From a virus (lineage: Duplodnaviria > Heunggongvirae > Uroviricota > Caudoviricetes), in the IMG/VR virus record IMGVR_UViG_2565956721_000005: a stretch of DNA of 43,002 nt; one strand, written 5' to 3'. Below are positions 1-43,002 of this stretch, piece after piece. Position 1 is the first letter of the stretch, and every line of letters starts with the position of its first letter. The notes beneath the pieces are model-generated. The model was not told where the DNA came from and ran no database searches. It saw only the letters and a program-made list of their open reading frames with translations. The translations under genes and the position numbers were made by a program.

Positions 1-147
1 TCAATAAATCCCATCATTGCGATCAACCTCATCCTTAACCATTGATGCGAGCAGTTCTTCCAGTTTCTGCGCTGATAGCTTTACCTGGTGATCTTCAGCA
101 TCTTCCCGGGCTATTGTGGTTCGCGCAGTGGCTGATTTTGCTGACAT
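1..147 (-). CDS. small hypothetical ORF (about 48 aa from ATG at 147); no convincing RBS
   Basis: Minus-strand ORF ending at window edge; ATG at 145-147; GC-normal; no recognisable family. Confidence 0.2.
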   Translation of the reverse strand: MSAKSATARTTIAREDAEDHQVKLSAQKLEELLASMVKDEVDRNDGIY

Positions 148-235
148 CACCACAGGGGGCAGACGGACCATTGAACCATGGCCTCCGGAACAAATAAGGG
201 CAAAAATAACAACCACTATCGAAAGCTCACAAACT

Positions 236-460
236 AACCGCAGCACGTTCCTGCATACGACGTGTCTGCGGCATAATCCCAATGATTACTCCCTGACAGG
301 ATTTGCAGGCCACTCAATATCAGGTGCAGTTGATGTATCAACACGATTCAACAATACCCGATATTTATTCCATGCCTCCAGCAACGATCTTTCTTCCTCC
401 GTTGCGATTTCCAGATCTACAGCATCCTGCAGTGGCGCAATATACTCACTGAATTCCTGG
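236..460. repeat. direct repeat copy 1 (tfa 3' end plus downstream hairpin), paralogous to 1286-1510
   Basis: Near-identical run ccgcagcacgttc...ggcataatcccaatgattactccctgacagg and following coding sequence seen at both loci. Confidence 0.8.
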
Positions 461-555
461 ATGTAGAACTGTGTGGTGACGGTCTTCCAGCCATTCGGCT
501 CCTGCTGTATCGAAGCATACCAGGCTATTTCAATATCGCTATGCTGCGGCAGCAT
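286..555 (-). pseudogene. tail fibre assembly protein paralog/remnant (C-terminal about 50 aa near-identical to Tfa at 1335-1919, divergent N-terminus)
   Basis: 89-aa ORF; C-terminus ...[51 protein letters not shown] matches the Tfa C-terminus. Confidence 0.55.
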
Positions 556-614
556 TTAACCCCTTGTAATTCATCGCCATAATTGATTTAATTCACAAAT
601 AAAACTATAACATA

Positions 615-1280
615 GTGAAACTAATGAAAAAAAACACAGATGATGGGGCTAAAATTTACACACCACTTACCCTAAAGCTTTATGACTGGTGGGTTTTGGG
701 AGTATCAAATCGGCTTGCATGGGGATGTCCTACAAAGGAACACCTTCTTCCACACTTTCTGGAACATTTAGGTAACAACCATCTGGATATTGGTGTTGGA
801 ACTGGGTTTTACCTTACTCACGTACCTGAGAGTAGTCTGATATCTTTAATGGATTTGAACGAAGCTAGCCTGAACGCGGCATCGACAAGGGCTGGGGAAT
901 CAAAAATTAAACATAAAATTAGCCATGATGTTTTTGATCCTTATCCCGCGGCGTTACATGGTCAATTTGATTCCATTTCCATGTTTTACCTTCTTCACTG
1001 CCTGCCTGGAAATATATCTACAAAAAGCTGTGTAATACGCAATGCGGCGCAGGCCTTAACTGACGATGGAACTCTATACGGAGCCACAATTCTTGGTGAC
1101 GGCGTTGTGCACAATAGCTTCGGTCAAAAACTGATGCGCATTTACAATCAGAAAGGCATCTTTTCAAACACAAAAGATTCCGAAGAAGGCTTAACACATA
1201 TACTCTCAGAGCATTTCGAGAATGTTAAAACCAAGGTTCAAGGTACTGTAGTAATGTTTTCCGCTTCAGGGAAAAAATAG
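615..1280 (+). CDS. class I SAM-dependent methyltransferase (moron inserted between tfa copies, opposite strand to tail genes)
   Basis: 221-aa ORF with motif I LDIGVGTGFY; AT-rich relative to flanks; flanked by direct repeats. Confidence 0.6.
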   Translation: MKLMKKNTDDGAKIYTPLTLKLYDWWVLGVSNRLAWGCPTKEHLLPHFLEHLGNNHLDIGVGTGFYLTHVPESSLISLMDLNEASLNAASTRAGESKIKHKISHDVFDPYPAALHGQFDSISMFYLLHCLPGNISTKSCVIRNAAQALTDDGTLYGATILGDGVVHNSFGQKLMRIYNQKGIFSNTKDSEEGLTHILSEHFENVKTKVQGTVVMFSASGKK

Positions 1281-1285
1281 CATCC

Positions 1286-1510
1286 AACCGCAGCACGTTC
1301 TTGCTTAAGACGTGCTGCGGCATAATCCCAATGATTACTCCCTGACAGGGTTCGTAGGCCACTCAATATCAGGTGCAGTTGATGTATCAACACGGTTCAG
1401 CAACACCCGATACTTTTTCCAGGCTTCCAGCAATGAGGTTTCTTCCTCCGTTGCAATTTCCAGATCTGCAGCATCCTGAAGCGGCGCAATATGCTCACTG
1501 GCTACCTGCA
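1286..1510. repeat. direct repeat copy 2 (tfa 3' end plus hairpin ccgcagcacgt...acgtgctgcgg)
   Basis: Sequence identity with 236-460; perfect inverted repeat at 1288-1320. Confidence 0.8.
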
Positions 1511-1919
1511 TCAGGTTGTTTTTTGTTTCTTCCGCCTCCCGGATCCGGAACATTTTTTCTGCTTCCGTATCCTTCACCCAGGCTGTGCCGTTCCACTTCT
1601 GAAACTCCCCTTCCGGCGATAACCAGGTAACATTTTCCGGTAACGGACCGAGTTCAGAAATAAATAACTCGTCCCCTGACGCTACGTCATAAACCGTTTT
1701 ACCCCGATGGTCTTCAACGAGATGCCACGATGCCTCATCACTGTTGAAAACAGCCACAAAGCCAGCAGGAATATCTGGTGGTGCAATATCGGTACTGTTT
1801 GCTGGCAGACCTGTATGAGGCGGAATATATGCGTCACCTTCACCAATAAATTCATTAGTGCCGGCCAGCAGATTATAAATTTTTATGGTCCGTGCTTGTT
1901 CACTCATTCTGAATGCCAT
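1335..1919 (-). CDS. tfa: tail fibre assembly protein Tfa
   Basis: 194 aa, [24 protein letters not shown]... near-identical to recalled lambda Tfa; ATG overlaps stf stop (TAATG). Confidence 0.9.
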
Positions 1920-4894
1920 TATGCAAGCCTCACAATATAGTTAAATGCGATGTTTTTGACGGTGTTTTCCGCGTTACCAGCAGCGTTAACGGTGATGGTG
2001 TGTCCATGTGAACCAATCGCAACGGAGTGCGTATGCGCACCAATACCTACAGTATGTGCATGTGCGCCAGAACTTGCTGCAGTACCAGACAGCGAGTGGG
2101 TATGAGCACCTGCTGACTGTGTCTGAATACGTTGATAATACGATCTACGGGAAGAAGTCCCCGGGCTTACTTGATACTGTGAATCCTGGACATAAGTGAA
2201 CCCACCGCCATCATAAAATGCTAACGCAGAACCGCCGCCTCCTGGCCAACGAATACCATTACCATGAGTATGATCACCGGCAGACCCCGTAGAGCCACTC
2301 AGACTGTGCGTATGCGCCCCGGTGTTATTCGTGGATTTGGTTCCGTAATCAAACGACGATGTGTTTTTCGTCCCCAAATCCGTACTGGATGCGCTGGCGC
2401 TGTGGGTGTGCGATTTAATGCCGTCCTGTTCCTGAGACAATACGGCACGACCACTGGCGGGTTTGCCCTTAATCGTCCAGCCACGCATATCAGGGATCAC
2501 GCCTGACGGATAAGCGGCTGCAAGTTTCGGGTATGCAGATTTGTCAAAAGTCTGCCCCTGCATCAGGGCATAGCCAGACGGAACGGTATCTGATGGCCAC
2601 GGGATTGGTGCGCCAGGCGGATAAAACTGCTCTGATGGCGTATAGAGTGAATAAACTGTACCGTCCGTTAACCCTTCCGGCTTATTAGCAGAATATGCTG
2701 GTGACGTATGAATCGTCACGCTGGCATTACTGGTATAATCCCATTGAATATTTACACCAGTCGCATAATTTCCGATTGCAACGTAAATATCGTAAGTATC
2801 ACCAGATGTATTGACCCAGGCAAAATTTGTAAACCCTGTCGATGTGCGCTGCCATAAAGCACCAGTAATCCCCTTCGGATTACCATTACCTGCACGCAAA
2901 ACAAGTTCAGATATACCTGCCTGTTGAGGTGACCCCACGTTAAATCCCGCACCACCAATCAACGTAATTGAAACAACAGAACTCGCCTGTGGCATGGTTA
3001 CCGTTGCTAATTTGAACCAACCAGCACCACCGCTGAATGACATTGTTGTTGAGTTAAGCGTACCAATATCTTTCGGCGTCAGTGTTATATCCGCTGAAAG
3101 CGCCTTACCATTCACCTTACGGGCAGAAGGTACCCGACCATTCGCATTATTATTAGCTGCTTTCACTGCTTTCGGTGTCGCGGCAAGCGTTTCAGATGCG
3201 CTGTTGGTTGCACTACTGAGCTGGACAATTCCTTTTTGTGCTGTCGTAGCGTCCTGAGCAGTATATTTCCCGTTAGCAAGGTCATAGGCTGCCTTTACCG
3301 ACTTTGGCGTTGCCGCCAGCATTTCAGATGTGCTGTTGGTCGCGTTGCTAAGCTGAACTATCCCTTTCTGTGCTGTCGTTGCATCCTGTGCGGTGTATTT
3401 CCCGTTAGCCAGCTCATACGCGGCCTTAACGGCTTTTGGCGTTGCCGCCAGTGACTCGGAAGTGCTGTTAGTCGCACTGCTGAGCTGTACTATCCCCTTT
3501 TTCGTCGTGCTCGCATCCTCAAGCGCCACGGCGGATGCAATATCCTCTGCCCGTTTTGCCGCTGTCTCAGCGCGCGTTGCCGCGGATTCCGCCGTACTTT
3601 TGCTCTGAGCTGCCGCCGTCGCACTGCCAGCTGCCTCTGTCGCCTTCGTGGATGCCGTCGTGGCGCTGCCCTTTGCTGCTGACGCCTGTCTGGTCGCCTC
3701 ATCTTTTGAAGCAGACGCAGATGATGCCGATGACGCCGCCGAACTGGCGGACGATGCGGCAGCCGTTTTTGAGGATTCTGCGCTGGTTTCCGACGCTTTC
3801 GCGTTCGTCTTGGATGTCTTCGCTGCGGAAGCAGACCTCGCTGCTGCGCTGGCCTGTACAGCGGCTTCGCCAGCCTTCGTTGTGGCTGTTGAAGCAGACG
3901 ATGCAGCACTTTCTGCCGATTTTCCGGCGGCGGTGGCACTGGCTGAGGCCTGCCCGGCACTTGTTGACGCGGCACTGGCAGATAATGCAGCCGCTGTTTT
4001 TGAGTCTGCCGCAGCTGAGGCGCTCTGTCCCGCTGCCGTTTCAGAAGACCTGGCGTTCGTCTCGGACGTTTTTGCCGCCTTCGCAGAATTTGCTGCCGCC
4101 GTTGCCGAGGAAGCTGCGCTGCTGGCGCTCGAGGCTGCGTTCGTTTCTGATGATTTTGCCGCCTCTTTTGAAGCCGACGCATCCCGTGCTGAAGTGGCTG
4201 CTTCTGACGCTTTCGTGGTCGCGGTGGATGCAGAAGTGGCTGCTGATTGTTGTGACGCTGCGGCATTCGTTTCTGACGTTTTCGCGGCACTGGCGCTGGT
4301 AGCTGCCGCGCTTTTTGATGACTCTGCAGCAGCAGCACTTTTTGCTGCTTCACGGGCCTTTGTCGATGCCGCTCCTGCGCTGGAAGACGCTGACTGAGCC
4401 GACGACGCGGCCTGTCCGGCTGACGTGCTGGCGGCACGTGCTGAGGCTGCAGCATCGGTTGCATGAGTTGCCGCCTCGCTGGCTGATGCACTGGCATCGC
4501 TGGCTGATTTTTTCGCGGCTGCCGTATTCTGTGCAACCGCGGAGGCGTTACGTGACACCTCTTCCACCATCTGCTCAAAGCGGCGCAGTGCCTCCGGTCG
4601 GACATCATCCTCCGTCATGGCACCGAGAAAATCATTCAGCGTACCTGGTCTGGAACCTTCATAGACGGTAATGGTCCCGGCATGTGAAGGCGGAAAACCT
4701 TCAACCAGCAGGGTGACGCTGTACTGACCATGCTCAACATCCATGCTGTAACGCCCGGCTTCATCCGGATTTTCAGAGGCCACCGTGTTCACCACCACCG
4801 TGCTGCTGGTCCGTCTGGCCTTCAGCACAATGGTGCAGTTCTGTACTGGTTTTCCTGTGCCATCTTTAAGCACGCCAGAAATTTTTACTGTCAT
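1919..4894 (-). CDS. stf: side tail fibre protein Stf
   Basis: 991 aa; N-terminus [20 protein letters not shown]..., Ala/Ser-rich central repeats and C-terminus ...[31 protein letters not shown] match recalled lambda Stf. Confidence 0.9.
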
Positions 4895-4896
4895 AC

Positions 4897-4928
4897 TTTT
4901 CCACCAATAAAAAAAGCCCGCAGCAGTG
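4897..4928 (-). terminator. intrinsic terminator downstream of lom
   Basis: Minus-strand hairpin CCCGTGGCGTCACTGCTGCGGG followed by T7. Confidence 0.6.
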
Positions 4929-5045
4929 ACGCCACGGGCTTCAGGACAGTGTAACTTTACGTTTCCTCAAACGCAGTTCACCCCATAAGGCGGATGAACC
5001 TGCGTATCATAACAATATTTACAGAAGATAAATCGGCGTCTGTTG

Positions 5046-5645
5046 TCAGAAACGGTATCCGATACCAACAATAAATGCATCCGTTCGCCAGTCGCCACTA
5101 CCGGAACCTTCATAAGCAAGGTCAATGGTCACGGATTCGGTCGGGTTAAACTGCACGCCAGCCCCCCACGCCAGAGACGTGTTGCTGTGGCGACCGTCAT
5201 CACTTCCGGTCAGCACATCGTGCGTTTTCCCCTTGTTGTCAGTTACGCGGAGATAATCCCCGGAGAAAGTCGACACACGGCTGTAAGCCACACCCGCCAT
5301 CGAATACGCGCTGAACCATTCATTCACGCGTACAGACGGCCCCGCCATCACGCTGAACCAGCGGTTACGCACGGAATCTTCATGCCAGCGGGTATCGCTG
5401 TAGTGCGTTTTTTGCTCATCCTCAGCATTGGCATAACTGAAGGACGTAATCAGCCCCAGCGCGTCCGTAAACTCATAACGGTATTTCACGTTAATCCCGT
5501 TCAGATTATCGCTGCCGGGAGCGTTCGTACGGGCATGAAGATACCCCGCGCTCAGTGTGGACTGATGTTCAGACGCCCATGCAGGCGCACCGGATACGGA
5601 CAGACAGATGGCTGCGGACAAAATGACTGCACAAACTTTACGCAT
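5046..5645 (-). CDS. lom: outer membrane protein Lom (Ail/Lom family)
   Basis: 199 aa with signal peptide; near-identical to recalled lambda Lom (…GINVKYRYEFTD…GSGSGDWRTD…). Confidence 0.9.
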   Translation of the reverse strand: MRKVCAVILSAAICLSVSGAPAWASEHQSTLSAGYLHARTNAPGSDNLNGINVKYRYEFTDALGLITSFSYANAEDEQKTHYSDTRWHEDSVRNRWFSVMAGPSVRVNEWFSAYSMAGVAYSRVSTFSGDYLRVTDNKGKTHDVLTGSDDGRHSNTSLAWGAGVQFNPTESVTIDLAYEGSGSGDWRTDAFIVGIGYRF

Positions 5646-5665
5646 AATTACCTCTCGCTTTTCTG

Positions 5666-5693
5666 CAATAAAAAAGGCGCCATTTCTGGCGCC
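5666..5693 (-). terminator. intrinsic terminator between J and lom
   Basis: Minus-strand hairpin GGCGCC-AGAAAT-GGCGCC followed by TTTTTTATT. Confidence 0.6.
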
Positions 5694-5712
5694 CGTATAT
5701 GGGTTATAAAAT

Positions 5713-7524
5713 TCAGCTGATACTGATGCCTGCGGTGGCTTTCTTCATCACCACAACCAGCAAATCGCTGATACTTGCTGTGGGATACCAGTTATTCACC
5801 AGCCATGCTGACACCGAAAACTCCAGCGTCATGTGGCCGCGACCAGCTGGCATATCAATAACACCACTGTAAATCAGCGTATTATCCAGCGCGGTACGGT
5901 TATAAATTTCAGCACCGTTTTTCCGTACTATCAGGCGGCATGACGAATAAATATCGTTATTCTCCCGCTCATGTTTAGCGCCGCTGAATGCCACCGCCGG
6001 AATAACAATCTGCCGGTCAAACGGCTGATCGTCATAAACCCTGACGGTGATGGTCCCTGATGGCCACCGTTCCGGTGCACGGGAGTCCCGGGGGAAAGCT
6101 TTGCCCACTGTTTTAACGAGATCGCCTTCAATCTGGTTGGCGGACAATTTTCCCAGAACCCGACAGTTCTCGTTAATCGTGACGTTGTTGAGCGTCCCGG
6201 AGTTCGCATTCACGTTACCGCTGATATCGGCATTTTTCGCCGTCAGCCGCCCGTCCGGTGTCAGGGAAAATGCCGGAGGATTACCGCCGCTGGTAATGGT
6301 CGGAGCCGTCAGGCGTTTCAGGAACACGTCGTTCATGAATATCTGATCGCCCTGACCAACAAACATCGGCTTTGTGTTGCCATTCGCAGGATTAATCATC
6401 GCAATCCGGTCAGCAGCCAGAAGCACCTGACTCTGCATACCTGCTGGCGTATTCTCAATACCGGCTCCGATACCCGCAATATAAAGGCGTCCGTCCTTCA
6501 TCTGCTGCAGTTTCACGGCCCACATGCTGTTCAGGTTATTATTTGTATCAACCTGAACTTTCTGTATCTGCTGGATTGCCGCACTCTGGTCTTCCAGTTT
6601 TTTATTGACGGTCTGCGTGATTTCATTGCTGACATTCGTAATGGACGTCCTGATTTCAGCCAGGTCCGGCGCAAGCTGACCGTTATCAATCTGCGTCCAC
6701 AACTCCTGGGCCAGATGTGTTTTCCCGATTTCTCCTTTGAAAAAATCCAGGTAACCTTCCGCATCATCGCTCGCCCGACCGACAGCCTCCACGAATGCCG
6801 ATTTGCCAACGGTGTTCACACTGCGAACGTAAAAATAATAATCATGGCCCGGTTTGATATTGATACTGGCGGCTATCCAGTACAGCGCCGTACCAAGATA
6901 GCGGGCTGTGGTTTCAACCTGCCTGATATCGGTAATCCGCTTTTCCGAGAACCAGAACTCAAACTGTACCGTCGGGTCATAAACAGCAAGATGCGGCGTG
7001 GCGGTTATCTGAAAATAGCCCGGCGTCAGCTCAATCCTCGACGGTGCTGCCGGTGCGGCAATCCGGAACGATACCGACGCCGGATCGCCCTGCTGCCCCC
7101 GGGCATTTACCGCCCGGACTGTCAGCCTGTAGTTCCCCAGCGCCAGTTGCGTGAAGCGGTATGTGGTTTCCGTCGTCCGGGCCGTGCTGACCAGTCGCTC
7201 ACTGCCGTCGTCCGCTGTTACGGTCAGACGGAGCAGGAAGCTCACGCCCTTCACCACCTTCGGTGTGTCCCATCGCGCCAGCACCTGATATTCCCCGCTG
7301 TCTGCAGTGACTTCGGCGGTCAGGTGCTGCACTGCTGGCGGCGTGACACCATTCACCGTGCCGCTCTGGTCACCGTCAAAGTGCGCCCCGTTATCCACGA
7401 TGGCTTCTTTCTCCGGTACATGCTGCACGGCGGTGATGGCATACGTGCCGTCATCGTTCTCACGGATACTCACGCAGCGGAACAGGCGCTGGCGCAGGTT
7501 TGTTAATGGAAAGGAAGCCGCCAA
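5713..7524 (-). pseudogene. J: host specificity protein J, C-terminal about 600 aa only (5' half deleted)
   Basis: Frame matches lambda J from ...[28 protein letters not shown]... to the C-terminus; no native start; fused to the 3' end of L. Confidence 0.85.
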
Positions 7525-8185
7525 AGTTGCCGACGTTATTGCGAAACTTACAGCCGCTCAGGCATTTGCTGCATTTATCCTTCGTGATATCGGACGTCGG
7601 CTGGTCATATTCATCCGCGACTGCCGGACCGTGATAACCGCACTCATCACCGCGATAGGTCCAGGTGCAGGTGTTGGCCAGCATGATACGCCCCGGAAAA
7701 ACAGCGCCATCCGTTTCCGTCGGCGTGGACAGTACAAAGGAGGCACTCACCGCGCTCAGTTCGCTGCACTGCTCGATGCGCCAGCGGCTGATCACCTCCT
7801 GCTCCGGATCGGCGTCTCTGTTTCCGTTGACGAAGTTCACCGCATCCAGAAAACGGGCGTAAACCTTACGCCGGACCACCGTTCCGCCGACCAGACTCTG
7901 CATATCTTCCACCATACCGGTGACCATGCCGTACAGGTTAGAGACTGCCAGCGTGGGCCGCGTACTGGTGCCTTTGCCATTCAGTTCAAAACCGCTCCCC
8001 TGAATGGGATACGCCTGATACTGCCTCCCCTGCCAGGTGACCGGCTCACCTTTTTCGTTCTGCTCATTACAGAAAAAATAACGTTCTCCACCGACCTCTG
8101 TCAGATCGATTTCCCAGAGCACCACGCTGGCCGACTGCTCCGCACGGGTGCATTCATTCAGTGTTTCCTGCCGGATATCCTGCAT
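7460..8185 (-). CDS. L: tail tip assembly protein L with altered C-terminus (reads 12 codons into J-derived DNA)
   Basis: [38 protein letters not shown]... matches lambda L up to ...GGFLSINK, then diverges at the deletion junction. Confidence 0.85.
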
Positions 8186-8514
8186 CAGTTCACCACCTGT
8201 TTAAACTCTGCGCTGAACCCAACACGCAACATACTGACCTGCGACGACCATTTTGCGCAGGTCACCTTTATCTGCCTGTAACCATAAGGCGGCGTCCACA
8301 GAAAGGCCTTCCAGCCCCCGTGCTCAGCCAGAAACGACTCCAGCGCCGTGGCCTCCTCACGGGAGACAGACAGCGTCACGCTGTACGTTTTCAGGTCAGC
8401 GTTCAGCCCGGCAGGCGCACGCTGGGAATAGCCATCACCAAAGCGCACCTCCCTGACGGAAGGAGCCGATGTCACATCCATCCCGGGTTTCACTTTCCAG
8501 CGGAAGGTTTTCAT
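8185..8514 (-). CDS. M: tail protein M
   Basis: 109 aa MKTFRWKVKPGMDV... matches lambda M; ATGA overlap with L. Confidence 0.9.
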   Translation of the reverse strand: MKTFRWKVKPGMDVTSAPSVREVRFGDGYSQRAPAGLNADLKTYSVTLSVSREEATALESFLAEHGGWKAFLWTPPYGYRQIKVTCAKWSSQVSMLRVGFSAEFKQVVN

Positions 8515-11084
8515 CGTCCACCTCCGGAGAACAGTCCACCATCACGCATCTGTGTCTGAATTTCATCACGGGCACCCTTGCGGGCCATGTCATACACCGC
8601 CTTCAGAGCAGCCGGACCTATCTGCCCGTTCGTGCCGTCGTTGTTAATCACCACATGGTTATTCTGCTCAAACGTCCCGGACGCCTGCGACCGGCTGTCA
8701 GCCAGACTGCCCGGTGTACCGACATAACCACCGGTGGCATAGCCGCGCATCAGCCGATAGAGATTCCCCACGCCAATCCGGCTGGTTGCCTCCTTTGTGA
8801 AGACAAATTCACCACGGTGAACAATCCCCGCTGGCTCATATTTGCCGCCGGTTCCCGTAAATCCTCCGGTTGCAAAATGGAATTTCGCCGCAGCGGCCTG
8901 AATGGCTGTACCGCCTGACGCGGATGCGCCGCCACCAACAGCCCCGCCAATGGCGCTGCCGATACTCCCGACAATCCCCACCATTGCCTGCTTAAGCAGA
9001 ATTTCTGTCATCATGGACAGCACGGAACGGGTGAATCCCCGCCAGTTCTGTTCGCTGCCGGTCAGCATCGCCGCCATATTCTGTGCAATACCGTCAAAGG
9101 TCTGCGTGGCCACACTTTTAACCTGCGAAAAACTGTCCGTCGCACTTTCCGCCCACTCTCCCCAGCCGGACTTCATCCCGGCCATCCAGCTTCCACGAAG
9201 CTGCTCCTCCGCAGACCAGGTGTTCTTCAGTGCCGATGTGGCCTTCGCCAGCGCAGCCGGATTATCACCGTACACCTCACGAAGGCGCTGCTCTTCCGAC
9301 TCCCGCTGCGCCTGACGGTCGGTGAGGCCGCGGGCTTTTGCGCTGATTGCCGCCTGCTTCGCGCTTTGCTGCTGTTCAAACCGCGCCGCCTGCTGTGCCA
9401 GCTCATTCAGCCGCTTCTGGTGTTCAATCTTGTCTCCCAGCTCAGCCAGCTGGCGTTTGTACTCCAGCGTCTCTTTCTCATGAGCCAGCAGGGATTTTTC
9501 CTGCTCAGATAACTGCCGTTTCGTGGCGGCCTCTTTCAGGACCACATACTGACTTTCCGCTTCCCATAAATCCCGGCGCTGCTGGCTGATTTTCTCATTC
9601 ACACCGCTGTGTTTTTCCAGCGTCCTGAGCTCGGTTTCAAGCGCCAGCAGGGCTGCATGCGCCCGGTCTTCCTGGCGCTCACCGGCAGACACCTTCACAC
9701 CTGACGGCTTTTTCAGCGTCGATTCATAATCCTTTTTTGCCGACGCCATCAGCGTGTTGTAATCCGCCTGCAGGATTTTTCCGTCTTTCAGGGCCTTATT
9801 CAGCTCTTTCTGACGGGCGGTATATTTATCCAGCGGCGTCTGCAGGCGCTCATACGCCTTCTGCGCCTCTCCGGTATACTTCAGCTGTGACGACTCACGC
9901 TCAGCCCTGTCCCTTGCCGCCAGTTCACCGGCTTTTTCCATATCCGACTGCAGCGTGGCCGCTGCCAGACCCAGACGGGCATTTTCCCGGTCATCCCATG
10001 CCCCCTGAAGGTTCGCACGAAAAGAGGAGGTCTTTCCCCGGCGCTGGCTCCGGCTCTGGTACCACTGCCATTTTTTATCCGCCTCATCAAATGCCTTCTG
10101 CGCACTGGCGAGCATATCCGCTGAGGATTCCGGACGACCGATATCCAGAATGGCATCCCACATCGATTTGAATGCCTTCCCTGTTTTATCCGCCCAGGTC
10201 TCCAGTGTTCCCATGTTTTCTTTCAGGCGACGGGTCTGCTCATCAAAGCCTTTCGTGGCGATATCGTTCGCCGCCTGCAATGCCCCGGCCTCGTCTCCGG
10301 AACGCTGCAGCTGTGCAACATACGCAATCTGCTCTGCCGTCACGTTACGGAACTGGCGCGCCATCGCCATCAGTCCCGACGTCGGGTCAGTGGTCAGCTT
10401 CCCGAAGGCTTCAGCGACTTTATCCACCTCCACACCGGATGCAGACGCAAAACGCGCGACACTCTGGTTGATGGCATCAAACTGTTCACCACCACGCACA
10501 CCGGCATTCACCAGGGCTGCCAGTGACTCTCTCGCCTGGTTAAACGTCAGCCCTGCTGCCTGCCCGGCTCTTGAGAGCGTCAGCATACGATCGGCAGTCA
10601 GTCCGGCCTGATTGCCGGAAAGGACCAGCGTTTTATTAAATTCTGAAAGCGTGGCGTCGCCCTGGTACCAGGCGTACGCCAGCGCACCTGTCGCCACCGC
10701 CAGCGAGGTGACCCCGACCATCGGCAGGGTGATCGCACCGGCAAGCCCCCTGAACATGGGGATCATCCCGCCGAAGGAGTCCTTCACCTGACCGCCCTGT
10801 TGCAGCAGGATCAACCAGGGATTCTGACCACCGGCAAGCTGCGTGGCGATATCCGTAAACTGTGCGGGCAGGGTTCGCATGGCCGCTTTATACTGCCCGA
10901 CGGAAATCCCGGCTTTTTGTGCAGCCAGCGCCTGGCGGCTCAGGCCCTGTTCAACAGCACTGGCGGTTTTTCTGGCGTCGGTATCCAGACCTGAAAAATG
11001 ACGCCTTACCCGGCTCATCTGCTCATCGAAACGGACAGCATCCAGACTCAGGTCAATAACAAGATCACCAACCGGCTGGGACAT
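8511..11084 (-). CDS. H: tail tape measure protein H
   Basis: 857 aa; N- and C-termini match recalled lambda H (MxxPVGDLVIDLSLDA... ...QMRDGGLFSGGGR). Confidence 0.9.
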   Translation of the reverse strand: MSQPVGDLVIDLSLDAVRFDEQMSRVRRHFSGLDTDARKTASAVEQGLSRQALAAQKAGISVGQYKAAMRTLPAQFTDIATQLAGGQNPWLILLQQGGQVKDSFGGMIPMFRGLAGAITLPMVGVTSLAVATGALAYAWYQGDATLSEFNKTLVLSGNQAGLTADRMLTLSRAGQAAGLTFNQARESLAALVNAGVRGGEQFDAINQSVARFASASGVEVDKVAEAFGKLTTDPTSGLMAMARQFRNVTAEQIAYVAQLQRSGDEAGALQAANDIATKGFDEQTRRLKENMGTLETWADKTGKAFKSMWDAILDIGRPESSADMLASAQKAFDEADKKWQWYQSRSQRRGKTSSFRANLQGAWDDRENARLGLAAATLQSDMEKAGELAARDRAERESSQLKYTGEAQKAYERLQTPLDKYTARQKELNKALKDGKILQADYNTLMASAKKDYESTLKKPSGVKVSAGERQEDRAHAALLALETELRTLEKHSGVNEKISQQRRDLWEAESQYVVLKEAATKRQLSEQEKSLLAHEKETLEYKRQLAELGDKIEHQKRLNELAQQAARFEQQQSAKQAAISAKARGLTDRQAQRESEEQRLREVYGDNPAALAKATSALKNTWSAEEQLRGSWMAGMKSGWGEWAESATDSFSQVKSVATQTFDGIAQNMAAMLTGSEQNWRGFTRSVLSMMTEILLKQAMVGIVGSIGSAIGGAVGGGASASGGTAIQAAAAKFHFATGGFTGTGGKYEPAGIVHRGEFVFTKEATSRIGVGNLYRLMRGYATGGYVGTPGSLADSRSQASGTFEQNNHVVINNDGTNGQIGPAALKAVYDMARKGARDEIQTQMRDGGLFSGGGR

Positions 11085-11529
11085 ATCTCACACCTCCCGG
11101 AATCCCCGCTGAAGCCATCATTAATGCGGCATCATCCACCATGACATCCGCCACATCCGCAGACGATAAAATATCGCGCCCTCCGTCCCCACCGAACCGG
11201 ACGCCTCCGGCAAGTCCTGCCGCTTTCTGCATCAGCATTTTGTCCTCATCCGGCCTCTCCACCTGCTCTTCCTCATGCCGGGGGACAAGCAGACTGAAAT
11301 CAGAGGGATGCATATCCGGATCGCAAAAAAACAGGCTGAGTACAGCGTACGTCAGCCCGGAAAAATGCATATCCAGCTGGGTATCCTGAAAATAATGCGT
11401 GCGGTAAAAACGGTGCCAGTCGGCATATTCGGTGGATGTCATCCCGGCAAGCATGGCGCGCCAGTCGGGTCTCCCCATCTCACGCGCCAGTCTGAGGGCA
11501 AAGTTCAGCTCGCCGTCGAAGACTTTCCC
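11065..11529 (-). CDS. T: T portion of the G-T tail assembly chaperone (expressed by -1 frameshift from G)
   Basis: ORF in -1 frame relative to G begins at slippery heptamer GGGAAAG (plus 11523-11529); lambda-like arrangement. Confidence 0.8.
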   Translation of the reverse strand, partial: GKVFDGELNFALRLAREMGRPDWRAMLAGMTSTEYADWHRFYRTHYFQDTQLDMHFSGLTYAVLSLFFCDPDMHPSDFSLLVPRHEEEQVERPDEDKMLMQKAAGLAGGVRFGGDGGRDILSSADVADVMVDDAALMMASAGIPGGVRYVPAGW

Positions 11530-11936
11530 GCAGAAAAATCATCATCAGTCAGCGTGTTATTTTTCGCCACTTCAGTAATATCAGTATCCGGACGAACAGC
11601 TTCGATCATCCCGGACAGGCACAACACCACGTCTTCCGCCCGGGCAATGGCATCGGCAGGCCAAGTGGTGAGCACTTCCTGCTCTATCTTCATCACGGCC
11701 TCATTCATTGACGGTGACTGCGTTTTCTGTGGATGGTTATGCCACAGGGACATCGCCACCAGAAACGCGCCGGTTCTGACGAGATCTTCCACGCTTACCT
11801 GCAGGTTGCCGCAGGATTCTGCCTGTTCTGCACGCCGTTTCAGGAGGGCAAGATGCTCGATACGCTGCAGCGCAGACAATTCGGAAAGCGTGACAGACAC
11901 ACCGTTATATTCAAATTGTTCTGTTTTCAGAAACAT
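11505..11936 (-). CDS. G: tail assembly chaperone G
   Basis: 143 aa MFLKTEQFEYNGVSVTLSELSALQRIEHLAL... matches lambda G; ends just after the slippery site. Confidence 0.9.
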   Translation of the reverse strand: MFLKTEQFEYNGVSVTLSELSALQRIEHLALLKRRAEQAESCGNLQVSVEDLVRTGAFLVAMSLWHNHPQKTQSPSMNEAVMKIEQEVLTTWPADAIARAEDVVLCLSGMIEAVRPDTDITEVAKNNTLTDDDFSAGKSSTAS

Positions 11937-11949
11937 GTATTACCTCCGT

Positions 11950-12702
11950 TTACCCTGCAGCGCCCGCTTCAGTAACGGTGACTTCAGCCACTGCGGCGAA
12001 CTGACCATTTCCGCTCACCACAGGGATCTGCACCTTACCTGTCGCCACGCCGTTTACCGTAATTGTCATATCTTTCACACTAATGGTGGCTTTCGACGGA
12101 TCGGCGGAAACCGCTCTGAACGTCTTGTCGGTTGCACTTTCCGGCTCAAAAGAAACCGTCAGGGTGGTTGTTTTCCCTTTTGCCACCGTACCGGATGTCG
12201 GCGTCACCTTAATCGCACTGACCGGCGTAATTTTGCTGCGTTCTTCCGCTACAGAAGGTTTACCCACGTTAGTGACTTTCACCGTGCGGGTGATCACTTC
12301 TTTCGCCGTCACGGCCTTACCGATACTGCTGACCCAGCCACGAAACACATCCACCGTGCCATTCGGAAAACGGATTTTATAGGCCCGGACATCGCCGCTT
12401 TCAAACCAGCCTATAAGCCCTTTCTGGCCTTCCTCTCCCGGTTTCCAGGCCAGCGTAAAACTGGTATCACCTGCAGATTTCTGCCCCTGCCCGGTCGCGG
12501 TCCAGTCCGCGTCTTCATCATCCAGGTAGTTATCATCGTAGGATTCTGCCGTCATCTCGCCCGGCGTCAGATCCTTCACCTTAGCCAGTCGCTGCCAGTC
12601 ATCGTCTGACAACGGGTTTGCATAAGCATCACCCTTGCCGTTGTAAACCCACAGAGTGGTACCGGCACCTTTTACCGGCTCAAGGGGATTTGGTGTTGCC
12701 AT
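11950..12702 (-). CDS. V: major tail protein V
   Basis: 250 aa; ...[66 protein letters not shown]... matches lambda V. Confidence 0.9.
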
Positions 12703-12709
12703 ATCGTCC

Positions 12710-13105
12710 TCACATCTCGTATGTAATGGAATAAGTCAGATCTGCAGAACTCCATAACGCCATATCGTCATCACGACGATACTCATAGCCCTGCGTAACC
12801 ATCGTGGTAATCAGTCCTGCCAGTGCCGGGATCGCGGTCATCGCCGGGTAAATCCGGCTTTCCATCCACTGATCAAGCTCTGAATCCGGTACCTGTGCCG
12901 GTAAAAACACCTCAATATGCAGCGTGGCCCGCCAGGTATCTGCATCCAGCTCTTCACCGGTATACTCTGCATCCGTCAGATAAACCGCGATCGCAGGAAA
13001 ATCCTCTTCGTCAAAAACAACGGGGCGACCATCAAACAGCGTCGCCCCGTGTTCATGCTGCTCGAGTGCATCCAGCACTGCGGCACGAATGTCAGTGTGT
13101 TTCAT
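12710..13105 (-). CDS. U: tail terminator protein U
   Basis: 131 aa, lambda U position and length. Confidence 0.8.
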
Positions 13106-13635
13106 CGTTTTATTGCAATCCTCAGTTGTTGTTTCAGCGCGTATGCCAGTTCTTTAGGCAGGCGTTCACGCCGGATACGGTCAACATTCTCATCAAATGC
13201 CTGTTTCAGTGGGGCCGCCATCGGGATTTTCACCACATCAATGGGGTAACGGTTTTTCCCGGCCACACGCTGCATGACATGCCAGCGACCATTTTTTAAT
13301 CTCTGAATAAATGCCCGCTGATACCGATGCTGACCGGCTTTAAGTATGCTGTTCGGGCGACGCCCCAGCATCCTGATCCCCAGCTTAATCACAGGGAGAT
13401 CACCGCGGTTAACGATAATTCTGGCATTCGGATTTCTGACCGTCGCCCGTTTCAGTCTGGACCGTTCCTTAACCAGTTTCCGGCGAACCTTTGTCTCCCG
13501 GGCAACCTGTGATGAAGACTGATTAATCGCCGTTGTGGCCACGCGGTTAATGGCCATTGCTGAAGCCGCCGGAATGGCGTTTTTACGAACCCGGCTCAGA
13601 TTGTCAATCGCCTGATCAAGCCCTTTTATCGCCAT
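13102..13635 (-). CDS. Z: tail completion protein Z
   Basis: 177 aa MAIKGLDQAIDNLSRV... similar to lambda Z. Confidence 0.8.
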   Translation of the reverse strand: MAIKGLDQAIDNLSRVRKNAIPAASAMAINRVATTAINQSSSQVARETKVRRKLVKERSRLKRATVRNPNARIIVNRGDLPVIKLGIRMLGRRPNSILKAGQHRYQRAFIQRLKNGRWHVMQRVAGKNRYPIDVVKIPMAAPLKQAFDENVDRIRRERLPKELAYALKQQLRIAIKR

Positions 13636-13650
13636 AATTTCACCCTGCGT

Positions 13651-14004
13651 TTATCGTCGCCGGTTAACTGCGGGTGGTTGACCACGGTTGAGCCAGAGAT
13701 AACAGCTGCCCCCGTCATCCGGAGAAACACGATCCACCCAGAATATCTCACCATTAATGGTCAGCGTGTCACCACGCCGCACGGCACGAACCGTATCCGT
13801 CCGCACAAATAATGACGGGCTGCTTCCTTCAATACGGACCCCGCCACCGGCAAACCCCAGCGACTCCGGATCATCAAAAACCCCCTGAACTTCGCTGCCA
13901 CACTGTGCCCCCGAGGTGAACTGCGCACAGAGCCCCATCACTTCAACGATCGTACTGTCTACCCCGGCGAGGGCAGCATCAAAGGCATTCTGAAAATCAC
14001 GCAT
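13651..14004 (-). CDS. FII: head-tail joining protein FII
   Basis: 117 aa; ...GVFDDPE...GVR.EGSSPSLFVRTD.VR..RRGDTLTI....FWVDRVSPDDGGSC.LWL.RG.PPAVNRRR matches lambda FII. Confidence 0.9.
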   Translation of the reverse strand: MRDFQNAFDAALAGVDSTIVEVMGLCAQFTSGAQCGSEVQGVFDDPESLGFAGGGVRIEGSSPSLFVRTDTVRAVRRGDTLTINGEIFWVDRVSPDDGGSCYLWLNRGQPPAVNRRR

Positions 14005-14380
14005 ATTCAGCCGTTCCGTGCTGTATCATGGCCGTTGCCAGTGATGATGGCACCAGAACACGCATACCCCGTAACGCCAGCTCAACGGGACGACCTGTCT
14101 CCGGGCAATACCCCATTACTTGCAGGCACTTCCGTACCCGGACGGCTTTAACATCATCCGGAGCATCCGTGTTGTTCAACTGCTCACCATCGTCTGTGTG
14201 ATTTTGATCAGCCCCGCTCTCATCAGAGTGCATAATGCCCTCCGGGGAAACAGCAAGCTCCTCTTCCCACTCAGACACACGTTGAGCAATATCCGCAGCA
14301 CTCCCCGACATATCCGCCTCGCGCCCCAGCAGGTCAGCCAGTTGACGAAGACGATTCAGATTTTCTTCTTTTGTTGCCAT
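13997..14380 (-). CDS. FI: head assembly/DNA packaging protein FI (start placed at MATKEEN with AGGAGG RBS)
   Basis: Position between E and FII; strong RBS CACAGGAGGCTGAG before ATG at 14380; acidic protein as for FI. Confidence 0.65.
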   Translation of the reverse strand: MATKEENLNRLRQLADLLGREADMSGSAADIAQRVSEWEEELAVSPEGIMHSDESGADQNHTDDGEQLNNTDAPDDVKAVRVRKCLQVMGYCPETGRPVELALRGMRVLVPSSLATAMIQHGTAEYA

Positions 14381-14431
14381 CTCAGCCTCCTGTGAAAAAA
14401 GACACGGGGGCATTTCGCCCCCGCTCACGGA

Positions 14432-15460
14432 TTATTTCACCTGTACCACCACAAACTCATCCGGATCCGGCAGCACCATCAGCGGAGCGGACTGCGTCAT
14501 GGTGAATTCACAGGACGGATCGCCCACGGTCAGCCAGTGTTTCGGGTAACGGGAAGAAGCCACCACTCCTTCAGACAACGCCTGTGCATCCTTAATGGCA
14601 CCATAGCAACGAATCCCCTCTGCCGCCGTATTCCCCAACACCAGCATGCCCTCCGGCAGATAACGTTTTTCGGTACCGTCCTCTGCCACATAAGACGTTT
14701 TCGCCACCACAATGGCCAGATCGCCGTAATACCCCTTGAAGGACACCACTGCGCCCAGATCTTTCACTGCCGTTTCGAGTTGAGAATTTGAACCGCGACG
14801 GGTATCCAGTTTTTCGCGGAACAGCTTAAAACCATTCAGAAGACGCCAGACGGTACCGTCCATAATGGCAATATTCACAAGACCGCTGGCCAGGTCGCAG
14901 TAGAGGTCAATATCATGTGTAGGATCGAACGTGTCACGATCCTGTTTTGACCACTCCTTACCACTACCCTGAGTGATGTTATTCTTCGTCGACCTGCCAA
15001 AATCGACCTCAATTTTCTCGAACTGGTCTCCTTCCATGGTGTATTTGCCATACAGCACGGCATTCACCGCCTGCATTTCTTCCACCTGGACAATGGCGTG
15101 CTCTTCCTGTTTGAGGTTATCGGTAATGATACGCAGACGACGGTAGGCCGGGTCGTTCAGCTGAGCCGGATCTTCACCAGGAAGGCGCTCAACCGCCTGC
15201 TGGTAATTAAATTCGTGTTTCGGCTTGACGTAGCCCGGACGTAACACGCGGGTTTCACCACCGCGATGGCGAAGCACTTTTCCTTCAACGATCGGGGAGA
15301 CATAGGCCGCCACCGGCGTTTTTCCGGTAATTTTGTCCAGCATCACCTCTTCGGTGTGGAAATTCACCGTACGGCGGAAAAACAGCTCCAGAAACAGCGC
15401 ACGGAATTTCACTTTTTGTTCGGTATAACCGAGTAACTGGCGGGTCGTAAACAATCCCAT
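14432..15460 (-). CDS. E: major capsid protein E
   Basis: 342 aa; ...YVSPIV.G.V.R.RGG......PGYVKPKHE... ...KLDTRRGSNS.LETAVKDLG..VS.KG.YGD.AIVV... matches lambda E. Confidence 0.9.
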   Translation of the reverse strand: MGLFTTRQLLGYTEQKVKFRALFLELFFRRTVNFHTEEVMLDKITGKTPVAAYVSPIVEGKVLRHRGGETRVLRPGYVKPKHEFNYQQAVERLPGEDPAQLNDPAYRRLRIITDNLKQEEHAIVQVEEMQAVNAVLYGKYTMEGDQFEKIEVDFGRSTKNNITQGSGKEWSKQDRDTFDPTHDIDLYCDLASGLVNIAIMDGTVWRLLNGFKLFREKLDTRRGSNSQLETAVKDLGAVVSFKGYYGDLAIVVAKTSYVAEDGTEKRYLPEGMLVLGNTAAEGIRCYGAIKDAQALSEGVVASSRYPKHWLTVGDPSCEFTMTQSAPLMVLPDPDEFVVVQVK

Positions 15461-15517
15461 AAATCAGTTCCTTTCATTCAGAAATCAGTCAGGTCACCAT
15501 GGTGGCCTGATAACGTG

Positions 15518-15865
15518 TTACGGCAGAGCCGCGTGACTCAGGGCTGTGCCGGCAAAGGCATTTGCCTTTTTGTGTTCATCCACACTGTCAGGCCAGCGGA
15601 TTGCCTCCGTCGCAAAGGTCCCCGACTTGTAATAGGTCAGCACCGTCTCTGTGCCTTCAAGCGGCAGTACCAGTATGCCAACCGCACTACCGGCTTTCTG
15701 TCCATCCCAGACCACCAGTTTCCCGGTGGCTTCATCCAGCATCAGGGGCGTCAGAGCCGGTGTTGCAGAAGAAATCCCGCTGCTGCCTGTGGCGGTATGA
15801 GCCGGATCATTACCGGCAAAAATACGTACTTCCGCACGCTGTTCAGTGATGGTTTTCGTCACCAT
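15518..15865 (-). CDS. D: head decoration protein D
   Basis: 115 aa; ...DPAHTAT...PLMLD...KLV.WDG...AVGIL... matches lambda D. Confidence 0.85.
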   Translation of the reverse strand: MVTKTITEQRAEVRIFAGNDPAHTATGSSGISSATPALTPLMLDEATGKLVVWDGQKAGSAVGILVLPLEGTETVLTYYKSGTFATEAIRWPDSVDEHKKANAFAGTALSHAALP

Positions 15866-15901
15866 TTTGTTAAAACCTCATATTGATGGTCAGCACTGAC
15901 T

Positions 15902-17407
15902 TCATGGCATGGCCATGAGCATTTTCACGTCCGCATCACCGTCTGCTGACGTCTGTGACACGCCACCCCGCACCGCTGCCGGTGAATGATTCGCCATGAA
16001 ATGTTCAAACAGGGCGGTTGTGGATGCAGAGACCGGTTCGGCCTTACCTGATCCCGCAGCCAGCACAGCCCGGGCGTTCTCCACGGTCATTCCCGGGCAG
16101 GCCGCCAGTTTTTCAGCCTGCGCTTCTGCCCCTTTTGCCTCATCCAGGGCCATGATCTGATCACGAAGCGAGGGCCCGGCATCCGCCAGTGGTGCAGCCG
16201 CCAGGATCGGGCGGGCTTTTTCCACCGTCATCTCCGGCATCGCCGCCAGCGTTGCCGCCAGTTGTTCACGACCGTTCGCTTCTTCACACGCCATAATGCG
16301 ATCGGCTTCACTCTGCGCGGATGCCACCGGCTGCTGCGGTGCCGCCGCGGCCAGAATCGCCCGGGCCTGTTCAACGCTCATGCCCTGTTGCCCTGCCAGC
16401 ATCGTGGCAAGCTGTTCACGTCCTTTCGCTTCCTGGCATGTCAGGATCCCCATCACTCGCTGGTTCTCCTGCACGGCGGCTTCCGTTGCAGTTAATTGCG
16501 GCATAGTGCCTCCTCTGACATTACTGTTCAGCGCCGTGGCCATCACACTGATGGCATCCGACGCATTGATTAATTCATCCGCCAGCCCGGCCTCAATGCC
16601 GGACTGACCTTCAAAAACGGCAGCCTCTGTTCCCGTGACGGCATCAACAGACAGACCGGTATACATCGCCACTTTTTCGGCAAACATCCGGCGCGCCGCA
16701 TCAATCCGCTGCTGCATGTCCTGGCGAACCTCTGCCGGCAACGCTTCAAACTGATTGCCATCCACCTTGTGCGCCCCTGAGTAAATCAGCGTGATATCCA
16801 CACCGGCCTGCGCCAGATGACCGGCATAGCTGACATGGCTCATCATCACGCCAATGGAACCGATACGGGATGTCTGGGTAACCAGCCGTCGGGAGCAGGC
16901 CGACGCCAGCAGCATGGCCGCAGAACAGGCCGTGTCATTACACAGTGCCCAGACCGGCTTCTGCTGCCGGAGGCGGTAAATCATGTCAGCGCAGTCAAAC
17001 GCGCCGGCGGCCTGCCCGCCCGGACTGTCAATGTCCAGCAGTATGCCCCGCACCTGGCTATCTGCCATTGCCTGCTGAAGACAGGCGACAATGCCGTCAT
17101 AGCCAGTCATTCCGGAAAATGGCCGCATCCCCCCCAGCCGGTGCACCAGCGTGCCGGTCACCGGCAGTACCGCAATACCGTTCACCACCCGGTAAACACG
17201 GGCCGGTCGTTTACCTCCGGCCATGTACTCGTCCGTTTCAGCCAGCATCCCGGGAGCATCAAGCTGTACCTGCTGTTGCGGTACCGAAAGACTTGCTGCC
17301 CCCATCTCGCGCCCCAGCGCGCAAAAGAAAACCCGCGCATAGGCGGGCTCCAGAAGCAGCGGTTCATTGAATGCTGCTGCAATAATGTGTGAAAGATTAC
17401 GTCTCAC
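15902..17407 (-). CDS. C: prohead protease C (S49/ClpP-like) with nested scaffold Nu3 region
   Basis: 501 aa; lambda-C-like N-terminal protease region; C-terminal triplicated QEAKGREQLA...MTVE.AR.ILAA repeat. Confidence 0.85.
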   Translation of the reverse strand: MRRNLSHIIAAAFNEPLLLEPAYARVFFCALGREMGAASLSVPQQQVQLDAPGMLAETDEYMAGGKRPARVYRVVNGIAVLPVTGTLVHRLGGMRPFSGMTGYDGIVACLQQAMADSQVRGILLDIDSPGGQAAGAFDCADMIYRLRQQKPVWALCNDTACSAAMLLASACSRRLVTQTSRIGSIGVMMSHVSYAGHLAQAGVDITLIYSGAHKVDGNQFEALPAEVRQDMQQRIDAARRMFAEKVAMYTGLSVDAVTGTEAAVFEGQSGIEAGLADELINASDAISVMATALNSNVRGGTMPQLTATEAAVQENQRVMGILTCQEAKGREQLATMLAGQQGMSVEQARAILAAAAPQQPVASAQSEADRIMACEEANGREQLAATLAAMPEMTVEKARPILAAAPLADAGPSLRDQIMALDEAKGAEAQAEKLAACPGMTVENARAVLAAGSGKAEPVSASTTALFEHFMANHSPAAVRGGVSQTSADGDADVKMLMAMP

Positions 17408-18989
17408 GTGGTGTTGTCTCCTCTTCCGGCCTGCGACTCTCCGCTATCTGCTGCTGATACGCCTGCGCTATCCACACCGGACGTGAGAGTCCGGCTTTTT
17501 CCCGCTCTGCAGATTCCCTGACCTGCTGGCGGAAAATGTCCTGATAATCCTCGCCCATCAGCGCCAGCTCTTTCTCATACGTGCTCAGTCCGGCCTCAAT
17601 GCGCATCACTGATTCCTGAACCTCCTTGAGCCCGTCAATGGCCATTCTTCCGGCTCCAATCCACTCAGCCCGTGACCAGGCTGATCGCGCCTGATAAAAA
17701 TCAAACCGTGCCCGTGGCGGACGAATAATCCCCCGAAGAAGTGCCTCTTCCAGCCAGCAGGAAAACATCTGCGTGGCCAGCCGGGACGCAATAAATTTTC
17801 GCCGCCCCATAAAATAGCGCCACGACTCATTGGCGGATGCGCGGGCACTTGAGTAACTGACCTTCGAGTAATCACGGGACAACTGTTCGTAGGAAACGCC
17901 AAGACCGGCGGCGATATACCGCAGCAGCGCCTGTTCAAGCGCCGAAAATCCATTGTCTGAATCCTGCGCGGTCTGAAGTTTCAGATCATCACCGGGGAAA
18001 AGGTGCGGAATTTTGACACCGCCCAGCGTCACGCTATTCGTGTCATACCAGGTGGAGAACTTATCCAGAATATTAATAAGCGGATTATCCTTCTGCCCCT
18101 GCGGCGCACCGGCGATATATTCAAAGGCCTTTTCGGTATCAAGGTCACTTTCAATCGTCGCTGCATACATCGCCTTCACTATGGCCGACTGAAGCTGTGT
18201 TGCCTGCAGGGAATCCAGCATCTTCAGCCGTTCCATAACGCTGTAAAACTGATTGGCTCCACGGGTCTGCCCGTCCTCCACCGGCTCGAAAATATGCAGC
18301 ATGGCCGGACGCCCGGTGGGAAGTTCACGCGGGATCCGTTCCCATCGTCCACTCCCGGAGCGAGGAAAATCATCCTCACAGATATGGTACGCAACGGCAC
18401 GGCCATATCGATCAACCTCCACACCGGCCCGCAGAAAACGGTTCCCGATACCGTGTCCTGGCGTGTCCACCCGTTTCGGACTCACGGCTTTAAAACGCGT
18501 ACGAAACAGTTGCGTACTCTCCGTATCCCAGACCGGCTGCACAAAGATTTCGCCGTTAAACGCATGAACGCCCACACCTTCACGGATAAATTCCGTAAAC
18601 GTGCGTTTCCCTTCCACGTCGATCTCACCAAACATCCCTTCTGCGTATTCTGACCAGGCCGCCTCCACCTCATCGACAAAACTTTTTGCCGCGGTCTCCC
18701 GCATCCCCAGCCAGCGCCAGTTCGGACGGTAGCTAATCAGAAACATATGCCCGACAATGTGATCCTTATGCAGGGCCACCGCATTGGCCGCTATTCCGTT
18801 ATTGCGCACCAGATCATCTGCACGGGCATTCCCCAGACGCAACGCGGGCAGCAGGGCCGCATCGGCACTCTGCGAGGGTGGCAACCACTCTGCCATTTGC
18901 CCGCCAAATCCTGCACCGCCACCGGTGTAGCTGAGGCTCTCCCGAAGCGGAACGCCGTTCACATCAATCAGGACAGGCGTTCGTTTCAT
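17397..18989 (-). CDS. B: portal protein B
   Basis: 530 aa, lambda B position and length; overlaps C start. Confidence 0.85.
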   Translation of the reverse strand: MKRTPVLIDVNGVPLRESLSYTGGGAGFGGQMAEWLPPSQSADAALLPALRLGNARADDLVRNNGIAANAVALHKDHIVGHMFLISYRPNWRWLGMRETAAKSFVDEVEAAWSEYAEGMFGEIDVEGKRTFTEFIREGVGVHAFNGEIFVQPVWDTESTQLFRTRFKAVSPKRVDTPGHGIGNRFLRAGVEVDRYGRAVAYHICEDDFPRSGSGRWERIPRELPTGRPAMLHIFEPVEDGQTRGANQFYSVMERLKMLDSLQATQLQSAIVKAMYAATIESDLDTEKAFEYIAGAPQGQKDNPLINILDKFSTWYDTNSVTLGGVKIPHLFPGDDLKLQTAQDSDNGFSALEQALLRYIAAGLGVSYEQLSRDYSKVSYSSARASANESWRYFMGRRKFIASRLATQMFSCWLEEALLRGIIRPPRARFDFYQARSAWSRAEWIGAGRMAIDGLKEVQESVMRIEAGLSTYEKELALMGEDYQDIFRQQVRESAEREKAGLSRPVWIAQAYQQQIAESRRPEEETTPRET

Positions 18990-19192
18990 AACCTCACTCC
19001 CAGCGGACGACGGCGACGGCGGGTTGTCCCCAGTACCGACTCCGCATCATTGATCGCCCGGTTAAGCTCATCCAGAGAAGCTGCCGTATATTCAATTCTG
19101 CGACCATCTTTCTGGACAGACACCACCCGTTTACCGGTTAATAAATCAAGGCGCGCCTGACGCAGCGCCTGCAGTTCAGCGACTGTAACCAT
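18986..19192 (-). CDS. W: head-tail connector protein W
   Basis: 68 aa ...LLTGKRVVSVQKDGRRIEYTAASLDEL... matches lambda W. Confidence 0.85.
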   Translation of the reverse strand: MVTVAELQALRQARLDLLTGKRVVSVQKDGRRIEYTAASLDELNRAINDAESVLGTTRRRRRPLGVRL

Positions 19193-21104
19193 TCACTCCT
19201 CCGGACAGCTTCGCTGCCAGTTCTTTAAGGGTTGGCCGGGTCGTCTCTTCTTCCCGGGATTTTGCCAGTACAGCCAGATCAAGCTGCCAGCGTTGCACGG
19301 ACACACGTAATGCCGCGTAGGCATACACCAGGCAGTCCAGCGCTTCGTTACGCCGCTTTTTGTTATCCCACAGCAGACGCATCTTTCCTTTTTCCCACTT
19401 CTCCACAAGCTCTTCCGCCACCAGTTGCTGCGCCTCTGTCTGCGAAAAAATCTCCGGATCATCAGGAAAACGGATGGCATACGACGTGGCTTCATCCGCA
19501 GGCGTGGGATCGGCTTTCATACGGGCATAGAGAATTTCTTTTGCGGTGTCCGTCCCCACTTCGCACAGATACACGCCCCGCTGATTGCGGGTTTTTGGCA
19601 TGGTGATCACCGGCTTGCCATAAACAGATGCACCTTTTACCGGCAGCACCCGGAAAACACCGTGTTTTTTTGACCTCTGATAGACAATTTCGCCATCGAT
19701 CCCCCCGGTGTCCCAGCAGACACGGGAAATGGTCATTTCGGTTCCGTCTGCATGGCGGTATTTTTTGTTGATCGCCACATCCACACGTAACAGCGTCTCG
19801 TCCTCATCGGGACGCCCCATAATGATGATTTTATCCACCAGAAAGGCTTCCTCTCCCGGAGCCCATCCCCAGACATACATCTCAAAACGGTTTCGCTGCG
19901 AGTCAATGCCCGCCGTCAGATAAACCACCCGGGAAGGCACCGCAGCCGTGTAACGCACAACCTTATCCATCAGCACCTGGTGATCGAGTTTTTCGCCCAC
20001 GGCCTCTTCCCAGGTCTCGCCCAGCGTGGTGTTCACAAAGGTTTTCAGGCCGTTGGGATCTTTCAGTGCATCCAGCCAGTCATAGACAATCTGTACCCAG
20101 GTGGTGAACGGACTGTACGCCGTCCAGATATGGAATGTGATGGAGCGCGGCGGCGGAATTTCATTATCCGCGGCGCTGAAAAATGTCAGACCGTCACGAG
20201 TCCACATGCCCGTGTTTTCACAGATCCACCGCCCGTTACTCTGGTCAAGCTCAGACTGATGGATCACACAGCCATGATGCTCACAAAGGTAGAAAACACT
20301 TTCTGGCTTATTCTTCTCCCACTTAAGACCGAAAGGCGAGGCATCATCGCCAAATTTCAGATACTGCTCCTCCCCACAGTGCGGACAGGGCACATAAAAA
20401 CGCATGAAATGTGCCGACTCGTTAGCGGCTTTTTCGATCTGGCAGGAGCCTTTGATTTTAGGCGTCGAGCCGCGAATGGATTTTGGCCATACAGAGCCCT
20501 CAATACGTTTATCCCCCAGCAGGGTTGGCGAACCCTCTTTTTCAACATCCGGTTCGAACGAGGAAAGCTCGTCATAACAAACCACATCCACGGATTTTTC
20601 ACGGTAGTTTTTTGCTGCCGCTCCCCCCAGACACCAGAAACCCACACCGGAGGAAAAACGCTTCAGGGTGAGCGTATTATCGCGGTGTTTTCTTCCGAAC
20701 CATGGAGCCAGCTCCAGCAATGCAGGAACATCCCTTATCGTTGGCTCAACATGAGATTTCATAAAATCTTCAGCAGCTGAGTCCGTGGGCTGAAAAAGAA
20801 GGCTGTTGCGTGATTTATGCTCAATAAAATAAGCCTCCACTCCCAGCAACATCTTTGTATAACCAACACGGGCAGATTTAATCAGGTTAACAGTGCGAAT
20901 CAAATCGTTGCCCATACAGTTCATGATGCCAACCTGAAACGGCAGTGTTTCCCACCGCCCCGGGGTATAAGACGACTCTTTAGGAAGGTAATAATGTTTA
21001 TTGGCCCACTGAACTGTCGTCAGTGGAACAGGAATAATGAGAGATAAAAGCCCTGTAGCTATCGCACCGGCTGCATTAGCTGCCTTCTGTGCGTCTGAAA
21101 TCAT
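19176..21104 (-). CDS. A: terminase large subunit A (start placed at MISDAQK, overlapping Nu1 end)
   Basis: Extensive match to recalled lambda gpA (…[17 protein letters not shown]… …[14 protein letters not shown]… …[11 protein letters not shown]…). Confidence 0.9.
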
Positions 21105-21624
21105 CGATCCACCCGCCCACGTTTTCACCGGCCTTAGCTGCAACATTGGAGGCTTTCGCGATTTCAGTTTTCACCACATCAAGGTGTGATGGTGAAATGT
21201 CCGGATATTTACGCTGTAATGTCAACGGCACACGCACAAGTATCCCCGAAATCTCCTGTGCCACACGTTGCAGAATGAAGGTAAACAGTTCAGTTTCCAG
21301 CACCACTCCGTCTTCACGGGCATTTTTCAGTTCCTGCGCATCTGCCTGCGCTTTTGTGAGCCGGTAGCGTTCATAGTCAATGGTGCCGGGTTGTAAATCT
21401 GACTCCGCTGCCGCACGCAAATCGGCCAGTTCTTTGCGGAGCTTTTCGTTTTCGATATCAGTTTCCCTCTGCGCATACCACTGAATTGCCATGGCAGTAT
21501 CAAATACAGATTCAATGCCCTTACTGCCTTTGGAGACGCAAGGGAGCCCCTGAGACTGCCAGCGTTCAATCGTCCGCGGGTCCACGTTAAAAATTTCGGC
21601 AAGCCTCTTTTTATTAACCTTCAT
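21076..21624 (-). CDS. nu1: terminase small subunit Nu1 (start at [12 protein letters not shown])
   Basis: ...VNKK.LA.IF......TI..WQ.QG.P... ...[26 protein letters not shown]... matches lambda Nu1. Confidence 0.9.
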
Positions 21625-21699
21625 AGAACAACCCATTATCAAATACAAGGCCCGACATGAAAACGCCAGAAAAAGGCATTTTCGGACACTTTCATGTCG

Positions 21700-21840
21700 G
21701 ACATTTATGAATGCAATATTAAAAAAAACAAAAAGTTATATTCGAGAAGTACCGACACGATTTTCCCTGAAAAATTTTCATAAATAGTGAAAAACCGCGA
21801 GGTCGCCGCCCCGTAACCTGTCGGATCACCGGAAAGGACC
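21700..21840 (-). other. cos site: cosN 12-nt cohesive end (plus 21800-21811) with cosB on the Nu1 side and cosQ-like sequence on the other
   Basis: Minus strand reads ACGGGTCCTTTCCGGTGATCCGACAGGTTACG GGGCGGCGACCT CGCGGTTTTTCACTATTTATGAAAA, matching the recalled lambda cos. Confidence 0.9.
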
Positions 21841-22010
21841 CGTAAAGCGATAATGATTATCATCTACATATCACAACGTGCGTGGAGGCCATCAAACCAC
21901 GTCAAATAATCAATTATGACGCAGGTATCGTATTAATTGATCTGCATCAACCTAACGTAAAAACAACTTCAGACAATACAAATCAGCGACACTGAATACA
22001 GGGCAACCTC

Positions 22011-22244
22011 ATGTCAACGAAGAACAGAACCCGCAGAACAACAACCCGCAACATCCGCTTTCCTAACCAAATGATTGAACAAATTAACATCGCTCTTGTT
22101 CAAAAAGGGTCCGGGAATTTCTCAGCCTGGGTCATTGAAGCCTGCCGCCGGAGACTGTGCTCAGAAAAAAGAGTTTCGCCTGAAGCAAACAAAGAAAAGA
22201 GTGACATTACTGAATTGCTCAGAAAACAGGTCAGACCAGATTGA
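22011..22244 (+). CDS. small basic protein, possibly ribbon-helix-helix (YlcI/DUF3950-like, from memory)
   Basis: 77 aa MSTKNRTRRTTTRNIRFPNQMIEQINIALVQKGSGNFSAWVIEACRRRL; opposite strand to phage late genes. Confidence 0.5.
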   Translation: MSTKNRTRRTTTRNIRFPNQMIEQINIALVQKGSGNFSAWVIEACRRRLCSEKRVSPEANKEKSDITELLRKQVRPD

Positions 22245-22301
22245 AGCAATTTAGATAATCGTGCAGACTACCCCCCCTCATATCACATGGAAGGTACTAC
22301 A

Positions 22302-22712
22302 ATGGCTCAGATTGCCATTTTTAAACAAATATTCGATAAAGTGCGAAATAATTTAAACTATCACTGGTTTTATTCTGAACTAAAACGTCACAATGTCTCA
22401 CATTACATTTACTATTTAGCCACAGAGAATATTCATCTTGTTCTTGAAAACGATAATACGGTTTTAATAAAAGGACAGGGTAAGGTTGTAAATGTAAGAT
22501 TTTCAAAAAATAAATGCCTTATAGAAGCCACCTTAAAAGGATTCAAATCAGGAGAGTTATCATTTTACGAATACAGGAAAAATCTTGCTACAGCAGGGGT
22601 TTTCAGATGGATTACAAATATCCACGAAAACAAAAGGTATTACTATACCTTTGATAATTCATTACTCTTTACTGAGAACATTCAGAACACTACACAAATA
22701 TTTCCGCACTAA
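22302..22712 (+). CDS. hypothetical protein (YbcV/DUF1398-like, from memory); AT-rich moron
   Basis: ORF with GGAAGG RBS before MAQIAIFKQ; AT-rich; ORF track gives 22287 as an alternative start. Confidence 0.5.
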
Positions 22713-23019
22713 ATCATAACGTCCGGTTTCTTCCGTGCCAGAACCGGACTCGCTGGCATGATGAAATATGTGTACCCGGTAACCCCGGTGTGCATCGTTT
22801 TTGATTATTCCCCCACACTTGTGCAGAAGGAGTTCCCCGTCAGGCTACAGTCATAATTAATGCAAGAGTACAGCGACGATACAGCGCACAGAAATAAATC
22901 AGGTATCCATTGACTTCACAAAGACGGTACATAGCATCGACAGGAGTAATTGCGTAAATTGAACTCTTGGCACACTTTAGCCACCGGCGAATCTTCAGCG
23001 GATTATCCTTGGCCGGTTT

Positions 23020-23484
23020 TTATCTGAGGCATTGCTCTCGAATGTATAGCTGTGCCCCTTCAAGTTGTTTTTGCATTATTATCAGTCGCGCTCTGAGGGT
23101 GAAATAATCCCGTTCAGCGGTGTCTGCCAGTCGGGGGGAGGCTGCATTATCCACGCCGGAGGCGGTGGTGGCTTCACGCACTGACTGACAGACTGCTTTG
23201 ATGTGCAACCGACGACGACCAGCGGCAACATCATCACGCAGAGCATCATTTTCAGCTTTCGCATCAGCTAACTCCTTCGTGTATTTTGCATCGAGCGCAG
23301 CAACATCACGCTGACGCATCTGCATGTCAGTAATTGCCGCGTTCGCCAGCTTCAGTTCTCTGACATTTTTGTCGCGCTGGGCTTTGTAGGTAATGGCGTT
23401 ATCACGGTAATGATTCAGCCCCAGACTAAGCGCACCACAGGCCACCAGCAGGGCAATGATGACCACGCACAGTACGCGGTTCAT
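23020..23484 (-). CDS. Rz: i-spanin Rz
   Basis: 154 aa ...[78 protein letters not shown]... near-identical to lambda Rz. Confidence 0.95.
23082..23264 (-). CDS. Rz1: o-spanin Rz1 (lipoprotein embedded in Rz, +1 frame)
   Basis: 60 aa [58 protein letters not shown] matches lambda Rz1. Confidence 0.9.
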
Positions 23485-23485
23485 T

Positions 23486-23584
23486 TCACCACCAGCGTAT
23501 CTGACCGATGAAATAACCAGAGGCCATAATCACAAACACCAGCCAGATAAGAATGAACTTCCAGGTGGATAATTTTTCAGCCAT
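23486..23584 (-). CDS. candidate 32-aa hydrophobic peptide ORF immediately upstream of Rz (unannotated class)
   Basis: ATG preceded by GGGAGA RBS; [32 protein letters not shown]; stop 1 nt before the Rz ATG. Confidence 0.35.
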
Positions 23585-23664
23585 CACTCGAATCTCCCGA
23601 ATCAGTTTGCTAAAATCAAACACACTTTCTCCTTTGACTTTTCCGGAGTCAGGAAACACAAAAC

Positions 23665-23700
23665 CCCGCTTGGAGCCAACAAACGGGGTTTTTACTTTTA
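23665..23700. terminator. bidirectional hairpin terminator between endolysin and small ORF/Rz
   Basis: CCCCGCTTGGAGCCAACAAACGGGG with T-runs on both strands. Confidence 0.5.
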
Positions 23701-23782
23701 TTCACTTACGTTTCGCCACTTCGCAGGATTTCATGTTATCCGCCCGCGTGGCCATGCCTTATTTTTCAGCAAAATATTCTGC

Positions 23783-24316
23783 TTATCTGTCGATACCCCA
23801 GCACGCCAGCGCGCTCTCCTGGTCACGACGGGATACCTGACCGTAGCAGTTGTTTGAACGAATACGGCAGTCTCTGCCACCGTCCTTAATCCACCAGCGA
23901 ATCGCCTCACACGCTCCCCTGCGATCACCTGCATTAATTCGTTTATAAAACGTCGACGGGAAACACTTACCGGGACCAATGTTGTACGGACAGAATGACG
24001 CGATCCCCGCTTTCTGGGGTTCGCTCAATGGCACTTTGATGTTTTTCTCCACCCATGCCAGCGCCTTATCACGCTCAATGGCGTTGACCTGGTCGCATTT
24101 TTCCTTCGACAGTTTCATACCGGGAAAAACGGGTTTTCCATCCACCATCGTGGCCCCCCGACAGATGGTCCAGTTGCCGGAACCATCGCGGTATGCCGTA
24201 GTGTGGTTACCCTCTTTTTCATCCAGAAACTGGTCAAGTATCTGAGGAGCTGATGCGCCTGCTCCAATCAGCGCCAGAACTGCAGCTGACAGGCCGTATT
24301 TGATTTTTGCGTTCAT
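23783..24316 (-). CDS. R: SAR endolysin (T4-lysozyme-like, GH24) with N-terminal signal-anchor-release domain
   Basis: 177 aa; Gly/Ala-rich weakly hydrophobic N-terminus then E...D...T catalytic spacing; matches recalled RrrD/P21-type lysozymes. Confidence 0.9.
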   Translation of the reverse strand: MNAKIKYGLSAAVLALIGAGASAPQILDQFLDEKEGNHTTAYRDGSGNWTICRGATMVDGKPVFPGMKLSKEKCDQVNAIERDKALAWVEKNIKVPLSEPQKAGIASFCPYNIGPGKCFPSTFYKRINAGDRRGACEAIRWWIKDGGRDCRIRSNNCYGQVSRRDQESALACWGIDR

Positions 24317-24421
24317 GGATATTTATCAGGATTTATCGGTTTCTGAACCCTGGATATGTTTATCTGTCCCGGCCTGTTGAATCAGGCGGGGAAAAGGTAA
24401 AGACAATCAAGAGGATTATTT

Positions 24422-24694
24422 ATGGACAATAGCACCATTTCTCTACAGGAGTTGCTCGACTGCATTTCCAGGCTTCGGGATGATGTAAATGCCCTCACTG
24501 TTGCATTTTCACATCTGGCCTTATCAATTCCCAGGGAGCAAATGCTGCCAACGCTGGCATCCATTCATTTTGAATCACGCAACCCCAAATGGTCCCAGGA
24601 ACAACAAAATTCTTTCAAGTGGCTGGCGGCATTGCTGGAAGAAAATTATGCTGGCAAAACTACCATTTCGGCGGAGTCTTCAGGGAACCAGTAA
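24422..24694 (+). CDS. hypothetical 90-aa protein on the strand opposite the lysis genes
   Basis: AAGAGGA RBS 6 nt before ATG; plausible helical protein; overlaps 3' end of the ydfR-like gene by 35 nt. Confidence 0.4.
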   Translation: MDNSTISLQELLDCISRLRDDVNALTVAFSHLALSIPREQMLPTLASIHFESRNPKWSQEQQNSFKWLAALLEENYAGKTTISAESSGNQ

Positions 24695-25004
24695 TCCTTC
24701 CCGGTAGCTTTCCTTTGTAGGTTATCCATACATTCTGCGCCTCTAAAATTACGGGGCGCTTTTCCGGCGACTGCTCATCCCCTTCACATAACCCGGCAGC
24801 GACATCCAGGAAGACCTGTCTGATGCTCCTTCTGGCCGCTGCCTCATAAAACTCCAGCGCAGCACCTTCAACACGGTCCAGCGAGATGTCCAGGTCAAAA
24901 ATTTCACCGTCAAAGCGTTCTTTGTCCTGTAATGCTAAAGTTACCGTAACTTTATTCTCAAAATTGCGGATCCCTTTCACAATCAGTTCATAGTTTTGAG
25001 TCAT
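24660..25004 (-). CDS. lysis-cassette protein of unknown function (YdfR/DUF1327-like, from memory)
   Basis: 114 aa, start 4 nt after holin stop with RBS GGGGAGAG inside the holin 3' end. Confidence 0.55.
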   Translation of the reverse strand: MTQNYELIVKGIRNFENKVTVTLALQDKERFDGEIFDLDISLDRVEGAALEFYEAAARRSIRQVFLDVAAGLCEGDEQSPEKRPVILEAQNVWITYKGKLPGRITGSLKTPPKW

Positions 25005-25008
25005 TGAA

Positions 25009-25224
25009 TTACTCTCCCCGTGCCGCCTTACGACGGTCCTCTCTGATTTTGAAATACAGGTTAGTCAGATATGTCAGCAGCCCAAACAGCAGACTCCCCA
25101 GCACGCCTATTGCCGCCCACTGAGACGGGGAAACCCTGTCCAGCAACTGCAGGAACCAGTAGCCCGTTCCCACCGCTGACGTGGTGTATGACACACCTGT
25201 TGTGATTTTTTCCATCTGGTCCAT
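25009..25224 (-). CDS. S: pinholin (S21-like class II holin) with dual-start motif MDQM
   Basis: 71 aa ...[46 protein letters not shown] matches recalled phage 21 S; ORF track start at 25329 is an upstream extension. Confidence 0.9.
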
Positions 25225-25492
25225 ACCCCGTCTCCCGTTATCCGGAAGCTGAAAACAATAAAAAAGCCACCAGTTAACTACTGATGGCTCTGATAACTCA
25301 TGCAAGCGTCTCAGACGACCCACTGACACTACCGGTGAGTTTAACGATACCTTCCATTTGACTGGCTCACTTTTTATGATGATGCCGATGCATTTATCTC
25401 CAGCGCCAGACTTTCTATCTCAACGCCATACGTTACATTTTTGGTAATATCCATCAGCGTCAGTGCATTTAGTCCCACTGCCAGACTGTCTT

Positions 25493-25720
25493 TTATGGCC
25501 TGGAATGCCGGGCCAGTACGATGACGTAGTACCAATCCGGCTCAGTTGCACCACTGACCACCACATCACCTTCTGCTGCAATCGCCTGCATCAGGGTATA
25601 AGGGGTTATGGCCACCGGACTACCAAACGGCTGCCAGCCCTCCTTCAGTTTTTGTGTCAGTCGTTTCGCAAGGTCTGACGGCGATACCGCCCTGACCACG
25701 TCATAGTGTTTAAATGCCAT
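25493..25720 (-). CDS. hypothetical 75-aa protein upstream of holin
   Basis: Strong RBS GGGAGGA 6 nt before ATG; MAFKHYDVVRAVSPSDLAKRLTQKLKEGWQPFGSPVAITPYTLMQAIAAEGDVVVSGATEPDWYYVIVLARHSRP. Confidence 0.6.
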   Translation of the reverse strand: MAFKHYDVVRAVSPSDLAKRLTQKLKEGWQPFGSPVAITPYTLMQAIAAEGDVVVSGATEPDWYYVIVLARHSRP

Positions 25721-25907
25721 GAATCCTCCCGGCCGGGATAATATTGTGAGTAAAATAAGGAGCGGGCTGAAGTCCGGAAGTTACAGGACAATGGCAGAAG
25801 AGAGACGACAGCCCGCAATTCGAAAAAGACCGCGCAGTTGCGCAGAGTGATTACTATGGGGTATTATTCGCCAGCTGAAATATTACTTCACGTTTTATTG
25901 TTTATTC

Positions 25908-25942
25908 CTTGCCGCCCGCGTCTCCCAGCGCGGGCTTTTTTT
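25908..25942 (+). terminator. plus-strand intrinsic terminator (convergent with the minus-strand terminator at 25955-25978)
   Basis: GCCCGCG-TCTCCCAG-CGCGGGC followed by T7. Confidence 0.55.
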
Positions 25943-25954
25943 GCCCACAAGAAA

Positions 25955-26190
25955 ACCCCTCCGGAGAGGGGCTAAAGCCGCGTATCTGTATCATCATGCA
26001 CATGGTGCCGGGTGCCTCCCGGTGAGTTCAGCCCGGTGCCACTAAACCCGCGTCATTCTCGTTTTGATAATCAGAGATTATACCGTCACCAGTCGCCCCT
26101 CCGCTCAGGGGGATTCACCATGCGAAATTTTTTTAACAAATGCCCAGTCTGACAGGCAACTGTCAACTTACTGAATTGTGAGCAACATAG
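25955..26190 (-). repeat. direct repeat unit 1 (about 215 bp) with conserved GC hairpins, ending in a minus-strand intrinsic terminator (25955-25978)
   Basis: Shares long identical blocks with 26440-26655; terminal CCCCTC-TCCG-GAGGGG followed by TTTTCTT. Confidence 0.75.
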
Positions 26191-26227
26191 CATTTAACGG
26201 GGAACCTGTTTTCTGCAGTAAAAAGGC

Positions 26228-26255
26228 CCACCGGAGCGGATGGGCCTGGAAGGAT
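26228..26255 (-). terminator. intrinsic terminator between the two repeat units
   Basis: Minus strand GGCCCATCCGCTCCGGTGGGCC followed by TTTTTACTG. Confidence 0.5.
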
Positions 26256-26439
26256 AGCGGTCATGTGATGCCGGTTTCCCGGTAACTCAGCACCGGTATC
26301 TGAGTCAACGTTTTCTCTACTGGGTCATTTCCGATACGCCCTGCCTGCTGACAGGCTTTCATCACATCTGAAAATATAGCACCCTGACTGATACTGTAGT
26401 ACCTAAGGTTCCAGAAACTGTGATGTATCCGGCACAGAA

Positions 26440-26655
26440 AAGCCCCTCCGGAGAGGGGCTGGAGAGTGGCGCTATGTGCCATTGCATGGTGCCGGGTGCC
26501 TCCCGGTGAATTCAGTACCAGCACCTGAATCCGCGATTATCCCATATACCTACTCGCTGATTGCCCCTCCGCACAGGGGGATTCACCATGCCAGTTTCTT
26601 TTAACAAACTCCCCGCAAACCAGACAACAGTCAACCGCCTGAATTGTGAGACATT
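26440..26655 (-). repeat. direct repeat unit 2, paralog of 25955-26190, ending in a minus-strand intrinsic terminator (26443-26466)
   Basis: Conserved blocks GGTGCCGGGTGCCTCCCGGTGA, CCCCTCCGC.CAGGGGGATTCACCATG, CAGTCAAC..CTGAATTGTGAG; terminal CCCCTCTCCGGAGGGGCTTTTCT. Confidence 0.75.
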
Positions 26656-26695
26656 TAAAAAAAAGCCCGCAAAAGCGAGCCAGGGAAAATAAGTG

Positions 26696-26772
26696 TGGCG
26701 CGTTGTACTGGATTCGAACCAGTGACCGATTGCTTAGAAGGCAATTGCTCTGTCCGGCTGAGCTAACAACGC
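26696..26772 (-). tRNA. argO: tRNA-Arg, anticodon UCU (reads AGA/AGG); argO-like
   Basis: Cloverleaf read by hand: acceptor GCGTTGT, anticodon loop CTTCTAA, T-arm ACTGGTTCGAATCCAGT, 3' GCCA. Confidence 0.85.
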
Positions 26773-26785
26773 AGGATACAGATAA

Positions 26786-26862
26786 TGGACCGCCTTCGGG
26801 GACCCGAACTCCGCGCAACCAGCTTCGAAGGCTGGCGCTCTTTCCTGATGAGCTAATGGCGG
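26786..26862 (-). tRNA. argN: tRNA-Arg-like, anticodon UCG; non-canonical T-loop (TTCGGGT) and one acceptor-stem mismatch
   Basis: Cloverleaf read by hand: anticodon stem CCAGC/GCTGG, loop CTTCGAA, D-loop with GG, 3' ...GGTCCA. Confidence 0.6.
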
Positions 26863-26869
26863 TATGTGA

Positions 26870-26945
26870 TGGTGGCCCTTGCTGGATTTGAACCAGCGAC
26901 CTGGCGATTATGAGTCGCTCGCTCTCACCACTGAGCTAAAGGGCC
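26870..26945 (-). tRNA. ileZ: tRNA-Ile2, anticodon CAU (lysidine type, reads AUA); ileZ/ileX-like
   Basis: GGCCCTTTAGCTCAGTGGTGAGAGC...CTCATAA...GGTTCAAATCCAGCAAGGGCCACCA; near-identical to recalled E. coli ileX. Confidence 0.85.
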
Positions 26946-26954
26946 GGGAGCAGA

Positions 26955-26983
26955 ATAATAATGGTGCGTAATTAATTCTGCAA
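26955..26983 (-). promoter_or_regulatory. sigma70-type promoter for the tRNA operon (TTGCAG-17-TATTAT)
   Basis: Minus strand GATTGCAGAATTAATTACGCACCATTATTATTCTGCTCCC directly before the first tRNA. Confidence 0.6.
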
Positions 26984-26994
26984 TCTCATCCGTT

Positions 26995-28044
26995 TCAAAC
27001 GATTAAATCCTGAACTTCCCTGACTGTCTGCTCAAAACGTCCGGTCTCCAGCTCAACACCAATCGCACGACGCCCCAGTGCCATCGCCGCTTTTACCGTT
27101 GAACCCGACCCCATGAAAAAATCCGCAACCAGATCACCAGGACGGCTACTTGCGCTGATTATCTGCTGCAGCATTTCTGCCGGTTTTTCGCACGGATGTT
27201 TCCCGGGATAGAACTGCACCGGTTTATGCGTCCACACATCGGTATACGGCACCTGCACCGTCACGCCAAAATACCGCCGCAGATGTTTATATTCACTCAG
27301 CAGCTCCGCATACTGCCGGTTCAGTGAGGTATACGTATCCACCAGCTGGTGGTGGAGCTTTTCCAGTTCACCACGCCGATGCTTCTCTTCTGCCACCCGG
27401 GCAAACAGCGCCTGTAATTTCAGATAATCGCTTTCATTCGGTAGCTGCCACTGACTGGCACTGAACCAGTGCGACACCATGTTTTTCTTTCCTGTGGCAT
27501 CTGCAATCTGTTTTGCCGTTATCCCCAGGGCCGCGCGCGCATCACGAAAGTAAGAAATCAGCGGGGCCATCACATGCTGTTTCAGTGCACTGCCCTTCGC
27601 CGCATACCCGGCATCTTTCGGACGATACGGCCCCTGATAATGTTCCGCGAACAGAATGCGCTCTGTGGCGGGGAAATACGCCCGCAGCCTTTCCTTGTTG
27701 CATCCGTTCCAGCGTCCGGACGGCTTCGCCCAGATAATATGGTTCAGCACACTGAAGCGTTCACGCATCATGATTTCGATATCAGATGCCAGGCGATGAC
27801 CACAGAACAGGTAAAGACTTCCGGCAGGTTTCAGCACCCGCCAGAACTGCGCCAGACACTGGTCCAGCCACTTTAGGTAATCATCGTCGCCCTTCCACTG
27901 GTTATCCCAGCCCTCAGGCTTCACTTTAAAGTACGGCGGGTCCGTGACTATCAGGTCAACAGAATTTTCGGGTAACGACCGGATAAATTCCAGGCAGTCG
28001 GCGTTGATTAACTCACAACTGGATATTTTTACAGTATTAAGCAT
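26995..28044 (-). CDS. orphan DNA methyltransferase (beta-class amino-MTase, N6-adenine or N4-cytosine)
   Basis: 349 aa; motif IV TDPPY near the N-terminus and motif I DFFMGSGST near the C-terminus; no adjacent endonuclease. Confidence 0.8.
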   Translation of the reverse strand: MLNTVKISSCELINADCLEFIRSLPENSVDLIVTDPPYFKVKPEGWDNQWKGDDDYLKWLDQCLAQFWRVLKPAGSLYLFCGHRLASDIEIMMRERFSVLNHIIWAKPSGRWNGCNKERLRAYFPATERILFAEHYQGPYRPKDAGYAAKGSALKQHVMAPLISYFRDARAALGITAKQIADATGKKNMVSHWFSASQWQLPNESDYLKLQALFARVAEEKHRRGELEKLHHQLVDTYTSLNRQYAELLSEYKHLRRYFGVTVQVPYTDVWTHKPVQFYPGKHPCEKPAEMLQQIISASSRPGDLVADFFMGSGSTVKAAMALGRRAIGVELETGRFEQTVREVQDLIV

Positions 28045-28180
28045 GGATCATTAAGCCTGTCTCTGATAGGCTCATTCTGCTTTTGCGCAAAGCAGTGGGC
28101 CTGAGGTTTGCTTGTGATCCGGACGCATGAGCAGATGGCTGGTGGGTGCCCCTAACACCCACCAGCCGCCCATTTACCAC

Positions 28181-28208
28181 AAATAAAAAAGCCTTCACTG
28201 CGGAAGGC
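28181..28208 (-). terminator. intrinsic terminator after the 65-aa ORF
   Basis: Minus strand GCCTTCCGCAGTGAAGGC followed by TTTTTTATTTG. Confidence 0.6.
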
Positions 28209-28392
28209 GTCTGTAACAACCGAACTGATAGTCTGCCAGACCCGCCATAACCAGCTGAGTCAGTATTAACTGGCAGCGTTCGCGTGAAAGGTAAGTATTC
28301 TGCGCTATCTCCCCGACTGTCGCCGGGTCGGTAACGCTTAATTCATTAAACACCACTCTGGCGGTTTCTGTCATATCCTGCTGTTTTAGCAT
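28195..28392 (-). CDS. hypothetical 65-aa protein between two terminators downstream of pR'
   Basis: ATG with AAGGA RBS; MLKQQDMTETARVVFNELSVTDPATVGEIAQNTYLSRERCQLILTQLVMAGLADYQFGCYRRLPQ. Confidence 0.45.
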   Translation of the reverse strand: MLKQQDMTETARVVFNELSVTDPATVGEIAQNTYLSRERCQLILTQLVMAGLADYQFGCYRRLPQ

Positions 28393-28510
28393 GTCTTTTC
28401 CTTTTCCGGTTAACGTGACACACCAATAACTCTTGTCGAAAAAGCCAGCAAGCTGAAAGACAGGTATTCACCGCCACCAGCGCGTTTACTGTACTGACGC
28501 GATTTCAGTC

Positions 28511-28536
28511 ATAAAAAACCCGCCAGGCGGCGGGGT
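28511..28536 (-). terminator. tR'-like intrinsic terminator about 65 nt downstream of the late promoter
   Basis: Minus strand CCCGCC-GCCT-GGCGGG followed by TTTTTT. Confidence 0.6.
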
Positions 28537-28559
28537 GTAAAAAATCTTCTAACGTCAGG

Positions 28560-28611
28560 CATAAAACGCCCATCGTTAGAGCAAATTTACCACAGATTCG
28601 GGAAAAATCAA
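28560..28611 (-). promoter_or_regulatory. late promoter pR' with qut-like region (TTGATT-16-TAAATT)
   Basis: Minus strand TTGATTTTTCCCGAATCTGTGGTAAATTTGCTCTAACGATGGGCG resembles recalled lambda pR' (GGGTAAATTTGACTCAACGATGGG). Confidence 0.65.
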
Positions 28612-28616
28612 CAACA

Positions 28617-29438
28617 CTATCGCGTTACCCTCTTTAACTGCCGCTCCGCCCATGCCTCTTCAATGTCAAACCGAACCACCAACGTATCGTAAAAGCGTTT
28701 CACTGATTTTTTCCACGTATCAAGCGTGATAGCACTCGTCACTTTGCATATGGCATTAAATGCCTCCGTTGATGGCAGCCTTTCACAGCCACGACCACCA
28801 CAACGCTGGCAATCTCTGATAACAGGCATACCACGTTTTACCGACTCTTCACGATGAATGGCGACACCACGCCCACGGCAATCCTTACAGGCGGTGGAAA
28901 CCTCACCCTTTCCGCCACACTCCGGACAGGCAACTTTTACCACCTCCCTGACTTTTTTCCATTCTTCCCAGTAAGACGGATACACGCCTTTTGTGCACTT
29001 TGCCCACACTGGTGGCTTACCATCCGGATACTGGATCTTGTTTGTAAAAACCTCGCTTTCAATAAATTTTTTTCCGTGACAGCAAGGGCACTGTTTTTTG
29101 CTCGCCGCGCTACGGGCATAATCTTCAAACGCATACGAAGCCATAATGCGCATCACTACCGGTTTTATTTCTGCCGGAAGTTTTCTCAACGCCGCCACAC
29201 GATCGCACCGACTGAGTGCATAATCTGCCAGTAATTCTGTTGCCCGCGCCCTGTCATTCATACTGATGCCCATTTTCTCCAGGAACGCAGAAAACCCCAT
29301 CTCAGCCCGATTCTGTGTCATGCCCTGCGCGGCCATCACATCAGTGATACTCAGCGCATCTTTTGACGTTGAGGCCGATGCATCGGTCAGGCCAGGGGAT
29401 TTTGGGGAGTAGTATTTCGGTAAATCTTCCAGTTTCAT
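28617..29438 (-). CDS. antitermination protein Q (long Q family with CxxCxGxG zinc-finger repeats)
   Basis: 273 aa with CPCCHGKK, CPECGGKG, CKDCRGRG, CQRCGGRG; positioned immediately upstream of pR'. Confidence 0.75.
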   Translation of the reverse strand: MKLEDLPKYYSPKSPGLTDASASTSKDALSITDVMAAQGMTQNRAEMGFSAFLEKMGISMNDRARATELLADYALSRCDRVAALRKLPAEIKPVVMRIMASYAFEDYARSAASKKQCPCCHGKKFIESEVFTNKIQYPDGKPPVWAKCTKGVYPSYWEEWKKVREVVKVACPECGGKGEVSTACKDCRGRGVAIHREESVKRGMPVIRDCQRCGGRGCERLPSTEAFNAICKVTSAITLDTWKKSVKRFYDTLVVRFDIEEAWAERQLKRVTR

Positions 29439-29809
29439 TTTTTGACCTGCTCTTCATGCATTATGGGGTAAATCTTCACCCCCATACGTCCACCAGATAC
29501 TGGCTGACCACGAACGATATTGATTTCATCAAACTGCTCATCGTCCATTAACACTCCCGCATGCGTCAGCGCATCCAGCGGTGCTTTCAGGATATTGTCC
29601 AGGTCGCGACGACGCTTATCCGGTGGCTCTGCAATCACCTTTATCGCCAGCCTTCCGGACAGGCTTAATTTCAGCCGCTGCTGGCGAACAATAAGCGCCA
29701 CAGCCCGGCGATAACGCTTTCCCTCCTCCGAGATAAAATATGTGCTGCCACGGCGTCGCCAGTAAGTGTTCACCGTCGGCGGGTAAGGTAAAACCAAATC
29801 TATGAGCAT
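29435..29809 (-). CDS. rusA: Holliday junction resolvase RusA
   Basis: 124 aa ...PPDKRRRDLDNILKAPLDALTHAGVLMDDEQ... characteristic RusA motif. Confidence 0.85.
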   Translation of the reverse strand: MLIDLVLPYPPTVNTYWRRRGSTYFISEEGKRYRRAVALIVRQQRLKLSLSGRLAIKVIAEPPDKRRRDLDNILKAPLDALTHAGVLMDDEQFDEINIVRGQPVSGGRMGVKIYPIMHEEQVKK

Positions 29810-29821
29810 CAGTCACCTCTT

Positions 29822-30868
29822 TTACCCAAGCACGCCAGTTGCAAAGGCGTGATCAAGAAAACGAAAAATTAAATCAACCTGAGAACCATGCTTTTCTTCG
29901 AACGCCAGAGGATCCGCATGAAGCTCGTTGTGATGCTCCCGACACAGCGGTAGCGTGAAAATATCGTGAGATTTTGTCCCCATTCCGCCCTGACCATGAC
30001 CAATCAGGTGATGGGGATCGTCGGCTGGCTTACCACAACACGCACACGGCTGTGTCTTCACCCAGCGTGTGTATTTCTCGTTAACCCAGCGGCGACGTTT
30101 AGGTCGTTTCATGAAAGATTCCGGAGACTCAGGATCAACGGCAATGCTGACCACCGTCTCTTCCTGTGGCGGGTTTTGCTGGTGGGCGTGAGGCAGCGGC
30201 GCAAGATTTTTTGTGCGCTGCTTCAGTATGCTGGTGGCGGTCTGCTCTCCCGGTACGATGTCGCTTTCACGGTACATTGAGCGGATTTTTTCCGCACGCA
30301 ACCCCAGCGAACGACGTAATACCGCTTCCGGTAGCGCGTCCGCCACCTGATTGCGGACCGCCCACCAGGATAATTCAGCCAGAGATAATTCACGCTCCTG
30401 CGTACCGCTTATTGCGTGACCGATGACGTCAATCATCCATGCTGACAGGTTTTGATGAGCAAGTTGCTCGAGTGATTCGGATGTCTGGTCACGCAGCTGG
30501 TTGTCGCAGTGCCAGCACAACACCATTGCGCCGGTACCATAACGGTGAATGACGGTTTCGCTGTGATGATAATCGCCGTGTGGCCACTGGCAGGATTTAA
30601 TATGGCGCAACAGCCAGTCAGACAATGCACCAGCACCACCAGCAGCACGAATCACCCGTGCGTTACTGAAAAACGGCAGCAATGTTTTGTCTTCCACCAG
30701 CGGCTGGCGAACGGCAGGAACGACCCCGGACGGCAGATTACGCATGCTTTTCGGTTCCGGCTCCACCAATACCCGGGTATTGTGGAATACCGGCATGGAT
30801 TCACGGCCCGGCTTAACGATCACCAGCCCGAGTTCCGGTACCAGAACAGGTCGAAGTAATACCCGCAC
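29822..30868 (-). CDS. DUF968-family protein (YdfU-like, HNH-like C-terminus)
   Basis: 348 aa; C-terminal CACCGKPADDPHHLIGHGQGGMGTKSHDIFTLPLCREHHNELHA. Confidence 0.7.
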   Translation of the reverse strand: MRVLLRPVLVPELGLVIVKPGRESMPVFHNTRVLVEPEPKSMRNLPSGVVPAVRQPLVEDKTLLPFFSNARVIRAAGGAGALSDWLLRHIKSCQWPHGDYHHSETVIHRYGTGAMVLCWHCDNQLRDQTSESLEQLAHQNLSAWMIDVIGHAISGTQERELSLAELSWWAVRNQVADALPEAVLRRSLGLRAEKIRSMYRESDIVPGEQTATSILKQRTKNLAPLPHAHQQNPPQEETVVSIAVDPESPESFMKRPKRRRWVNEKYTRWVKTQPCACCGKPADDPHHLIGHGQGGMGTKSHDIFTLPLCREHHNELHADPLAFEEKHGSQVDLIFRFLDHAFATGVLG

Positions 30869-30869
30869 G

Positions 30870-31148
30870 TTACCTCCAGATGCGTTGCTGGAATGTGCGG
30901 GACGGACGCGGTGGGCGTTCAGAGTAAGGAAGCCTGACGGAGATTATCCAGTGACGATAATCGAGGCTGAGGGCTTTCTTAATCTCGTATCCGTGTCTGC
31001 GGTAGCACTGAATTAGCCACTCGGCCTGTTCTTCAGTGCATGGGGGATGCTGGAACCAGTCAGATTTGAAAGTGCGGGAACGCCGCCCGTGCCTGCTGGC
31101 AAAGACGGCAGAATCATCAGAATTGTGTAATTTGGTATCGTGCGCCAT
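30870..31148 (-). CDS. small protein, Rem-like by position (start uncertain; ORF track start at 31277 is GTG)
   Basis: ORF ending 1 nt before the DUF968 ATG; internal ATG MAHDTKLHNSDDSAVF...; weak RBS. Confidence 0.4.
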   Translation of the reverse strand: MAHDTKLHNSDDSAVFASRHGRRSRTFKSDWFQHPPCTEEQAEWLIQCYRRHGYEIKKALSLDYRHWIISVRLPYSERPPRPSRTFQQRIWR

Positions 31149-31315
31149 CGGTTGTCTCTGCTGGCGCAGCAGGTGCCAGTTGTTCAGGCTGGCGTGCGAA
31201 TTGTAAACCAGAATGCCAGGAAAAAACAAAACCCGCCGAAGCGGGTTACGTGCGGGTGCGTTGAGGATGCCTGACACATCAGAGGTGGCGAGGGATTTCT
31301 CCCTCGCCGGGTCTC

Positions 31316-31471
31316 TTACTCCTCAGGTTCGTAAACTGTGAAGACAGCGACCTCCGTCTGGCCGGTTCGGATTCGTACCTCGCAGAGGTCTTTCCTCGTT
31401 ACCAGTGCCGTCACTATGACGGTTAAACAGATGACGATCAGGGCGATTAACATCGCCTTTTGCTGCTTCAT
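31316..31471 (-). CDS. hokD: Hok-family type I toxin (HokD/RelF-like)
   Basis: 51 aa MKQQKAMLIALIVICLTVIVTALVTRKDLCEVRIRTGQTEVAVFTVYEPEE; hairpins at the mRNA 3' end and in the upstream leader as in hok loci. Confidence 0.9.
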   Translation of the reverse strand: MKQQKAMLIALIVICLTVIVTALVTRKDLCEVRIRTGQTEVAVFTVYEPEE

Positions 31472-31686
31472 AGCCTGCTTCTCCTTGCCTTTCGGCACGT
31501 AAGAGGCTAACCTAGATTTGCCGTTCATAGATTGAGCCTCAGATTAATGTTAAGCGTCTTGCAGGACGCGTAATATTAACTGGGGCTTTTCTCTATCTGC
31601 CTTTGGTGTTCATGCCTGAGGCAGATAGCCTCAAGCACCCGCAGCAATTCTACTTAACTCCCGTCACCTCGCCAATATAAAATCAA

Positions 31687-31977
31687 TCAGAAAGGCGATC
31701 CATAAGAACAACAGCAAGACAATAAATTGCCATTACAGCCGCAATAGCTAGCGCACATTTGAGAACCAGCACGACAACCTCCTGTATTGGACGTACACCA
31801 GTTCTGATAAATATGAGGCTGTCTCATCATTGATTCAATATAACTATTGGGTATAGTTTCTGTGATTTTGTTCTGTAGAAATGGAACACAACAACCAGTC
31901 ACCACCAGCACTTCTTTAAATACGCCAAGTCCGACGCAAGCTAACCTTCTAGTCCGCTTTGAGCGATCTGCAGACAT
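31687..31977 (-). CDS. hypothetical Cys-rich 96-aa ORF at the distal end of the AT-rich cargo (may be non-coding)
   Basis: ATG with GAAGG RBS; C-terminus ...WCTSNTGGCRAGSQMCASYCGCNGNLLSCCCSYGSPF. Confidence 0.3.
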   Translation of the reverse strand: MSADRSKRTRRLACVGLGVFKEVLVVTGCCVPFLQNKITETIPNSYIESMMRQPHIYQNWCTSNTGGCRAGSQMCASYCGCNGNLLSCCCSYGSPF

Positions 31978-32088
31978 TGCTAGCAGCCTTCTGTGTGAAT
32001 TCTCAGGGAGCAGGTCGGCATAGCATCACGTTGAGGCTCTTACCCTACTTGTTGACACCAACCCTAACTCCACAGACTGATTCATAAA

Positions 32089-33090
32089 TTAGTAATCTGC
32101 GTGTTTCGCACTTTTCAGAAATGCTTTCATATTTTCATTAGGTCGCTCAATTTCGAAGTTACTTCCATATAACTCTTGTAATTTTGGCCATAACTTACTT
32201 AATAACCCTCTCCTGCGATAAAATGGATGTATCCAAACGGTAGATAGGTACGGAGAATTTGCATTTGAATTGTTTATTGTGACCAGCCCAACTAAACATT
32301 GTCGATAACCACTATTATCCATTGATTGTATTTCTTCGACGAATGGATACGCGATTACATCAGTCCAACCATGATCGGTTGTATCCCATTGCATTCCGTC
32401 ATGACATTCCTTCGACTGATAGCGGCGTAAAGCTACACACGCGAGCTTTTGCCAATCTGGAGAATTAATTGTGATCTCTTCATCGTATGACGCGCCTATT
32501 GGAGCGGGTATTGGTCTGATTAATCCAGCATGGCATTCATCATAGAACTTCATGTTTCCCTCAGAAACGTTGTGTACGTTGGGTTGCTCCATGTGTGCGC
32601 CATTCAAAAATAGCTCTGATAGTAGTGTATCTACACTGTAATCTTTATTGATTATTGTCGGCTTAGAGTTTTTCTTATTAAGGCCGCGAGTAACGATTTT
32701 TTGATCAATGTTAACAACATGGAATAATCCGTCGGGGAGGCTAGCGAACCACGATGGGGCATCGGACCAGAATAGCATGCCTTTTGTACTTCTTAAGAGT
32801 TTAATTAAGTTAATACAAGCTTCTTCACTAGTCTTGCCGTTGATGCGAAGTATGTTAGGACTAAAGTAATATTCATCCATATCAGGGAATGCAGCTTCGC
32901 AAAACTCCTGTACATAATTTAGCACCTGGATTCTACAGAGATCATCATAGCTGGTAATAACTAAGGGGGTATCTTCATTACTATTATGATTATCAATAAT
33001 GCAATCTATAGCGAGACTTACTGCTTTGCGTATCACTTCAGTTGAATCTAACGACTCTAAAAATTTTGTCTTTCGTGTGCGAATATCCAT
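32089..33090 (-). CDS. cargo protein B (333 aa), unknown function; possible GNAT-like motif at the C-terminus
   Basis: AT-rich ORF 15 nt after gene A; C-terminal ...CLVGLVTIN...VWIHPFYRRRGLLSKLW... resembles a GNAT acetyl-CoA-binding core (weak). Confidence 0.75.
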   Translation of the reverse strand: MDIRTRKTKFLESLDSTEVIRKAVSLAIDCIIDNHNSNEDTPLVITSYDDLCRIQVLNYVQEFCEAAFPDMDEYYFSPNILRINGKTSEEACINLIKLLRSTKGMLFWSDAPSWFASLPDGLFHVVNIDQKIVTRGLNKKNSKPTIINKDYSVDTLLSELFLNGAHMEQPNVHNVSEGNMKFYDECHAGLIRPIPAPIGASYDEEITINSPDWQKLACVALRRYQSKECHDGMQWDTTDHGWTDVIAYPFVEEIQSMDNSGYRQCLVGLVTINNSNANSPYLSTVWIHPFYRRRGLLSKLWPKLQELYGSNFEIERPNENMKAFLKSAKHADY

Positions 33091-33105
33091 GTATGACCTG
33101 CGCTA

Positions 33106-34128
33106 TTAAAATTCATGAATGAACGGTTTGTCATCTGGTTGCAAAATGGTGGTTTTATTCGTTGCTACATTTAAACTGTTGTAGAGCATAATTGCCAGGT
33201 TCGATGCATTTTCAATCAGCGTTTCAAGATCCTGGTCTGTAATCACTACGAGGTTCCCTTCTTTATCCTTTCCACCACGATGCACTAAGTGATTTCGATT
33301 GAGGGTTGCCAATTCAATAGCTTCTATCGGACAGTCTTTTTGTACTTTTATATCGAATGTAGCTTCATAGCGGTCGATTACCTTTTTAGTGCTATGCCAG
33401 CTTGCACTGATCAAGTGTTCCTTGATTGACCTGATTAGCTCTCCCCTAATTTTCTCGATGGGTTCACCCTTGAAAGGCAACGCAGCAATATCTTTGCTTA
33501 CTTTAAATTCAGTCTTACCTTTTTCTATACAATTGGCTATGTAGACATCATCTTTCTCTATAGAATTAATGAATAGCTCAACATAAAGCGTTTCCAAAGC
33601 TGTAATAACATTCGTGTAGAGCAAACTAAGCAAGTGGTTTTTTTGCTGTTGTTCAGTTTTATCTTTTGCAAGTTTTTTTATTTTATCGATATTATCAATG
33701 AATTTTAAATACGGATTACCGGAAGACGTTACAGCGTCGTAGATATCATCATCGTACCAATCATCTATATTATTTGAGTTTCCAGACCAGTCAAAACATT
33801 GTGTTTGTAATTCATCTACTAATTCCTCAATATACTCAGATTTAACATATTGACCGAAGATGGATTGTAGTTCTTCGCTCGCATCATACGGCCCGCCATA
33901 TATGTAAGCATAGCCACCTTCTCTACTTTCATACGGACAAGCATTTGCCGGATCTTCAAAGTTTTCAAAGAACCAGTTTTTCATTACTTCGAGTTGATCT
34001 TTTTTGCTTATGTATTTTAAAGATTTTAGTGGAACTTTCTTTCCATTAACCTCGAAAACAATTTTCACGATGTAACGCTCCCTTGTATCAATTGCGCAAC
34101 TATTATACCACAGCGAAATACAGGGCAT
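33106..34128 (-). CDS. cargo protein A (340 aa from ATG at 34128), unknown function; single Rx4H motif (RNHLVH) near the C-terminus
   Basis: AT-rich ORF; strong RBS TTTAAGGAGGCAGGTT before the ATG; ORF track start 34218 is an upstream GTG extension. Confidence 0.75.
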   Translation of the reverse strand: MPCISLWYNSCAIDTRERYIVKIVFEVNGKKVPLKSLKYISKKDQLEVMKNWFFENFEDPANACPYESREGGYAYIYGGPYDASEELQSIFGQYVKSEYIEELVDELQTQCFDWSGNSNNIDDWYDDDIYDAVTSSGNPYLKFIDNIDKIKKLAKDKTEQQQKNHLLSLLYTNVITALETLYVELFINSIEKDDVYIANCIEKGKTEFKVSKDIAALPFKGEPIEKIRGELIRSIKEHLISASWHSTKKVIDRYEATFDIKVQKDCPIEAIELATLNRNHLVHRGGKDKEGNLVVITDQDLETLIENASNLAIMLYNSLNVATNKTTILQPDDKPFIHEF

Positions 34129-34167
34129 AACCTGCCTCCTTAAACTAACATACCATGAGCCAGCAAT

Positions 34168-34191
34168 GTCCGCTATTGGCACAAAGCGGAC
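34168..34191. promoter_or_regulatory. palindrome GTCCGCT-N10-AGCGGAC upstream of the cargo operon (candidate operator)
   Basis: Perfect 7-bp inverted repeat between the 140-aa gene stop and the cargo gene A RBS. Confidence 0.3.
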
Positions 34192-34259
34192 AACCACGCT
34201 AGCTCTACCCTGTGCCACAAAATGTCAATTTGCATCTGAACTAATGCACTTTAATCTCG

Positions 34260-34682
34260 TCACTTCAATAAATACCGAACATCACCCTGATAAAACGACA
34301 ATATGCGCTGCATAACTTCACTCTTCCGGCACTCGCGACAGATTATGTTCTGACGCCTGTCGTAGCGACGTATTTCTCCGTCAGGTAATGACCAGATAAG
34401 GTCCGGATCAACCGCAGATGGTTTCTTCAGCTTTGCCCTTGAGAGCTTTTTACGGGCATTTTGCCAGTCCTTACGCGCCTGTTCAGACGGGAATAACCCG
34501 TAACCAGAGTTGCATACATCGCCGCTGGCAACCAGCTCTCTTGCGAGAACGCTCATCAGATATCTTGTCGCACCTGTCTTGACTTCCAGTTGCCGTAACG
34601 TCTCACGCCCACTCTGGCGTACGAGTTCAACAACCTGTCCTTTAATTTTTTCCCGCTCTTCTTGTGTAAAAACTTTTGCCAC
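34260..34682 (-). CDS. hypothetical 140-aa protein with a possible HTH and CxxC pair
   Basis: GC-normal ORF between the replication gene and the cargo operon; ...RETLRQLEVKTGATRYLMSVLARELV... ...CRECRK... Confidence 0.5.
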   Translation of the reverse strand: MAKVFTQEEREKIKGQVVELVRQSGRETLRQLEVKTGATRYLMSVLARELVASGDVCNSGYGLFPSEQARKDWQNARKKLSRAKLKKPSAVDPDLIWSLPDGEIRRYDRRQNIICRECRKSEVMQRILSFYQGDVRYLLK

Positions 34683-34722
34683 AAGCCCTCCTGAAAATTA
34701 CCTCATGACCAGAAATTAACAC

Positions 34723-35799
34723 TTACCCCCTGAAGCCCGGCGGAATTTCGTTATCCGGTTCAGAAATATGATTCACACAACGCTGGTTGTTCGTGCCGCT
34801 TACCGGGAGCAACCAGGGGTTCTCAAAATTCCGGTCCGGTCCAAAAAACGTCGTCGCTCGCTGAACAAATTCCGTTCCCGTTTTCCCGGTAGCCGCCAAG
34901 TATCTTGCGTAACGCCTCACGCCATCCAGCATGGCCTCTGGTGGCACCCCCTCGCGTAATCTGGCCTTCCAGGCACTGAAAGCGGATTTCTTCGGGTTTG
35001 CCCCAGCACGCAACGGGTACTCCCGCCAGACCTGTTCGAACACATCCGGATAATCCACTCGTCCCACAGACTGCCCGGTGTTTTCCGGGACTACCCGATC
35101 GGCTTCCCGCTGAATGGCGGAATCGGCTTCGGGCTGCTGCAGTTGGTGTGATTGCTCCGGCCTTGCGGTCATCACCTGCTGCACAGCGCCCGAATCGGCT
35201 TTCAGCGCATACGCTGAATCGGCTTCCGGTGTCGTGCCTGCTGGCTGACCAAGATTGACGGTCTGAACATCCCCTGCCTGGTTCGTGGCGTTTTTTACGC
35301 CATGGACCATAGTGTTTTGATCTTCTTGATCTGTATCTTTATCTGTATCTTTATCTGTCGTGACTCGTCGTGACATGTGCGTGACATTTCGTGACGCGCC
35401 GTGACAATCGCCATTTTGTTCCCGCTTTCTTTCCCTCTCTCGCTGCGCCCTCTTGCGCTCTGCAGGAGATTTTGCGGTTTGCGAAATATTGCCGTTGTCC
35501 TCTTTAAGCACCTGGCGTTTTTCCCATCCAGTGATTAAATCACCATCAAGTACCCGCCCCTGCATCGTCTGCAAAATTGAATCAATTACCTCTTCTGTCA
35601 CGTCGAGCGCACTTGCCAAATCTTCTGTCGTGACATCAATGTGACCTCGCGTGACATTTCGTGACGCGCTCACCAGGAGGTGGATATACACTGCCATCAC
35701 TGTTGCAATTGGCTGCCCTGACACCCTGGCAATTGTTCGCCACTTAGGGTCATTTGGCATGTCATGCCATAATCTGAGCCAGGCGTTAGCCATACTCAC
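34723..35799 (-). CDS. replication initiation protein (O-like) with iteron-type repeats embedded in the coding region
   Basis: 358 aa; position after cro/cII analogues; internal CGTGACA-type repeats. Confidence 0.6.
   Translation of the reverse strand: MSMANAWLRLWHDMPNDPKWRTIARVSGQPIATVMAVYIHLLVSASRNVTRGHIDVTTEDLASALDVTEEVIDSILQTMQGRVLDGDLITGWEKRQVLKEDNGNISQTAKSPAERKRAQRERERKREQNGDCHGASRNVTHMSRRVTTDKDTDKDTDQEDQNTMVHGVKNATNQAGDVQTVNLGQPAGTTPEADSAYALKADSGAVQQVMTARPEQSHQLQQPEADSAIQREADRVVPENTGQSVGRVDYPDVFEQVWREYPLRAGANPKKSAFSAWKARLREGVPPEAMLDGVRRYARYLAATGKTGTEFVQRATTFFGPDRNFENPWLLPVSGTNNQRCVNHISEPDNEIPPGFRG
35280..35420. repeat. iteron-like repeats (CGTGAC core, at least 6 copies) inside the replication gene; second cluster at 35590-35660
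   Basis: tcgtgactcgtcgtgacatgtgcgtgacatttcgtgacgcgccgtgacaatcgcc; also tandem gatctgtatctttatctgtatctttatctg. Confidence 0.7.
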
Positions 35800-35864
35800 C
35801 TCTTCTGATACCGAATCTTTTTACTCACGAGTTGCCGGAAGCGATTCGATATGGCTATTGTCAG

Positions 35865-36290
35865 TCAATGTACTGCCACAGCATTTCCTGCCGGGCCACC
35901 ACGGTTCATCTGATTGAAACCGGCGATTGCCACTGCGACAAAATCATCAGCGTCTCTCACCAATCGCTCCCGCGTCTCCACCAGCTCCCGAAAATAAGCT
36001 GAACTGTGGCTGCGCATTCTGGCCACCAGCAAAGGTGGCATTGCCTTTTCGATCGCTGGTAACAACGCCTGAATTTTTTCAACTGCATCAGGGGTGTCTT
36101 TCTCTACCCAGCGGAAAATTTTCTGGGTATTGCGAGCCAGGGCTTCCGGATGGCTGTCGTCATACAGTTCAGGAAACGTCATACCCAACTCAAAATAAGC
36201 CTGGGTTATTCCAGCTGCCGGAACTTTTTCGCCATCAGGACGCGCCCAGGCATTCATCGCCATGCGGATGTGTTCATGCTTGATTTTCAT
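35865..36290 (-). CDS. CII-like regulatory protein (YdaT/CP76-type; start placed at MKIKHEH)
   Basis: Position directly downstream of the cro-like gene; about 141 aa. Confidence 0.5.
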   Translation of the reverse strand: MKIKHEHIRMAMNAWARPDGEKVPAAGITQAYFELGMTFPELYDDSHPEALARNTQKIFRWVEKDTPDAVEKIQALLPAIEKAMPPLLVARMRSHSSAYFRELVETRERLVRDADDFVAVAIAGFNQMNRGGPAGNAVAVH

Positions 36291-36516
36291 GAATCCCCCC
36301 TTGGTTAGAAGGCGGATTATGATCAGAACCGGGAATGACAACCGTCGGTATGTGTAACTCATATTTGAGCGCCCCGGCAGTGACTGCCTGAATTAGCAAC
36401 GCCCATTTCCACGGAACCTCTTCCCCCCACATGCTGACTGTGGTTTTTGACGTTCCTAGAGCTGCGGCTGTTTTAACAACTCCGCCAAAATAGCCTAATA
36501 CTTCTGATTTTTTCAT
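36274..36516 (-). CDS. Cro-like HTH regulator (YdaS/DicC-type)
   Basis: 80 aa MKKSEVLGYFGGVVKTAAALGTSKTTVSMWGE...; GGAG RBS; divergent from the repressor gene. Confidence 0.65.
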   Translation of the reverse strand: MKKSEVLGYFGGVVKTAAALGTSKTTVSMWGEEVPWKWALLIQAVTAGALKYELHIPTVVIPGSDHNPPSNQGGIHENQA

Positions 36517-36547
36517 GAGTCGCTCCATAAAACTGAACGCCAAAAGT

Positions 36548-36606
36548 TTAATAATCAAAACCAAAGAAAGTCAAGAAACAAAACCATCTGTGTTTTAAAA
36601 TCAAAA
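36548..36606. promoter_or_regulatory. immunity-region operators (two 16-bp palindromes GTTTAATAATCAAAAC and GTTTTAAAATCAAAAC) with divergent promoters
   Basis: Palindromes flank TTGACT (minus strand, cro side); the repressor ATG at 36608 has no SD and sits about 7 nt after TAAAAT, suggesting a leaderless transcript. Confidence 0.55.
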
Positions 36607-36607
36607 C

Positions 36608-37246
36608 ATGAACAAGCAAACAATATCTGAACGCATAACCCAACGTATGCATGCGCTAAACCTGAAAGGCAAAGACCTTGTCAATGCCACTGGCGCATCA
36701 AAAGGCTCCGTAAGTCAATGGATGAACGGTGGAGGAGCGCCGTCCTCGCGTTACATAAGTTCACTGGCAAAAATATTGAAAGTAAACGAAAATTGGCTTC
36801 TTAATGGAGGAGAGTTAAATACAGGTGATTCGCTTGATCTATCTTTACCGCCGATAAAAACGGTTCCGCTACTATCACTTCAGCAGGCAGCAAGCTGGAG
36901 TGATTATATGAAAAATTCCTCAATAACCTCTTGTGTGCAGCTTGTCGGAGAAATCCCGGCCAATACCTTTGCAGTTGTTCTAGAGAGTGACAGTATGTCA
37001 ACATCTGGTGGGGGAGTTTCCATCCCAAATGGTTCAACAGTTTTTGTTGATCCCGATCGAACCGTACAACCAGGAAATATTGTCCTTGCCTTACCCAAAG
37101 GGACCACAACACCTGTCATTCGTAAACTGGAGATAGAAGGGCCGGATATTCTTTTAGTCCCCACGAATCCTCGCTACCCTTCAATTATGCTGGATGATCT
37201 ATCTTGCATATTGGGCGTATGCTTTAAAATTCAACAAAATATTTAA
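36608..37246 (+). CDS. CI-like repressor (N-terminal HTH, C-terminal S24/LexA-like peptidase domain)
   Basis: 212 aa; HTH ...LKGKDLVNATGASKGSVSQWMNG...; C-terminal ...ESDSM... region typical of S24 autopeptidases. Confidence 0.8.
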   Translation: MNKQTISERITQRMHALNLKGKDLVNATGASKGSVSQWMNGGGAPSSRYISSLAKILKVNENWLLNGGELNTGDSLDLSLPPIKTVPLLSLQQAASWSDYMKNSSITSCVQLVGEIPANTFAVVLESDSMSTSGGGVSIPNGSTVFVDPDRTVQPGNIVLALPKGTTTPVIRKLEIEGPDILLVPTNPRYPSIMLDDLSCILGVCFKIQQNI

Positions 37247-37330
37247 CCGACCTCATCTATTTGATTAACTGTATGCCATCGTGGTGATGGCTTAACAGCT
37301 GCCTGCTTAAAATGTTTTGATAAAAAAACA

Positions 37331-37359
37331 TTGACCTGAAAAGTTCATTTTTCTAAACT
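37331..37359 (+). promoter_or_regulatory. sigma70 promoter candidate for the ydfABC-dicF-dicB operon (TTGACC-17-TAAACT)
   Basis: aacaTTGACCtgaaaagttcatttttcTAAACTtaa upstream of the ydfA-like gene. Confidence 0.5.
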
Positions 37360-37538
37360 TAATTCATTCCCTCTCCCCACCCCACAGAATGCAGGGCAAT
37401 ACTTCTAGTTACCAGGCAGTGGTCAGGGGTTAAGTAGCCAGCCCGAGGCGTAAGAACATGACGGCAGGGTTCAACTTTAATAACTATGCAGCAGGTTTTT
37501 GTTCCGCTACCCCGGCGTTAAGGGGAAATGAGGTCAAC

Positions 37539-37694
37539 ATGGATACTATCGATCTTGGCAACAACGAATCTCTGGTGTACGGCGTGTTTCCCAACCAGGA
37601 CGGCACATTCACCGCGATGACGTATACCAAAAGCAAAACGTTTAAAACCGAAAATGGTGCCCGTCGCTGGCTGAAAAGAAACTCAGGTGAGTGA
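37539..37694 (+). CDS. ydfA: YdfA-like small protein
   Basis: 51 aa MDTIDLGNNESLVYGVFPNQDGTFTAMTYTKSKTFKTENGARRWLKRNSGE; GAGG RBS. Confidence 0.7.
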   Translation: MDTIDLGNNESLVYGVFPNQDGTFTAMTYTKSKTFKTENGARRWLKRNSGE

Positions 37695-37695
37695 T

Positions 37696-37824
37696 ATGGA
37701 TTTCGACACAATCATGGAAAAGGCTTACGAAGAATACTTCGAAGGCCTTGCCGAAGGCGAAGAAGCTCTCAGCTTCAGTGAGTTTAAACAGGCGCTTTCC
37801 AGCTCGGCAAAATCTAACGGCTGA
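37696..37824 (+). CDS. ydfB: YdfB-like small protein (42 aa)
   Basis: MDFDTIMEKAYEEYFEGLAEGEEALSFSEFKQALSSSAKSNG; below the ORF-track size cutoff. Confidence 0.6.
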   Translation: MDFDTIMEKAYEEYFEGLAEGEEALSFSEFKQALSSSAKSNG

Positions 37825-37853
37825 TAAGCGAAGCAGCACCGCGAGGAATCAGT

Positions 37854-38072
37854 ATGCAGAAACGAGAACCCGTCATCATCGCGCCAGACTATACCGATGA
37901 TGAACTTTATGAGTGGATGCGCCAGAAAATTAATGCAGCGCAGGATCTGAAATGGGCCAATGAAGCCAGGGCTAAGCAGGCTGAAAATCTGTCCGCTCTG
38001 GAGCAGGATATCACCAATCTGGAAAAAGCAGCGGCATTAAGCATTGCCAGAATGATTACATACCCACGTTAA
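37854..38072 (+). CDS. ydfC: YdfC-like protein
   Basis: 72 aa; position in Qin-like operon order. Confidence 0.65.
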   Translation: MQKREPVIIAPDYTDDELYEWMRQKINAAQDLKWANEARAKQAENLSALEQDITNLEKAAALSIARMITYPR

Positions 38073-38413
38073 TAGCTAACCAACGAAGCTAAGGTTGGTA
38101 ATTAAGGAGTTCTCCACGGGTGAGGTGGAGTGCGTGCGCCGGACACGGGTGAGCATCCGGCACTGACAGTTTACTGAAAGGATATTTCCCTGAAAAGTCA
38201 GACCATAACGCGAAAGCGCACGGCGAGGTAGCTGGTTCACAGATAGCCTGTCGTTAAATTTTCGTCGACCGTGCGCTTCCGGTTGTGGCAATCCGCGAAA
38301 TGGCGCGGCGGTAAGTATGGCGGGGTTATTCCTTCCACCGTTGAGGACACCGGGTTGTCAGGTTGACCATACGCTTAAGTGACAACCCCGCTGCAACGCC
38401 CTCTGTTATCAAT

Positions 38414-38469
38414 TTTCTGGTGACGTTTGGCGGTATCAGTTTTACTCCGTGACTGCTCTGCCGCCCTTT
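38414..38469 (+). ncRNA. dicF: DicF small RNA (ftsZ-targeting sRNA of the dicB operon)
   Basis: TTTCTGGTGACGTTTGGCGGTATCAGTTTTACTCCGTGACTGCTCTGCCGCCC followed by TTTTT; matches recalled E. coli DicF. Confidence 0.85.
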
Positions 38470-38640
38470 TTAAAGTGAATTTTGTGATGCGGTGAATGCG
38501 GCTAAGCGCACGCGGAACAGTTAAAACCAAAAACAGTGTTATGGGTGGATTCTCTGTATCCGGCGTTAATTGTTAACTGGTTAACGTCACCTGGAAGCAC
38601 CAGGCACCGCATCACAAAATTCATTGTTGAGGACGCGATA

Positions 38641-38829
38641 ATGGAAACGTTATTACCAAACGTTAATACGTCTGAAGGTTGTTTTGAAATTGGTGTCACT
38701 ATCAGTAACCCTGTATTTACTGAAGATGCTATTAACAAGAGAAAACACGAACGGGAGCTATTAAATAAAATATGCATTCTTTCAATGTTGGCCCGTTTAC
38801 GTCCGATACAAAAAGGATGCTGGCAATGA
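38641..38829 (+). CDS. dicB: cell division inhibitor DicB
   Basis: 62 aa METLLPNVNTSEGCFEIGVTISNPVFTEDAINKRK.ERELLNKICI.SMLARL...KGC.Q. Confidence 0.9.
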   Translation: METLLPNVNTSEGCFEIGVTISNPVFTEDAINKRKHERELLNKICILSMLARLRPIQKGCWQ

Positions 38830-39017
38830 ATACAGCATTTGCACTTGTTCTGACAGTTTTTCTTGTTTCCGGAGAGCCAGTTGATATTGCAGTCAGTGTT
38901 CACAGGACAATGCAGGAGTGTGTGACTGCAGCAACCGAACAGAAAATTCCCGGTAACTGTTACCCGGTCGATAAAGTTATTCACCAGGATAATAACGAAA
39001 TCCCGGCAGGTCTTTAA
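38826..39017 (+). CDS. ydfD: YdfD-like lysis-associated small protein
   Basis: 63 aa MNTAFALVLTVFLVSGEPVDIAVSVHRTMQEC.TAATEQKIPGNCYPVDKVIHQDN.EIPAGL; ATGA overlap with dicB. Confidence 0.8.
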   Translation: MNTAFALVLTVFLVSGEPVDIAVSVHRTMQECVTAATEQKIPGNCYPVDKVIHQDNNEIPAGL

Positions 39018-39109
39018 AACAGTTCCGTAATAAACATCCGATTTCATTCTTATATGCCAGCAATGGCAGGGATTTGTTCACCCTTAAATCTGTAATGAGG
39101 TAAAACAAA

Positions 39110-41581
39110 ATGAGTAAAGTCTTTATTTGCGCCGCCATTCCGGACGAACAGGCAATAAAGGAAGAAGGTGCCGTCGCTGTAGCCACTGCCATTGAAGCCG
39201 GTGATGAACGTCGCGCCCGCGCAAAATTTCACTGGCAATTCCTGGAACATTATCCGGCTGCTCAGGACTGCGCTTATAAATTTCTTGTTTGCGAGGATAA
39301 ACCCGGTATACCCCGCCCTGCCCTCGATTCCTGGGATGCTGAATATATGCAGGAAAACCGCTGGGATGAGGCGTCTGCTTCCTTTGTTCCGGTCGAGACT
39401 GAATCCGATCCGATGAACGTCACTTTTGACAAGCTGGCCCCTGAAGTACAGAACGCTGTCATGGTTAAGTTCGACACATGTGAAAACATCACCGTTGATA
39501 TGGTTATTAGCGCACAGGAATTGTTGCAGGAAGACATGGCAACATTCGACGGACATATCGTTGAAGCGTTGATGAAAATGCCAGAAGTTAACGCCATGTA
39601 TCCGGAGCTTAAGTTGCACGCCATTGGGTGGGTTAAGCATAAATGTATTCCTGGTGCTAAATGGCCCGAAATTCAGGCAGAGATGCGCATCTGGAAAAAA
39701 CGTCGCGAAGGTGAACGCAAGGAAACCGGAAAATACACGTCTGTTGTTGATCTCGCCCGCGCCAGAGCCAATCAACAGTACACTGAAAATTCAACAGGAA
39801 AAATCAGCCCGGTCATTGCTGCCATTCATCGCGAATACAAGCAGACATGGAAAACACTGGATGACGAACTGGCCTACGCTCTCTGGCCTGGTGATGTGGA
39901 TGCCGGAAACATTGACGGCAGCATCCATCGCTGGGCAAAAAAAGAAGTTATCGACAACGACCGCGAAGACTGGAAGCGTATCTCGGCATCAATGCGCAAA
40001 CAGCCTGATGCCCTTCGCTACGACCGCCAAACTATTTTTGGCCTTGTCCGTGAGCGTCCGATCGACATTCACAAAGATCCCGTAGCACTGAACAAATATA
40101 TCTGCGAATACCTGACGACAAAGGGCGTGTTTGAGAATGAAGAAACAGACCTGGGCACTGTTGATGTTCTCCAGTCATCAGAAACACAAACTGATGCAGT
40201 GGAAACTGAGGTATCTGATATCCCAAAAAATGAAACCGCGCCGGAAGCTGAACCATCTGTAGAGCGTGAGGGGCCGTTCTATTTCCTCTTCGCAGATAAG
40301 GACGGAGAAAAATACGGTCGCGCAAACAAACTTTCTGGTCTGGATAAGGCACTGGCTGCTGGCGCCACTGAAATCACAAAAGAAGAATATTTTGCCCGAA
40401 AAAATGGCACATACACGGGCTTACCGCAAAATGTAGATACCGCTGAAGATTCAGAACAACCAGAGCCGATAAAAGTTACCGCTGACGAAGTAAACAAAAT
40501 TATGCAGGCAGCCAATATCAGCCAGCCTGACGCCGATAAGTTGCTTGCTGCATCACGTGGTGAATTTGTTGAAGGGATTAGTGACCCGAATGATCCGAAA
40601 TGGATTAAGGGGATCCAGACCCGCGATTCTGTGAGCCAGAACCAGCATGAATCGGAACGGAACTACCAAAAAGCGGAACAAAACAGTCCAAATGCGTTAC
40701 AAAACGAGCCAGAAACGAAACAGCCTGAACCAGTGGCGCACCAGGAAGTGGAAAAAGCCTGCACCGCCTGCGGTCAGACCGGCGGCGGCAACTGTCCTGA
40801 TTGTGGCGCGGTGATGGGCGACGCAACATACCAAGAAACATTCGATGAAGAGTATCAGGTTGAAGTTCAGGAAGATGATCCGGAGGAAATGGAAGGCGCT
40901 GAACATCCACACAAGGAGAACACTGGCGGCAATCAGCATCACAATAGCGATAATGAAACTGGCGAGACGGCAGATCACCCAATTAAGGTGAACGGTCATC
41001 ACGAAATCACATCCACCAGCAGGACGTGTGACCATCTAATGATCGACCTTGAAACCATGGGAAAAAATCCTGATGCCCCGATCATCTCAATAGGTGCAAT
41101 ATTTTTCGATCCGCAAACCGGAGATATGGGACCGGAATTTAGTAAGACTATCGATCTGGAAACTGCTGGCGGAGTCATTGATCGGGACACCATTAAATGG
41201 TGGCTTAAGCAATCACGCGAAGCGCAATCTGCCATTATGACCGATGAAATCCCGTTAGATGATGCACTGTTACAATTGCGGGAATTTATCGACGAAAACT
41301 CCGGTGAATTTTTTGTTCAGGTTTGGGGAAATGGAGCCAACTTCGACAACACGATTTTGCGCCGTTCATACGAACGGCAGGGGATCCCCTGCCCGTGGCG
41401 TTACTACAACGATCGCGATGTACGCACAATCGTTGAGCTGGGGAAAGCCATAGACTTCGATGCCAGAACGGCTATTCCATTCGAAGGTGAGCGCCATAAT
41501 GCACTTGATGACGCCCGTTACCAGGCAAAATACGTTTCAGCTATCTGGCAAAAACTGATCCCAAATCAGGCTGATTTTTAA
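39110..41581 (+). CDS. YdfE-like protein fused to a C-terminal DEDDh-type 3'-5' exonuclease domain
   Basis: 823 aa; acidic linker; CTACGQTGGGNCPDCG zinc ribbon; C-terminal MIDLETMG ... NGANFDNTIL ... HNALDDARY (Exo I/II/III motifs). Confidence 0.7.
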   Translation: MSKVFICAAIPDEQAIKEEGAVAVATAIEAGDERRARAKFHWQFLEHYPAAQDCAYKFLVCEDKPGIPRPALDSWDAEYMQENRWDEASASFVPVETESDPMNVTFDKLAPEVQNAVMVKFDTCENITVDMVISAQELLQEDMATFDGHIVEALMKMPEVNAMYPELKLHAIGWVKHKCIPGAKWPEIQAEMRIWKKRREGERKETGKYTSVVDLARARANQQYTENSTGKISPVIAAIHREYKQTWKTLDDELAYALWPGDVDAGNIDGSIHRWAKKEVIDNDREDWKRISASMRKQPDALRYDRQTIFGLVRERPIDIHKDPVALNKYICEYLTTKGVFENEETDLGTVDVLQSSETQTDAVETEVSDIPKNETAPEAEPSVEREGPFYFLFADKDGEKYGRANKLSGLDKALAAGATEITKEEYFARKNGTYTGLPQNVDTAEDSEQPEPIKVTADEVNKIMQAANISQPDADKLLAASRGEFVEGISDPNDPKWIKGIQTRDSVSQNQHESERNYQKAEQNSPNALQNEPETKQPEPVAHQEVEKACTACGQTGGGNCPDCGAVMGDATYQETFDEEYQVEVQEDDPEEMEGAEHPHKENTGGNQHHNSDNETGETADHPIKVNGHHEITSTSRTCDHLMIDLETMGKNPDAPIISIGAIFFDPQTGDMGPEFSKTIDLETAGGVIDRDTIKWWLKQSREAQSAIMTDEIPLDDALLQLREFIDENSGEFFVQVWGNGANFDNTILRRSYERQGIPCPWRYYNDRDVRTIVELGKAIDFDARTAIPFEGERHNALDDARYQAKYVSAIWQKLIPNQADF

Positions 41582-41645
41582 TGTTCAACCCCGGTCGTTG
41601 CCCACCAGCTATAGTGGCGGCGACCATGATTAGCGAACGACGCTC

Positions 41646-41894
41646 ATGGCAAGACTTATTCTGCTCACTGAGTGGACAAAGGAGGAATTCAGTGAACCGG
41701 TCCCTACTCCGAGTACGTTAAGTAAATACGCTAAAGCCGGAATGATATTTCCTCTCCCCAAAAAAGTTGGAAGACGCTGGCGAGTGGATCCGCAAGCTCG
41801 CTTTGTCGGAATGGTAAACAAGCCGGAGGTGATCGCCACAGATCACCCTGCTTTGAAGAGGATACTGGAAGATGGCGCGCCCGCGAAAATATAA
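41646..41894 (+). CDS. xis: excisionase-like protein
   Basis: 82 aa immediately upstream of and overlapping int. Confidence 0.6.
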   Translation: MARLILLTEWTKEEFSEPVPTPSTLSKYAKAGMIFPLPKKVGRRWRVDPQARFVGMVNKPEVIATDHPALKRILEDGAPAKI

Positions 41895-43002
41895 AACCGA
41901 TGTTCCGGGATTATCTCCGTATTTTGACAAAAGAAATAACAAAGTTTACTGGCGTTACAGGCATCCCATAACAGGCAAAAATCACGGTCTCGGCAGTATT
42001 GACCAGAAACTGGCAGAAACTATTGCAGCAGAAGCGAACAGCCGTCTTGCCCGGCAGCAAATGGAACAAATGCTCAGTCTGCAGGAGAAAATTATTAGTG
42101 ACACCGGCGGTTCATCAACCGTTACCATTTTTCTGAATAATTACAGAAAAATTCAACAGGAAAGATATGAAAACGGCGAGATCAAACTCAACACGCTGAA
42201 ACAGAAAGCGGCCCCTCTCAGGGTATTTGATGAACGTTTTGGCACCAGACCGTTAGATGCCATAACCGTAAAAGATGTGGTATCAGTACTGGAAGAGTAC
42301 AAGGCCAGAGGACATAACAGAATGGGACAAATTTTCAGGAAAGTACTGATCGATGTTTTCCGGGAAGCTCAGCAAACGGGCGATGTCCCGCCAGGCTTTA
42401 ACCCTGCAGAATCGGCAAAAAAACCGCAGGTGCGGATATCAAGACAGCGACTGACTTTTGATGAGTGGATGATGATTTATAACGCAGCGGAAAAGGATGG
42501 TTACTTTTTACAGCGCGGTATGCTGCTGGCACTGATGACAGGCCAGCGCCTTTCAGATATTTGCAAAATGCAATTTTCGGATATCCGGGATGGTTATCTT
42601 CATGTCGAACAGCAAAAAACAGGAACCCGGATTGCCATCCCTCTGGCTCTGCGTTGCGATAAATTAAATCTCACCCTAGATGATGTGGTGTCATCCTGCC
42701 GCGATTGCGTTCTTAGTCCGTGGCTATTGCACCACCATCACGCGAAAGGGACAGCTAAGCGCGGCGGGATGGTTAAGCCAGCAACATTAACCGTTGCATT
42801 TAAAAAAGCCCGGGATTCTGTGGATTACAACTGGCGTGCTAATGGCACCCCACCCTCTTTCCATGAGCAGAGATCTTTATCAGAGCGATTGTTCAGAGAG
42901 CAGGGGGTTGATACCAAAATTTTGCTGGGCCATTCGAATCAAAAAATGACCGATATTTACAACGACGCACGCGGTAAGGAATGGAAAAAACTGGTCATTT
43001 GA
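41872..43002 (+). CDS. int: tyrosine integrase (phage integrase family); stop at window edge
   Basis: 376 aa; C-terminal ...LLGHSNQKMTDIYNDARGKEW... typical of tyrosine recombinases. Confidence 0.85.
   Translation: MARPRKYKTDVPGLSPYFDKRNNKVYWRYRHPITGKNHGLGSIDQKLAETIAAEANSRLARQQMEQMLSLQEKIISDTGGSSTVTIFLNNYRKIQQERYENGEIKLNTLKQKAAPLRVFDERFGTRPLDAITVKDVVSVLEEYKARGHNRMGQIFRKVLIDVFREAQQTGDVPPGFNPAESAKKPQVRISRQRLTFDEWMMIYNAAEKDGYFLQRGMLLALMTGQRLSDICKMQFSDIRDGYLHVEQQKTGTRIAIPLALRCDKLNLTLDDVVSSCRDCVLSPWLLHHHHAKGTAKRGGMVKPATLTVAFKKARDSVDYNWRANGTPPSFHEQRSLSERLFREQGVDTKILLGHSNQKMTDIYNDARGKEWKKLVI

What the first reader, a model, noticed from the sequence alone, without database searches (positions are those of the whole stretch)
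31687..34218. AT-rich two-gene cargo operon of unknown function in the nin region (candidate novel defence or toxin module)
Two co-oriented ORFs (340 aa at 33106-34128 with a strong AAGGAGG RBS; 333 aa at 32089-33090, 15 nt apart) lie in a block visibly lower in GC than the flanking prophage. They sit between the replication genes and hok, the slot where I recall Qin-type prophages carrying relBE. Neither protein matches a family I recognise. Protein A has one Rx4H motif (RNHLVH), reminiscent of HEPN RNases; protein B has a C-terminal stretch (VWIHPFYRRRGLLSKLW) resembling a GNAT core. Both hints are weak and are inference.
Basis: partly seen in the sequence, partly recalled or inferred. Interest (0 to 1): 0.85.

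Follow-up and report, generated by a model that had tools for sequence, protein, structure and literature searches.

The report
Prophage HEPN RNase plus acetyltransferase cassette
A 2.2-kb AT-rich mobile cassette in an E. coli prophage encodes a predicted RNA-cutting protein (HEPN) and an acetyltransferase (GNAT), and elsewhere travels in arrays next to known anti-phage systems, so it is very probably an untested phage-defence module.

Summary
Two co-oriented minus-strand genes sit 15 nt apart in the lowest-GC stretch of the window (39% against 51%).

Both families are mostly stand-alone genes. They were joined once, in an Enterobacterales/Aeromonas lineage. The pairing is not obligatory: A has been deleted with B kept, and one E. 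coli strain carries IS1 in B with A intact.

The unit (31952-34191) has sharp ends marked by two 24-nt palindromes. The same palindromes bound at least 18 other cargo modules. They also delimit tandem arrays in which A-B sits next to Gabija and a McrB-like ATPase gene; Eleos and Thoeris lie nearby in other loci.

Best reading: an abortive-infection cassette. A is a self-contained sensor-RNase, like aRES (same N-domain) and HepS. B is an accessory acetyltransferase of unknown target. Function is untested. New variant of a known kind.

The parts
31952..34191 (-). The mobile cargo cassette (2,240 bp, 39% GC), containing promoter, gene A, gene B and both terminal palindromes.
   Evidence: Homology with copies in at least 12 unrelated contexts begins and ends exactly here.
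34168..34191 (-). Type-1 terminal palindrome, GTCCGCTTTGTGCCAATAGCGGAC, at the 5' end of the cassette.
   Evidence: 0 matches expected by chance. The same element flanks other cargo.
31952..31975 (+). Type-2 terminal palindrome, GTCCGCTTTGAGCGATCTGCAGAC, at the 3' end of the cassette. With its surroundings it forms a 46-nt imperfect inverted repeat with the 5' end.
   Evidence: I1: 31939-31984 against 34159-34204, 74% complementary.
34102..34110 (-). Extended -10-like promoter element TGGTATAAT (inferred).
   Evidence: Read from the sequence. TGTGGTAyAAT is conserved in most cassette copies examined. The consensus scan, which needs both hexamers, did not report it.
34066..34084 (-). RBS AAGGGAG, spacer, and the GTG start codon of gene A.
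33106..34068 (-). Gene A, 320 aa (WP_014639476.1): HEPN/RES-NTD1 followed by a HEPN domain.
33733..34029 (-). A residues ~14-112: HEPN/RES N-terminal domain 1 (PF18870), with conserved WF..NFEDP..PYES.EGGY.YIYGGPYDA. Presumed sensor or regulatory domain (inferred).
   Evidence: E 2.5e-4 on the 340-aa reading, below the Pfam cut-off. (E 1.9e-4 on the 320-aa protein; 55 of 59 homologues match, best 1e-6)..
33145..33714 (-). A residues ~119-308: helical HEPN domain.
33277..33297 (-). Catalytic-type motif R258-N-H-L-V-H263-R264 (Rx4H-R).
   Evidence: R258, H263 and R264 are invariant in 59 sequences.
32089..33090 (-). Gene B, 333 aa (WP_000354966.1).
32566..33090 (-). B residues 1-175: alpha/beta N-terminal domain found only in this family. 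Function unknown.
   Evidence: In a profile search of 1.84 billion representatives, this part matched only B-family members and fragments. AF2 model pLDDT 90.
32092..32565 (-). B residues 176-333: GNAT acetyltransferase fold, related to a family of unnamed stand-alone proteins of 150-170 aa.
   Evidence: Foldseek gives probability ~1.0 to HAT1, MYST/Esa1, SSAT and AAC. Pfam PF00583 scores 19.9 bits against a 20.7 cut-off; 17 of 43 homologues match..
32188..32238 (-). VWIHPFYRRRGLLSKLW: strand beta4 and the motif-A-like loop of the GNAT core.
   Evidence: W286, H288, P289 and R292 are invariant. The Pfam GNAT match covers residues 264-311.

Best explanation
The locus is a self-promoted, horizontally mobile 2.24-kb cargo cassette. 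It sits in the variable slot between the replication/DUF977 genes and hok/sok of a Qin/Rac-like lambdoid prophage. It most likely protects the lysogen against other phages by abortive infection.

Gene A is the effector and probably also the sensor. Its N-terminal HEPN/RES-NTD1 domain would hold the C-terminal HEPN RNase (Rx4H-R site, formed across a dimer) inactive until an infection cue arrives. The RNase would then cut cellular RNA, with tRNA or mRNA the likeliest targets, and stop growth.

Gene B is co-transcribed and translated from its own start 15 nt downstream. It is an acetyl-CoA-dependent acetyltransferase with a private N-terminal domain. It acts either as a second, independent defence or accessory activity, or as a non-essential modulator of A.

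Shown here: the gene models, the folds, the conserved catalytic-type residues, the phyletic pattern, the cassette ends and the defence-gene neighbourhoods. Inferred: RNase activity, the trigger, the RNA target, growth arrest, the promoter, and any role of B.
For: Protein A:
- R258, H263 and R264 are invariant across 59 homologues.
- PF18870 matches 55 of 59 homologues and PF18735 matches 29 of 59.
- The A family has no conserved neighbour in 55 loci spanning many phyla, so it is self-sufficient.

Experimental precedents:
- Proteins combining the same N-terminal domain with a RES domain are experimentally shown stand-alone defence proteins that cause growth arrest (aRES).
- HepS, a solo HEPN protein in the accessory slot of a lambdoid prophage, is an abortive-infection anticodon nuclease.

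Context:
- L096 reads Eleos | A-B | 356-aa ORF | Gabija. L102 reads Gabija | A-B. In L005 A-B is followed by a McrB-like ATPase gene. Aeromonas copies lie beside Thoeris and AbiEi.
- Neighbours of solo A include SIR2, capP, type I/III R-M and PD-T7-5.

Cassette:
- It is foreign (39% GC) and carries its own conserved promoter-like region.
- It is present in 209 of 5,426 complete E. coli genomes.
Against: - No experiment exists. No PADLOC model matches A or B, and no paper mentions either protein accession.
- The window protein itself scores below Pfam cut-offs for both PF18870 and PF00583.
- The defence-island association was not compared with a matched control set.
- The role of B is open, and no established defence system known to me uses a GNAT of this kind (my own knowledge).
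- The motif-A glycine of B is not conserved in every family member, so acetyl-CoA binding is not assured.
- The same prophage slot also holds non-defence cargo such as QueH or a BCCT transporter, so position alone proves little.
Confidence: 0.55

Rival explanations
1. Toxin-antitoxin or addiction module of the enzymatic-antitoxin kind (type VII-like). A is a constitutively dangerous HEPN RNase toxin. B neutralises it, for example by acetylating a lysine at the active site or dimer interface, as MntA AMPylates HepT. B's N-terminal domain could alternatively neutralise A by binding. The pair would stabilise the prophage or mobile element and might fire on infection.
For: - The operon is tight, with an invariant 15-nt spacer in all cassette copies.
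- The neighbouring position in Qin holds relBE.
- Loss is asymmetric in metagenomes. A was deleted internally at least twice with B and the cassette 5' end kept (L099/L146 and L147). Four E. coli genomes have a truncated A with intact B. No B-less A was found nested in the cassette clade.
Against: - The sister and outgroup A genes (56-76% identity; Aeromonas, Yersinia, Pantoea and 11 viral contigs) and all distant ones live without B or any conserved partner.
- B's deep relatives live without A.
- E. coli SF-173 has IS1A inside B, splitting off the GNAT half, while A and its upstream region are intact. The 187-aa N-terminal fragment could still be made.
- Toxin-first gene order is atypical for such systems (my own knowledge).
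Confidence: 0.17
2. Two unrelated passengers that merely share a cassette. A is a solo defence or RNA-metabolism protein. B is an acetyltransferase with a host-benefit role unrelated to phage, such as small-molecule, antibiotic or protein acetylation, or a fitness factor of ExPEC/APEC strains.
For: - Both families are ancestrally solo.
- B survives alone under the cassette's 5' region.
- GNAT structural matches include aminoglycoside and polyamine acetyltransferases.
- The slot also carries metabolic cargo (QueH, BCCT transporter).
- Carriers include S88, UTI89, APEC O1 and IHE3034.
Against: - The pair has been kept as one unit with a fixed spacer across 83-100% DNA identity in Escherichia, Serratia and Aeromonas and in many contexts.
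- Solo B also sits in defence-type places: after a P4-like primase, and next to AAA_13, HerA-like and GmrSD-like genes.
Confidence: 0.2
3. B is the toxin: a GNAT that acetylates aminoacyl-tRNA, as TacT, AtaT and ItaT do. A would counteract or regulate it.
For: B has a GNAT fold. Its GNAT half is related to small stand-alone proteins of 150-170 aa, the size of GNAT toxins.
Against: - B persists alone in several genomes with no partner.
- The short relative whose context was examined has no RHH/DUF1778-type antitoxin gene upstream.
- A carries an intact catalytic-type HEPN motif, which is not expected of an antitoxin.
Confidence: 0.04

Closest known systems
aRES, antiphage RES-domain proteins (Osterman et al., bioRxiv 2026, 10.64898/2026.01.28.702374)
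   Same: Stand-alone two-domain proteins defined by the same N-terminal Pfam domain PF18870 (HEPN/RES-NTD1) plus a toxic effector domain. They are found in defence islands without an operon partner, and they defend with growth arrest.
   Different: The effector is a RES NADase (NAD+ to ADPR-1P) rather than a HEPN RNase. There is no GNAT neighbour. The window protein's own PF18870 score is below Pfam's cut-off; the assignment rests on the family (55 of 59 members).
HepS of Salmonella prophage Gifsy-1 (Sargen et al., Nature 2026, PMC13043305)
   Same: A solo HEPN protein with a canonical Rx4-6H site, encoded in the accessory slot after the replication genes of a lambdoid prophage. It has no inhibitory partner and is inactive by default. 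It is an abortive-infection anticodon nuclease triggered by a phage structural protein.
HepT-MntA (HEPN-MNT) type VII toxin-antitoxin systems
   Different: The partner there is a nucleotidyltransferase that AMPylates the toxin and is encoded upstream (my own knowledge). Here the partner is a GNAT encoded downstream, the pairing is recent and dispensable, and A carries an extra N-terminal domain.
MAE_18760 / RiboL-PSP-type HEPN families (Anantharaman et al. 2013, PMC3710099)
   Same: That catalogue already lists HEPN domains fused to HEPN/RES-NTD1 as predicted conflict proteins, with a Klebsiella example. Pfam PF18735 matches 29 of 59 A homologues.
   Different: These are computational predictions only. 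No GNAT association and no cassette structure were described there (the term 'GNAT' occurs only in unrelated passages).
GNAT toxins (TacT, AtaT, ItaT) and protein lysine acetyltransferases
   Same: GNAT fold. B's structural matches include HAT1, MYST/Esa1 and ESCO1 as well as SSAT and AAC.
   Different: B has a 175-aa private N-terminal domain, no adjacent small antitoxin and only a partial motif A. No substrate can be inferred.
Integron gene cassettes and pdif (Xer) modules
   Same: Short imperfect palindromes delimit promoter-bearing or promoterless cargo modules. The modules occur singly or in tandem arrays and move between replicons. Each 24-nt element has the arms-plus-spacer layout of a tyrosine-recombinase core site.
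   Different: The sequences are unlike attC (no RYYYAAC/GTTRRRY) or dif. Every module has two different palindromes, one at each end. No integron integrase is nearby, no recombinase is established, and the elements sit in prophages, IncF plasmids and chromosomal islands of Enterobacterales.

Membership tests
HEPN superfamily (protein A) | All-alpha up-down helical bundle fold of HEPN domains | tested here: met
HEPN superfamily (protein A) | Conserved Rx4-6H motif | tested here: met
   R258-x4-H263, plus R264, invariant in 59 homologues down to 26% identity.
HEPN superfamily (protein A) | Match to a curated HEPN profile | tested here: inconclusive
   The window protein has no PF18735 hit at E<=0.01. 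29 of 59 aligned homologues do (best 7e-11).
HEPN superfamily (protein A) | Metal-independent RNase activity | not testable with these tools
   Needs biochemistry.
aRES-like stand-alone defence proteins (PF18870 plus effector) | N-terminal HEPN/RES-NTD1 domain | tested here: inconclusive
   The window protein scores 22.2 bits, E 1.9e-4, against a cut-off of 27.4. 55 of 59 family members match at E<=0.01 (best 1e-6), mostly below the cut-off. The motif region is strongly conserved.
aRES-like stand-alone defence proteins (PF18870 plus effector) | RES (NADase) effector domain | tested here: not met
   The C-terminal domain is HEPN. A is therefore not an aRES member, only built on the same plan.
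aRES-like stand-alone defence proteins (PF18870 plus effector) | No conserved operon partner; located in defence islands | tested here: met
   No conserved neighbour in 55 loci. Neighbours include SIR2, capP, R-M and PD-T7-5. The E. coli lineage secondarily gained B.
GNAT acetyltransferases (protein B) | GNAT fold | tested here: met
   Foldseek probability 0.96-1.0 to HAT1, Esa1/MYST, SSAT, AAC and RibT for the C-terminal half. AF2 pLDDT 90, pTM 0.82.
GNAT acetyltransferases (protein B) | Pfam PF00583 above the gathering score | tested here: inconclusive
   19.9 bits against a 20.7 cut-off for the window protein. 17 of 43 homologues match at E<=0.01. PGAP names the IS1-separated C-terminal fragment 'GNAT family N-acetyltransferase'.
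GNAT acetyltransferases (protein B) | Acetyl-CoA pyrophosphate-binding motif A (Q/R-x-x-G-x-G/A) | tested here: inconclusive
   The window protein has R-R-R-G-L-L. R292 is invariant, but the glycine is replaced in several members (RRKRKL, RRKQKL) and the final G/A is absent.
Toxin-antitoxin pair (type II or VII) | Toxin and antitoxin genes strictly co-occur | tested here: not met
   A is solo in 50+ loci and B is solo in about 15. They are paired only in one clade.
Toxin-antitoxin pair (type II or VII) | Toxin cannot persist without its antitoxin | tested here: inconclusive
   SF-173 has IS1 in B with A intact, but the N-terminal fragment of B could remain. Otherwise only A-loss variants were seen.
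Known defence systems in PADLOC-DB v2 | HMM match to a catalogued defence protein | tested here: not met
   A has only chance-level hits (E>=0.01). B has none.
Integron gene cassette | Single attC site with R''/R' cores (RYYYAAC...GTTRRRY) at the 3' end, next to an intI/attI platform | tested here: not met
   The ends are two different 24-nt palindromes, GTCCGC-N12-GCGGAC. No integron integrase lies in the window flanks.
Insertion sequence or MITE-like transposable element | Terminal inverted repeats | tested here: met
   The ends form a 46-nt imperfect inverted repeat, 74% complementary, about 79% (by eye) over the 33 nt inside the cassette. The tips read GTCCGCTTTG at both ends.
Insertion sequence or MITE-like transposable element | Target-site duplication and a transposase, own or in trans | tested here: not met
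   No direct repeat flanks the ends in 12 contexts, and there is no transposase gene inside. A 200-aa FimB-like tyrosine recombinase lies near a few arrays only.

The most novel reading that the evidence does not exclude
The A-B unit is one member of an undescribed cassette system of Enterobacterales. Cargo modules, many of them anti-phage systems (Gabija, McrB-like, DUF4365/pPIWI-nuclease, A-B), are each bounded by a type-1 and a type-2 24-nt palindrome with recombinase-core-site geometry. The modules are strung in arrays with an 18-nt linker. They are swapped between prophage slots, IncF plasmids and chromosomal islands by site-specific cassette exchange. Within this unit, the GNAT controls or complements the HEPN RNase by acetylation, either of the RNase itself or of an RNA or phage target. 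That would be a new enzymatic logic for a HEPN defence.
Probability: 0.2. Interest if true: 0.85.

Novelty: new variant of a known kind. Interest (0 to 1): 0.6.

Why it matters
If A is an infection-triggered RNase, it extends the newly validated 'NTD1 plus effector' defence design (aRES) from NAD+ depletion to RNA cleavage. It would also be a second example, after HepS, of a lambdoid prophage arming its host with a solo HEPN protein. The carriers here are widespread pathogenic E. coli lineages (S88, UTI89, APEC O1; 209 of 5,426 complete genomes).

The GNAT partner is the unexplained part. A defence role or a regulatory acetylation would be a new activity in phage immunity.

The palindrome-bounded cassette grammar, if it reflects a recombination system, would explain how small defence modules hop between prophages, plasmids and islands. 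It would also give a sequence handle for finding new systems: search between the palindromes.

Tried and rejected
- PADLOC, NCBIfam and PHROGs on A, B and the 96-aa ORF gave no informative hit. The PHROGs matched (17908, 16994) are of unknown function.
- Profile searches of A and B against PDB sequences gave only chance hits.
- A search for a conserved partner of A (55 loci) and of distant B (about 15 loci) found none.
- The acetyltransferase that phage Evi carries in the same slot is unrelated to B.
- Local hhalign between the four sub-domains (A-N, A-C, B-N, B-C) found no internal homology, so B is not an obvious tandem GNAT and does not mimic A.
- The 96-aa Cys-rich ORF 31687-31977 was rejected as a gene.
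- An integron attC or IS/MITE identity for the ends was considered and not met: no attC cores, no target duplication, no transposase.
- Base-pairing in the palindrome stems is often broken by one-sided changes. I do not claim a conserved RNA or DNA hairpin structure, only a conserved sequence element.
- Literature searches for the protein accessions and for the palindrome strings found nothing relevant.
- The prophage tRNA genes (26696-26945) were considered as a possible link to a tRNA-cutting HEPN. There is no evidence either way.
Full report
**1. The observation**

They are 15 nt apart.

The block is compositionally foreign. The cassette 31952-34191 is 39.0% GC (A 36.1%, B 39.1%, GC3 35-36%), against 51.1% for the window and 49-55% for the neighbouring DUF977, replication, DUF968 and Q genes. 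It is the lowest 2.24-kb stretch in the 43 kb. The 727 non-overlapping windows have mean 52.1%, sd 4.2 and minimum 43.2%.

Flanks:
- Upstream: cI/cro-like, YdaT-like and a replication-organiser gene, then DUF977.
- Downstream: the hok/sok module (hokD 31316-31528; Rfam sok 31466-31640, 113 bits), then DUF968, RusA and Q.

The window is a Qin/Rac-like lambdoid prophage. Identical copies occur in S88, UTI89, APEC O1, IHE3034 and ATCC 11775.

**2. Gene models**

PGAP starts A at GTG 34068 (320 aa, WP_014639476.1). Homologues from many genera begin at the equivalent MK(I/V)VF.

In other copies of the cassette the upstream ATG is out of frame (L005), followed by a stop (L092), mutated to ATA (L098, L101, L102) or absent (L103, L199). 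In contrast, TGTGGTAyAAT, an AAGGAGG/AAGGGAG box and the GTG are conserved.

TGGTATAAT at 34110-34102 is a plausible extended -10 element (inference).

PGAP does not annotate it, and I discount it.

**3. Protein A**

Sequence evidence:
- Pfam gives a sub-threshold HEPN/RES-NTD1 hit for the window protein. Across an alignment of 59 homologues, 55 match PF18870 and 29 match PF18735, HEPN_RiboL-PSP.
- The alignment has invariant R258, H263 and R264 (RNHLVHR = Rx4H-R), W224-H225 and E159.
- It also has a strongly conserved N-terminal signature, WF..NFEDP..PYES.EGGY.YIYGGPYDA.

Structural evidence:
- The AF2 model is confident (pLDDT 90).
- Foldseek against the PDB found nothing.

This architecture, HEPN/RES-NTD1 fused to a HEPN of the MAE_18760/MAE_28990 group, was listed as a predicted conflict protein in 2013 (PMC3710099). 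The same N-domain also occurs with PIN domains (P0117; L073) and with RES.

**4. Protein B**

- The window protein scores 19.9 bits for GNAT PF00583 against a 20.7 cut-off, over residues 264-311. 17 of 43 homologues match.
- The AF2 model is confident (pLDDT 90, pTM 0.82).
- Foldseek matches many acetyltransferases with probability about 1.0: HAT1, Esa1/MYST, ESCO1, SSAT, AAC and RibT.
- A profile search of 1.84 billion representatives shows that residues ~177-333 belong to a family of unnamed stand-alone proteins of 150-170 aa. Residues 1-175 occur only in B-family members.
- W286, H288, P289 and R292 are invariant. The motif-A glycine is not.
- No sub-domain of A or B is homologous to another.

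**5. Are A and B a pair?**

The A family is spread over Acidobacteriota, Chloroflexota, Cyanobacteria, Desulfobacterota and Alpha- and Gammaproteobacteria. It has no conserved neighbour in 55 loci. Enterobacterial prophage copies at 56-74% identity are also solo.

Distant B genes (at most 56% identity, mostly marine) are solo too.

B at roughly 73% identity or more is almost always immediately preceded by A with the same 15-nt gap, in many different flanks.

Neighbour-joining trees show a single origin:
- All cassette A genes form one clade.
- Solo Aeromonas taiwanensis is their sister, and Yersinia, Pantoea and others lie outside.
- In the B tree the A-linked clade is nested among solo lineages.

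Within the cassette clade, three B-only loci are internal deletions of A. They retain the cassette's 5' end and the last 60-80 nt of A. The breakpoints are window 34092/33169, 34096/33167 and 34135/33147.

Among 5,426 complete E. coli genomes, 209 carry the cassette:
- Four have a truncated A with intact B (e.g. AHB12, an IS1-associated deletion).
- One, SF-173, has IS1A inside B, separating the GNAT half, while A is intact.

So the pairing is recent and heritable as a unit, but neither gene strictly needs the other. The excess of A-loss over B-loss fits either a costly effector or a weak antitoxin-like dependence.

**6. Context**

PADLOC has no model for A or B. The neighbours, however, are rich in known systems:

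| Locus | Arrangement or neighbours |
|---|---|
| L096 | Eleos (LeoA/LeoBC) upstream, then A-B, a 356-aa ORF, then Gabija (GajA E=0; GajB 2e-264) |
| L102 | Gabija, then A-B |
| L005 (Serratia grimesii) | A-B, then a McrB-like AAA_5 ATPase gene |
| Aeromonas copies | Beside Thoeris (ThsA SIR2/STALD, ThsB TIR), AbiEi and Xre-MbcA antitoxin genes |
| Solo B | After a P4-type primase; beside AAA_13, HerA-like and GmrSD-like genes |
| Solo A neighbours | SIR2 (3e-208), capP, type I and III R-M, PD-T7-5 |

I had no matched control set, so this is qualitative guilt by association.

**7. The cassette and its ends**

Homology with Evi and Tritos (same flanks, other cargo) stops at 31966/31978 and resumes at 34164/34165. 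Homology with A-B copies elsewhere spans 31951/31952 to 34191/34193.

Junction alignments from 12 contexts show sharp ends:
- 5' end: GTCCGCTTTGTGCCAATAGCGGAC followed by ATTGCTGGC.
- 3' end: GCTAGCAAT followed by GTCTGCAGATCGCTCAAAGCGGAC.

The two ends form a 46-nt imperfect inverted repeat. The strict pattern occurs once in the window, with 0 expected by chance. Evi and Tritos cargo are bounded by the same two palindromes.

A scan of viral contigs, capped at 120 loci, showed a consistent grammar:
- 50 adjacent pairs read type-1 (loop TTTGTGCCAAAA) ... type-2 (loop TTTGAGCGAGAA on the opposite strand), spaced 0.57-5.9 kb.
- They enclose at least 18 different, mostly AT-rich, cargo types.
- 8 tandem junctions read type-2, an 18-nt linker, then type-1.

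Relaxed matching shows arrays, with 0 hits in shuffled controls:
- L102: Gabija | A-B | 262-aa ORF | further module(s).
- L098: 314-aa ORF | A-B | 146-aa and 334-aa ORFs.
- L096: A-B | 356-aa ORF | Gabija.
- L005: A-B | McrB-like.

Other observations on the cassette family:
- One other cassette (a single 269-aa ORF) is also found, ends included, on conjugative IncF plasmids of Escherichia, Klebsiella and Shigella.
- Other cargo includes a DUF4365/pPIWI-associated nuclease trio, and also non-defence genes such as a BCCT transporter.
- QueH occupies the same prophage slot in many strains, though there the right-hand palindrome is reduced to its outer half.
- An almost empty slot exists in strain A20.
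- A 200-aa FimB-like tyrosine recombinase lies near a few arrays.
- No target duplication was seen, and the stems are often imperfect. The mechanism is therefore open: site-specific exchange, or recombination at conserved boundary sequences.
- No paper in the library contains these strings.

**8. Mechanism and rivals**

I commit to an abortive-infection cassette whose effector is A, a self-inhibited sensor-RNase (confidence 0.55). Two experimental precedents support this:
- aRES proteins have the same PF18870 N-domain with a RES NADase. They are stand-alone and cause growth arrest.
- HepS is a solo HEPN protein in the accessory slot of Gifsy-1. It is activated by a tail-tip protein and cleaves tRNA anticodon loops.

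B's role is the least certain. It may be an independent accessory or a non-essential modulator.

Rivals:
- A type VII-like TA pair in which B acetylates A (0.17). The tight operon, the HepT-like fold and the A-loss asymmetry favour it. Solo ancestry and SF-173 count against it.
- Two unrelated passengers (0.20).
- B as a GNAT toxin (0.04).

**9. Comparison with known systems and novelty**

A is a member of the HEPN superfamily: fold and motif were tested and met. It is built on the aRES plan but is not aRES, because it has no RES domain. It works like HepS but is not related to it by sequence. B is a GNAT-fold protein of an uncharacterised family.

The A-B combination, its recurrent placement in arrays with known defence systems, and the palindrome grammar are not described in anything I could search.

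Rating: new variant of a known kind. Interest 0.6, driven by the GNAT partner and the cassette system rather than by A itself.

Noticed in passing
window 31952-31975 and 34168-34191; loci L002, L003, L096, L098, L101, L102, L005, L208-L327, L330: Two kinds of 24-nt palindrome (GTCCGC-N12-GCGGAC, with loops TTTGTGCCAAAA or TTTGAGCGAGAA) bound at least 18 different cargo modules. They join modules head-to-tail through an 18-nt linker into arrays that include Gabija and McrB-like genes. The arrays occur in prophages, IncF plasmids and chromosomal islands. Their geometry resembles a recombinase core site. No recombinase is established and no literature was found.
   Followed up: partly
L330:5051-5653 (also L323, L212, and partially L146:8466-8777): A 200-aa FimB/FimE-like tyrosine recombinase (annotated 'site-specific integrase') lies next to palindrome-bounded cassettes in a few loci. 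It is a candidate enzyme for cassette exchange.
   Followed up: partly
window 31316-31640: A complete hok/sok type I toxin-antitoxin module (HokD Pfam E 6e-22; Rfam sok 113 bits) lies directly downstream of the cassette. It is separate from it.
   Followed up: yes
window 31226-31307: A sub-threshold Rfam match to the isrK Hfq-binding sRNA (27.8 bits against a 50-bit gathering score) overlaps a terminator-like hairpin at 31230-31247, just downstream of hokD.
   Followed up: no
window 26696-26945 and 25943-26620: A prophage tRNA cluster (Arg-UCU, Arg-UCG, and a CAU tRNA that PGAP calls Ile) lies downstream of Q, next to two STnc100 sRNA copies. Phage tRNAs can counter tRNA-cutting defences, but no link to gene A was tested.
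   Followed up: no
window 38415-38466 and 1378-1576: DicF sRNA (76.7 bits) lies in the dicB/ydfABC region, typical of Qin-like prophages. An IS009 RNA family match (224 bits) lies near the left end of the window.
   Followed up: no
L205 (E. coli SF-173) and L206 (E. coli AHB12): Natural IS1A events. In SF-173 the insertion in gene B splits off the GNAT half while A stays intact. In AHB12 an IS1-linked deletion removes the 5' half of A and the prophage early region while B stays intact.
   Followed up: yes
L329 (E. coli MS20654) and many APEC genomes; L328 (strain A20): In many strains the same prophage slot carries an epoxyqueuosine reductase gene (queH). In strain A20 the slot is nearly empty: about 250 bp of non-coding DNA between the palindromes.
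   Followed up: partly
P0147/P0148, L151: An E. coli variant of B (320 aa) is identical to B from residue 133 onward but has a different N-terminal 118 residues. It lies in a locus without A, so it is probably a recombinant or deletion derivative.
   Followed up: no
L118:5881-5904: A marine solo B gene (46% identity) has a related palindrome, GTCTGCTGTGAGCGAAGAGCAGAC, about 100 nt upstream, with matching changes in both stem halves. This hints that the palindromes are older than the A-B pairing.
   Followed up: no
It lies mostly in flank DNA conserved in phages with other cargo and is probably not a gene.
   Followed up: yes
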